Assembly: GCA_964035545.1 (NCBI GenBank)
Contig: OZ037770.1
Coordinates: 12,824,642-12,888,641 of the forward strand
From: Bugula neritina
Lineage: Eukaryota > Animalia > Bryozoa
Direction: 5' to 3'
DNA: 64,000 nt
Program-made: the position numbers and the translations under genes
Notes under the pieces: generated by a model
What the model saw: only the letters and a program-made list of their open reading frames with translations
Told to the model about the DNA's origin: nothing
Database searches by the model: none
Shown here: piece after piece, positions 1 through 64,000 of the stretch
Layout of the letters: every line of letters starts with the position of its first letter
How positions within the stretch are numbered: the first letter of the stretch is position 1

Positions 1-404
1 TTTAATAGTGATTGACTTGTTATGACACAAATGTACAAGGCTGGGGTATTCGCAAGGTCATCGATAATACAACGATAAAACATTGCTCTTCAGATACACT
101 TAGGAGTAGTAGTAGATAAATTGAGATAGCCTAAGTTATTTTATTAAATTTTGGTATGGGGCACAGGTGGAATTTCTTGATAGAGCATGCGACTTCTTTT
201 GCTACATTTCTAATCTAAAACACAAGCTTTTCTCAGTCTCTCCATTACTGCACCTACCTCTTCATATGTTCTGCTGCAGGAAACTTTAAACTTTAAAAGG
301 ACATTCACTAGGTCACTAGAACTTATCATCAGAAAAATTATCGAAGAACTATAAATTCCAACAACTTTGAGTAAAAATGGTAACCTGCAGCAAATATTTT
401 GTAG

Positions 405-3400
405 AACACCAAAAACGAGACAGCGATCATTTGGCAGCCATGACAGCAGTAAGCCCCGCCCCCTGCGTAAGCCGTCCGGTGCCAGTAACGTACAAAGGAG
501 CGACTCAATGACTCTCAACCGAGCTGGTGGTCGGGAGAATTACAAGACAAACTGGGATAACTTCGACGAGGTGACCGCAACCATGAGGAAAGAGAAGCAT
601 GGACCGTCCAACAGGTCAGGATTAATAACTTTTAGCTAAACGTATAATATGGCTTAAGTAATTATTACTAACACCTGCTGTCCTATTATAAGTAATAACT
701 GTGATAACTTTATTGGTGTTTTAGAGAGTTGGTGCTGGGAATTGACTCATTTGTTGACTCTTTTACTACCCCTGAGCAAGAGGAGGCAACTTCTGTAGAT
801 CAACTTGGATTGCCTGATAGAAATCCCTTCCTTACAGGTCAGTAGGACTCGTTAATAAACAAAACAAATGATGTGACAACTCCAAATTAATATTAATACA
901 ATGTTAACAAACATCTTATTAAAAAAGTGATGTAACAACTCCAAATTAGGATTAAGATTTACTCCGTACAATGGTAACTAACCTCTCATTGAAAAAAATG
1001 ATGTGACAACTCCTGATTAGGATTATAACAATCAAGTTAAAATATATACTCTGGTCTCTCAGGGCAATAATCGACTTGTTTAGAGTTCCGAAATTAGCTT
1101 TAAATTTTTATTTTTAATGCAATTTCTATTATAAATCCAAATAGGTGTTTTCTGAAACTGAAACTATTTTCTTAATTAGCAGTTCCATAATTTGAGAAAA
1201 AGAATTCAGCTTAAAATAAAATGATTCAGTCAGGCACTACTTGGATTGTCTAAATACGCTGATTTGCCTTATAGAAATTTAATCAGGTTTTAACACATCT
1301 ATTAAGGGTATGTTTTTTAAACACTCTGCATGAGGGCAATCTGAATCAGTTCCAATGTTGTAATTATAAGTTCTTTTGTTGGGGCAGAAATGGCAGTTAG
1401 TCTCTTTAAACAACTTTTCTAGTTTCTTCTCTAGATGTTCCGTTAAGTCTCTTTCCGCCTTGATTTCATTGGCAGACATCTTGGTAAATTTAAACTTCCG
1501 TTTTCCATTTGGCATTTTTCTCACAGTAACCTAAATTATTAATAGTTTTAGGCATCTTTCTGAATTAATTTATGGTTATCTTTTCACCAATTAATATATT
1601 ATTGATTATTTTGAATGAATTTGAAGCATCTGGCACTGCTAATAACTTTTTAAATATTTTTGAACTTAAACTGTGGCCACTAAAAATCTCAACAATTCTT
1701 CATCTTAAATATATAGCCCTGAATTATTGACCCCTTATAATTTTAAAACAATAATTCACATATAGATAGCTATAGCTTTAATGTTACTAAAGCTACAAAG
1801 TTATATGAAAAAAACATTAGGAAATATAAACAAATAAGCTTGTAGTATGTTTACTGGACATCACAACAAAATTATTAATATTTATCATAATAAAAGAAAA
1901 TTTTTCAGATTAAAACCTGCATACCTTTCCAGTTCTTTTGAAGGAAGGGCACTTATCCAATAAAGCAAGTTGTAGTTTGTTGGATGATTTTCTATTTAAT
2001 AAACTTAGAAATTCTTTTTCAGCTAGAGCAGAAGTTTCCTTATCTGTAAAAATTATATATTGTAGAACCAGTATAATAATTATATACATATATGTGCATG
2101 TAGTGTGTGTTTGTGTGTGTTTGTGTGTAGTATTGTGCGTGTATTGCGTGCATGTGTATTGTCTCTGTGTGTAGCTCAATGAACTTAGAAAACTACTTCA
2201 CCGCATGCTAGTTTCACCTAGGCTTGTACTCAGGTATGACTGAATAGACATGACGTTTTCTGGAATAATATAATTATGCAAATACCTAAAGCTTAGGATT
2301 AACCTGTATTATGAGCTACCTATAGACAGTCTAACTACAATCGAACAATAGCCTTTGGCACAGTGTGTGGCTTAATAATTGCATCTGGGAGGTTCACCTC
2401 TTAACATTGCGGTCTTGAGTTTAGTTATTAGCAGGAAAGTTGAGGTTCTAAAGCTCCTCCATATAAACAACTATTAGATATGTGTCTGCCAACTCCCACG
2501 CAGTACAAATCTCTATGCCGTATGTTAATGGTAGTGTTGATTATGTCGTAATATAATTTTTAAACTAATAATAGTTAAAGGCTCAATACTTGTTTGCAGC
2601 CTATAGTGTCTTCACCTACACTGAATATATACTCTGACAAGAAAACTCTTTAATTTATTATAGCCTGTGTGTATTATGTAATAGATTTGCTGCCAGCACT
2701 AATACCTTCAGTTCTTTACTCATCTCTATGTAAGACATACTTAGCAAACTAACTGTAGCTACAGGTTTCTACTGTGACTGTTATTATATTTGAGCAGTTG
2801 AAGTGTAAGTTTAAATCAGTGTAAGTTACCTACTAGAACTTACAAAGAGCGTAAGTATAATCAACTACAACTCACTAAGACAGCACTTCTCTTGACCAGA
2901 ATCCTGCTGACTATTGAAAATAGAGGTTGATCTTCTTTGAATTGTCTCAGACCCTGGGACTGGGAAATACAAGTTTTGACTTTTTTCTTTAGAGAATTTT
3001 TCTGAAAAAATATGTAATTGAGAATTTAAAGGTGCAGATCTATACTTCGTTTCCTCCTGTAGTTTGTGACAGTTTCAATATACATGGAAACAAAGCCTAC
3101 ACTTATGATATTATAAAAAAGACTTGCATTTGTAATCAAGTGGTAGAATTTAAAATAAATTTTGGATATACATATGATATGATATGTTGGAGGTATTAAA
3201 CTTTACAGAATAATTGGAAAAAGAAAATTTTCCTCAGCTTTTTGTAAACTTTGAATATTTTTCTGACCCTAAAGTTGCATTATAACTCTGCTTTGATCAA
3301 AATAGTTTTCACCAAAAGCTTAGCTTTAAATAAAAGCACTTTTGTGCTTTTGACTTTGATAGAAATAATAAATTTGTAAAATTCTACACTCTTAAAATTA

Positions 3401-6400
3401 GCAAAATTACGTTACCTTCAATATTTAAGTCAGCATAAGTTTGTTTGTCATAATCGATGGAACTAAATCTACGATAGTTGTTGGGTGCAACTACCAATGA
3501 GTTTTTATGGAGACTTTCTTTGTGCTGATAAAGTGTAAAATAACTGCCTTTAGAGATATCTTTGAAGAACCTTGCTATAAAAACAGAAAGACACAGTTAT
3601 AATATTTAAACGTGCTTTGAGAAGTAATATATGTATATATAATAACAAAAATGATTTAAACATTTACTTGCTAATTAGTAGTTGAAAGATTGTGGTATAA
3701 GATGCAGATTTTTCCACTAGAGCCTGTGTTGTATTGGATCATGATGAATCTTAATCTCACCAAAATTTTCAAATCTCAAGCTATAAAAATATTGCATTTG
3801 GACAATAAGTTTGCCTCCCCCCAATATTGAAAGGGCTGTTTAAATTCGCCTCCCACTAATTTTGAAAGGACTGGTTAAGTTTGAACCCCCCCCCCATTAA
3901 TATTGAAAAAGGAGTACAAGCTTGACCCCACTGATATTGTTGAACAGAAGTGTATAAGTTTGTTCTTCCCTCCCCACTGATATTGAACAGGAGCTAGTGT
4001 ATAAGTATATTCTTCCCCTCCCCACTGATATTGAAAAGGAGTGTATAAGTATGTTCTCCCCCTCCCCACTGATATTGAACAGGAGTGTATAAAGTAAACA
4101 GGTGCTAACTTGTAGACTCTGCATGCAAGTCTACATCTGCTGTTAGGTTTTTACTCCCCACAGACATTGCTCTTCTTTCATTCCTTTCCCAGTGTGCTTT
4201 GCTAAAACATCAAAATATTAATATTGTTTAAACTCAACTGGCAAAGCAACAGAGAAATTGTTTTCTCTCTACTGTGAATTTGTTTAAACAAATACTTTAA
4301 AAATTTGAACTATGTCTCATAAGAATTAGTTAATAGTTTTAATTCATATATCAATAACATGGTAGTCTATAATTACTCTATTTAGCAACGTTAGGCAATC
4401 ACTGGCTAGGCTTTATTCATTGCCAGATGCATTAAAGACTAAATCTCGAACTTGAGGAGTTCAAGTTTCAGACTATATTTATCTGCATTTATTTTTTCAG
4501 TATAGTATAGTATAGAATAGTACTACCTAATAACACCATAACAAAAATAATTTTATTTTTAGTTTAAAAACAGGATACTATAAACTGATGTTTTTCACTA
4601 ATACCTGATTAATACAATTGTAAGCATCTCATAATTGATGGGTTTTTGAAAACACTATTCATATAGCTGTATTAATAGAAAGGTGTTTACCAGCTTATAG
4701 TATATTGCATATTTTAGATAAAAAATCCTCTTCAATAGAGTCCGTGAATATCATTACACCAAGAGCTTTATTTTGTAACAATTCGTGCTACCAAGTTGCC
4801 TGTGGTTTTAGTTTTTAGCTGCTTTCATATTATGGCTCAAAAAATGATTTTGACTGATTCAGTTTTCAAGTTTGGCTTAGCTACAATTCTCCTTTATTAT
4901 TTGCTAGTTTTCAATTATAAATGATTGAGATGACAATTAACTTTTAACATAAGGAGACTTTTGATGCCAACAATAAAATTTCATATTTGGTTAAATATAT
5001 GAAGTTATGGAATTTTTATAACAATTGGTTGGTAAAAGATAAAGCATTTCTAAAAAGTTTCAGGATAAAGAACTGCAGCTAGCTGTAGTGTTGAGTACCC
5101 CAGTATAATCCCTATATAGTGTAATGGTAAGCACAGCACGCCTGCTTGCAAGTAAGCATAGTGTTGGAGGTTTGAATCTCAGTGGAGAGGGGGGCAAATA
5201 TTTGTGCTCACCTGATTGGTGGAAGAAAATGTTCTTCCTGACTTGCAGTCTTGCCGGTGGTTGTCATGGCAACAGTTGTCATAGCATCTGAGTTCTTCTG
5301 CAATTTAATCAGTATAGCAGCTGTCAGCATAAACTGCAAAGATCTAGGTTCTTGGAATCCCACTACGTTATTGCAGCCTTACTAATTTGCTCTAACTTTT
5401 CTATTTATATAAAATATAGTTTCTACTATGTAGACCTGACCTATGATAAAGTGTAATCAATTATTACTTAAATGTCATTTCTCTAATCTCTCTATGCCAC
5501 TATTCATCACTAATTAATTTATTTCACACAAATACTTCAATTAAATTGACTGAATTGTATGAAAAAAATTGTATAAGATAACAAACTTTTTGTTGAGTTC
5601 TGTTTGACCAGTCTATTGGCTGATCAGTGTAGGTGGCTGCTTCCCACCATTCTGTTTCTTTCTTTATCTTTGAGTCAAACACTTGGCTTTCCTTTGCTCT
5701 GGAGATGTCATGTTGTGTAAGGCTTATTGCTGACAAGTCACCTGATTTCACTGCACTTCCCATGTCACTCCTCACATCACATGTCACTCGTCATGATGTC
5801 ACATGTCACTAGCAATTTACCAGCAAATTGATTAAAGTATTGTTTGTTATATGCTAGCAGAAGAAGTTTATGGAATTCTTTATTTATTCAAATGTTATAT
5901 AATAATTTTCATATTTTTATTTTTATAAAATATATTGTTTAGTTGGGTTACCCATCAAATATCAATGATGTCATTGCAACTAAATTTATTTTATTTAATT
6001 TCAGTGATTAAAATACAAGTTTTTTCTAAATTAATTGAATCACAATTTAAAAATTGTAGGTACTTCTGATGTTATTGCATTTAAATTGCTGAAATATTAC
6101 AAGTATATATTATCATCACAGTTTTGCAGCCTTATTCTATATATGAAATTTAATAGCTTTATCATAGCAATATTCTATCAAAAGTAAATTTTAAAAACTG
6201 AATTTTTATAAAACTGTTCAATCAGTAAAGTAGTAAATATATTTCCTGTTGATAGGTTACTATGACTACGAGCCAGGAAATGATGCGGACAACATAGAAG
6301 ACGAGTTTGATGACTTTTCTCACCGCCACAGCAACTATCACAACAGCGTACCAGAAGGTGACAGACCTCCTTCCTATGATGAAGTGAACGCCAGGACTCC

Positions 6401-6497
6401 TGGGGTCAGCAGGTCACAAATGCCGACTCTAGACTTAAGAGGCAGCAGAAGAGACAGACATAGTGAGTACGACAGCGAGGCCAGTGTGGAAGTGTGA
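405..6497 (+). CDS. 3' end of an uncharacterised gene (low-complexity, likely disordered C-terminal region); 5' part lies outside the window
   Basis: Phase-consistent GT-AG exons 405-614 (phase 2/2), 725-837 (2/1) and 6256-6497 (ends ...YDSEASVEV*). AATAAA at 6707-6712. Confidence 0.7.
1279..5763 (-). CDS. Uncharacterised ~336-aa protein, nested antisense in the last intron of the + strand gene
   Basis: Seven GT-AG exons join in frame without stops: 5763-5587, 5297-5212, 4201-4110, 3574-3416, 3001-2876, 2043-1925, 1530-1279 (MGSAVKSG...CHFCPNKRTYNYNIGTDSDCPHAECLKNIPLIDVLKPD*). No recognisable domain. Confidence 0.6.
3810..4090. repeat. Minisatellite, ~40-60 bp degenerate unit
   Basis: Recurring core CCCCCACTGATATTGAA(A/C)AGGAG, about 6 copies. 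Confidence 0.8.
5083..5197 (+). mobile_element. tRNA-derived repeat, family 1 (degenerate)
   Basis: GTAGTGTTGAGT leader followed by A-box-like, CTTGCAAG and GTT(T/C)GAATC B-box-like motifs; similar to the copies at 25268, 25511, 30699 and 33425. Confidence 0.55.
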
Positions 6498-7625
6498 TCA
6501 AATTCTACGAACTCTACTTTGTATCTCTCATTGTATAGCTTCATCATATAAGGGGCTAACTTTTCCTAAATTCATTAAAATATTTAAAAAAAACTTTAAA
6601 ACTTATATTTTAGCAATTTATAGTAAAAACATGTATAACTAAATAGATTATTTATGTATTTCTTAATTGTGTAAATTTATCCCAAATAATGTGCTTCCAA
6701 TAACACAATAAAATATTGAAAACATTAAAACCATTTTACGCTTACTAATTAAACTTTAATAATATTTCCAAGACTGAAGTATTGCTAAGGAAAATAATTT
6801 TTGCTGCCTACATGGATAGTAAATGACAGACTGTGTTTTGTCAATTTTCTAGTCTCTACAATTCTGTAGTTATAAAAACAAACATGCAGCTTCTAATTAT
6901 TTAGCATTTTGTCATTAAGCATGCATAATTACATTCAAGTATATAGTATGATCCCAATTTGTATTTGCAGTAAATGTAGTTATCCTTCACATGCAACTAC
7001 TGCCCATAGTGCTACAAGCTATGACTGGCCCAAGAAAACTTTGTAAGATTAATTTTGAAGTTGACACAAGTACTTTGTAAAACATAATTCCAACATTTGG
7101 CTATCAAGTTATATAATGGAATACATTTGGACAAAACTTGGGTCTTCAATTTGAAACTCTACAATTTTGTTTACTTTATGCTTCTACCAGAAAGCTTCAG
7201 TTTCTAACTGACAGTTGATAGAAGCTTAAACATTACATCTCAGCATAGTAACAATTATTCGAGTTTGTCATTGTCTGCTTCACAAATAATACTGTAAAGA
7301 TACTTTAGCCAATTGATACAAGCAGATGGTAAAATAATTTAACTCATGTTAATCTGTAGAAGGCATTTAATTAATTTTAAGTACTTTATTCTGAGTTCCA
7401 TAACTTAAACAATAGACAGACTAGTCTGATGGTATTCTCTTGCAGTGTGTGGTCAGACATCTTGAATCTATGAATTTAAAAGTTGGTTGAACTCAATGGT
7501 TTCGGTTTCAAGGTTAATTAATTTGCATTCAAAAGTAGAGGACTTAAAGTTTACCAAATGCTTAAGTTTGTAATCTACCTAGAGAATAATATGTATTTAT
7601 TACATCATGTTTTGATACCAGTAAA

Positions 7626-7800
7626 CCTAGTAAACACAAGGTCATAGGTTCGAGCCCCCACAAAGGTCATTGGTGATGTTAGGAAAAGCATTCAGTCATA
7701 ATTGCTCCTGTGCCCATCTGAATTAGTCTTTAGCCCTATTTAACAAAAACTTTTTTCATCAAGGGTTTCTCACAGGGATAACGACTCTAAACTTTCGTGA
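7626..7800 (+). mobile_element. tRNA-derived SINE, family 2
   Basis: GGTTCGAGCC B box, shared body CATTGGTGATGTTAGGAA..GCATTCAGTCA and 3' TCTCACAGGGATAACGACT. About 10 related copies in the window. Confidence 0.65.
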
Positions 7801-8951
7801 GCTTTTTTTACATAAATTAGTTTCTTAAATCTATTATATGAAAGTAGACTCAACACTATATACATGTACTCTATTAAACAGCATAATTAGCAGCTGAAGT
7901 TCATACAGGCATGTCTATTACATAAGCTTGCAAATGCAGTTTAAAAAAGCATTAGGCCCGTATAGTTTTTGATATCTCTAATGCTTTTTACTATTTTAAG
8001 TTATAGTGAGATTTCAAAAGAAATGTTATATGGATATTTCTACATATTGTTATTATAACATTTCATATCTTTAAAGTTAAATGTGTAGGAGAGCTCAACA
8101 TTATATAGTTTATTGTTTAGTGCATCAAGAGCTACTATATATTATGCTCCAGTTATGATGTGATTTTAACATACCGGTAATTAAATATTTGTTTTCCTTT
8201 ACTTTACTCAATTTAGTTTGCAATTGAATTTTTGTTTGAGTAACTTTTTTTCTTCTATAAAACTTAAATAGCTATTAAATTTACACGAATGATGTTTTAA
8301 ATGAGATTTAATTTTTCAATAAACATTTTCTTTATTGAAGTAAAACATTCTGTTAAAAATATGCTTAGAAAAGTTGACATGTCGAATTATTTTTATCTAA
8401 AAATAAAAATCAAAAATATAAATTTTTAAGGAATTTGCTTTATTTGACACAAATCAATCTGCTATAATATATTTAATAAAACACAAAAGCATAAATTCAG
8501 CAGCAAACATGATAGAAATCAACGTCATTGTCTAAAAAAAGTTGAACTAAAGCAAATTCTACTATATAGATTAACATTTCAATCATGTGGTGCAAGTTAT
8601 AAAGAACTATTGTATAGAAAACAATAAATCACAAAACTGGAAACACTACCATGACAACCTAGGGATATAATCTCTATAGTAGCTGACAAGCAAAACTGTT
8701 TAGAAAAATAGATCAATTGACAAGACAGAAATACTGCAAGAGTAGTAGCATTGAATGTATAATTGCTACTTAAAGCAATTTCATCATACTTAAACACATA
8801 AAATATTATGTAATAAAAATACTATTTAACAAAGGGCACATGTAATAAACGTACAGCTCAGGACAAACTGTTGTAGTTGTTCGGATATTGAAAAAGTGAA
8901 AAGCACACAGAGGTAAACGGATATATTAATGATGAATGGTCAAATTATATT

Positions 8952-11410
8952 TCAAGCTCCACCATTTCTTATTGATTTACCTACGCTAGTCTTTTTTCTC
9001 AATTTCATTTTGCAGACTCTACACTTGTAAGAATATTTCCCTCTTCTATTGCACACTACTTTACAGCTTCTCTGCAAGCAAAGGTAAACAAGAAATGGTA
9101 AAAATATGTTATTTATAGGTTAAATGTTGTGAGAATATAACACACTAAAAGTAATTAACATTTAATAATTTTGTTTTTGCTTGATTCTTTATACAAATAT
9201 GGTTAATTTAATCTAAACAACAACTAAATAATAGTCAAAACAGTATAACATAGTTGAACACATATATATATAATAAATATATTTTAAATTTCAAACAAAC
9301 AGTACTACTTAATATAAAATGTGTTAGAAACATCTATCATTTAAAAATAGCTTACAATTTTGCCTCTGGTAGGTATGAAGACAGGGTGGGTTGGAATGGC
9401 ACCGCTCTGGGAGTGCTGGGTCATTTCAGCTGGTACTCTGCAAACATAGTTTCAGTTTATACAAACTTGTTTAATTATTTAAATAAATTAGCCACTTTAG
9501 TGTTCAAAAAGTATTTATTAATACATTATTTATTAATTATTAATGGTTTGTTTATTTATTAATACAAGTTAAAGTTGCATAATCATATTGTCATAATGTG
9601 TCTTATAAATTAGTAAGCATTTTTGCATAGGATAATTAATTTAAATCTAATTTTATTTTGCATTTAATAAATTTGCAGAAAAATTTCCTTCCGTAAAATG
9701 TTTTTAATTTTAAGAAAGGGATTTTAATCTATTAAAAAAAAGATTTCTTCAAATACTATCTCAGATAAAATATTTGAGAAAATGATTAATTTGAAACCCT
9801 ATTTATTTGTAGCTGCAACTTTAATTTATCTTTTAGCTTAAAGCAACAAAAACAACATTCTAATTAAATTTGACCTACATAGCTACTCACAGCTATACCT
9901 AAATGATCTATTTTCTCGTCATAAATCAACCAATAATGCACCGATAGTTGTAAACAATTACACTCATTGGTAAACCCCATCTTGAAATTCTACATTTGCA
10001 GCTATTTAATTCATGATTCACTAAATTTTGTGGGAAGTCCTGGTAAATTCAAAAACCATTGTGTTCTGTTATCAGCTTTAATATCTATTTAACCCACAAC
10101 ATATAATCCTAAGAGTTTAGAGTAGTGTTTGGTTAATAGTCATGTATATGATACAGATTAGGGTTACATTCTTCCCACAGACTTGTCTATCAGTGAACAA
10201 TCGACTCTCAAAGTTCAAATCATTACCTGTGTGGCTAAAACTAGAATATTAGAGGTTTGTTACTATCAGTTTTGAAAGGTAATTTGCTAATAAGAATGCA
10301 GGAATTACAATTGGCATAGGCACACCCATTAACTTATTCAACTTTTAATAGAAAGATCCACTAAGTTTAAAACATAACCTCATTATTTTCCTTTGCTGGA
10401 TTTTTAACTCTATTATTTGAATTCATAATGTTGCTAAAAAATTAACTATATTATAATGTCTATCATAATTTAACTTCTATTTAAGATGTCATTTGTATTA
10501 CAAAAATAATTTAAACAAATGGTATTAAATATTATAATAGGCTGATTAACCTTGTGTTAGACTAGATTTTAGCAGGTATTAAATCCTATTAAAAAAGGTC
10601 ATGAAATGTTTACATGTGTTTTGTAACCACAGTGGACTCTATATATAAATGCAAATCAAAGTAAATTCATGAGGAAAACATATTCTAGCTTACTTTTTTA
10701 CATCCTTGTAGGGGTGAAGGTCATTAGACTCAGTTCTACCATTACGATAGTCTTGGTTCTTGCATCTCACAGCTACATTTGTAAAATTATTTAGTTGAAA
10801 AAAATTATCCAGCATACTTTTCGATTATATAAACTAAGGTATATTTTATCGATTTGCTAAATTCAACCAATCAATAAGAAGCTAACAAATGCACCAATAG
10901 CAACAATAAGCCATATTATATGGTTTGGAATAAATGAATTTAAATTTAAGCAACCAAAAAATATTGTTTTTTGTTTTCTGCAACAGTGTGATCTTAAAAA
11001 AATTCAATGTGTTTATATAATTTCAATAACAATCATTGATAAGAAAAAAATATTACGTCATTTTTAATAATTTTAGTTAAGAAAATATTGAACTATATTA
11101 TTACTACATGTACATAATTAAGTTTCATAAAAGAATCAATAAAATACATTATTTATGTAGCATCATAGTCTATAGTCATTTTTAAACAATATCTTTTGTT
11201 TACGCTTTCCTAAAATATCTGTAAAAATTCTCAAAGCTAAAGCAGCCTGCAATGCTAACCAATGCATAACTAATAATATTATGCCATATAATAAATGGTG
11301 CATATAAAAGAAGTTGTTAAAAAATAAAAAAAATATAGAATTATATTTCATTTACCTGATATTAGGAGTAGAGAAAGTAGGCCTAAACATATCATTAGTT
11401 TGCATCCCAT
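8952..11410 (-). CDS. Small secreted precursor (~111 aa) with a cationic 4-Cys C-terminal peptide
   Basis: Exons 11410-11356, 10772-10694, 9437-9356 and 9071-8952 join in phase (1, 2, 0). N-terminus MGCKLMICLGLLSLLLISAVRC is signal-peptide-like; C-terminus is RGKIRSCKVVCNRRGKYSYKCRVCKMKLRKKTSVGKSIRNGGA*. An internal donor near 8980 could give an alternative end. Confidence 0.6.
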
Positions 11411-13904
11411 TTCTGTAAAGATACAATCGCAAGAACTATGCAACAGCCAGTTTTTTAGAACATGATGCAACCTACTAGAATTGTTTGTTTATGCAATAAG
11501 TAATACAAACCATAAAAATATACAATATATTCTAACAACCTACAATGCTATAAGTATTTATGAAAAAATCATTCAAAATAATACTTTCAAGTTCAACCTG
11601 TAATTCCGTGAAAATTGCAATACTTACTGGAAAATGAAGTCAACTCTAGCTAAGTGATCTCACTTGTCTGTTTAAAGTGTTGCATCTAAATAACTCTCTC
11701 ACCTTTATATACATCCAAACGGCAAGAACTCTCACCAATAATCCCTGGAGATGGATGCTTTAAATAAATCTCTCAAACTTCATTGGTTCAGTTTATACGC
11801 AAATCTTCTTGTTTATGGGAGACTTCTGCTAGTGATTATTTCCCTAAATTTCACTTTAAACTAATTACTAATAGTTGGTGGTTTAAGAAAGGGATCATGT
11901 TTTAAATAAGGGACCAGTAATTAGGACCACCTATTGATTTAGAATTAACAAACATGGAACAGGAGATTCAAATTATTATAGAAGCCACTCTTCCTACACG
12001 TGGCACTAATTTTATATCAATCTCCAGCGGTTGAGGTAATCTGAAAGACTTTAGTTATATGAAAAATGAGAAAAGTTGCTTTAAATGTTAATATAGTCAT
12101 TGTTAGAAAGCAGCCATAATGTAGTGGGTAAAATGCATGCTGGCCTAACAAATACTAGGTCAGTGGTGATATTAGGGAGAGCATTCAGTCAAACGTGTTT
12201 TCCGCTATAATTGAATGCAAGTCCTTATAGCTTGATTTAACACAAGTGTAACAAATTTTAAGGCTTATAGTCTACAAATTTTTATTTCTATTATAATAAT
12301 TACTAAACAAATCGCCTCATATGCTGAGTCTTACTATTTCAATTGCTAGTATCTTTTAGACATAAAATTGAAGGCAAAGCCTTAATTTCCTTAATATTGT
12401 TTATAAATTCAGGTGTAATTATAACATATTTGTATAGCAGAAGTAGTGAGCTTACCATTACATGATGAATCAAGGTAGATGTAAAATAATAGAATAAATA
12501 AAGTTTAAAAATAGATTTTAAAAACCAGGCAGCTGTATATTAGTGTAGAATAATTAGGTATGTTATAATTACTTAAATACGGAAATACCGGAAAGAAGCA
12601 GCTTCAAAGGATTTCCTGCATTATAAAGTAATTAGTGATTCAAGTTAAAACAGTAATTTAGTTTTACGTTTCTCATACGTAGATACTGCTATAGTAATGC
12701 AAACAGGAATTTTAATTTAAAACTAATAGAAGAATAATCCTTATTGTATTAGAAATTTAATTAAATCATTATGGTAATCCTTATAAACAATTTAAATAAA
12801 ATCAATCATATTTATTTTAAACCTCTACTTAGTCAACAAACTCTGGTAATCATATTCCCTCCTTCTCTCCATCATCGGTGCCATCTGTTTGCAGTGACGG
12901 GAGAAAATATAGTAAAATAAATTCTGTAAACACGGTTTTAGCTACATGCGCAATGTTGTTTTGCAAAACTTTTAACCCAAACAACTTTCAAACTAAACAA
13001 CTTGAAAATTTGTGAGAATGATTAAAATCTAGGTCAAAAAAGCAAAAATATGCTACAAATATCAGTTTTTTTTATAAATTTCAAAGCATATTAGCTGCTG
13101 TAGCTAATAACCGCAGTTTTGAGGTAAATAAGATGGCTTCAAATGAACTATTCTAATAACCAAAACTTCTTACATATTAGTTTTACAGAGTAATTGTAGA
13201 AAGCCAGTTAATACATTAGGCTAATAATTTAATAAAATTACTATTATTTAAGAACTTTTTCAAGCATATGTTATGAAGATTCTAGATTATAGACGTTCAG
13301 AGAAAAGTCCTGGTAATAAGTCTCATAGCAAACTAATTCACAGGGTAGTGTTTTCTTTTTTTGAGTAAAAGTATACGTGAAGCCTGCAACTTATAAACTT
13401 TTGCTGTCCTGAGTTTTAAGAGAGTATATAGCAAGTATATTCTCCAAGACTAAGTAAATTTTTTAAATAAATGAGTAAACATAACCTAATCACATTAAAG
13501 TGATTTCATAGAAGTTTTTCTATAACCTGGGGGCCATTCATCCAGCTAACATACCATAGAGTAAGTCATCCATACATTGAATATTTAATGCTTGCTTTTC
13601 TACTGCCAAACTACAAATCAGTTTCATTGCTTAAACTTCCATTACGGGTACTAATATTTCTTCAGATGAGAGTCTCTTAGATAACAAATTTGAATCACAA
13701 TAATTGGCAATGTCAAGGAGAGCCCAGGGTTGGATAATTCCATCTTGAGAAAATTGGGTCATTCACCCACTTAATAACCAATAGGGGTTTTCACAGCAAT
13801 GAAGATTTGAAACAAACATGGATTTTATTTACTAATATTGTTTTTGGTTTAAAAGGTCTCTCCTTTTTGAACCTAATTAAGATAAGCTTACAGGTCAATA
13901 AAGA

Positions 13905-14085
13905 GCAGTAAACACTGGCCTAGTAAACATGAGGTTAGTTGTAGGTTAAACACCAGCTGCGATGTTTATATGAAGAGCATCTAACCATAACTACTTCTGT
14001 GCCACATACGAATATGTCCTTAGCTAGATTTAGAAAAAACCCTTTTCAACAGATGTTCTCATGGGGATAGTGACTATAAACTTGC
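13905..14085 (+). mobile_element. tRNA-derived SINE, family 2 (diverged)
   Basis: CCTAGTAAACA...GAAGAGCATC...CTGTGCCACAT...GGGATAGTGACTATAAACTT matches the other family-2 copies. Confidence 0.55.
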
Positions 14086-14600
14086 GTAAGCATTTTATGG
14101 GTCATTAGAAAATCATATTTTTTTTATTGGTTTTTGCTAAATTAGAAAAGGAAAACATTATTTATTGATAAAAAATATCTTCTGTTATGCAATTTTATAA
14201 GTTAATGTAGTAACAAGCATCCTGTTTCTAACATACAGATATATTAGTTTTTAAATTTGTTATTTATAAAACAAATATTGCTTTTCTACAATTATTTATT
14301 ATTACTTTAAAAATATAATTATTTTCACAAACAAAACATGAAAACAATCAAAAAATTGGATAATTAAACTGATGAGACATTCAAATGTTTAAATTGTAAC
14401 TTAAAAATGTTTTATGCATTTATCTCAATGATTTTAACTTTTCTTTAGATGAATTGGAATTTACGTTTAGTGCAAGCAAAATTTTAGTGGAATTTAAGAA
14501 AGTTCTTTGTTAACAAAAATGTTTAACTATGAATGGAAAATTATAAGAAGTGTTAAAAGCTGTAAAGCTTTCAAAGTATAATGGATTTATCAGCTTGATA

Positions 14601-15866
14601 ATGGGATGCTGTTTTGGTGAGTGACCCATAGTTAATCTCTGAGTATGTTTCAATATGTTTTTTTAAAAAAGTTATAAAAGTTTAAAGTAATTAAAAGTAC
14701 ACTAACCATTCTGTTACTAAAAATATTGGTAAACATTTCAAGCATCATTCGATGGGAACTAAGGAACATAATTTTGTAGGCGTGTACCATTAGTATTATT
14801 ATTTCATTATGTAATACTATTATCAAATAATTAATTTTTAATTTGATAAAGACTTGGCAAAGTTTGAGGCACAAACTGAAACCTAAGCACAAACAAGATA
14901 AACATTTAATTAATAAACAGTATATTAATTATATAAAAACAAAACCATCACTTCTTACACATTTTATTATATATGCAAATATTTTGTTAGAATATTCATA
15001 TAGATAAGCTGGTTACTAACCAAAAATTGAATGTGTTAACTTAGTTAAGAAATTTTCTATATATTTGAGTTGGGGGTGATTGAGCACACTTTAGCTTGGG
15101 AATTTTTAAGTTTCGAGCTGCTTACAAAAAAATTCTTTTGTTGAAACATGCGAAAACACTTTATAGAGACTGAAGCTATTTGTAGGCAAGTCAGAAAGGC
15201 CACCCGCCTATAACGGTTTGTACCCTGGGCAGGGGACAGGGGTGGCTCCCCCACCTGCTGGTCCCTATGGCTATCCTGCACTACCGCCTCCACCTCCAGG
15301 TTACATGTACGGCCAGAGGCCAATAGATGATGGAACTGAAAACATGCAACTTGCTGCTATTGCAGGTATATATTATCAGTATATATTATATTTTTTCATT
15401 TAGTTATTTTTTCTCACCTATTGTACTCAGCCTATATATTTCTTTATTTATATACTTGTATATTTATTTATATAATATTTGTTTATATGCACACTGAATA
15501 TTGAACTATGTTTTAGCACATATTTTTTTAAACTATTACTGCACAAGTGTGCTTTACACTTTCTATGCTTTAAGCTAGAGGTGTCATCCCGGATAGCCGT
15601 TTCTCAGTTAGACGCTATTTTTTTACGCTTTCTATGCTAAGCTATACACCCTATTATACATTTTATTATGCCACGATGATGGCCAATTTTCTATATGATA
15701 TGAATATTTGCTATCATATTATTTTACTGTCATGATATAAACTGTTTATAAAAACTAATCATTTATAGGAGGAGCATTAGGAATGGCAGTTGGCGGAGGC
15801 AGTTTAATGGGTGGCCAAGAAATACTCGGAGGGTTTGGCCATCTGGGTCCGAGAGTTGGCATATAA
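14601..15866 (+). CDS. 97-aa lipid-anchored Pro/Gly/Tyr-rich protein (MGCC N-terminus, PPxY motifs, C-terminal glycine zipper)
   Basis: Exons 14601-14616 (ATG GGA TGC TGT TTT G|GTGAGT), 15186-15365 and 15769-15866, both introns phase 1. AATAAA at 15912-15917. Confidence 0.75.
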
Positions 15867-16707
15867 CATGAAGCACTTTACAGAAATCTCAATCACTGCA
15901 GGAGTTGTAAAATAAACTGTCAACTGTCACTCATTAGCAGGTGGCAGAAGTGTTTTAAAATTCTTTGTATCAATTGTACGACCTTTTGAACTTTTCTTTT
16001 TTTTGCATACTGACCTTAAAGTAATCGAAGCAAATTAAATTAGAATGGGATTAAGCCAAATTCAAACTCTCATGCTAAGTACTTACAAGAAATTAGAATG
16101 AAAAAATTAGGTAATCCCTGTTAACGTTTCTAATCACACAATACCAGGATAAAACTAATCTATTAATCTAACAAAGTTTTCCCAGCCAAACCCAAATTAA
16201 ATGAATAGATTTGTCGAAAAGCTTAATGAAAAGATGTTGAGCTCTTCTTTATAACTGATATATTTGACCTCACTTAAGCCACAGTACTAGTCAATATAGT
16301 AATTGTTGTCTGCTGTGGAATCTGGTTTATTCTTTAGATAGAACTCAGCTAGTCAAACTGCTCAAACCTAAAGTATAAAGTTCTCCTCTATTCTCTTAAT
16401 AATAAGTAGAATAATAAAAACATGACTAGGTTGCTTAACCTTGACCTCAGAGTCAGGTTATACAAACTATAAAGTAGTTACATAGTAGCCTAAATAAGCA
16501 GAAATATAGTACAAAGTGTGTCAACAATTACTTTAAAGTATTTAGTGAACCATATGAAGTGGAAATTTGAAGTCAATTATACTCTAGGCCAAAGTTATTA
16601 TTTTGTTATGAGAAAAAGATTTAATTTGAAATAAACTTTGATTAAAAACAAAATATAATAGCACATGTGTTGAAGTCGAAATTTCTTGTAATATTCTATC
16701 AAGAAAG

Positions 16708-19700
16708 TTAGTGGCTTTTTTTTCCACCTTTTCCACCTTTCCCACTTTTCGAAGCCTTTTTTATTTTTTTCTTTAGTGTTGGCGCCGTGACTTTTTGTGG
16801 TTTTCTGTCCGTCACGTACATAGAAGATGGCGCCATGTGAAGGGATGGTAGCTTCTTTAAAGAGTTTACATCGTCAACATCATTTATTTCTACATTATCA
16901 GCTTTATCTAGCTGATAATCAAAGTCCCGTTCAGGATCTACATGTATGTTGGGTGCCTTAGCAGGCTGTTCAACAAGAGTACTCTTCTTTGAGGCCATAG
17001 ATTTTTTGCTACCCATTTTTCGAGGTTTTTGCTTCGAGCTTTTGGATCCGGGTGGATCCGTTTTGGACGACGCCCGCTGCTCGGCAACTAATTGGAGCGT
17101 AGCATATTCCACGGGATTCTCGTTCAGCTTTTTGGAATAGTTGTCGGTAGCTTGGTAGACATGCTCTTCTACAAGCGGCTTAGAGGGATCTCCTAAATTA
17201 ACTTTTGAAACTTCAGAATATTCCTTACGATGGTTTTTCTTAGCTTTTGCAGAAACTGGTCGTTCAGCAATGGTTGAAATGGCTGAAATTTGACGTTTTC
17301 CAAAAGACTTGCCTGGTTCAAATGATGAGTTAACCTGTGAAAACATTGATGCTTGAGATCTCTCATTATAGCCTTTTACTAAAGTAACCGCACTTTCAAT
17401 GAGCCGTTTAAGTTTCGCAGTTTTCGCTTTTTGTCTTCTTGATATTTTTCTGCAAAAGAAACACCAGAATTCTTATCATGTTATATAAGCTATGTTTTTA
17501 TCTGCTCATGCGTGTTGCAAACAAAGTAATACTGCAGCAAGTTTAGAATAAAGTAAATACAGTATATTACTATATTATTATATTATACTAATATATTATG
17601 TTATATTACTATATTATTATATTATATTACCATATTTATATATTACTATATTACTATACTCACTTTCTATAAAAGGCTACAGCTACTGCTATGCAGATGA
17701 TACCGATCCCACTCAATGTAAGAAGAGTGGTCAGTCGAGTGGTGACTAAAAATAAAATACCATAATATCAGTTAGAAGTTGCCTTCTCTCTTGGATGCTT
17801 CATGATATACATCTTTAATGTATCATACAATATTATATATACATATCACTATGTTATACATTGCTACAATATGACTAACCTATTATAATCAACATTAAAC
17901 AATTATGGCACTCAATTTGCATATATGACAATTTATGGAACACCACAAGCACAAGCAATGTGATAAATGACCATCATATTTATCTACATTAGTACAAGAT
18001 AATATATACTTTCAAAACAAGAAAAATGATAATTTTTAAAAAGAAATAAATTTATTATTTATTTTAAAATGTGAGATTAAAACAGAGATGATAAAGTTTT
18101 CCAATTCTCACTTGCATATTTTAAATCAAACTAAAAAAAGTAAAACTATACAGCAGTTAAAATATCTCAGCATTTAACAATAACTATCTTGGTTATTATT
18201 TTTTGTTCTGTTTCAAAAATTTTGCAATTTTTCATAGAGTTTGATAAATTTTGAGCACATGTTATAATGAAAACTACTTTATCTATAACAATGGAAACTG
18301 GTCATACTAAAAGCTACTTACAGTGGAAAATGAAGTATTCCCTTTTAAAAATACTCTTGGATCTTTTTTTTGAGGCTTCAGAGTACGTCCAGACTTCAAA
18401 TGTGTAGGTGACTTTACTCTGGAGATCTTTCCACTCATACTCGCCTTTATCAATTGGCAAATACTACAGTGAGTAAAAATTTCAGTTTAGTTTTAAATAC
18501 AGTAAACAGCCACTGTTGATATCACAAAGAAAATTATTTTTTAGAAAAACAATTACCTACAAGAGAGATTAGATTAATCTTGAAAACACAGTATGTGAGA
18601 TTAAAAATTAGGAAAATACATTTTTGACTAGATTATAAAGTAAGTATAGGTGCTATTTTCTCACAGTTATAGCGTGCTTATGCAAATATAAATTAATAGG
18701 AGATAATAATTATAATGTTGTAGAAAATGCGGGCATTTTTATGTCTGCTGTTAATTAAACAACTATAAAACCTTTAATCACATATAGTGATTATAGTTTT
18801 AATATTCAGTGTTATTATAAAAATATACTACATTATTAAGTTATGTTGTTTATGGTATATACTGTATTGCATCGTATTACATAACTTACAAGTTTTTTGA
18901 CCTCAGTAATCACAACAGAGTTTTGGCCAAATTTGAAACAAAATAGCGTACAACAACTTTTAGAGGACTTTTATTCAAGTGGAATAAACTATTTGATCAA
19001 AATGGTCCAATAATATTTTTACACAAAAACATAAACAATAGGCCAGCAAGGGATAAACTGTTACATAAATAACAGTTGTTATTAAACATCACCCATGGTG
19101 TGAAATAGTTAGAGTTTCAACACGGGCCATTGGTGATGTTAGGAATTGCATTCAGTGATCACAGTATCCTTTTTGTCATAAAACCATTTTCATCAGTGAC
19201 TCACACAAGGATAACGACTATATAAACACATGTGAGTTTCTACAATTATGACGCATGAAACTGACCGTTAAACATCCCTCATAGTCATTGCAAGTGGTCA
19301 CCAAATAATCAAACTGATTGACTACTGCCGAGTATAATGTCCAGCTCATTATAACCCTTCCTCCATCGACCCTGAAATTCAACTCCTTTGGTGGAAGTGG
19401 CTCTAAGAAAATATAAAACTCCGCTTTTATCAGCAATGGTTTTATCATTTAGGCTAAGGCTTCTATGTATGTATGTGTGTGTGTTACAAGCAATAAAACA
19501 TTCATGCGCTTTATTTTTATAAAATATATTTCTTAGTTTTTAATATGCAATTTGTGAAACCTTAGCAAGAGTACTAGCTATCAAATAGAAAAACATGCCT
19601 TAAAATTTTCTGCACAAATTCAATTTAAATTAAAGAAAATAAGCGCCAAAAATATATGCGCAAGATTATGTTAGATTAGATAACTCCAAACTTGGTAATG

Positions 19701-22700
19701 CGTTCTTTTAACAAGGTCAAATAACTCCTAACTTAGTTGAAAAATATGATATTTTGAGAGAATTATCAACCCATACAACTGCATATCATTCGTCTGCATA
19801 ATTAATGGCAGTATACTAAAAATAATTTCATCGTTTCGTAATTATTAAATTATGATTGGTGGGAGCATTTTTCATTATTCTAGATTTTAATGAAAATTTG
19901 TACTTATAGATAAATTGCAGTAAAAATTTTATTAATTACATGACTGCATCTATAAAATAGTTACTTTTTTCATTTAGCTAGTTTTCTTTGTTTTGTCTAT
20001 TTATTTTTAAACTTTTGTTAAAAAAACACTGCTATATAATTTTTCAGATACTATAAAACATAAATATATAATCCAACAGTTTATTTTAAAATTACCAACA
20101 GTTTTGCAGATCAATCAGTTTTTTTCTTCAGAGAATTATATATTTCTTCACATGCAGCACTTATTTTTTGATTTATAAACGTAATAATCATGCATTGCAT
20201 ACTTACAAATAAGGAGCAGCTGTGATTTATGGGTTAGAGCATTTGCCTATAGTAAACACAAAGTCATGAGATACAAAGTCATGAGTTCAAACTTAGACAA
20301 AAGCCATTGGGGGTGTTAGGAAGAGCATCCATGCAGTCACAATTGCTCCTGTGCCTTATCTTAATAAGTCCTTAACCCACTTTATAAAAAGCGCCCTCCG
20401 TGAGTTTTATTGCAAAATTAAAAATATTTTATTAGACATACCGATGTCAAATCTCTGAGGATCACCAAACTCTCCAAGAAGAACAAAGTCTTCGGACGAG
20501 TTCAAGTTTGAGGTGCTAGACATCCTTGCCCTCAGCATGTATGGTCGGCCAAACGGGATTTTACTTGTCTGAAAACAAAATGAGAAATTTTGAATTTAGA
20601 GCTTAGAAAGAGAGAGTTTTAAGATTTAACAGGTTTAGTTTTAGGGAGCAATATTGAAGAAAGCTTGCAGGTTGGTTTTTAAAATTATTAAGCAACCAAT
20701 TATTTTTTACAGTAAATTTAATAAAAGATAAGGAATATACTTCACTCATTTAATTAAAGCTTTTATATTTATTTTAATTACAATGAAAACCAAATTTTTA
20801 CCATTTCTCAACAACAATTTAAAGATTAGAGTCCTGTCAAATTACATTGTAAGCTTAAGTTCACAGGCAACTTTGCTAATTTCTAAAGAATTTGTTTGCA
20901 GCTACTGGTTTACCCGGATATGTTGGCCTCCAGACACCTGATCAGACCTGCCAGTGATTGCATCTGTAAACTGCAAGCTTATCTCGTCAAAATAACTCTG
21001 AGTCACATCAAGTTTCACCTCTAAGAATGGGACATCAGTCCTACCAATTACTGCGACTGCACTTTCAATTGGTGGCGGCAAAGGTTTTACTGTAAAGACA
21101 TGTTGCATAAATGTTATTTAAACGCAAAGTCGCAGTAGATAATATGAATAATATATCAAATATAAAAAAATTCAGAAATGTAGAAAATATTTAGCTTTAT
21201 CATAATGCTTTTTTTGTAAAAAATCAGCACAGCAAAATGTATTCCTGTATATAGATCGAGTCATATACAAAATTATAGGTGCAACTTTGGTTGTAATTGA
21301 CAATGTTTTGTTTTCAATATTGCATTTATAATGTTTATCAGATGTTAATAAAGATTGACAGCAGCAATGCTGAGAAATCCAAAAGGGCACTGCTTTGCAC
21401 TGTCATGTATGAAATGTAGTGTAGATAAGTAACAGAAAACTGGTGCTTTATCCAGCTTTTATATTTCAGCTGTTGTAGAATACAGCCTATAAAAACTAAG
21501 CACACTTAATTTTATGAGATCAAATAAATTTGATTAAACATAGTAAATAATATAATTATACTATAACATATTACGTGATGTTTAATATAATATACTATAT
21601 AAGGTATAATATACTGCATACAATTTATAATATATACATACTATATCAAATCCAATATTATACCAAACATATTATATAATGGGGACAAAACAATCTGATT
21701 ATCTACACTATCATGTAATATGTATGACATAGAACATATCATAATATAGTATTATAATATATAATATTATATTATCATATATCATATAATATATAATATA
21801 TTGTGTATAATGCATATTTCAAAAGAGTCAAGCTGGTAATTGTTTCCCCCTCCTACAAACAACAGTAGACCTTGACCTGTAACGAAATAGTTCTGTTGTT
21901 GATCAGTCGCCAGATGTCTGACAGCACACTGTAGTATGTCTCCAGGAACTATGTTTACATCTGACTCAGAAAACCGTCTGGTAATACTGGCTAAAACCAT
22001 GAGAATCACAAGCTATGTATCAATATGAATTCTTTAACATGGCAACATCAACATTCTTTGACCCTTTTCTAAATCATAACATAAGCTTTAAACCAACATG
22101 GCAATTTTATTTTGAAAAAATTATTTTTCAGCTTATAAAATATGCAAATTTATGTCTAAACGTGAACATAATTTAAATTTATACACGTGTTTTAATGCAC
22201 TTTCACCTTTTACATGGTAAAGTTCATTTTATTGATGCATGGACATAATCATCTTAAAATCAAAGAACTTTAAAGAGATTAAAATATTGGCTCCGAGTTT
22301 TTTCAAATTAGTGTCCATTTTGTATAATTGGTTACAATGTGACTGCCACCTAATACTATCCATGCTAAACGCAAGTACTATTTTCAGTAATATAATTACT
22401 ATAAATACAAAGATAACTTTGCTGAATGGCATTACCTTGAATAAAGAGGAATTTTAAGCAAACTTTAAAGTAAATTACGCTACTATAATAAAAGATTATT
22501 AGGAAAAATACTTACAATGCTCATAGACATTAATCTCCATGATCTCCAAGGTTTGAGTGGCTTCAATGCATAAACTCAGGTACTTTGTAGAGACTGGGAT
22601 GTTAAATGTCTTAGACAGAGACTCTGTGTTTAACTGCTTTAGAAACCTGCCGTCCCAATCAGACGTTGTATCGCTATCAGCGCATGGCGCCACGAAATTA

Positions 22701-25700
22701 GATTTTGCTCTAGTTTGAACTGTCACAGTAGGCAAACTAAAACCTGAAGAAATAAAACAATAGTGATGTACCATACTGTAAGAAGCATAGTGCAAGTTTA
22801 TATTGATGGGAAGCATTAGAGCTTTTAACAACCTTTATTAGAATTGGATAAATTCTTAGATTTCTTTGTTAAAAATTTACTACAATAAAATATTTTTTAA
22901 ATGAAAGCCTAGTCTATTATTAAAGTTCTATAGTAAGCTTTAGTTAAAGTTCCAGCTAGGAATAATCATATGGCTTAGAGTAAGCTAACTTAAATTAAGT
23001 TTAAATTAGACATGATGTGAATTAAAAGTTGAATATTTATCAGTTTTATTAAGGGAACAACTGCTGTATATAAATTGGCATGAAAAAATAAGCTCCATGC
23101 AAACAGTGGCTAAATGCTACTAGTAGAAACTAAGTCTACAAAACCCAGTAGGAGTTAGGGCTATATAAATTCATAAAACAGTAGTGCAGAAATCCTTCGA
23201 AGAGGACCTACTTCTAATGAGTGTTGTGCCCAAAGGCGAAAAATGATATCAGCTTATTTTAAAAAAAAATTAGGTAATGATTTTTCTTTAAATTGTTACT
23301 TGTATAGTTACAATAATATATTTTGGTCAGCATTATTTTAAAGGTAACGTATGTCTACAAAGTTACATCTTGCAAGTTATCCAATCAGCCCTAATTGAAC
23401 AACTTGATCAGACAACTCTCACGGCTACTAAAAAGGAAATAAATCTCCCATACAACTGACCTCTGGGATACACAAAGATTTCAGAGATGGAAAGCTGAGC
23501 GACATCACGAGTGTATATGGCTATGTATCTGGCCAGGGTTTCAGTTTCTCGATTAGCCAGATTAACCGAGAGTCGTTGTCCCACGTAACCATCAAACACG
23601 ATGTCCCACTGAGTTAGATCACTAAGAAACTTTCCAACATATCCGAGAGCCAGAGGAGTAACAGCAATTCCTATCAAACTATTTTTCTCGCCTATAAAGG
23701 TGACGCCACTGAATATGTATACTGAACACGATATAACATGAAATAGCAACTGTTAAAATGTTTTGTCAGCACGCAGAGCCTATATAGTCTTCTAAAGTCA
23801 ACTTACTAATTGAGAAGCAGAGAAAATAACTTCTACTATTTAACTCGCTGAAACAATTTACTCAGAATATATGTTTAGTTTGACTGAATATTTGACAAAC
23901 ATATAATAAAGTGCTTTTGTTGATAAGCGTTGTTCTGTTTTTGATAATATAATTCAACAACAGCAGCACTGGCAGCAGTAGCAGCAAAGTGCTAGAATTT
24001 CTCTTCTAAACAAGCACCTTTAAAGTAATGAAAATACTACAGCTTTTAGAATAAAATATTATATAGAGCAGAAGGAATGATAATCTCTTATAGAAGTAAA
24101 GTGATAGTTTTATAGTATCTTAGTGACTGAGCATCAGTGGTGCAGTGGTCAGAGAGCACTGATCCAGCACATATGAGGTCGGTGGTTCAAGTCCAAGTGC
24201 ATGCAATAATATTTTACTTATGTGTCACATGCAAACAAGTCCTGGGCATGCTTTAAAAACTCCTTTTGCATAGATAACAAATACAAATTCATTCGAAATT
24301 ATTGATGCCGTGAAGAAGCTATAGTGTGAGAGTGTTGAATAGCACACAAAGGAAGATATTGCTCAAACATTGAGTGAAGTAAGACGATTCTGAAAAGCTC
24401 AGAAAGACAAAGAACTATAACTCACCGCAGTTGGGGTTGCAGCCTGCAGCCAACCCACAGCATCCCTCATATTTACGGTGCAGTATTATTTTACCGAGGC
24501 TATACTCCTGCACAAGATACAGCATAAAGTATTTCAGCCCTTCATTGTCTGTCTCGGCGTATTCAAAAATGTTGTCAAACACATTTCCGTCGTAGGCTTT
24601 CTTTTTGTTGTAAATGTCTAACGGATGTGATCTGGTGCTACTAGACCAGGCTGAGATTGTATATGCAAGACTTTTTCTTTCTAAAAAAAAATTAATATGT
24701 TAATGAAACTAGTTTAATTTATTAAAAATAATTGAATAAAAAAATCTTTGGTTTACCACTTTATTTATTTAAATTATGAAGACAGTTGACTTATATTTTG
24801 TTGTAAATTTAGTTTAATTTAGATTTTATAACTGATGCACAATAATTAGTGTTTAAACAATATAAATAAACTATTCATTGAAATTTTTATTATTGTTTAG
24901 ACTTCTTGGACTTTCGAAACTTTTTAGTAATTGGGTGCATCACGCTTCATATCGCAAGAAAGTTATACTTTCATGGCTATATGTGAGCTGTAGCCTCTGG
25001 TTCAAAAGGAACTGACTAACTTTATTTATACTCACTTATAGACTCGGGGCTAACTCTGAATCTAAAGTTTTTTACTCTACGGATACTTCCAAAGTCAGCG
25101 GCCAACCAGCTACTGACTTTCTCACCAACATTCACTGGGATTACGGCAAAGAAATCAGTTTGTAAGTAATGTTCTTTATCGAGAGCATATAACCACCTAT
25201 CCCGACTAATGTCAGCTGTAGAAATATAATAATAGATCACAATGTTTAAACAAGGAGCTTTGTATATGTAGTGTTGAGTTTACCCAGTGACCCCTGTAGC
25301 GTAATTAGTTAGAGCAATTGCTTGCAAGCCGGAGGACTGTGGTTCGAATCCCAGTGAGGGCATTTATTTTTTTCAAGTTATTTCGGCCTTTAGGGGAGTG
25401 TAGTAGTAGTAGTAGTACTCCGAGGGAGTTGAGAGACCAGGGGGCCCTGAAAACTGAAGGAGTAGTAGATAGACCAGTGGAGTTCAGAAAGCTGGGTGGG
25501 ATGTACTAATCAGTTTACCTAGTGGCCCCTGTAGTGTAATGGTTGGCGCACTTGCTTGCAAGCCAGAGGTCTCGGGTTTGAATCCCAGTGGAGGCAATTA
25601 TTTTTCAGTATAATAAAAACTCAAGCAAGAAATGCTAGCTATGATTATTCAATTCTTTCTAAATTTATGTTCTACAATACATTCATATTATTATAAAGTA

Positions 25701-28172
25701 GTCATAATCTAGTGGCCTGCGGTAGAGAGAAGTTCATGGGATCAACTTTCAGTCAAGGTCATTGATAATTTTAAAACAGCATTCAGTCATACTTGGTCCT
25801 TTGCCACATTAGAAAACAAGTCCTTAGTCAGCTTTAAATATTTCTTTTTTAAAAAGGGTTTTCACAGGAATGAAGACTTTTAATTAAAACAGTTGGAGTT
25901 CAAATTATCTATTTAAAAACTAATGTTGAGTTGGCAAAAGAACAGAGGTGTTACCGTCTAAACCATTTATTATTGGGAATCGTTTTTCTTGCTGTGTGTT
26001 TTCATTCACACAGTTTATTTCCATTGCAGAGTATTTTGTATGTAGTTTACGGTTGAAAGTAACCTGTAAGTCTCCATTACGTTCTTTAGAGATCAAAACA
26101 TTCTCGAATGGTGGAAGTTCTACAGAAGAAATGGTGAAGATTTTTTTATTATTAGATATAATATAATATATTTGTGTCTAACGCAATTAAAAGTGCAACA
26201 TATAATACAATTATATGTTATTGTTTATTATTTATTGTTTATTATTTATTATGTATTTTTTATTCTTTGATGCACTATTAATACTATTTTTATAAATGAA
26301 TTGTGCAAAAAATCGATTTAAACAGTAAATTTACACACTTTTCACACCTATACAGTCGTAGTCCTGTACGGGTGATCCTAAATTTACATTATATTTAAAT
26401 TAGAAAAATAAAAAATAAGTATAAAGTTTGGAGCTGTGCCCCTCTAACTATAGTAAGACATGGAAAACTTGCCCAGTTTTTTTATCATAATCTCAGGAGT
26501 AGTGGTTCTCCCGTAATCAGACCATTTGATGATTTCAATCTTATATTCCGTGCCAGACAATAACGGGCCTATTGTTTGCTACAAATTTAGGCAGACAACT
26601 CTTGTAACTCATATGAATATCAGCACAAATCAAGAGAACTTGCTCTTATTCAAAGTTCTGAAAACTTATAAGAAGAGAAGTTATTAAGTGGCACAGCTAG
26701 ACCATCGTAGCAACATGACATTCACTGAGACACAGGAGCAATTATGATTGGTTGCTCTTCCTGAAATGTATCTAGAAGTTGACCTGTGACTTCTGCTACA
26801 CTATAGCGACTAGACCATTCAATTGTTAGGCAATAGCTGTTCCATAGTATAGGTTCAAAAAGTTAATCATTAAAAATGCAAATCTATTTTCAGTTTCTCT
26901 ATATTTGGTAAATAAACTTCTAATGAAGTTACTTCAAATATTTAGCTCAAATTGATATAAAAAATTGCCATTATTTTTTTTCTTTTATTTAGTCAACTAC
27001 AATATTTAGTAGTAGCATTTGTGTAGAACAGAGACATCTGTATGCATGTTTAAATTTTTAATTATAAGTAACTTTTTAAAAAAGCTTATATTTAGAATGA
27101 AATAGGAGAAATAAATTGTAGGAGCTACATTTAGTATATTTATTATCATGTACTGACTTGCAAGCGTTGTTAATGATAGATTCAGTCAATTGATGGCATT
27201 AAAAGAAAACATATGGAAAGAGCATGAATTTTACAAGAAAAGGGTGAATTGTTTATTTCTTCCCACACAGTTTTTGTGTTGAGTTTTGTTAAAAATTTAG
27301 AGCATATTGCTATTAAGTTTGTCGAAGATTTACAACTCACTTTTAAAAAACAATAGTCGAAGAATATGCTATAATTACAATTATTTATTTAATTATACTT
27401 ATTATTCCTGGAAATATGCTTATTATGCTTTTAGATTACAATATGCATAATTGAAACCTGCATATTCTGCCCCACAAAAGCAAAATATTTATATATAGGA
27501 AATAACTTTACCTCAAACTTCTGATATGCCGGCAGCCTCTTACTGAATGAAATGTAGCCTGTAGCAAGGTCTGTGAGCACCAAGTCTATGTGCACAAACC
27601 TCTCACCACCATACAGAAACTCTCCTCTTGGCGATTCCCTATCTTGAACCTGACCCTCTACATGGATGTGAGTTCTGCCCATTATGTCAGCTGACCATAA
27701 ATATTGAGGAAACGCCCTGCATGCAGATTCAATAAGTTTTGTATAGGCCTATTACAAAAAGAAACTCAAAATAGTTTATATAGTACCTATCCCTGTAAGA
27801 AAACTCTGATAGAAAAAGGTTTTTTTAAATCAGGCTAAGGGCTTACAGCTGATATGTGGCACAGGAGGAATTATAACTAGACTTGATGCTCTTTCAAACG
27901 TTACTAATGGCATTTACTGGGGTTCATACCCATAGATTTGTGTTTACTAAGCAAACGTTCTAACTGCTAGACTACAGCTGCTATATTACAAGACACCAAC
28001 TGGAATTGGTTTACTTCATTATACCTATATAGCAGGCTATGAATTTCTAACATCAATCACTGCAGTAATAAGATAGTAAAAGGAAAATCCCACGTTGCAT
28101 TCTATGTGCATGCAAAACTTACCCAATGTATTCAGCTAAACACATGAAATGCAAAATAGTTGTGGTCTTCAT
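16708..28172 (-). CDS. Single-pass type I membrane receptor A (~979 aa): FN3 and F-type-lectin-like (FTP/F5-8C) domains, TM, long Tyr-motif tail
   Basis: 15 exons: 28172-28123 (signal peptide), 27716-27512, 26578-26473, 26119-25955, 25215-25036, 24680-24426, 23691-23461, 22743-22516, 21990-21877, 21089-20914, 20568-20442, 19402-19266, 18463-18322, 17745-17664 (TM: LLTLSGIGIICIAVAVAFY), 17449-16708. All phases are consistent and match paralogue B exon for exon. A few boundaries (23691, 20914) have nearby alternatives. Confidence 0.8.
20213..20400 (+). mobile_element. tRNA-derived SINE, family 2
   Basis: GGAGCAGCTGTG head, family-2 body and a short internal duplication (ACAAAGTCATGAG x2). Confidence 0.6.
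24131..24205 (+). pseudogene. tRNA-like relic or SINE head
   Basis: A box (TGGTGCAGTGG) and B box (GGTTCAAGTCC) with GCAT...ATGC ends; the anticodon arm does not pair. Confidence 0.45.
25268..25597 (+). mobile_element. Dimeric tRNA-derived repeat, family 1
   Basis: Two tRNA-like units (about 25288-25362 and 25523-25597), each with an A box, CTTGCAAG and GGTT(C/T)GAATCCC, separated by a GTA-rich spacer. Confidence 0.65.
27775..27982 (-). mobile_element. tRNA-derived SINE, family 2
   Basis: Reverse-complement match to the family-2 copies over about 200 bp. Confidence 0.6.
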
Positions 28173-29251
28173 GGCTAACTAAAAGATGCAGCTGTAATTA
28201 AAATAAAACGCTATTGCTAATATGATATTATTAACAAAACATATTTTATTGCCAAGACTAAACAACGAACTTTCATGACCATTGTTATGCGTATCAGCCA
28301 CCATCTATACTAAAATTCTGCTCATTGTTTATAGTTTTGATGCTAAAGAATAATCTATAGTATAGCTAGGTAGCTCCACCTCTCTCAACTGTTAGAAATA
28401 CCAAAAAGCTTTAGTGAATCAAATACTTGGTTGCCAATTAATTTATAGGTTGAAATAAGAACTACATTTTTATTACAATATTTGCACAGTATTTTCACTT
28501 AAGCATTGCAATATTTTTTTCAGATTTGCTGTAAACATATTATTTATATTACTGTTTGCAATAAGGATTTTAATAAATAAATCTTCATTTCATAAATTGA
28601 TTTTTAGTGAAATCTTAAGTTTGAATAAATAGATTTTAAATAAATTATTCTGTAAATTTTGAAGACTAGAAATGGTCTCTAAGTCAAAATTTTATCTTTA
28701 TTAACAACTAGTTTAGTTTTTGTTATTTTGTATTAAGTAGTTATTTAAATCATAGTTATAATAGCAGTGATTTATTAACAATATTCAAAAAACATTTTAC
28801 TGACAGTTAAAAGCAAATACTTTTCTTGACTTATTAATTCAACTGATCCATTATAATCATTAAACAATCATTTAATTTAATAAAATAAAATACAAGATAA
28901 ACCGTATATAATATTGCTGTATTGACTACTTTAATTTTATTAATTGCTCAGACCATGTTTGTATAGCGCATAACTTTTGTCATCGCATCATTTTACACTC
29001 TAAAATAATATTTTATCACAAAAAGTATAGCTACAACTTTATATATAAGAACTTAGAAGCAATTTTTTTAGGGTTGTAAAACAACTATAATTTATCACCT
29101 GAACAAGTAATATGCCAAAAAATTTTTATAAGTAAAATTATTATTAGAAAAATCCATACGCACATTGGTAAAATCTGTATAACGCAATCAAAAACTAATT
29201 ATGATCAATTTCAATTCAATTCAATTCAATTTCAAGCAATAATCAATTGGA

Positions 29252-32200
29252 TTATTTAATAGGTTGTGGAAGGGTTAGCTGTGATCGGTACATCATAAGT
29301 GAATCCTTGTTCACAAGTACGGCGCCCTTAACAGACGGCTTCTGCATACTTTGGGGCTCTTGCAAAATGCTCACTGTAACGTTGTCATCTAAATTTTCAA
29401 TCTTAACTTCGTCGTAATGATGGTAATCGTCGGTTTTTTCTAGAGCCTTTTTTCGAACATGTCTAAAATAGAGTTGACGTTTTTTTCAAAGTAGCTAATC
29501 TTACAGGGACTAATGCATAAGAAATAATTCAAATATTAATGATAGTATACAGATTGTTATAGGGTTTCATAGAAAGACTATTTACTATAAAAAGCAGAAA
29601 AATTTTTAATGCAAAAACAAACAAAATTTAGGTTTATTTTGCATTTTTTGTTTATGCCTTGCAAATTTCCTTTAATTTCTATATTACTGCAGTTAGCTCC
29701 AGAAAAAAAATTTTCTTCTGGACGTTAATAGCAAAAACTACTAGCATCATAAAACAAGTACAGTCTAAATGGCACTGTATACGATTGCATGTATAGAGAG
29801 ATATTTAGTAAAACTGCACACACATAAAGTGGTAATCAACCACTACAATGACATACTTCACATTAGAGTATAGGAACAGATTTTTTATTTGACATAATTA
29901 TGTAGACGGTGTCATTTAAATAAAGCTACGGCCACAAATATATTCACAGAGTCATTCATTTAAAGTATGGGGACGTAGTGAAAGAAGTTTATGATTTAGA
30001 ATCATGAATCAGAAAACTAATAAAGATAATATGTTGTCGTATAAAGGTCTTAGGTTGTATAGAGTTTGAACTAGTTATTTATATAAAGAGGTGATAAAAG
30101 TTACCTTATTAGAAAGAAAATCATTGCACCAAGTACGAGTACACCGACGATGACAGCAGCATAAACAGCAACCAAATAGGCCACAGTGATTTCTACAAAC
30201 GTAATAATATTATAGTCGTTAGAAGTCATTGGCCCATGTTAGTTTTTGATAGCAAAATTAGATTGCTTTGTGAACATTATCAGAGCTACAAGATAAGACA
30301 ACTTAGAAGCCAATCTGCTATTCAGTACACCAGATAAGCTACATAATATAGCATATATACTATGATATACCAGCATCACAGTATAACAAGTTTTGCTTAT
30401 AATAAACAATATATTTTACATAATTCTCTTTTCTGCTACATCATGTGTGAAGTCATCATCTATAACATATTATAGATAATATAAAACTTCTTATATTCAT
30501 TTGATAATAACAATTTTGCTGACCTTGGAAGTTGAATTGCTGCGATTTGATAAATTTCTGAGAATTCTTTTTCGAGTGATTTGAGTAAGTCCAAACTTCA
30601 AAAGTGTAGTTTACTCTGGGTTTAAGTGATGACCAGATGTGGTAACCTTTCTCTTTATTTAGATACTAGGAAACATAAAAACAAGAGCAAAATAATTGCC
30701 GTCACTGGGATTCGAACCTGAGACCTCTGGCTTGCAAGCAAGTGTGCTAACTATTACACTGCGGGACGTACTGCAGGTAATCACAATGCTGAATAAAGAG
30801 CCATTTTGAATTCATTTTCAACGTTATTAGTATCAAAATAGGATCTAAATAGCTGAAAATTAAGTTAAGTACCCTGAAACTTGATAAGAAAAATTAATAT
30901 AAGATAACATCTGTAGTCAAAAGATTCCTTTTGCTGAAAATTATATTATTAATTTTGCTAATCTTGGCTTGCACATTTTAATTATAATAAGTATTGCTGC
31001 ATTTTCAAAACATAATCATAGAATGAAATAATTTCTTCATCATATAAAAATTAAGTTTGGCAATGAATAAAAGAAATGCAGACATGTTTTACAGCCCAGG
31101 AAGTTGAATTGCTTACAATTGCACATCTTGGACTGTCAAAGCACTTTGTAATTAATTGGTTAGAATAAGAAACAGTTTCTGGGTAGAGCTTCCATGTCAT
31201 CACCACTCTGTTACTCTCGATTAGAAAAGTAACCTCTTTAGGCGGAAGTGGCTCTGTAACAAGCAACATAATTAGTAGAGAATAACACTTTCTCTAAATC
31301 ATTTTATAATAGAGTTTTCACTAAAGTATTGTCATCAAATAAGATTTTATCTCGCCACCCTTGAAGGACAACGGCGGTGAAATTGGTGACCATATAGAAT
31401 AAGATTTTAAACTAAAAAATAAGTAAACAGTCATTGGCTTATATTCATGCAAGTTTGATTTGAACTTAGCTTATCATTTCAGGTGGTGACATAACAAGCT
31501 TGCATAACTCATCTTACTAAAAATAGTTTCTTTATAATATAATTATACAGTTATTTACAGCATGCCAAAAACTAGATCACAAATGAGTTGGACATGGTTT
31601 GTTAATTTTAGGTAAGGCAACTCTAAAGGTTTCTCAATGCGTTCAAGATGATCCCTAATATTAGAACTCTGAATTAAATAATTATGTTATATTTCAACCA
31701 CTAAAAATATATTCATTAGATAATCCCACTCTATAAACAGAGCAAGGAAAAGTGGCCACTTTTAAATCAACTCTAAAACAATTATCACAACTATTGTTAA
31801 AATGTACCTGTACATATTTTATAATAAAAATTATATCACTTCATTTTGCTTTGCTTTATTAAAAACAATAGTCAAAGGAATTAAAGCAAACACGAGTAGA
31901 TTTTCGTAAAAAATTGGTATTTTTATCGGACTTGAAAGGGTACAAACCTATTTCTGCTCGAAAACTTTTGCCAAACTTTCCCCTGATTGTCTTTGGATCA
32001 GGGTGAGCTGTATTAAATAATCCTTTAGCTTTTAGTGAGTACGACTGCCCATACTGAACGTAGGGTAACTGAAAGTATGGATAATAACAAACATAAACTT
32101 CTAATATACAACTGGCTCCAACATAATGCACATGAAATGCTTAAAACTGATAAGGTGATGTATTGCAGTGGCTCATGGACCTTCGAGAGGGGGAACTTGT

Positions 32201-35200
32201 TCCCTCTTTCTTGGTAGTATATACATATCGCATGTGGTGACTAGTCATTACGTTTTCCTATATTGCCATTTATCATACGGCGACCACGTGGCTAGTGATG
32301 TGACTGTTTCCCAATTCTCCAATCAGAATGAAGGCCAACCTGTGATCACGAAGGAAGAGATTCTCCCGTGTGAGAAAGGACTAGCTAAGATTTATGTGAA
32401 CAGTTGTATTAGCTTTCTGACTGATGTAAAGTTTCCGACTATTGTATCTTGTATAATAATACACCTTAGGCCTATTATTATTCTTTCGCTACAATCATTT
32501 GGAGCTGATTACGTAACTGCCTGCAATGTGTTAATTGGATTATACACAAATACCCACATATAACTTGGAAAAACATAACAGTATTCAATACATTATTATG
32601 CTTCAATCATTCATTTTATTCATACCATTTTTGTATGGAAGCTAGCAAACATTTTGCATGCATTGCTTTTTATTTATTACATATTATTATAAAATTAATA
32701 TGGTAGCAGTAGGTACACAATATTTTTGTATTAATTTTTGTATTATTTTTGTAACTTAGTCTTGGAACACCCTGGCTTTTGACTACCTTGTGATCACCAT
32801 ATTAAGTATTTGTTTATGATCCAGCAGTTTCGTTCCTAAAATATTTGCATTTTGCCTAAACAGATTTTAAGTTTTCAGTAGAGTAAATTTTACATGCTTG
32901 AAAATCAGCCTAGACATATGTGACTTTGTGCTCGAGGCAAACACCAGGAACTACATGTGACGTGTCACAGGAAGCCTATGATGCAAGTTGTTGTGTGTGA
33001 TAAATTGTGGCATAGGAAAAAATTGAAAACAGAAGAAAATAAGCACATATGACTGATTCTAGCTTGTGGTATACATGTAGCATAATATATAAATGTGGCA
33101 CGGCACCCCTGACTACCTGCCCCTGATTAGCGAATACACAGTAGAGAACTTAGGCTGACATGCAGAGTATAATCAATAAACGTTATGAGAAAACAAGAAT
33201 TCTAATTTACTTAGACTAGTAGCACCTTTTTGAAGCTGTCAACTGAATAGGTTGACTGAAGAGACGCCCCGGTAATGAGATTGTTTGAGCGGACAGATAT
33301 TCTGCTGATGTGAGAGTCTAGTACCAGATGTACAAGAGTGTAGGGAGCATTGGGTCCTTTACTGATTACAATGACATCTGATATGACAGGTGCCAACGGC
33401 TCAAGATCTGTCATAATATATAAGTGTAGCGTTGAGTTTACTCAGCAGTCTCTATGGTGTAGTGGTTAGTGCGTCTGCGTGCAAGCTGAAGGCTATGGGT
33501 TCGAATCCCGGTGGAGGCAAAATTATTTTATAATAAGAGAATGAACAAATTTTAGTTATTGCAGCAGCAGCATAGACAAGTTCTAAATTAGGGTACCTAA
33601 ATGAAAGCCTAATGATTGGTAAAATGATTTTATTAAGCAGCAATTGAGCCCTTATGTACATCTGGTAGCACAGATGTTATATACATGTTCATTTCAGATA
33701 CTATGCAAAAACGGAAAATTTGCATAAAGATATGCTCCACTGAGATGCAAACCCAAAACTTCCACTTTGCAAGCAGGTGCACTAACCATTAGCCTACAGA
33801 GGTTATCGGGTAAACTCAGCACTAGATTTGATGACCGAACTCAAAAACAAATAATTATTTATTTAAAATAAAAAAATTTCAATCAACTTATTTGAACTCA
33901 AAAAGTGATGTAAAGAAATTTTTTATTGCACTAGCATTGAAATGAATTTGTACCACATCCACTGCAATTTCTGGCGCAGAGTTATTACCCAAAATTCCTT
34001 ACTAATAAATTATTGTTTGACTCACATATCTTATCCAAGGCAATGAGACGATTTCCTGATATGATGTCCTTCACCAGACAGTCTAATATATCACCGTGGT
34101 GTATTAAAACCTCTGGCTCACTAAAGCTTCTGACAACTTTAGCTGAAACGACAGAATGATATTGCTGCTTAATCGCTTCATTTGAATTAATCTTACAATA
34201 ATTCCTATTTTTTCTATCCTTATCATAAGAAGTGTAAAAAGCTTACAACGCTGTTGAACTTTGAATTCAATCATCTCTAAAGGTTGAAACAGTTTCCAGC
34301 ATAGAGAGAGCGCCTTGGCAGAAAAAGACTCTTCATATAAGATGTTGGAGGTTTCATAGAAAAAAAATTCTTGGGTATATCTGTCAGTCCAATCGTCTTC
34401 TGAGGCGGAACACGGCGAATCAAAGTTTGTTTCTAAACTGCTCCGAATAGTCAAAGTAGGTGGAAAATAATCTAAAATAACGAATTTCTTACATAGTACT
34501 ATTCATTAACAATATAAAATCATAGAATAAAAAAAACTTGAAAATTAAATTGGTAGTCAAACCCAAATAACTTGCATTTTACCGGTGCCGTTGGAAGCAG
34601 TTATAAGTGTAGTAGTGGAGATATTGCTAAATATGGCAATGATATCAAAACATTACTTTCAAAGAAAATATATTTGTAGGATTTCAAATTAAGTCAGTTA
34701 TTAAATTATAGTATGCAAACTAGAAGTTAAAGTCAAATGTGACATCCAATCGTTGCATAAAAACTTATGCAAGTTTATAGTCACCATTCCTGTGTAGAAT
34801 CCCTGTTGGAAAGGTTTTATGTTAAATCAGATTAAGGACTTATTTATATGTGGCACAAAACAAATTATGATTGAATGCTCTTCCTCAAATTCGCCAATAG
34901 CCTTCACAGGAGTTCGAACCCAGGACTTGGTGCTTACTAAGCCAACGCTCCAATTCTTAAACCATGGCTGTTCTTTTGCATTATATCATTACATAATCTA
35001 GCATAAAAATATTGCAAAGAACTTTTTTTAGTAGACAATAAAATTAATTGTTAAACTTTGGCAATGTTGAAACATGCCCACAAAAGTGTGATTTTACCTC
35101 ATTCCAACAGTAAACCTACCTCGTTCGAACACTTCTACTTCATGTAGAGAAATCGGTTTTTCCAGATCAGAGTACACAGCAACAAACCGAGCAATCACTT

Positions 35201-38200
35201 CTGTTCCACTGTTGAGATCAATCTCATTCAGTTGCTGGTCACTCGTAAACTTATGTACCATTTGCCAAGAAGTGTCTTGAAAACTAGGGTTGCCCTTGGG
35301 CTGAGTTGAGGCAAGGACAGACCAAGGTGCCATGTCAAACGCTAAAATGATAGTATGTACGTTCAATGAACCAATACTGCGCATGGTAAGCGAGAGACAA
35401 ATGTGGATAGCGCTGCTGAGAAGATTTTTAAGCATGTGTATAGAAAAAGTAGGCGTTATATACGCGTGGTCTACACATGTGCTTATAGGAAAATATCCAA
35501 TTCACTTGTCACTAACAAAAGTAATAACACATTTTGGTGCTGCTGTATTTAGCATATTACTGAACTAGGCACATGTGTACAACTTTCCATTGCTGTAAAA
35601 TAGTACCTTCAAGTTATGACTTGCAGATTTCGAAAATGGCACAATTTAAAGATCCCTATTTAAAGCTGTGTTATCTTCTGAAAATGCAAGATTGAAATAA
35701 GTTTCTTGGAACTTGACTCAAGGAGACTTTGTGTCTTAGCTTGAAAAGGTAGACTGCTATATATACTCTAAGTCACTCACACAAGTTTATAGTCGCTATC
35801 CCTGTGAGAAACCTCTGATGAAAAGTGTTTTTGTTAAATTGAGCTAAGGACTTATTTAGATAAGGCACAGTGGCAATTTTGACTGGATGCTCTTCCGAAC
35901 ATCGCCAATGGCCTTTGTCGTGGTTTAATCCATGACTTCGTGTTCATAAAGCAAACACTCTAACACCTAGACTATGACTGCTCCCTATATATACACATGT
36001 GCTTGAAAAATAGAGTTGATTTTCCCATAAAGATCACAAACCTCACAAGTTTGGTTTTGACAAATTTTTTTTAAAGAGGTAGGTGCAGTAATGGAGAAAT
36101 TGGGAAAAGCCTGTGTTATTCTAGATGAAAATTATAGCATAAGCACTGCAAAAATTTTAACTGCGCCTCAACCGACATTTGGTAATGGAAGTAGAAAGCT
36201 TAGGCAACATCAGTTTCTTCATTACTGCTCGTAACTAAAATTTGAATACGAAAGCAGCAACCACACGCTGCCGTGTCAGCTTACCGCATAGCTCACACTC
36301 CTCTAAGAAGAACAAACAGCACCGGACTGTGCTCCTGTATATAACAATCTTGCCGAGCGAGTATGCGTCCTGAAGGTCCACAAACCAAAACGTTTCTGTC
36401 TTAGATTGGCTTTGTGTGAACAAGAGCACGTTGTCGTAATAATTGAGACCATCAACAGCTAGTTCGGACTGGAAACTACTAAACTGTTGAGCTCCCCAGG
36501 TACCTGACTGGTTAGTCGGTTTGTAAAGCGCCAAGTTTTTCTGAACTAGAAAAGAATTGATTCAATCTTAGTTTAAATTAATTTAAGCTTCAAATATAAT
36601 AAAACTGATAGACAAAGTTGATTAAAAGAAAATGGAAAACTGCATGCAACAAAAAGCAAACATTAATATTTTTAATTATATAAAGCATTTTAATACCGTG
36701 GTGGCAAATTTAAATTACATTTGAATGACATCAAGCTTTATTACAATAACCAATTTGAATTTATTGACTTTTTTCGATTTCAACACATCTATCTTTATAA
36801 CAAAATCTTTAATAATTATTATATATAAAAACAACCTACTGATGGAATCTTTGGATATCTTGATGTCTATAGTTTTGATGGAATATGTACCCAGAAGGTT
36901 GACCGCCCACCAACTGAGTGCATTAGATTCTGTCATTAAAGGAATCAACACGGTAGATAATCCCAAAGCATATTTTACATTTGTACTGTGATGTACAGGC
37001 TTTCCCTCAGTTATTTCACCTATCAGTAAAGTAATGAGAAATTATTGGCAAAGGTACCAGTTAATTTAAAATTATTATTTTGCAAATTATAGCTAGAAGT
37101 TTGTATGTTGAATAACCAAATTCAAATCTTAAAGCTGCGTTATACTTTATTTAAAGACGTGCTCTCTCACCCACACAATCGCACACACACAAATACACAC
37201 AAATACACACAAATCCACAACACAAACACAAAACATAACACGCACAAGCACACACACACAGTATACAAAACACGTATGTGTTAGCTCACTTTCTCCTGCA
37301 TAAACTATAGGCTCAAATTCTATGTCTTCATCCTCGATTAAAGATTTGCAAGAGATGCCAATGCGGTAATCATCTGCGGCCAAGGGGAATGTTTCAAAGC
37401 TGACATAAGTCTTTTCACTGTTTTCCTTGGTCTTGTACACACTGAAGCTTTTCAATGCTAAAAGAGCTAAAACGGCAGTCCAGTGTAAAATTATTCATCC
37501 AACTCAGCTAATCAGACTTTAGGTTCAAAAAAAAGTTGAGAACAAGCTATTTTTATAAGTCATTTTGTAGCTCTGTCATAGCTGCTACCCAAACAAGACA
37601 TAGCGGAGATAGGTGATAAGAAAAACTTTGTAGCTTTGTCATATGTGAAATAGGGAAGCGTTTTTAAAGTTTAATAAATTTCCTCCAGTGGAAAACTGTC
37701 CCCATCTTACTCAAGCCAACGATTCACATAATATAATGAAAATTAGTTTCTGATTATTAATGAAAAGAATTTTAAATGCATTATTCACAGTTATTATAAT
37801 AACTTTGTTTCATTCTTTTGTTACCATCCTTTTATTTTATTTTATTCATTTTACATTATTAACCAGTTTTAAATACAATATGTACGGTTTTTTTATTTAT
37901 TGTTATACCACTATTACTATCATTTCCATTAGATATATATGCATTAAAAGTTGATGTAGGGTATATGCTACACCGGGCCTAACAGGGATAACGTTGTTAC
38001 TATTATTGTTACAGTATTTCTAATAAACTATTGTTATATAGTTACTCATTATTGCATGCTGTGTGTAATACACATGGCTACTTAACTTACAGGTTTTAAT
38101 ACGCCGAGTCTGCTCAGAAGTGACTCTTCCAAAATTAGTTAGAATTACAACTCTGTAGCTGTACCATCTATTGGCCAAAACAGGTCCAAATGTTTCCTAC

Positions 38201-39841
38201 AAAGCAATTTTAACTATGAAAAAATTGTAAAAATATTTTGCTCCCACTGGGACTCAAACCCTAGACTTCCAAGACCTCCACTACACCACAGGGCTATGAC
38301 GCTACTGGGTAAACTCAACACTAAATCCCGTCAATTCTTCAAACTCAACTGACCTCTCAACTCTTCAGAGAGCCACTCCACTACTACAGTTCACCAAAAG
38401 CCTAAGTATCTTATACAAATTTTGCTCTTACTGGGGTTTGAACTTAATTGACCTCCGGCTTGCAAGCATTAACATGCATTACTATACATTACCATGCATC
38501 ATTATGCATTACCATGCATTACTATGCATTACCATGCATTACTATGCATTACTACGCATTACTATGCATTACCATGCATTACTATGCATTACCATGCATT
38601 ACTATGCATTACCATGCATATTCATTACCATTACATCACAGGGGCTACAAGATTGGCTAACCTTTTTAACACCATACTGTGTGCATAAACACACATACTG
38701 CAAAGGAAATATCAGGTAAAAATCTAGGTTTAATCATTTTTATAACTATAAAATGACTAGTAATTTTAAATTCATAACATATTACATTCAAGCATATTGC
38801 ATTATGATTGGTTCTTTCACATTTCGCACTATATAGGTACATTCTTATTAAAATTAAATCATATGTTGCAACTTTCATATATTAGTTTCATATCTAAACC
38901 ACAATTTTGTGGTAAAGTTTTACCTCAAAACTTGAAACAGTTTCCAGACGCTTGTAGTACGTTACATATCCTGTCTGCAAGTCTATACACAGCAGATCTA
39001 CGTGAGTATGAGTCTCACCAACTCTATATGCCATACCTGAACTGAAAGATCTTATTTCTCCAGCAATGTTATAATGAGTTGAATTTATATGAGACCATCG
39101 CAGGTTATATCCACAGTAAACCCTGCATGTGAAAAGACAGTAAAAACTATAAGGGCAAAACGAGGTAGATATCGATAATGGAGAAATTGAGCCAATAAGC
39201 CTGTGTTCTAGATTAGAAATATAACAAAACAGTTATGGTTTCTACCAGCGCCCCAAACAATACAAAAATTAAAGGACTTGAGTAATCTCAATTTTTTCAC
39301 TACTGCTCGTGAATAGGCATGAAAGAAAATGATGGGTGGAAAGAAAACAAACAATCTAAATCTATCAGCTCTGAAACTTGAAGCACTGCTGATAGTATTG
39401 TAATTAGAGTTGAAACAAGCTGATTAATTTTCAGCATTACATAATGGTAGTGTAGTGGTATGCTGGTTTAGTAAAGCACGAAGTCAACGGTTGAAAATGC
39501 TAAGAAGGACATTCTGTCTTAATTGCTACTGTGCCACAAACGAAGGTGTATTTAACCCATGATTTAAAAGCTTTTCCATCAGGTGTTCTCACAGGAAGAG
39601 GCAACTATAGACTCAAGTGAATTTTTTAGTTTTATTAGACGTTCAAATTCAGTTTAAACTGTAAACATAATATGAATAGATATAATGGCAATAAGGAAGC
39701 TTATCAGCCACATGATGTTTAGGAAAAATCACAAAAATCCAAATGTTGATTATAAAAACTGGGATGGCAGAATTTGGGCTAAATTACTTACTGTGAAATT
39801 AAGTAAGTCAGATAATACAAAAGTACAGTTGCAACTTTCAT
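29252..39841 (-). CDS. Single-pass type I membrane receptor B (~802 aa), tandem paralogue of A, with a short tail
   Basis: 15 exons: 39841-39792 (MKVATVLLYYLTYLIS), 39122-38924, 38196-38091, 37457-37290, 37019-36840, 36545-36285 (NLALYKPTNQS..AVDG..WFVDL..CC, FTP-like), 35341-35120, 34471-34247, 34142-34026, 33407-33226, 32068-31948, 31253-31117, 30665-30524, 30192-30105 (TM), 29462-29252. Exon lengths of 50, 106, 180, 137 and 142 bp are identical to gene A. Confidence 0.82.
30697..30790 (-). mobile_element. tRNA-derived repeat, family 1
   Basis: Reverse complement reads GCAGTGTAATAGTTAGCACACTTGCTTGCAAGCCAGAGGTCTCAGGTTCGAATCCCAGTG. Confidence 0.6.
33425..33520 (+). mobile_element. tRNA-derived repeat, family 1 (best-preserved cloverleaf-like copy)
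   Basis: GTCTCTA/TGGAGGC acceptor-like stem with intact A and B boxes, but the family leader GTAGCGTTGAGTTTAC and an irregular anticodon arm. Confidence 0.6.
34775..34972 (-). mobile_element. tRNA-derived SINE, family 2
   Basis: GGTTCGAACTCC B box on the minus strand and a family-2 body. Confidence 0.6.
35767..35984 (-). mobile_element. Full-length tRNA-derived SINE, family 2, with target-site duplication
   Basis: About 218 bp, flanked by the 10-bp direct repeat CTATATATAC (35757-35766 and 35985-35994). Confidence 0.75.
36075..36232. mobile_element. Short non-autonomous DNA element with subterminal inverted repeats
   Basis: GCAGTAATGGAGAAATTG (36085) versus CAGTTTCTTCATTACTGC (36211-36228). 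Related copies at 39161-39310 and, inverted, at about 230-261. Confidence 0.55.
38468..38620. repeat. 10-bp tandem repeat (ATGCATTAC[C/T])n
   Basis: About 15 near-perfect copies; source of three spurious ORFs. Confidence 0.95.
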
Positions 39842-40744
39842 AGTCAATAGTCCAAGCTAGACTTTGCATGATCAAGATCACTGCTACTATTTTATCAACC
39901 ATTTACAGCTTTTGTTTTCATTGTTGTTTTCAAAGCATAGGATCATTTTGAAAAACAAAGAATGCAAGCAGCATTGTTGGTAGAAACAGCTAAACAAAAA
40001 GCTAACAAGCAGATAAATGAGGTATTTTAAAACAAATCTCAGTGAAAACAATTAAATTGAATGATATTTCTTATCATTAAAGGTCATCTGAATCAACTAT
40101 AAATCAACATCAAAAGCAATTACACTACTGAAAACTTTGACAGCTTTTGAAAAAATCAATTAGTTTCTTTTGTTCTAAAACCAGCTAGAAAACTTTGACA
40201 GCTTTTGAAAAAATCAATTAGGGTTTTTTTGTTTTAAAACCAGCTAGAAAAGTTTGCTTCCAGACAGAAAAAGTCAAATTTAATTAAATAGTAAATCCCA
40301 CAACAACATGTGCTAAGGTATTACTCTCAGACCTAGAAAGCAGCTGTACTTACTGTAAAAATATGTCCTCATTATATTATAATAATGTGCCTGGTGAGCT
40401 TTTCTTTATAAGAAAGCACAGTGCATAAGTTGCTTTAATTACCCTGCCGTTGAGCGCATTTAGCCTATGTATACAAAGTTGGATAAGCTTGGTTATCTTG
40501 GAGTTCTTTGGCTATAATATTTTAGGTTAATACAATCTATCTGAAGTGTTTTAGAATGTATAGAAATACCAAGATCACACTCTTAGCCTAGCTAGGGAGT
40601 TACACTAGTCTAGAATCTAGGAAGTTTAGTTTTTCCTCCAATTGCATCTAGTTACACCACTTTACTGGAAGGCTGGAATTAGTTTTATGTGCTTAGCAGC
40701 AGGTTATAAGTTACCTAGTTACATTGCTGTTAGCATGAAACTGA

Positions 40745-40980
40745 GTAGCAACGGTGTAATCACCTAGCAACAGTGTAGTCACCTAGTAACAACACAGCAA
40801 CCTAGCAACAGTACAGTAGCCTAGCAACAGTGTAGTCACTTAGTAACAGTGTAGTCACTTAGTAACAGTACAGTGGCTTAGCAACAGTACAGTGGCCTAG
40901 CAACAGTGCAATCACCTATATGCAACAGTGAAGTCACTTAGCGACAGCGCAATCACCTGGCAACAGAAGAGACACCTGCA
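40745..40980. repeat. 20-bp minisatellite (consensus close to CCTAGCAACAGTGTAGTCA)
   Basis: About 11 degenerate copies. Confidence 0.9.
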
Positions 40981-41882
40981 CTAAGATAACTAAAGTAAAC
41001 ATTCAGATAGTGATATGATAACTGAAGATCCTAAGTAGAATACAGTATTGTTATATTTATATTACTACATACATGGGATATAGTCCCAGAAATATAAACA
41101 GAGTACAAAGAAGTGATTTTAAACACAGATATACAGCTTGAACTATGATAGGTCTACTGAAGTCAAGATAAGGGTTTGTTTTGTTGTTTTTGTGAGAACT
41201 CAATTGTAATTTTATTTGAGTCAGCTTTGCTATTTTTGACTTTATAGAAGGGAAAAACGTCCTAGGCAATATTTGCTAAAAATTTTGAGATATCATAGAA
41301 TTTAAGTCATTGTTTTGAGTTCATTCATTGAACAAGGTGTTGATTGTATGAAGATTATATATTGACATATTGTTATTCAGCATACTTAATATACAGAGAT
41401 GTAGTTAGAATATGAAAGCAAGTAGAATTACATAACAGTCACCAGCTATTAGTGGACACACAATTCAACCAAGCTCTTATATACAAATATAAGCCAATGC
41501 TAAACTATTATACTAAATAAAAATGGCATTACCATAGCTATAGCACAGAGCTGCAGTGAGATATATTATATGCATAATATGATAATATTTAACTTATCAT
41601 ATATATACTAAAGTCTACATATATATAATATATGATATATATACTAACACCTATGTCTATATAATCTGTAATACACATGCAGAATGATTAGAACCATCAT
41701 AGAATAACCACTAGTTTTGTCAGAGTGCTATTACCATGGTACACAGATAAATTAGTATAAGATATTTCTGCAATCTAGTAACACACATACTAGAAACTGT
41801 CCAGTAGCATATAAATGTATATTCACCAGCTACACTACTTAAACTAGTGAATCTACAATAAAGTATATAATATAGTGTATAT

Positions 41883-43934
41883 TCAAGAGTTATCATCTCT
41901 TCTGTTATAGCCATTAAACCCAGGAAAGAGGTAGAGTCTTCTCATGTGAGTGAGAGTATCCCAGGCTACAACCAGCTGTCCACTGTCCAACTTTTTCTTC
42001 AGACACAGTTTCCTGACTTTAGTCTGCACCTAAACATAATCATAAATAACTGACAGTTTCAATAGTTTAGATTCCCGAGTAGAGAAGTTATGAGGTTTGT
42101 GACATAAAGCCATGTGACCATGACTCAGTTATCAATATATGTAAACGAACCAACCTTCACAACTGGCATATTTTTTCTTTATTGAATAATCTAATTTTAT
42201 CACTATACTGATTAGCCAAATGTGGTGAGCTAAGTGGAAGATTGTGTTCACTAAAGCTTCACATGTTTAAATTGCTTTACATCTTTCCACATAGTACTGC
42301 TTTACAAGAGGTTCATTTTCAAAGTTAAACTTGTAGACTTACTTGTTTGAAAATAGTGTAGAGGTCATGGTGACAGGCATGTTTGTACATTGAAGATACC
42401 AGAGCTCTAATCATTAGAGATCCATACACACGATGTCTCTTCGATGTAAATGCTGTAACAGATCATATAGAAATACACAATTCAGCAAGCGCATATAATG
42501 GAAGTAATAATGCATACAGAAGTGTAATATAGTAACTGACTAACTCAAACTGAACTCACACTCCATACTGGATTTCACTACCAGCAAATCATCATAGTTC
42601 AGTCTAGTCATAGCCTCAGCTTTCTTATCTCCTGGAACTCCAACAGGGTGTCGTGCTTGTGTCCCTACACCCTCTCTCTGCGCCGGTTCAGCCACTCGTG
42701 CTGAGTCTATATCTCCGTCACCAACAGTTTTATCTTCTGGAACTTCAACAGGATGTGGTGACCCTGTCAATGCATCCTTTTCCAGAGCTGGTTCAGCCTC
42801 TGGTACTGAGTTTATACCTCCTTCATCAACATCTTCTTCAGCTGTGAAATAAACTGGCTATACAGAGAGATGCTAATAGGTGATTTATAAAACCACTGAA
42901 TTCTAACTATCTATTTTCTGCTGAGATGTATATCTATATACTCTGCAGATAGTCAACAGGCACTAATAACTTTGAGATAATATAAAGATAAACATTATAA
43001 GCATGTATCAAGGAACTACTAACTGCTCTACTTACAATCTTTAGTAGATTTTTTGGAGTTCTCTTCTTTTTTAGACTCGGAGTTTTTAGCTCTCTGGACT
43101 TTAGCAAGGGAAGGTGACACTACTTCGGCATCCTCTATCTGAGCTTTTCCAATATCAGTTGCTGGGTCTATACCTTTCTCACCAACATCTATCCTGGCTG
43201 TAACAATTATATGAATATTCAAAACTTTCAAATTGCTTATAGAAAAAACAAAATAAGCCCCCCTCCCCCGTTCAGAATAATGATAAAGAGTCATTTCATT
43301 CTATTTACTAAATTGGGACAGCAAAGCAGAAAATTTATCAAAATTACTTGTTATCTATATGCATATAATGTAGTGACTCAAAAATAATTGCTTCATACAA
43401 ATAGTGTTAGCTATATTTTGACTCAGCTGATGGTAGGTAAAGCTTACTTCCACTACAGGTTTCCAGAATAACAATCTTCGGTCTCCCAGCCATCCCGGGG
43501 AAGTTCAGTGGGGTCAACAGGTCATACACATCAGTGAGCTTCACTCTCCTCCCATCTACTCCATAGATGTAGTTGTTTACACCTCCATGAGTCATGATAA
43601 CCAACACATGACATCCCAGATCTTCATGTTCCTTTTGTTGGACTTCATCTTTGATGGTGGACAGAATAGCCTAAATAATTTTGTAGCAAAATACTGTAAA
43701 TAGGCTAGACGATGTCTCTTTTGACCATCATAAACACAAACATTATTATTGTACCAAACATACCGCTGCTTTCAGATCTGTATGTGTCACAACATCAAAC
43801 TTGAAAGCTTTCAACATGACTGAAATATTCTCAACATCAGTATCTGAACCTTGCCTACACAAATCTGGTCCCTCATCAAAGTTCTTGTTGTTGATTATAA
43901 GAGCTCTGCCTCTTTTCCGTGTCATAGTAAACAC
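41883..43934 (-). other. Caspase (C14A) domain exons, large and small subunit
   Basis: RGRALIINNKNF, R-x-GSDTD, VIMTHG (catalytic His), GRPKIVILETCSG (catalytic Cys), DDLLVVKSS, SKR....GSLMIRAL and TL...RLYLFPG all match caspase p20/p10 motifs. Confidence 0.92.
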
Positions 43935-46900
43935 CTGCAGATGTAAAGAACAAAATGGTTGGTAACTTTCTGAAAGAAATTGTTGTTATTTCTAAATATG
44001 GTAAATATCATTTTCGTCAGGTGACAGTTACCTTATCAGTGTTTGAAAAGAGCTTTTTGATTTTCAAGGTAGTAGTTCTTTCCAGTTTAAGTCTCATCAA
44101 CTTCATTTGTTCCCCTTCTTTATCAGGGTACAAGTACTCGTCTTCATCAGAAAGATCACTCAGATCATCATCAGCTGTGACCTCTTCAGTTCTTTTATCT
44201 GATTGGTTGTTATCTTCAACTACAAATATAAAACGATATAGTAGTATTTAAGTGCAACAGCATAACAGCGTGCCACCCTACAAGTTGAGCACTATACATA
44301 TAATCTTTCATAGGTGTGAATGATTTGCTCGATAAAAATTTGATTTCTGTGATAGACTTGAGTTAGTCGCTATAAAATATCAATTTGAACTAAAAAGCTG
44401 TTAAGCGACAGTATATTCGAAACCACTAGATTGGATTTAGTGCAGTTTTCTACCTGAAAGGTTGCTTTTCTCTTGCTGTCCTCTAGCAAGCAACTCACTC
44501 ACAGTTCTTTGAAAGGTCTCCAAATCATCTCTTGACATGCTCTCACCTAAATATTAGAAAACATGAATTAAAATATCTCGCATGAAAAAGACAATTTTTT
44601 ATATACTAATAAATTGTTAATGACAAAAAGATCTGTAAAGGATCTAATCTTTCAAAGGTTTTTTACTATCCCCATCTCATTAATACCATAAAAAGCATTT
44701 TTATTATTTCAATGAGTATCTTTTGGCATACAAAAATTTCAAGATGCTAAAATTTTTAGGAATTGTGGAAGAAACAGATACTACTGAAACTCAAATAAAA
44801 GAAGCATACATGGGTGGAAAAAAGCTGAAGGAACTTCCTCATCTTTACAAAGGGTTATTGAGGATCCCTGGTACCAGTTGACTAGGGGGGAAGATTTCAA
44901 GGAGCGGAGGCACCATTGAGGCCTTGTTATTTTCTCAACTTGAGAGTTGCCTAACAGCAAGCAGTGTCCACAGTGAACTGACGGAACCGGTCTGCATGCT
45001 GTCCATGTTTCTAGAACCTGTCTGAGGATGCTGTTGGTAGCATTAATCAGGGTCTGCCACATTCTGCTGATGTTTTCGGCGTCTGATGAAACGAATAGAA
45101 GCACTTTTCTTGATTTGTAATCGTGTATCAGCTGAGTGTAGATTTTATCATGATACACATTGGCTCCATTTCTCTTCACTTTGATTTTAGAGATTTCATC
45201 AGGAAACAGCTGCAGTAAACCAACTGTCATCTGGTGGGATACGTAGTGTGGTAGTGCCAGCCCATTGAATTCAATACCAACTAACAGAAACATGCTTTTA
45301 GGTGGTGAGAAGTTATGGTTGAAGTATTCCTTGGCAAACTGTGGCGCAATGAAGCATGAGTAAATTGGGTCTTTATCAGAAGCATCATGTAGTGGACCAT
45401 GTAGCAGACGGAAAGTCTTAAGCAGGCAAATAGCAACTGCCCAGTCCTGAGGCTCATGGAATCCAGATTCTTTTCTTATTAAATAGTTGAAAAGAATTTC
45501 CCTTAAAACACCTGTTTTAGTGAAATGATCTACAGACTCTTCAAAATCCTGTAGCTCAAATTTATCACCACCAAAATTAAGTAGTGAGAATTGATCACGT
45601 CGACACTGCCACACATTAGAATCATGATTATGCATTACGGTTAGAAGCTTGGTAACTTCTGATATCTTGTGGAAGATGTAAGGCTTCAGAGTATCCATAT
45701 CTTTGTACCACAATATCTTACCGCAGTCATGCATGTAGGTAAGAATTATGTCCAGCTGACTTGATTTAATCTGAAGGTTCTGCTGTTGGAAGGTGGCCAG
45801 GATACACCAGAATGAGCTGTAAGTAGACTTTAGAGAGAGAACTTTCTCATTCACCTCTTCCCAAATTAAAGGCAAAGACTTCACAAACTTTTGACTGCTT
45901 TGTAGAAGCGATTTCTTGATCTTGTCAAACACTTCATATCCATCGTCAGCTCCGACTTCATAAATGTCATCTTCAACAAACACCCTACCTGCTGACTCCA
46001 CAAAATGCTGAATTTGACAAAATTCTCCACCCAATGCTTTCTCCTCCTCAACAATCTCAACACTAATTTGATTCATTAGTTTGAGAAAGGTTGACTTTTG
46101 CTCCTGAAACTTGATGTTAGTGAATTTGTCTTTGTGAGTCAAAATGAGCTTTGGTGCACCCAAAGTTGGGTTAGCCAAATAGAGATGAGACATGTAATCA
46201 AAGGCCAATCTTCTCACAGCTTCTCTACTGGAAAACTCTGTAGAAAGGTTGTTGAATTCCGCCATATTGACTACAAAAACGGGAATACAATTTTGTTTCA
46301 GCGTGAGTTGATATGTCGCATGATACACTTCCTGTCCCCCCATGTCAAGGACACGTAGCACTGTTCCATCTACTTCAACTTCCTGAACATTGAAGACTTT
46401 TGTCGTCTCATCTATGGCAGCTTCAGGGCTTCTGTCTATTAAGACTCTCTTCCTCTCAGGACTTTGCAAGGTCTTGATTAGACTTGTTTTACCGGCCATA
46501 GAATTTCCCAGTACAGCTATTGTAGCAAAGGGGATATTTTTTCCAGAACCTTTAGCTAAATCCTTCAAATATTGTCTCACAGCATCTAATCCTCTCCGAC
46601 AGACTTCCCTTGGAGGAGATGTGAGAGCAAAACAACTATCTGTGTTTAGTCCTTGAAGCTGGGTCAGCTGTAATATCTCCTGGTCTAGAGACTTCAGAAA
46701 TTTATTGTCGGATACATTCAGCTCTTGCAGACTACTCAATGTGTACACAGAAGATGGGATGTTGGTAAAACTATTGCCTGATATGTCCAGTTTCTCCAAT
46801 TTTTTTAGACTTTGTACACTAAAAAGAAATGAGTGAGAGCTGAGCTTTAATTGAATGAGGAAGCATGTAAAGCAGATTGGAGTGATAGAATAAAATGGTA

Positions 46901-49900
46901 ATTTATGTGTAAACAAGAGAGCAACCTAGCTGTGAATATCATATCATAACAAGTCACTAAAACTTCTGCCCCTCAGACTTCTAAATTACAAGCCATCGTG
47001 TTAACCATCACAATACAAGGCTACTGGGAAATTTCAACATTATATTCAATATTTCTTATTAATTCACTATCTTTAATATCTTTCAAACTTTAATTCAGGC
47101 CACAGATAAATAAGATTTAATTCAAGATACAGTCGAATAATTGAGCTTTCATATTTATGGTAAGAGTAGGTAGGTAGGTAACACTTTTAAACATTGCAAG
47201 AACAGCCTTGCTATCTAAGGTTAGCTTATTTCAAACGTTTTTATACACGCTGCAAGCATATTTTTAATAAAAATTCAGTGAATTTAACTTTTATTCAACC
47301 TGCCTTTACACCACAATAACTACACTCAAGAAGCAATAGTTCTAAAACCCCAACTGATTGTAGAAAAACTCTGCGACACAACCTTGCAGTGGCTTTAGCT
47401 CAATTTCACTGTGGTTGTAGTAGCTTAAGTAATTATATCTAAATGTAAGCATTTATATAACTACATACCAAGTATTTACTATAACTATTGGTATTTATAT
47501 AACAACCAAATATTTACTAGTTATTACTTATTAGTATTACTCAGAGTAAGTATTATCATCATGTTAATTAGACTACAAGACTTTATCTGGTTTAGTATGA
47601 ATAACTTCTACAGTAAGTTACTACAGCCAATTAGACAATCATCGTAAACTACACAAACCAATACTAAGACTTATATAGTGTTGAGCATAAACAGGTATAC
47701 ATAACAGCAATAGCATAAGATTTAAAGTACTGCCTTTAATGAACCAGGTATAACTTCAATATAATGTGGTTTGCAGGAGGTTAGAAATAGTTTCATGTCA
47801 TTGGCTAATGACAAAGACTGCCTAATACAAGCAACTTTGTATGGTTTCTTTATCTATTTGAATAGAAAAACTCCCTGCAGTGGATAAGCCATTAATTAGG
47901 AGTGAGTGGCTAGCAAGTTGAACTTGTATATGTAACAACAACTAAAGCCATTAGATTACAAACTTGTAAATACACTGATAAAAATAGTAAAACCAAGATA
48001 AGTTAAATGTGCTGCAGGTACCTTGGATATGAATAGAGGTGACCATATTATAGTCATACTATTTACACGCAGTAGGGTACATAACCAAGTTCCTAACCAA
48101 CTAAAACTATATGGAATTATTAATGCCCTGTTTCTAGTGACTGCATGTGCACTATTAATAGGCTCTCAGGTTCACAGACAGCACAGCTAGGGACATACAT
48201 GTAATAGCCCCGTATATTAAATAAAAAAGCTCACTGTCTTACAAGTAAATAAATTTCATTGACTGACCTATTTATGGTTAATGTCATTATTCTTATGTAA
48301 GTAATTATTTAAGCAGTTAACTGCATGGGGCTGGCATATTAGAGTTTGGTGGTATTTTATAGGCTTTTACAAAGCTTCAAAACTTTCATTCTATGGTAAA
48401 TAAAATTTTTTATCAGAAACATCAACCTAGTAAAAATTGTAAATAATTACAATTTTGATTTCTTCGGCCATTTTATAGTCTCACGTACGAGTATTATATT
48501 ATGCATATTATATACACTGTACATGCTGTACATTATGTATATTACTGCCATCACTTCTATCAACTCTATAATCTTACCCACATTTCAAAATAGTTCTACT
48601 ATAATTATAGTTTAATGTATACATGCAGTATGTAGTGAACTATAGGCTATGATTTGGGCAATAAATCTTCACTGATGTCCTTTATTGTATTATTACTCAA
48701 ACATTACACTGGTTGGCATCATTAGACAGTAATTGACATTGATTGACATCGTCAAGACTACAATTGCAATGCAAAACTTACATAATCTCAGCATAAACTT
48801 ATATAAACAACATGAAAAATACAAACAGTTGCATTCCACAAAAAGAAAAAATATAATTAATATAAATGATTTATTTATTTTTGCTCTCTACAAATATCAA
48901 CTAGTTCGCTAGCTCCTGCTATTATCAAGTGTCAGATATTTGTTATGTAGCGCAGACTAGGGTGTAGAAAGCTTTTCTATAAAAGTGCTTAATATAGCTA
49001 AGGTAGTTGAGCAAACTAGCACTAATTTCGCTACACAGTACATACCTCTTTGGTAGAGTACTGAGTTTACAGCGACTGATATTCAACTCTCTCAGTGATT
49101 GTAAAGATGTGAACATCTCATCTGGTAGATTATCAGACAGGTTATTCCTTGACAGTTTCAGTATTTGAAGATTTCTCAGTTGAAGCATACTGTGACATAA
49201 ATGTAACACATCTTGTATTGATACAGTCATTATTAACCTGTTATACAACTAGGATTATAAAAATACTAAAAACTTGTAGTTAAAGTTTGCCCTCTGTGTC
49301 TTGCTATATCGAAGTGAGTTAATGTTAGATGGTGAAATGTTATATCATTTATCATACCATTTATCATATATTATATAATGACTCAACCATAAAGCTTTTT
49401 TCAAATATGCTATAGAAAAGTATTACACATTAGTAATAATTTTGAAAATATAATAATAATAATTTCTGTTGAACTGTAATCTTGTACACAATTTAAAAAC
49501 AAGTCTCATCAGGACATCATGAAACTAAACCCATATTTCATTCACCAATTATACACCTGAAAATAGATTTATTTGAAATCTGCTTAAAGACAATTAATTT
49601 TAATTTCAACAAAAATCATAAACCTCTATAGCTATTAGGTAGTCCCAGCAGTAATTGCTTTCTAACAGATATACAAATAAAACTTCTTTTCTAAATGTTA
49701 AGAAATACAGATCATATGAAAATATACCACAGTTATAAATACAGAGGTGATGTTTCTATTTCTATTACAGTATTATTATACAAGAATTGTTATCGCATTC
49801 ACATTCTGCTATAATTTTTACATTATGCATACAAGAGTTATTATATTAAACTGTATACACAGTACATACCTCTTTGGTAGAGTACTGAGTTTACAGCGAC

Positions 49901-52900
49901 TGATATTCAACTCTCTCAGTGATTGTAAAGATGTGAACATCTCATCTGGTAGATTATCAGACAGGTTATTCCTTGACAGTTTCAGTATTTGAAGATTTCT
50001 CAGTTGAAGCATACTGTGACATAAATGTAACACATCTTGTATTGATACAGTCATTATTAACCTGTTATACAACTAGGATTATAAAAATACTAAAAACTTG
50101 TAGTTAAAGTTTGCCCTCTGTGTCTTGCTATATCGAAGTGAGTTAATGTTAGATGGTGAAATGTTATATCATTTATCATACCATTTATCATATATTATAT
50201 AATGACTCAACCATAAAGCTTTTTTCAAATATGCTATAGAAAAGTATTACACATTAGTAATAATTTTGAAAATATAATAATAATAATTTCTGTTGAACTG
50301 TAATCTTGTACACAATTTAAAAACAAGTCTCATCAGGACATCATGAAACTAAACCCATATTTCATTCACCAATTATACACCTGAAAATAGATTTATTTGA
50401 AATCTGCTTAAAGACAATTAATTTTAATTTCAACAAAAATCATAAACCTCTATAGCTATTAGGTAGTCCCAGCAGTAATTGCTTTCTAACAGATATACAA
50501 ATAAAACTTCTTTTCTAAATGTTAAGAAATACAGATCATATGAAAATATACCACAGTTATAAATACAGAGGTGATGTTTCTATTTCTATTACAGTATTAT
50601 TATACAAGAATTGTTATCGCATTCACATTCTGCTATAATTTTTACATTATGCATACAAGAGTTATTATATTAAACTGTATACACAGTACATACCTCTTTG
50701 GTAGAGTACTGAGTTCACACCAATTGATATCCAACTCTCTCAGTGATTGTAAAGATGTGAACATCTCATCTGGTAGATTATCAGACAGGTTATTCCCTGA
50801 CAGTTTCAGTATTTGAAGATTTCTCAGTTGAGGTATGCTGTAACATAAATGGAACACATGTTGTATTGATACAGTCATTATTGACCTGTTATACAACTAG
50901 GATTATAAAAATACTAAAAACTTGTAGTTAAAGTTTGCCCTCTGTGTCTTGCTATATCGAAGTGAGTTAATGTTAGATGGTGAAATGTTATATCATTTAT
51001 CATACCATTTATCATATATTATATAATGACTCAACCATAAAGCTTTTTTCAAATATGCTATAGAAAAGTATTACACATTAGTAATAATTTTGAAAATATA
51101 ATAATAATAATTTCTGTTGAACTGTAATCTTGTACACAATTTAAAAACAAGTCTCATCAGGACATCATGAAACTAAACCCATATTTCATTCACCAATTAT
51201 ACACCTGAAAATAGATTTATTTGAAATCTGCTTAAAGACAATTAATTTTAATTTCAACAAAAATCATAAACCTCTATAGCTATTAGGTAGTCCCAGCAGT
51301 AATTGCTTTCTAACAGATATACAAATAAAACTTCTTTTCTAAATGTTAAGAAATACAGATCATATGAAAATATACCACAGTTATAAATACAGAGGTGATG
51401 TTTCTATTTCTATTACAGTATTATTATACAAGAATTGTTATCGCATTCACATTCTGCTATAATTTTTACATTATGCATACAAGAGTTATTATATTAAACT
51501 GCATACACAGTACATACCTCTTTGGTAGAGTACTGAGTTCACACCAATTGATATCCAACTCTCTCAGTGATTGTAAAGATGTGAACATCTCATCTGGTAG
51601 ATTATCAGACAGGTTATTCCCTGACAGTTTCAGTATTTGAAGATTTCTCAGTTGAGGTATGCTGTAACATAAATGGAACACATGTTGTATTGATACAGTC
51701 ATTATTGACCTGTTATACAACTAGGATTATGAAAATACTAAAAACTTGTAGTTAAAGTTTGCTCTCTGTGTCTTGCTATATCGAAGTGAGGAAATGTTAG
51801 ATGGTGAACTGTTATGTCATTCATCATACCATTTATGATAAATCATCATTTATCATATATTATATAATGACTCAACCATAAAGTTATTTTCAAATCTGAT
51901 ATAGAAAAAATATTACACAAATTATACTTATAAAAATATGATAATTATATTTTCTGTTGCACTGTAATGTTGTACATACTTTAAAAATAAATCCCATCAG
52001 GACATCATAGAACTAAATCCGTATATTTTATCCACCAGTTAAACATATATTTAAAAATTGATTTACTCAAAACCAGCCTAAATATAAACAGCTGTGCATG
52101 TCCTGCATGGTCTTAATTTTAACAAAACTTATAAACCTCTATAGCTATTAGGTAGTCCAAGTCGTAATTGCTTTCTAATGGATATACAAATAAAACTTCT
52201 TTTGTAAATGTTTAGAAATATAGATAATATGAAAATATAATACAGTTATAAATACAGAGGTGGTGTTTTTATTTCTATTACAGTATCATTATACAAGAAT
52301 TGTTATCACATTCACATTCTACTATATAATTATAACATTATATATACAAGAGTTATTATAATAAACTGTACACACAGTACATACCTCTTTGGTAGAGTAC
52401 TGAGTCCACAGTTACTGATATCCAACTCTCTCAGTGATTGTAAAGATGTGAACATATCAGGAAATAATGAAACTAAATTCCATATTTTTTCACCAATTAT
52501 ATTTAAATATATATTCATATAAAATCTGCCTAAATATAAATAGTTGTGCATGTGATACTTGATTTTAATTTTAACAAAAATCATAAACTTCTATACAATT
52601 AGGTAGTCACAGCAGTAATTACTTTTTAATAGATGTACAAATAAAACTCCTTTTCCAAATGTTTAGAAGTATAGATCACATGAAAATAGAATAGAGTTAT
52701 AAATACAAAGGTGGTGTTTCTATTTCTATTACAGTATCATTATACAACAAATATTATCATGTTCACATTCTGATATAATTATTACATTATGTATACAAGA
52801 GTTATTATATTGAAGTGTATACACACAGTACATACCTCTTTGGTAGAGTACTGAGTCCACAGTGACTGATATCCAACTCTCTCAGTGATTGTAAAGATGT

Positions 52901-54372
52901 GAACAAATCATCTGGTAGATTACCAGACAGGTTATTCCCTGACAATTTCAGTATTTGAAGACTTCTCAGTTGAAGCATACTGTAATATAAATATAACACA
53001 TATTGTATTAATATAATCATTATTGTTATTAATTGTTATACAATTAGGAATATGAAAATACTACAAAAAACCTTTAGGTAAAATTCGCCCTCCGTGCCTT
53101 GTTACATTGAAGTGCATTAATTTAAGGCAGTGAAATGTTATGACATATATAACATATATTATAATATAATGAATCTACCATAAAGTCATTTTCAAATCAA
53201 CTAGAAAAATTATTACACAGATAATTATTATGAAAATGTAAAAATAGTTTTTGTTATGTTGTAATCTTGTACACAGTTTAAAAACAAGTCACATCAGGAA
53301 ATAATAAAACTAAATTCCATATTTTTTTCACCAATTATATTTAAATATATATTCATATAAAATCTGCCTAAATATAAATTATAGTTGTGCATGTGATACT
53401 TGATTTTAATTTTAACAAAAATCATAAACTTCTATACAATTAGGTAGTCACAGCAGTAATTACTTTCTAATAGATGTACAAATAAAACTACTTTTCCAAA
53501 TGTTTAGAAATATAGATAATATGAAAATATACCACAGTTATAAATACAGAGATGGTGTTTCTATTTCTATGACAGTATCATTATACAATAATTATTATCA
53601 CACTCACATTCTGCTATAATTATTACATTATGTATACAAGAGTTATTATATTAAACTGTATATACCCAGTACATACCTTTTTGGTAGAGTAGTGAGTTTA
53701 CAGTGAGTGATATTCAACTTTCTCAGTGATTGTAAAGATGTGAACATATCATCTGGTAGACTGTCATCAGACAGTCTATTCCCTGACATATACAGTATTT
53801 GAAGATTTCTCAGTTGAGATATTCTGTAATATAACTATAATATAACACATGTTGTTTTGATAAAGTTTACTATACATAGAATACACTAATCTGTACTATA
53901 GAATACTACTATGTTATTATTTTCTCTCTCAGTAAATTATTTATATTTTATTACAATGTGTTCCATATTACCTAGCATAGTCAGCAGAGGAATTCATCCA
54001 CCTCAAACTCAGATAAGTGAGATGAGGGAACAGATTGTGAATATCTGGAGGAATGTCACCCCACAGTATAACATGAGTCACAGTATGATGTCTATTTTCT
54101 TCTCTCAACTCATTTATAGTGTAGCATTTAGCTGCGATATTCTTCATCCATCCTTTATCAGACTCATCTATACTGGCAGTGTTGAACCGTATGTCATATC
54201 TTTTCTCTGTAAATCAGATACACAAAGAATAGAAACATTATTTATATATTTATCCACAAACTGGATATAGTCTTTGATGTGCATCTGATAAATCAAAATA
54301 TATTCTCATGACAAAAACTGACTATTAAATTATATATACAATGTTTACTAAAACTGACTTACTTTCAGCCAT
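41883..54372 (-). CDS. LRR-Roc GTPase-COR-caspase fusion protein (~1498 aa; Roco family with a C-terminal peptidase C14A domain)
   Basis: 17 phase-consistent GT-AG exons: 54372-54363, 54206-53972, LRR cassettes 53823-53677, 52979-52836, 51661-51518, 50837-50694, 50013-49870 and 49189-49046, then 46818-44810 (LRR, Roc, COR), 44546-44454, 44219-44032, 43934-43764, 43670-43448, 43197-43036, 42841-42560, 42452-42343, 42029-41883. Total 4497 nt with no internal stop. Confidence 0.88.
44810..46818 (-). other. Exon with 3 LRRs, LRR cap, Roc GTPase and COR domain
   Basis: P-loop GNSMAGKTS, switch Thr (DETT), G3 DMGGQ, G4 THKD, COR motif LTYMHDCGKILWY, and the pre-Roc cap LTSPPREV...GLDAVRQYL. Confidence 0.92.
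49032..53830 (-). repeat. Tandem array of LRR exon+intron units (824-bp period in the youngest part)
   Basis: Exon ends at 49046, 49870, 50694 and 51518 are exactly 824 bp apart. More diverged units at 52385 (truncated), 52836 and 53677. Confidence 0.97.
52385..52459 (-). pseudogene. Truncated LRR pseudo-exon (donor kept; acceptor and first LRR deleted)
   Basis: Encodes DMFTSLQSLRELDISNCGLSTLPK|GTATGT, then joins directly to mid-intron sequence (ATCAGGAAATAAT, compare 53293) through an ATCA microhomology. Confidence 0.85.
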
Positions 54373-55628
54373 TATGTGAAATCAGCCAATCATGTAGGAC
54401 TATTCAACTTTCAGTTTGTGGCAGCCAATCAGAATTTCTATTAGTACCATGTTTTCCTATCTGTAACAGACAGTAACTCTACATCTTGTAAAATCACATT
54501 CTGAAACGAAACTTTCTACAAGAAAATCTCTCTGAATGAGTTTCTCATTGAATAAACAGAAGATAATATTTAGAGATCAAAGCTGAGCAAGAATCAACCT
54601 TTGCTACATTATTGTAGACTTCAGATGGTAATAAGATGAGTTGTAATAGTCAATATGAATATGTGATCAATTGACTACTGATAAGACTAACTCTACACAA
54701 GTGTATTCTCAATTATTTGCTGTGAGTATGCTGTCAAGCTGATAATATGCTGTCTGCTACAAAATAAGAAGAATAATGTGAAGTTATAGCTGAACCGTAT
54801 GAGTTTAAATGCAACTATGTTGACTTTGTGTAGAAGTAGAGCTATGCAGTTGTCGACTAGAAATTTCTATGTGCAGATACTGTATGCAAATAAAGGACCC
54901 ACTCTTCAGTGTTACAGTAAAGTATGCCATATAGTATGCAATATACTATACAACATACATGTTGCTACGAAATTAAAAACTTGCTTGAGTTTGTATAACT
55001 TATTCTGAGTTTGTGACTAAACAGCACCAGCTTTTGGGTAGACAATTCTTGTACTATAAAACTCAGATTTAAATACAGCAGTTATTTTTAACATATATTA
55101 TAATATAGTATATATGTAACATAATCTATAGTAATACAGGTAATAAAATAAGTGAAACTGGTGAACACTATTTTCTACAAACCTGAAATATCTCAAAGTC
55201 ACTGAGTAATGTATTCTATGTCTCAGCTGCTAACCACCCCATAGCTATCATTTGATCAGTAAACAGTCACATGATAATATTACAAGCTATGACCACCTGC
55301 CAACCGAAAACATAGCGTTACAGTGAGTACATAATTAAATGTTTTGCCACTGATAAGGGTCAGTTTATTATTCTAAGAGCATTCGATAATATGTGGAGTA
55401 GCTCAATGCTTATCTATAACACATAATAGGACTATAATTGGCTTAGTTTAATAACTATAGCTTGTGACAATAATTATTCTATAAGGTTAAACTGTGTACA
55501 ATTTAGTATGGCTGTAAGAATTCTTATAAATAAACTCAGTAACACCAAGAGCTGAGAGGATATAATTACTCTCTAACTCTCTCAAAAAATAATTAGTAAA
55601 CTACTACTGAAAGTGACACTACCAGTCT

Positions 55629-56050
55629 TACCTACCTACCTACCTACCTACCTACCTACCTACCTACCTACCTACCTACCTACCTACCTACCTACCACTG
55701 CTATTGTTGCAGCTACCACCACAACCACCACTGCTGTTGCTATTGCTGCTGCTACTACTGCTACAACTACCACTGCTATTGCTACCACCGCTACTGCTGC
55801 TGCTACTGCTACCACGACTGCTACCACTACTGCTACTGCAAGTACTGCTACTGCAAGTACTGCTAATATAAGTACTGCTACTACAAATACTGCTACTGCT
55901 ACTGCAAGTACTGCTGCTGCAAGTTGCTACAGTTGCTGCTGCCGCTGCTGCCTGCTACCACTACCTGCTACTACTATAAGTTACCGGCTACTACTATGGA
56001 TTACTACCACTGGCACCACCACCACTATTATTACTACCACTGCCACCACT
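55629..56050. repeat. (CCTA)n microsatellite followed by a CTA/CTG/CCA triplet-rich tract
   Basis: Read directly from the sequence. Confidence 0.95.
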
Positions 56051-56328
56051 AAGTATAATAATAGTCCATGGGTTATCACCATTTCAATATCATTATGAGA
56101 GTGAGTGGGTAAAAATTAACTGAGAGGTGTATTATTACACCTACTTATACTTAGTTTTATAGTTCTATTCATAAAATTACATTTAGATTTACATAATCAT
56201 AATGATAATATAAAATAATAGTATAAGTATCACTAAGATAAACTAAAACACAATACACCGAATGTCACCAATTAAAATTAGTAATCTGCAACGACTACTA
56301 CTACTAGTACTACTACTACTAGTACTAC

Positions 56329-56635
56329 TGTGGTGGCTCGTGGAGCTACCAGCAGCACAGTACGCAGGGTCGCGTAATTGACCCGGAACGATGACAGCCA
56401 ATTAGCGGCTTTAATAGTTAGCAGCAGTAGTAGTTTTCCCGCTGTTAGTCAGTCGAAGTTAGAGTGTTGAATAGTCTAGATGTGTGGAATTATTATTGTA
56501 TTTGTATCGTTTTTTGTAATGTACTCTTGTGTTTAAAATATATACTCGTTCACTCGACTTATCCTGGTGCAGTTCTCTAGCAAGTAATTAGACTCTCTGG
56601 ATCGCATATCAACCCTAATTCTGAAAATTATAACA
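56329..56635 (+). repeat. 5' LTR (307 bp)
   Basis: Matches 63477-63782 with about 7 substitutions and 1 indel by eye. Confidence 0.97.
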
Positions 56636-56636
56636 G

Positions 56637-56654
56637 TGGTGGCAGCGGTGGGAT
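56637..56654 (+). promoter_or_regulatory. Primer-binding site, tRNA-Leu
   Basis: TGGTGGCAGCGGTGGGAT is complementary to the 3' 18 nt (ATCCCACCGCTGCCA-CCA) of eukaryotic tRNA-Leu(AAG/TAG); it starts 1 nt after the LTR. Confidence 0.9.
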
Positions 56655-56668
56655 AGTGCACATCCAAG

Positions 56669-57622
56669 ATGGAGACTGAAAACGCTGGAATGCAACCACC
56701 GGCAGTAGAAGGTGAGCGTAGAGACAATGCTGTAGAGACAATGCCTGTCAACCATGTAATAGAAGAGCGAAGGGTTCCGCGAGAACTAACTGAAGACCGC
56801 TACCGGTTAAAGGCGTCCACCTTCACGGGCGAAAAAGAGGTGGAGCAATTCATCCAAGAGTTTGGCGACGTAATGGACGTCGCCCAGTGGCCCCCTAGGG
56901 TGGCCCTGCTGAAGCTTAGAATGGCATTGATAGACAAAGCCAAGCCTTATGGGCTGGGCGTAGACATCGATAATATCTTTGCTTCTCTGCGGGCCCGCTT
57001 CGGCCTCTCTGCTACAGATGCCCGGGCCCGACTGCAAAGGTTGCGGCGTGATCCCCGCACCCCGCTGCGGGAACATGCCGCCGCGGTTATGAAGCTGGCA
57101 CAGATCGCATACAGCGACTTGCTCCCAGTCAACCGCTAGAGGTATACCCTTGACGCCTTCATAGCATCTGTCGACGATCTGGGTCTCCACCACCAGTTTC
57201 TAGCTAGGGGAGTCACCACCGTCGAAGATGCTCTGACAGAGGGGGAAGCTTACCTCCTAGCCAATCAGATGCATAAAAGTCGCAGAAACTCCCGCCAAGT
57301 GGAGGTAGACCGCGCGGACACGGCAGCGGGACGAGAGGAGGAAACCTCCGCAACGGCTGCCGTGGCTCAGTTAGCGACGGCATCGAAAGTCACTCAACTG
57401 ACAGACATGCTGGCCAAACTGATAGCAACACTGACACCCCAAACCCCAGTAGGTACCGCCACTGAGCCCGTGCAGCTACCGGCGCCGCCACCGGGGGAAA
57501 CGGTCAGTTTTTGCTGGGAATGCGGAAATCAAGGACATTTTCGCAGGTACTGTCTCTACCTAACTCCGGGGTTAAACTACCGCGGCCCGCAGATGTTCCC
57601 ACCTCTTGCGGGCCGGCGATGA
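56669..57622 (+). pseudogene. gag: gag with a CCHC zinc knuckle, interrupted by an in-frame TAG
   Basis: ORFs 56669-57139 and 57269-57622 share a frame; CWECGNQGHFRRYC = CX2CX4HX4C. Confidence 0.9.
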
Positions 57623-60600
57623 AACCTCCAGGGAAGAAGAAACGCAGGTCACCCAGACAGGTGCCGCGTGCTGGCAACCAACAGTAGCAACAGCCGCGAC
57701 GGACCAACAAGGGGCTCCGCCCCGCCGCTGCCTTTTTCGTGCCCCTCCACAATCGATTCGACGGGCTACCAGCCCAAGAATCCGGATGGGAGCCAGCAAA
57801 GGTAGCCGGAAATCTAGCCTCGGCACCTTCGAGGTCCACTTACGGCCATCCCAAGAGACCTCCTTCGCGACCCAAAGCGAGGGAGGTACTCCCTGCGAGA
57901 GTAAGGCCTGAAGAGAGAGTTCAGGTGCAGCCCCATGGGAACAGCTATTTCTTGCCCGGTAAATTGGAAGGCAAAGCTGTTACTTTTCTCATTGATTCAG
58001 GCTGTACCACGAACCTCCTAAGCCGCCAACTCTTCGACACCCTCAGTGCTAGGGTCAGGGACGAGATGGAACCATACGGGGGGGGGGGAGTATGGCACCC
58101 TAGCTGACGGGTCATGCCTTCCCTTCTATGGTATAATTGAGCTGACGGGACGAGTCCGTGATCAAACGATCCAAGAGACGTCTATCGTCAGTCAGCTCAA
58201 GGAGGACGCCATCCTCGGGATGCCATTCCTAAAATGGCACGGATGTCACATCGATTTTAGTAAATCTGCGATGGTGATGTCCGGGCGGGAACTCGCCTGC
58301 GTCGACAAGTTTGGCCGCCCTTTGGTGGGAGGGGTGCGGGTGGTACGCAACCGTACCATACCAGGCCGCTCCCGGGCTACCATTCACTGCAGGGTGAACA
58401 ATAGCCGGATCTCTGGACTCGGGGTAGTCGAAGGCGCGCACGAAAGGATCCAACTTGCCAGCAGTCTAAATCAGCTGACTGAGCAAGGGGAGATCTTGGT
58501 GCAGTGCGTCAACCCCTTTACCGAGTCTGTCAAGCTTCCGGCTGGGTCTATGCTGGGCCGTTTTCACTCTGTTCAGGAGGAGGACGTGGGCCCGTTGCTG
58601 GGTGATGCGACGGAGGCATCCTCTCGGTGCCCTACTCAAGGGCGAAGGACAGTCCCAGCACATCTCCGGGAGTTATATGAAACAGCCTGTGGCGGCTGCG
58701 CGAGTAACAAAGAACGCCAAGCTATGGCGAAGTTGCTACGCGACTACGGTGATGTGTTCAGCAGCGAAGATCATGACGTGGGGCTGACTGGAGTTGTCAG
58801 ACACGAAATACCGCTGACTGCAAGGACAGTCCCTATTCGGCAACTCACACGCCGGCTGGGGCCGGAGAAAGAGAAGGAGGTTAGCCAACAAGTACGGGAT
58901 CTTCTGGATCGCGGCCTCATAGAGCCCGCCCATAGTGCGTGGAGCTCGCCGGTCGTACTGGTCCGGAAGAAAGATGGCAGTTGGCGGTTCTGTGTGGATT
59001 ACCGCAAACTCAATAGCGTAACCATACAGGACGCCTACTCTCTACCTCGTATTGACGAGTCATTGGATGCCCTAGCCGGCAGCAAGTACTTCAGTACGTT
59101 AGACTTGCTGAGTGGCTACTGGCAAGTCCCTCTGAGTCCCGACGCCCAGGAGAAAGCGGCGTTTATCACACGGGACGATTTGTGGAAGTGGAAGGTGTTG
59201 CCTTTCGGGTTAACCTCCGCTCCAGCCACCTTCCAGAGGTTGATGGAGCAAGTCCTCAGCGGGCTCCATTGGAAGACACTGCTGATCTACCTCGATGATG
59301 TCATCGTGATCTCCCCAGACTTCGAGACGCATGTCAGTCGTCTGCAGGAGGTCTTCGAGAGGCTCCAAGGTGCCGGTCTTAAGCTCAAACCTTTCAAGTG
59401 CGCTCTATTGCAGCCGGAGGTCAAGTACCTGGGGCACGTTGTCGGTCGAAACGGCGTGGCAACGGATCTCGAAAAGGTACGGGCGATAGAAGACTGGGTC
59501 ACCCCCTAAGACTTGACCGGACTTCGGGCTTTCTTGGGGCTGGTAAGGTATTACAGGCAATACATACCAGAATTTGCGAGCATAGCGCAGCCATTAAACC
59601 GGCTCATCGCAAAGGGGGTGACGTGGCAGTGGACCCCAGTCGAACAAGGAGCGTTCGACCGCCTCAAGGGTTGCCTACTAACGGCGCCCATCTTGGTCTA
59701 CCCAGACCCCACTCTGGAGTACATCCTCGACACTGACGCCAGTGACCAAAATGTTGGCGCTGTGCTGTCTCAAGTGCAGAAAGGCCGAGAGGTAATAGTA
59801 GCCTACTACAGCAAGTCTCTCTCACCCACTGAACGAAATTACTGCATTACCCGCAAGGAGCTGCTGGCAGTAATCAAGTCAGTGAAGCACTTCAGATCAT
59901 ACTTATACGGCAGGAAGTTCCGGCTGCGTACGGATCATGCCTCGCTGATCTGGTTGTGCAAGAGAGCAGAGCCCTCTAGTCAGGTCGCCCAGTGGCTCGA
60001 AATCCTAGCTGAATTCTCGTACCGGATCGAACATCGGCCGGGCAAGAGACACAGCAATGCGGATGGTTTGAGCCGCCGACCTGATGGAGGTTGCAAACAG
60101 TGTCTCAACATCGAGAGGAGGGACGGAGGTTTCCCTGCGATGCGAGTTGGAGACATTAGCTCACCACGGAGCACCGTTTGACTGGGACCAGGGTCAACTC
60201 AGGCAGGAGGTTGACGAGTCCCCGGAGGTTGTACAGAACCTCCGCGCCAATCCTGTACTGGCCGATAATGTCCAGGAGCTGAAGAAGCTCCAAGAGGAGT
60301 TGCCTGGGGTAGTGGCAGACATATATCGGGCCAAAAAGGACGGGCGACGACCCAGGGAGGAACGCATACGGCAGGGATGCGCCGAGTTCCGGCTACTCTG
60401 CCAGCGTTGGGACTCGCTGAGGATCGGGCAGGATGGTCTGCCCCAGTGCCATACGCTGTGAGTTAATCTAGGACACTCACAAACAGGCCCACGCAGGGGT
60501 CAAGAGAGTGATCTCCAAATTACAACTCCGGTGGTATTGGCCCAAAATGGGGCGGGATGTCCGGCTCAGAGTAAAGCAGTGCGAAATCTGCCAGGCCAGC

Positions 60601-62092
60601 AAGCATGGCCGTCTCCCTGGTGAAGCGGGACGGCGGAGGCTATATGCTGGCAGGCCGTGGCAAGTGGTAGCTGTTGACCTGGTCGGACCCATGCCCCTGA
60701 CCCCCAGAGACAATAGTTGGATCTTAGTACTGACCGACCACTTTACTAGGTGGGCAGATGCTCTGGCTATCCCAGATGCGTCAGCCCCAACAGTGGCCAG
60801 GACGCTAGACCAACATGTATTGTTATTTCGGGCTCCCCAAACAGATACACTCTGATCAAGGCGCTCAGTTCCAGTCTCAACTGATAAGCGACCTTTGCCG
60901 CCTCTGGGGAGTAAATCAGAGCAGGACCACCCCCTACCACCCTCAAGGTAATGGGGTGGTGGAGCGCAACAACCGGATGCTAGGTGATGCGCTCCGGAGT
61001 CTCCTCCTTGGACGCAGCCAAGAGGAATGGGACAAGGTGTTGCCGCAAGTCATGCGTGCATACCGTAGCACCCCACACACCAGTACTGGTGAGACCCCAA
61101 ACCTCTTGATGCTTGGGAGAGAGACCCGCGTCCCTGACCATCTCACCTACCACGTTCCAGAGCTAGACAACTCGATTCACGAGTATGCCAGTGAACTAGT
61201 GGAACGAATGAAGGCCGCACACGATATACTGCATGAACAGCAGTGGAAGGTGTGACACGAAGATTCCGAGGAACCACCCCTCTATCAAACGGGAGATAAG
61301 GTGTGGATGGTCAATTACCGTAGGCGTCGCGGACAGGCGGCTAAGTTACAGCCTAAGTTCGTGGGACCCTACGTGATCGTCGAGGCTATGCCCAACCATA
61401 CGTACAAGATTGAGCGTTCAGGACAGGTGTCTATCCAGAATGAGTCTCGCTTAAAGCCGTATTGGGCTAGCCCCGACGCGGTGGGAGAAGCTCCCCCCCC
61501 GTTGTTGGAGCCCAGGAGGCAGACAACAACGCGTGGGCGACGGCGGCAGGGACCTGAATATGAAGTGGTCATACCGGGGGAGGAAGAATTGGTGAGAGAT
61601 GAGCGACTGCTTTTACCATCAGAAGCGTGTCCGCCACCGCCAAATCTGATTCCACCACTTCCAGAAACCGAGCCGGTTCCGGAAGTGCAAACCCCCATGG
61701 AGGGAGGGGCTCCATCCGGAGAACCAGAAGACATGACCACTAACGGTGAAGTAGAGACGCCACCAGAGGCCCCTACTAATACACCGACGAGTGCGTCACC
61801 TCCCCTAGAGCGGGGACAACATACGAGGCAACCCCCCGCATATTTGAAGGACTTCGTATGCGACTGCGTTAAAAGCGGCGCGTATGAAAGTCTAGGGAAA
61901 AACCGTACGAGAAAAGTATCGAGCAAATGTGGGAGTTGTCAACACCACGAAAATGTCAACTTTTGTATCGGCAGAAATAGAAACAAAATTCATCCGCCGG
62001 GTGCACAAAGTCTTAATCACGCACCCCAACCACGTTGCTCGATCTTTTCATACGCTGATGCAGTCAAGAGTAGACGTGTTCCTAATCAGTAG
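57571..62092 (+). pseudogene. pol: pol (protease, RT, RNase H, integrase), disrupted
   Basis: FLIDSG protease, YLDD RT, TDAS/RTDH RNase H, VDLVGP/HSDQG/NGVVER integrase. The protease frame is -1 relative to gag, with a possible slip site GTTAAAC near 57571. Frameshifts near 58080, 60130, 60460 and 60818; in-frame stops at 59507 and 61253. Confidence 0.93.
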
Positions 62093-62116
62093 TCCAAACC
62101 ATTTCACAAATTCAGT

Positions 62117-63189
62117 ATGTCTTACGACAACAGATCGTGGGGTGAGTTAACTATATCTTGATATGGAAACTAGATTGCATCACTCAGCTCCGACTCACTG
62201 AGTCAAATGAGCTGGAGATAGGCTAGTGAACTACCGTGGTAAGAACTCAGTTTGACTTAGAGATTTTATAATCTCATTGCAATACGTGTTCTATCTGACT
62301 ATTCACTACCATAAATCTCTACGAGGTAACTGAACGAGAAGTTGCCAGGCTATTCAAGCCGACAACACTGCAGTGTATTATACTAACGCTGTTGAAACTC
62401 TTTCAGGTTACACTCGACCCGTTACAACCAGGGTACGGGATAGAGCACTTCCCGCTCCGCATCCTGAGGAGTATACCAATGGTGACCGGCCCGAGCTACT
62501 GCGCCGCCGTTGGCGGTGGGTGTCGCCGGAGACAGAGGAGCAGATAGAAACAGCCTGGGGATCCAAAAGAAAGGACGCGGTGCCAGATTTGTGACGAGGA
62601 GTGCGCCTCTCACCGCTCCTTGAAGCTGCATGTCAACGCCCATCTATTGCTCACGTTCTGCCCCTGTGGATATAACGACGTCTACCCCTACCCCGTTACC
62701 AGACATCAGGCGACGGGCTGTTTCTCCGAAGAGAATTATGTGGTGGATGCCAAACTCTATCCAGAATTCTTAACTCTGATACGACCTCTAGTGAAGAAGG
62801 CAATGTTGTTGGCCGTCCTGACCTCGGGCTTCCAACGCGTACTAGACTACGCCAGGCAGCAATCTCCATTGGTGTCCGACCGCCCTCAGATTGCGTATAC
62901 CCCCGAAGAGTTTTCCTATCCTGAAGAAGGAGAAGTCTTCCCTACCCCGACGAAGAGACGGACCCGGTCTCCAAGTCCCCCTCTTCGTCGCAGACGGACA
63001 CCGTCCCCAGACTCTGCTCGCCTGGCCACAGTAGAGGAACGCCTCCTCCGACTGCAGGCTGAGTTTACCCAGTTAGCACCAGATCTGCTTAATACCACGA
63101 CGGGACTCTTTCAGCTAAAAGGCTCGGTGGGCCGGATTAAAAAGAAATTACGTACATGCCAGGCCAAACATGGGCGTGCCCAACACTGA
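62117..63189 (+). pseudogene. Spliced accessory ORF of the retrotransposon: tandem zinc fingers, RS/P-rich segment and coiled coil (one frameshift)
   Basis: Exon 62117-62141 (ATG...TGG G|GTGAGT) joins in phase to TTTCAG|62407. CQICDEECASHRSLKLHVNAH (C2H2) starts at 62581, followed by CPC-x12-H-x4-C. A 1-nt shift near 62557-62560 is needed to join the two frames. Confidence 0.65.
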
Positions 63190-63476
63190 CTCTGGTTCTG
63201 TTGCCCGGAATGATCCACAAGCCTCGTCCTCTTGGGAGACCCAAGACTATCGTGCAAATGCTTGACTGCTCGACAGCCGATTCCTTGTCCAATACCACAA
63301 CTAGCCGGTATTCTATAGCTGGCCAATTGTATGTGACCTGCTGTTATAATGACTCTGTCTGTTATTATGTATCTTTATATGTGTTATGTATTTTCTTTTG
63401 GTCTACTGATGTATGTGGTTAATGATGAACGTTTTTTTTATATATCAGAAAGAGGGCTTTCTGCTGGTGGGGGCGG

Positions 63477-63782
63477 TGTGGTGGCTCGTGGAGCTACCAG
63501 CAGCACAGTACGCAGGGTCGCGTAATTGACCCGGAACAATGACAGCCAATTAGCGGCTTTAATAGTTAGCAGCAGTAGTAGTTTTCCCGCTGTTAGTCAG
63601 TCGAAGTTAGAGTGTTGAATAGTCTAGATGTGTGTAATTATTAATGTATTTGTATCGTTTTTGTAATGTACTCTTGTGTTTAAAATATATACTCGATCAC
63701 TTAACTTATCCTGGTGTAGTTCTCTAGCAAGTAATTAGACTCTCTGGATCGCATATCAACCCTAATTCTGAAAATTATAACA
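63477..63782 (+). repeat. 3' LTR (306 bp)
   Basis: TG...CA ends, preceded by GGTGGGGGCGG and followed by the CTAC TSD. Confidence 0.97.
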
Positions 63783-64000
63783 CTACTACTACTAGTACTA
63801 GTAACTAGTGAATAATAATAATCATCATCATCAGTAAATGACCAAATCAAAATGAGTAATGAGATGTCACTTAAACCCTAGGAATAGGTTTACCATCTAC
63901 TTCCAGTAAAAACAATTTCAGAAGTTTAAGTTGAAGCTTCTGTTAAAATAAATGTTAAAATAAGCTTTTGAAATGAGGATTGACTTTCACTTTGAGAAAG

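Follow-up and report, generated by a model that had tools for sequence, protein, structure and literature searches.

A single gene on the minus strand of the Bugula neritina window (the whole 64,000-nucleotide stretch analysed here) joins leucine-rich repeats (LRRs), a Roc GTPase, a COR domain and a two-subunit caspase in one open frame. We consider it rather probable that the gene is functional and belongs to an extensive family of bryozoan immune or danger receptors, each a single cytosolic chain in which the signal passes from LRRs through Roc-COR to the caspase, and we infer a sensor-switch-protease function for its product. The immune-sensor reading draws indirect support from the large family, the variation on the concave face of the LRRs, the swapping of caspase types, and a search of the genome that found no full NLR-type NTPase.

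The 17 exons (54372–41883), assembled by script from their coordinates, give 4,497 nt and 1,498 residues, starting at 54372 and with the terminal stop (41885–41883) as the only one; all 16 introns are GT..AG and the exon phases close. The domain order is 15–16 LRRs, Roc, COR, an acidic bridge and both caspase subunits, which bears out the in-phase 17-exon frame with about 15 LRRs proposed in the initial annotation. Database profile searches were done exon by exon, and the joined translation was used for phases and for comparison with fetched proteins. Neither a signal peptide nor a membrane segment is visible, and the protein is thus taken to be cytosolic. The coding part of exon 1 (54363–54372, 10 nt, with the start codon) is in phase with exon 2 (53972–54206), which carries the N-terminal cap and one degenerate LRR and has a 74% identical counterpart in an independent assembly (L031). 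Exons 3 (53677–53823, 147 nt) and 4 (52836–52979, 144 nt), both of phase 2-2, encode two LRRs each, as do the identical exons 5 (51661–51518) and 6 (50837–50694) of variant A, repeated with an 824-nt period (Pfam LRR_8, E 1e-06), and the identical exons 7 (50013–49870) and 8 (49189–49046) of variant B. These six exons of 144–147 nt and three repeats in exon 9 make 15 LRRs, with the degenerate one of exon 2 in addition. A truncated LRR exon remnant (52384–52460) has no acceptor of its own, the nearest AG giving 89 nt and a frame shift, and is probably skipped in splicing.

Exon 9 (44810–46818; 2,009 nt) encodes the last three LRRs, the Roc GTPase and the complete COR. The Roc domain (Pfam Roc in the exon-wise search: E 2e-08, 34.9 bits against a cut-off of 27) contains the P-loop GNSMAGKT (residue 475), DETT, DMGGQ (529) and THKD (598); G1, the G2 threonine, G3 and the G4 His/Asp are nearly invariant among 82 homologues, as befits the Roc of a Roco protein. 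Pfam matches COR-A below its cut-off (E 0.0011) and gives no match for COR-B. The AlphaFold model of exon 9 has a pLDDT of 90.7, and its best Foldseek matches over the whole length are LRRK1, C. tepidum Roco and LRRK2, with TM-scores by target of 0.60–0.63 against the isolated COR (3dpt) and 0.66 against RocCOR (3dpu). On this model, a COR with both A and B lobes directly follows Roc, as in Roco proteins. The NTPase of the gene is this Roc GTPase rather than the NACHT or NB-ARC ATPase of NLR/STAND proteins; the product is NLR-like in its working at most, and is not an NLR.

The COR is followed by exon 10 (44454–44546, phase 1-1), the first bridge exon, which encodes a post-COR helix with a homologous helix in a Watersipora model, and by exon 11 (44032–44219, phase 1-0), an acidic bridge with a conserved DLSD motif that runs into the caspase N-terminus. 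Both exons join COR to caspase in phase, at exactly the coordinates claimed initially. Exon 12 (43764–43934) encodes the first half of the large subunit with the Arg179-equivalent (CRQGS), and exon 13 (43448–43670) the catalytic His (THGG) and Cys (ETCSG). Exons 14 (43197–43036) and 15 (42841–42560) contain an acidic inter-subunit linker of 137 residues, shorter in L031 (64–74% identical), and the start of the small subunit, which is completed by exons 16 (42452–42343) and 17 (42029–41883) with the Arg341-equivalent (FTSKR) and the stop. Pfam Peptidase_C14 matches exons 12 (E 5.4e-09) and 13 (E 1.9e-10), and exon 16 weakly; the closest PDB relatives of exon 13 are CED-3, caspase-8 and caspase-2. 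The fold was modelled on a Watersipora homologue with Gln in the catalytic motif (P0074), giving a confident caspase fold, a low-confidence tether to COR, and TM-scores by target of ~0.83–0.85 against caspase-9, -8 and -3. The protein thus has the two-subunit caspase fold of clan CD, family C14A, and the expected dyad is present (His1219 and Cys1263).

The paralogue count called for earlier comes to at least 83 genes: the genome contains at least 83 Roc-COR exons, and 83 of 83 have an exon with the caspase His and Cys downstream on the same strand (paralogue structure was taken from 5-kb loci and coordinate lists, paired by eye). LRR variants A and B are 9 nt apart, and the six differences inside the repeat core fall without exception in codons of the concave face; across LRRs, entropy also peaks at concave-face positions, with 2.4–3.1 bits at four of them. 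In the largest clade, pN is 0.34 on the concave face and 0.05 elsewhere, with a pS of 0.24, as crude pooled pairwise values for a small sample of 27 exons with sites classed by LRR consensus. At the other end of the protein, the caspase type switches at least two times, and probably four, on the Roc-COR tree (like the caspase tree, a quick tree). The loci L014 and L012 share 93% of exon 9, and their alignment ends right after it. On these sequence comparisons, caspase types have been swapped between near-identical Roc-COR exons.

An intron-blind six-frame search of the genome gave NACHT-like matches but no full NACHT, NB-ARC or nSTAND3 domain, and three gasdermin-like matches, to the gasdermin N-terminal domain. 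Given the at least 83 genes and the lack of ordinary NLR sensors in that search, the fusion looks like a putative one-piece NLR substitute. NLR inflammasomes and Apaf-1/CED-4 apoptosomes are STAND ATPase rings that recruit a separate caspase through CARD or PYD; the fusion protein would likewise couple a repeat sensor to a nucleotide switch and a caspase activated by proximity, except that its switch is a GTPase dimer module and its caspase is part of the same chain. Initiator caspases are activated by induced proximity, and on this basis ligand binding would drive Roc-COR into a dimer or oligomer in which two caspase domains meet and self-process without an adaptor. The LRR solenoid, from its pattern of variation, would be the variable recognition surface, and the caspase would be tethered to COR by the helix and a flexible acidic segment, with the DLSD motif of the bridge as a candidate protease-release site. 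Roc-COR may act as a GTP/GDP-controlled dimerisation switch, if its cycle resembles those of CtRoco and LRRK2. CtRoco, the best-studied Roco, passes through a nucleotide-dependent monomer–dimer cycle in which it is monomeric on binding GTP and dimeric with GDP or without nucleotide (PMC5714945), so that a simple scheme of GTP on, dimer, caspase on would run the wrong way. By this analogy, the protein would most likely rest as a GTP-bound monomer and be active as a GDP-bound or empty dimer. The output would most likely be cell death or cleavage of immune substrates, for which the gasdermin-like proteins are candidates.

It is also conceivable, but in our judgement unlikely, that the family serves colony self/non-self recognition, or a programmed turnover of tissue as in polypide regression and metamorphosis, instead of pathogen sensing, with the LRRs reading polymorphic self proteins. 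Expansion and a diversifying LRR face would be expected there too, the number of LRR exons varies (six at this locus, four in L031), and bryozoan allo-incompatibility has been named as a cell-death context (PMC8195603). The protein is, however, cytosolic by the absence of a visible signal peptide or membrane segment, and its dozens of loci are spread over several contigs. Known invertebrate allorecognition systems, in contrast, occupy one or a few linked loci. Rapid birth-and-death of genes is likewise compatible with allorecognition or developmental roles.

The catalytic pentapeptide of the gene is ETCSG (Glu at 43463–43461, Cys at 43457–43455) in place of the canonical QACxG, a departure unremarked in the initial annotation. 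In the S1 pocket, the equivalents of Arg179 and Arg341 are kept, and that of Gln283 is Glu. Gln283 is one of three residues that bind the P1 Asp, and para- and metacaspases carry an acidic residue there (PMC2064784); canonical caspase activity is therefore not to be assumed for this copy, which could be slow or inactive. Glu occupies the position in 32 genomic copies and His in 13 others, whereas the Gln-type paralogues and the Watersipora copies have the canonical S1 residues and QACxG motif. Judged from these residues, the Arg-Glu-Arg pocket of this gene and 31 others probably differs from canonical caspases in P1 preference or rate. Paracaspases and metacaspases lack Arg179 and have an S1 pocket made acidic by Asp at 283 and Asp or Glu at 341; identity as either was rejected, only position 283 being acidic here and both arginine equivalents being retained. 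The Glu-type copies, including this one, might instead be poorly active or inactive regulators, such as decoys or partners in the manner of c-FLIP, which pair through Roc-COR with Gln-type members and tune or block them. The altered S1 residue, the Gln in all full-length Watersipora copies examined, and the presence of Glu, His and Gln types in shared tandem clusters with near-identical Roc-COR modules that could heterodimerise all speak for such a role. We nevertheless give it little credence: His, Cys and both S1 arginines are retained, the Cys in all 32 copies, the caspase exons are under purifying selection, and among Glu-type copies exon 13 is 77–92% conserved against 63–78% for Roc-COR. 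Returning to the receptor reading, we tentatively suggest, as a broader and doubtful extension, that in cheilostome bryozoans NLR/Apaf-1-type STAND sensors have largely disappeared or were never expanded, and that these animals rely for intracellular surveillance on 80–130 single-chain Roco-caspases, in which LRR exon shuffling would vary the input and Gln, Glu and His caspase modules swapped by recombination the output, including caspase-fold enzymes that have ceased to prefer Asp.

RNA-type contigs from four runs of four studies skip 263, 234 and 97 nt at the three COR-to-caspase joints (in 4/4, 3/4 and 4/4 runs, respectively), and also the small-subunit introns of 107 and 313 nt. The contigs are short, none spanning LRR to caspase singly, and are only ~90–95% identical to the gene region, and hence derive from alleles, a sibling population or close paralogues; the exact allele is absent from the runs on record as RNA. 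The exon 9–10 joint, found in all four runs, supports the single transcript through COR and caspase that had been postulated. Values of dN/dS indicate purifying selection on Roc (0.06–0.15), COR (0.15–0.24), the caspase exons (0.03–0.39; exons 16 and 17, 0.03 and 0.08 against L031) and bridge exon 11 (0.07–0.14 against four paralogues or alleles). A pseudogene was rejected on the open frame and this selection, and an MFHAS1 orthologue beside an unrelated caspase on the splices that join both and the 83/83 linkage. Read-through of intron 9 meets a stop after 27 nt (44783–44781) and AATAAA 76 nt further on (44705), and RefSeq holds Watersipora LRR-Roc-COR models without caspase as well as short caspase-only models of the same clade; the main product could accordingly be an MFHAS1-like LRR-Roc-COR protein ended in intron 9 by read-through or polyadenylation, with a mostly separate caspase and the fusion as a minor isoform. 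This is very unlikely in view of the exon 9–10 joint, the caspase exon behind every Roc-COR exon, at least 13 fused Watersipora models, the selection on exon 11, and exon 12, which has no start of its own ahead of the first caspase strand except an internal Met. An artefact of assembly or prediction has next to no probability, because the identical exon pairs 5/6 and 7/8, with 824-nt repeats and 0–5 intron differences, might have inflated the LRR count but would alter that number only, and the same order of parts in L031, the metagenome contigs L032 and L033, and Watersipora refutes an artefactual fusion.

The same fusion occurs in at least 13 Watersipora subatra RefSeq models. The Watersipora homologues are labelled MFHAS1-like in RefSeq, and the DLSD motif is conserved in Watersipora. 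Identity to an amphibian MFHAS1-named protein (P0056) is only 21%, and the spliced-on caspase sets the gene apart from effector-less MFHAS1. MFHAS1 and other group 1 Roco proteins, LRRK1, LRRK2 and DAPK1 share the LRR-Roc-COR core and fold, but have kinase or death domains or no effector, number one to four genes, and carry no protease (PMC6337361). The initial annotation knew of no characterised animal protein with this architecture; the architecture itself is already on record: a 1,609-residue model of Branchiostoma floridae (C3XQ16/XP_002614028.1; P0139) contains LRR-Roc-COR-A-COR-B-Peptidase_C14, and a caspase with a ROC prodomain is mentioned in passing, as a single gene, in Owenia fusiformis (PMC11463336). 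The annelid gene, compared by description, is likewise a lophotrochozoan caspase with Roc in front, but LRR and COR are unreported and the family is not expanded (PMC11463336). The amphioxus protein differs in its canonical QACRG and a Roc-COR only 26% identical; a quick tree with few outgroups and a long branch places its caspase outside the bryozoan clade (SH-aLRT 100), and by sequence this caspase was probably fused independently. The further long LRR-Roc-COR proteins that were found, of which one is from B. lanceolatum, have OTU or GT4 effectors in place of a caspase. In bacteria, LRR, AP-GTPase(Roc), COR and caspase occur together among predicted counter-invader systems (Kaur et al. 2021, PMC8195603), in which the domains follow in the same order, the LRRs evolve fast, a genome can hold many paralogues, and the C-terminal effector varies, caspase being one of the kinds listed. 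Those systems are predicted only and have bacterial caspase-like domains, whereas the bryozoan gene is a spliced gene of an animal, and its two-subunit caspase is of animal type and from a bryozoan-specific clade. In the quick tree, this caspase sits among animal caspases of bryozoans, one of them a CARD-caspase, which favours a fusion independent of the bacterial systems. Brown algal LRR-ROCO genes, proposed as candidate immune receptors (PMC11378527), also form an expanded family with LRRs on separate tandem exons, exon shuffling and diversifying selection, but number 9–47, have one LRR per exon and lack a caspase (PMC11378527, PMC3341825). Literature searches for invertebrate Roc-COR with caspase, and for bryozoan caspases together with MFHAS1, returned nothing; two reviews on Roco proteins name no caspase effector, and the architecture goes unmentioned in a preprint on an amphioxus genome and in a survey of bivalve caspases. 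The design is thus already known, as a prediction in bacteria, a mention in an annelid and an amphioxus model, and the literature yielded no experimental study of it. New here are the ETCSG pocket, the swapping of caspase types, the concave-face LRR differences, the finding of no full NLR-type domain, and the gasdermin-like matches.

The fusion offers a natural read-out for the long-standing question of how LRR input and Roc-COR nucleotide state control an attached effector: a caspase requires proximity alone, and its processing would report the dimer state directly, unlike the kinase of LRRK2. With Glu or His naturally in place of a near-invariant S1 residue, the family also provides ready tests of caspase specificity. 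In a phylum whose immunity is almost unstudied, it suggests a GTPase-based alternative to the inflammasome that needs no adaptor, and it converges with a design that is predicted for bacteria and that amphioxus seems to have reached on its own.

The gene on the minus strand (54372–41883) consists of 17 exons and 16 GT..AG introns, and joining the exons gives a single 1,498-residue frame whose only stop is terminal, upholding the initial annotation of an uninterrupted fusion of LRRs, Roc, COR, and both caspase subunits. Exon 2 encodes a cap and one degenerate LRR, exons 3–8 (symmetrical, phase 2-2) two LRRs each, and exon 9 (2,009 nt) three further LRRs, Roc, and COR. Exons 10–11 bridge COR to the caspase, with its large subunit in exons 12–13, an acidic linker of 137 residues in exons 14–15, and the small subunit in exons 15–17. 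Exon-by-exon Pfam search detected Roc (E value, 2e-08), COR-A weakly, and Peptidase_C14 on the expected exons. The AlphaFold model of exon 9 (82 homologues as input; pLDDT, 90.7) resembled LRRK1, the C. tepidum LRR-Roc-COR structure, and LRRK2 along its whole length in structure comparison. It likewise matched an isolated COR structure. On these matches COR is complete, despite being barely detected by Pfam. COR-B is closed by C-x-H-C and two more Cys residues (residues 616–670 of the exon 9 piece, 46817–44784), invariant or nearly so in the 82 homologues and possibly forming a zinc site. The protein is a Roco by every feature tested, and its close homologues belong to Watersipora subatra and Bugula neritina.

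Four RNA-type runs, each from a different study, supplied the contigs in which splicing was examined. Exactly 263 nt (exon 9–10 junction) and 97 nt (exon 11–12) are skipped in all four runs, and exactly 234 nt (exon 10–11) in three; the 107- and 313-nt introns close to the gene end are also skipped, and contig coverage tracks the exons. The bridging exons are thereby confirmed to link COR to the caspase in one message, at the level of the gene type rather than this allele, as the contigs are short, ~90–95% identical to the window, and none covers the whole gene. Independent lines agree with this: against alleles or paralogues, dN/dS is 0.07–0.14 for exon 11 and 0.03–0.39 for the caspase exons, and Roc-COR is joined to caspase in at least 13 W. 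subatra RefSeq models. A homologous locus in an independent assembly has the same exon order, with four LRR exons versus six here. In intron 9, a stop (44783–44781) and AATAAA (44705) may allow a short isoform terminating there; that the fusion is only a minor isoform is highly improbable, given the exon 9–10 splice in every run.

The gene and its family are real and well supported. Two genome searches yielded at least 83 distinct Roc-COR exons (65 and a further 18; lower bounds), supplying the paralogue count left open by the initial annotation. Visual pairing of their coordinates with 137 matches to the caspase His-Cys exon placed a same-strand caspase exon downstream of all 83, no more than 8 kb away in 80 cases and at ~11, 12, and 15 kb in the other three; therefore, most caspase exons found in the genome belong to Roco-caspases. 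Each of the 30 loci that were read retains an intact P-loop, G3, and G4. A tandem paralogue (G000:C6:12891725–12896031 of the searched genome) lies just past the right end of the window on the same strand, with a Glu-type caspase and exon 13 91% identical; the locus in the independent assembly may be its counterpart rather than that of the present gene. A cluster at C6:3.5–6.3 Mb contains >25 paralogues, a few of them with stops in the Roc-COR exon; since most of its caspase exons fail the PK-hhhh-x-x-C-x-G pattern, a further active-site class may exist. Within the window, a plus-strand Ty3/gypsy-like LTR retrotransposon (56329–63782; gag-like frames, RT, RNase H, and integrase across several frames; 307-nt LTRs at 56329–56635 and 63477–63782, 97.4% identical) lies ~2 kb upstream of the start codon. 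Two similar tandem multi-exon minus-strand genes (39232–34107 and 27748–22502) have exons galactose-binding or F5/8-like in appearance, with no Pfam match in exon-by-exon search.

The P1-Asp pocket of caspases consists of Arg179, Gln283, and Arg341, position 283 being Asp in para- and metacaspases (PMC2064784). The predicted dyad (His1219 and Cys1263) is present and equivalents of both Arg residues are kept, yet the pentapeptide is ETCSG with Glu at position 283. Fold and dyad make the protein a caspase, whereas the S1 Gln is absent and the protease is not canonical. Pattern searches placed Glu at this position in 33 genomic matches, of which one has a stop, leaving 32 copies; His occurs in 13 copies and Gln in 42 matches, with ordinary caspases among the latter. 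Full-length Watersipora copies carry Gln. Lacking the canonical S1 Gln, the Glu-type copies might be regulators, which we consider unlikely. The types diverge deeply (~40% identity in exon 12) yet follow almost identical Roc-COR exons. The paralogous locus L014 (Glu) has its closest relative in L012 (His), at 93% in DNA, with the alignment stopping directly past the Roc-COR exon, and the caspase type requires four changes on a quick Roc-COR tree, two forced by strong branches. We read this pattern as exchange of caspase modules by recombination inside clusters. At C1:33.8–35.1 Mb, Glu-, His-, and Gln-type modules alternate behind Roc-COR exons 90–94% identical in DNA, and the similarity breaks off where the large exon ends.

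Variability among 27 distinct two-LRR exons is highest at positions 11, 33, 35, 36, and 38 (2.2–3.1 bits), which are the x of LxxLxLxxNxL on the concave face, whereas framework positions are fixed. In the largest clade, pooled crude pairwise counts, rather than a codon-model test, gave pN of 0.34 for face codons versus 0.05 elsewhere, and pS of 0.24 versus 0.14. LRR variants A and B of this gene differ in the repeat core at six nucleotides, all in face codons whose encoded residue changes, while their 680-nt introns differ at only 0–5 sites. Recent unequal crossing-over is suggested by the A-A-B-B arrangement and by a truncated remnant (52460–52384); assembly may also have affected the repeat count. 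From sequence, the variation bears signs of a receptor under pressure.

With the parts, their order, splicing, selection, and fold established, we infer that ligand bound to the LRRs would change the Roc-COR state, that Roc-COR dimerization would bring two tethered caspases together, and that these would self-process in the long acidic linker, perhaps also at the conserved DLSD motif of the bridge. The model of a Gln-type Watersipora homologue (P0074) has a helix past COR, ~28 disordered residues, a confident caspase domain, and a disordered inter-subunit linker; such a tether fits activation by proximity better than rigid allosteric coupling. Since CtRoco dimerizes in its empty and GDP-bound states and is monomeric with GTP (PMC5714945), the likeliest resting state here would, by analogy, be a GTP-bound monomer; alternatively, an inhibited resting dimer would require higher-order clustering for activation. 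An acidic D/E-x-S-D motif in the exon at 44219–44032, ~35 residues N-terminal of the caspase core, is kept in Roco-caspases and one Watersipora CARD-caspase, and would fit a caspase cleavage site as well as a CK2 site.

The architecture, for which the initial annotation knew no characterised animal precedent, is not new: a bacterial system of LRR, AP-GTPase, and COR with variable effectors including caspase has been predicted (PMC8195603), a ROC-prodomain caspase is mentioned in Owenia (PMC11463336), and an uncharacterised Branchiostoma floridae model has the full architecture with QACRG. In a quick tree with few outgroups and long branches, the B. floridae caspase falls outside the bryozoan clade, which includes a CARD-caspase, suggesting separate fusions in amphioxus and bryozoans. 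Brown algal ROCOs show similar LRR exon shuffling without the protease (PMC11378527). Roco reviews name no caspase-bearing group, and neither a description of the bryozoan family nor any experiment on such a fusion was found in the literature covered, with subscription papers largely outside. Watersipora P0146 (XP_067936783.1) has two LRRs fused straight to the bridge and caspase without Roc-COR, through either a deletion or an error in the gene model. OTU and/or GT4 effectors are carried by other long LRR-Roc-COR proteins (P0145 from Branchiostoma lanceolatum, P0178, and P0112), which represent bacterial-type effector variety in animal Roco proteins.

A genome search ignoring introns, and hence only suggestive, found no full domain of NACHT, nSTAND3, or NB-ARC: NACHT (C6:312551) and nSTAND3 (C6:36833) each had a single short P-loop match, and NB-ARC had none; an intron-rich Apaf-1 could escape it. 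Three gasdermin N-terminal exon matches exceed the Pfam cut-off (C2:2048552, C2:4286293, and C2:4312189). The Roco-caspase is not an NLR, and probably works in an NLR-like way. A role in allorecognition or tissue turnover seems doubtful; it is rather likely that the protein serves as an active sensor-switch-protease in immunity.

What the first reader, a model, noticed from the sequence alone, without database searches (positions are those of the whole stretch)
49046..53823. LRR cassette array with homogenised introns and exons hypervariable at the ligand-binding face
Seen: six symmetric phase-2 exons (five of 144 bp, one of 147 bp, two LRRs each), so any can be skipped, duplicated or swapped in frame. 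On the + strand the order is A,A,B,B,(truncated C),D,E. A and B exons differ at 9 of 144 nt, 8 of them in codons that change (7 residues). The central ~600 bp of the three 680-bp introns look identical. Variation clusters in the LxxLxLxxN/C positions: NISRCK, DINWCE, DISNCG, DISHCG, NITHCK; and KLSRN, KLSGN, YMSGN. Exons more divergent than introns is the reverse of normal constraint. Established: similar LRR exon shuffling is known for Roco genes of the brown alga Ectocarpus, and cassette-based LRR diversity for lamprey VLRs. Inference: intron-mediated unequal crossover or gene conversion plus diversifying selection, possibly with alternative splicing or somatic variation, generates a receptor repertoire.
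Basis: partly seen in the sequence, partly recalled or inferred. Interest (0 to 1): 0.88.

Follow-up and report, generated by a model that had tools for sequence, protein, structure and literature searches.

The report
Recombining LRR cassettes, bryozoan Roco-caspase
A moss animal (Bugula neritina) gene builds the sensor arm of a one-chain sensor–GTPase–caspase protein from interchangeable two-repeat exons that are copied, lost and reshuffled in the germline and diversify mainly at the predicted binding face, as expected of an untested immune or cell-death receptor; shuffling inside the body is not shown.

Summary
The array is real. It is the LRR arm of an intact gene (41883-54372, minus strand, about 1,500 codons: LRR–Roc–COR–caspase), one of at least 66 paralogues in a genome matching Bugula neritina tzBugNeri2.1. 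Six phase-2 cassettes and one broken one are confirmed. Across 77 distinct family cassettes, omega is about 1.9 at exposed LRR positions and about 0.7 elsewhere. A syntenic orthologue from a lineage about 7% diverged has at least 4 cassettes, none pairing 1:1 with these, so this array has turned over; a control paralogue kept 5:5 orthologous cassettes. One correction: 'exons more divergent than introns' holds only for A versus B. It reflects recent triplication of one intron (4 of 5 intron differences lie within 50 nt of the acceptor), and the older units show the reverse. Best reading: germline unequal crossover or conversion plus diversifying selection on a candidate intracellular receptor, convergent with brown-algal ROCO genes. 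This scan already noted the same family at many other loci of this genome.

The parts
54363..54372 (-). First coding exon (Met-Ala-Glu, 10 nt, phase-1 donor)
   Evidence: conserved in L027, L008, L013
53972..54206 (-). N-terminal cap exon, phase 1 in, phase 2 out
   Evidence: homologue in 13 other loci; weak match to Watersipora P0035 N-terminus via L027
53677..53823 (-). LRR cassette E (147 nt, two LRRs)
52836..52979 (-). LRR cassette D (144 nt)
52385..52459 (-). Broken cassette C: second LRR and donor kept, acceptor and first LRR deleted at a joint with about 4 nt of microhomology; a cryptic AG near 52526 would give an in-frame 141-nt exon
51518..51661 (-). LRR cassette B2
50838..51517 (-). 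680-nt intron copy with B-type acceptor flank (5 differences from the other two)
50694..50837 (-). LRR cassette B1 (identical to B2)
50014..50693 (-). 680-nt intron copy
49870..50013 (-). LRR cassette A2
49190..49869 (-). 680-nt intron copy, identical to 50014-50693
49046..49189 (-). LRR cassette A1 (identical to A2; unique donor flank after 14 nt)
44810..46818 (-). Single exon: three LRRs, Roc GTPase (G1, G3, G4 motifs intact) and COR
   Evidence: (Roc E=2e-8, COR-A E=1e-3)
44454..44546 (-). Linker exon
44032..44219 (-). Acidic linker exon
43764..43934 (-). Caspase large subunit, exon 1
   Evidence: Peptidase_C14, E=5e-9
43448..43670 (-). Caspase large subunit, exon 2, with His-Gly and ETCSG (QACRG-equivalent Cys)
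   Evidence: CED-3 E=2e-9, caspase-8 E=1e-8
42560..43197 (-). Two exons (43036-43197, 42560-42841) of a long, fast-evolving inter-subunit linker
   Evidence: 24% nucleotide divergence from L027
41883..42452 (-). Caspase small subunit exons (42343-42452, 41883-42029) and stop codon
   Evidence: (match to Watersipora P0043)

Best explanation
The array encodes the variable LRR solenoid of a cytosolic LRR–Roc–COR–caspase protein from a large bryozoan family. SHOWN: each cassette is a symmetric phase-2 exon of two LRRs, so gain or loss keeps the frame; this array has gained, lost and homogenised cassettes since a split about 7% deep; exposed strand and loop residues evolve faster than neutral DNA while core residues are nearly fixed. 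INFERRED (mechanism of the array): misaligned intron+exon units undergo germline unequal crossover and conversion; the latest events triplicated one 680-nt intron and doubled cassettes A and B, with breakpoints at exon edges; selection keeps binding-face codons different. INFERRED (function, from known Roco and initiator-caspase biology): a fast-changing ligand, most likely pathogen-derived, binds the concave LRR face, shifts the nucleotide-dependent Roc–COR dimer state and brings two caspase domains together to trigger cell death or inflammatory proteolysis without an adaptor.
For: Intact frame exon by exon with GTPase motifs and the caspase His/Cys. At least 66 paralogues; 83 intact cassettes in 21 cassette-bearing stretches, 2-8 per stretch. 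Highest entropy at positions 14, 16, 38, 39, 41; five positions invariant in amino acid. Codon model: omega about 1.9 for all 12 motif x-positions (2dlnL about 18 against omega=1), 2.6 for eight of them (about 30), about 0.7 elsewhere. 34 disjoint within-locus pairs: pN 0.257 at x-positions against pS 0.119 elsewhere, p about 1e-14. Clean 1:1 orthologous cassettes L020/L035: pN 0.151 (8 positions) against intron 0.072, p=0.01; framework pN 0.040. Syntenic orthologue L027: 4 cassettes against 6+1; window A, B and D differ from each other at 9-13 nt but from L027 cassettes at 16-23 nt; the 680-nt intron has one counterpart there at 7.6%. The Watersipora homologue uses 141-nt phase-2 two-LRR exons too, and its model puts beta-strands at motif positions 3-5, directly before the variable residues.
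Against: No ligand, expression, splicing or activity data. Recombination can inflate omega, and the eight-position set was chosen after seeing the entropy table. The neutral baseline against L027 is uneven (introns 7.5-18%, Roc–COR synonymous sites 21%). L027 is a metagenome contig that could have collapsed identical units. The distance-dependent incompatibility test for recombination within exons was not significant (p=0.11-0.55). The ETCSG motif departs from QACRG, so protease activity and specificity are uncertain. The concave-face assignment rests on the LRR motif and a homologue's secondary structure, not on coordinates of this protein.
Confidence: 0.72

Rival explanations
1. Same array, but the ligand is a self/non-self marker of neighbouring colonies (allorecognition or chimerism control) and not a pathogen product.
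For: Colonial animal; extreme diversification at binding positions; a death effector in the same chain.
Against: No signal peptide or membrane segment is apparent in the exon set (by inspection), so the sensor is cytosolic; a dispersed family of 66 or more genes with frozen and active arrays resembles NLR repertoires more than a single histocompatibility locus. One literature search found nothing on bryozoan LRR allorecognition.
Confidence: 0.08
2. Diversity is multiplied within an individual, by combinatorial cassette skipping (Dscam or Ectocarpus-like) or by somatic recombination between near-identical introns.
For: All cassettes are symmetric phase 2; 860-nt and 618-nt perfect identity tracts are good recombination substrates; alternative LRR splicing is reported for Ectocarpus ROCO genes (PMC11378527).
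Against: No transcript or read evidence; no detached or antisense cassettes seen in the fetched stretches; no intronic inverted repeats in the array at the settings used; with AA and BB identical, this gene offers only four distinct cassettes. Germline events explain everything seen.
Confidence: 0.12
3. Neutral tandem-repeat turnover with relaxed constraint on surface residues; no diversifying selection.
For: The A/B exon–intron contrast is explained by recombination tracts alone; framework omega of about 0.7 is high; Roc–COR synonymous divergence from L027 (0.21) is near x-position pN (0.28).
Against: Omega above 1 by likelihood; pN exceeds intron divergence in non-recombined orthologous cassettes; many within-locus pairs show 5-11 nonsynonymous and 0-1 synonymous changes at x-positions with almost none elsewhere.
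Confidence: 0.05
4. The AA (and BB) duplicates are assembly artefacts.
For: 49032-49891 is 100% identical to the stretch 824 nt on; reads could not be examined.
Against: The matching assembly is PacBio HiFi at 132x with hifiasm (PMC11480708), whose reads normally span 5 kb; B1 and B2 have different flanks; paralogue L009 has four identical cassettes separated by introns of 313, 289 and 339 nt, which a duplication artefact would not give. Removing one A and one B would not change the family-level result.
Confidence: 0.03

Closest known systems
Brown-algal ROCO genes with shuffled LRR exons (Ectocarpus, PMC3341825; four brown algae, PMC11378527)
   Same: LRR–Roc–COR; LRRs on symmetric phase-2 exons; positive selection on concave-face residues; gene birth and death; proposed immune role.
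   Different: Animal; two LRRs per 141-147-nt exon instead of one per 72-nt exon; a C-terminal caspase (the word does not occur in PMC11378527); no antisense intronic LRR exons seen; alternative splicing not tested here.
Bacterial LRR–AP-GTPase(Roc)–COR–effector conflict proteins (PMC8195603)
   Same: Rapidly evolving N-terminal LRRs, Roc–COR switch, C-terminal effector that can be a caspase; multiple paralogues per genome.
   Different: No introns or exon cassettes in bacteria; those systems are predictions too; relationship not tested by phylogeny.
MFHAS1/MASL1-like animal Roco proteins; Owenia ROC-caspase (PMC11463336)
   Same: Watersipora homologues carry the automatic MFHAS1-like name; a caspase with a ROC pro-domain was noted once in an annelid; Lingula has LRR–Roc–COR–CARD proteins.
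   Different: Vertebrate MFHAS1 is single-copy and has no caspase (own knowledge); no cassette array, expansion or selection was described for the annelid gene in the passages read.
Lamprey variable lymphocyte receptors
   Same: LRR cassettes with a hypervariable concave face; a family cassette matches VLRA/VLRB structures by sequence.
   Different: VLRs are extracellular and assembled somatically from flanking donor cassettes into an incomplete germline gene (own knowledge); this gene is complete, cytosolic and its cassettes are in-frame exons.

Membership tests
Roco proteins | Roc GTPase domain directly followed by COR | tested here: met
   Pfam Roc E=2e-8 and COR-A E=1e-3 (below its cut-off) in one exon; G1, G3 and G4 motifs present; homologues carry Roc and COR-A
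Roco proteins | GTP binding/hydrolysis and COR-mediated dimerisation | not testable with these tools
   needs biochemistry
Caspases (C14A) | Large and small subunits with catalytic His and Cys | tested here: met
   His-Gly and ETCSG align with CED-3 and caspase-8; small subunit exons intact
Caspases (C14A) | QACxG motif and Asp-specific activity | tested here: inconclusive
   ETCSG, conserved in L027; the two S1 arginines appear present by eye; activity not testable
Brown-algal exon-shuffled ROCO design | LRRs on symmetric phase-2 exons | tested here: met
Brown-algal exon-shuffled ROCO design | One LRR per 72-nt exon | tested here: not met
   two LRRs per 144/147-nt exon; works like it, not a member of that clade
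Brown-algal exon-shuffled ROCO design | Positive selection on concave-face residues | tested here: met
   with the recombination caveat
Brown-algal exon-shuffled ROCO design | Alternative splicing of LRR exons | not tested
VLR-type somatic assembly | Incomplete germline gene with flanking donor cassettes | tested here: not met
   gene is complete and in frame; cassettes are exons inside genes
VLR-type somatic assembly | Soma differs from germline | not testable with these tools
   no reads

The most novel reading that the evidence does not exclude
Bryozoan colonies diversify these sensor–caspase receptors within an individual, by combinatorial cassette splicing or mitotic recombination between identical introns, so that zooids or cells of one colony carry different LRR arms: an anticipatory immune or self/non-self repertoire in a lophotrochozoan.
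Probability: 0.1. Interest if true: 0.92.

Novelty: new variant of a known kind. Interest (0 to 1): 0.64.

Why it matters
It places the exon-cassette Roco design, so far described in brown algae, in an animal and couples it to a caspase in one chain, giving a concrete candidate for an NLR-like receptor family in a phylum with almost no molecular immunology. This locus shows the turnover directly: a recombining array beside a frozen control over the same lineage split. The modular exons make specificity testable by cassette swaps, and the protein is a natural reporter of how Roc–COR switches control an effector, an open question for LRRK2-type proteins.

Tried and rejected
The spliced model was checked and searched exon by exon; the joined protein was neither searched nor folded. 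L028/L029 first looked like an allele lacking cassettes D-A, but their contigs start inside the last intron, so no copy number can be read: rejected. A metagenome scan and protein search with a neighbouring gene gave no baseline from the same sample; L020/L035 supplied one. The within-exon recombination test was not significant. No transcript-length Bugula protein was found. Literature searches for bryozoan Roco genes or LRR allorecognition found nothing relevant; the library lacks most subscription papers. Rejected readings: exon>intron divergence as proof of selection; the 680-nt intron as a mobile or family-wide element; VLR membership.

Full report
Observation. On the minus strand there are six open exons with AG/GT ends, all phase 2 at both ends: A1 49046-49189, A2 49870-50013, B1 50694-50837, B2 51518-51661, D 52836-52979 (144 nt) and E 53677-53823 (147 nt), each with two LRRs, plus the 3' half of a seventh (C, 52385-~52459). 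A1 equals A2 and B1 equals B2. A and B differ at 9 nt, one silent and eight in seven changed codons. Two of the 680-nt introns are identical and the third differs at five positions. The intron has no match elsewhere in the genome.

The gene and the organism. Checked exon by exon, the cassettes sit in an unbroken frame from a start exon at 54372 to a stop at 41883, about 1,500 codons: cap exon, six cassettes, one 2,009-nt exon with three more LRRs and Roc–COR, two linkers, and a complete caspase whose His-Gly and ETCSG align with CED-3 and caspase-8, with a linker of about 150 residues between the subunits. The genome (216.0 Mb, 321 sequences, longest 35.64 Mb) matches Bugula neritina tzBugNeri2.1, a 132x PacBio HiFi assembly (PMC11480708). 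The best named homologues are from the bryozoan Watersipora. The Roc–COR exon has at least 66 paralogues at 58-78% identity, only 66 of 192 candidates being scored.

Is it an artefact? Indirect evidence favours reality: HiFi reads normally exceed the 5-kb array, B1 and B2 have different flanks, and paralogue L009 has four identical cassettes separated by introns of different length.

Where the variation lies. From the window, 20 fetched stretches of the same genome and one orthologue I extracted 83 intact cassettes; 77 distinct 144-nt ones were analysed. Entropy peaks at positions 14, 16, 38, 39 and 41, with 19, 36 and 43 next; these are mostly positions 5, 7, 8 and 10 of the LxxLxLxxN/CxL motif. 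Five positions, including the Cys, are invariant. A model of the Watersipora homologue (pLDDT 79, pTM 0.80) is an LRR solenoid with strands at motif positions 3-5. By established LRR geometry this puts the variable residues on the concave face and the adjoining loop; I did not have coordinates for this protein. Codon models give omega about 1.9 for all twelve x-positions (2dlnL about 18 against neutrality), 2.6 for eight of them, and about 0.7 elsewhere. Disjoint within-locus pairs agree (pN 0.257 against pS 0.119). Recombination can inflate such values, so the cleanest test is locus L020 against its orthologue L035, where five cassettes pair 1:1: pN at the eight positions is 0.151 against intron divergence 0.072 (p=0.01), and framework pN is 0.040.

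What the homogenised introns mean. The A/B contrast (9/144 against 5/680) is significant, but four of the five intron differences lie in the 50 nt before the acceptor, where divergence equals the exon's. The diverged tract is exon plus acceptor flank; the intron core is simply younger. A metagenome contig, L027, is syntenic over the whole gene and its 3' flank, and its unique introns 5' of Roc–COR are 7.5% diverged, like the control locus. It has four cassettes (a minimum, if identical units collapsed). The 680-nt intron is closest to one of its introns (7.6%, sharing a 22-nt deletion), so that intron was triplicated after the split. Window cassettes A, B and D differ from each other at 9-13 nt but from L027 cassettes at 16-23 nt, while the older window introns differ from each other by 11-18%. 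A parsimonious history (inferred) is B-intron-A expanded by two unequal crossovers, one just before the B acceptor and one in the 36 nt shared around the donor, with separate conversion among exons and a microhomology deletion that broke C. Arrays differ in tempo: this one turned over while L020 stayed frozen.

How it probably works. Shown: in-frame modularity, germline turnover, accelerated change at exposed positions, intact GTPase and caspase motifs. Inferred from Roco and initiator-caspase biology (own knowledge): a cytosolic ligand bound by the LRR arm changes the Roc–COR dimer state and activates the caspase by proximity. An arms race with pathogens is the simplest cause of the selection (0.72). 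Within-individual diversification (0.12), allorecognition (0.08), neutral turnover (0.05) and artefact (0.03) are the rivals. Nothing here shows splicing variation or somatic change, and with only four distinct cassettes this gene alone could yield a modest repertoire.

Comparison with what is known. Brown-algal ROCO genes have phase-2 LRR exons, shuffling, concave-face selection and alternative splicing (PMC3341825, PMC11378527), but one LRR per 72-nt exon and no caspase mentioned. Bacterial LRR–Roc–COR proteins with variable effectors including caspases are predicted conflict systems (PMC8195603). A ROC-caspase was noted in Owenia (PMC11463336). The Watersipora homologue has 141-nt two-LRR phase-2 exons and several Watersipora proteins carry the caspase, so the design is older than the genus. 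I found no paper describing it in bryozoans, within a library that lacks most subscription journals. It fails VLR membership. Earlier notes of this scan describe the same family at many loci of this genome; they agree with the reading I had reached before looking and are not independent support.

Verdict. A real member of an apparently undescribed bryozoan family; a new variant of a known kind. This locus adds a dated example of array turnover with a control, and a correction of the intron argument. The joined protein was not searched or folded. Interest 0.64.

Noticed in passing
window 56329-63782: Ty3/gypsy-type LTR retrotransposon about 2 kb upstream of the start codon; LTRs 97-98% identical; RT, RNase H and integrase pieces lie in several frames. 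Observed only.
   Followed up: partly
window 52385-52527: A cryptic acceptor upstream of broken cassette C would give an in-frame 141-nt exon with a non-LRR first half.
   Followed up: partly
L009:4210-7136 (G000 C6, about 15.67 Mb): Paralogue with eight cassettes, four identical, separated by introns carrying long (TA)n tracts of different length next to the donor.
   Followed up: partly
window 42560-43197 against L027: The caspase inter-subunit linker exons are 24% diverged from the orthologue, against 6-8% for the catalytic exons; relaxed or under selection from pathogen proteases.
   Followed up: no
window 44810-46818 against L027: Synonymous divergence in Roc–COR (0.21) is far above that of the upstream introns (0.075) and of cassette framework codons (0.05); unexplained.
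   Followed up: no
L020:6682-6825: A cassette with a GC donor where the orthologue L035 has GT.
   Followed up: no
window about 19200-39300: Minus-strand multi-exon gene or genes with internally repeated modules; no significant Pfam match for the six pieces tried.
   Followed up: partly
window 38466-38619 and 40746-40966: 10-nt and 19-nt tandem repeats; the 19-nt array is conserved in the orthologous contig L027.
   Followed up: no
P0057, P0095 (Lingula anatina): Brachiopod LRR–Roc–COR proteins with a CARD, a possible adaptor-using counterpart.
   Followed up: no
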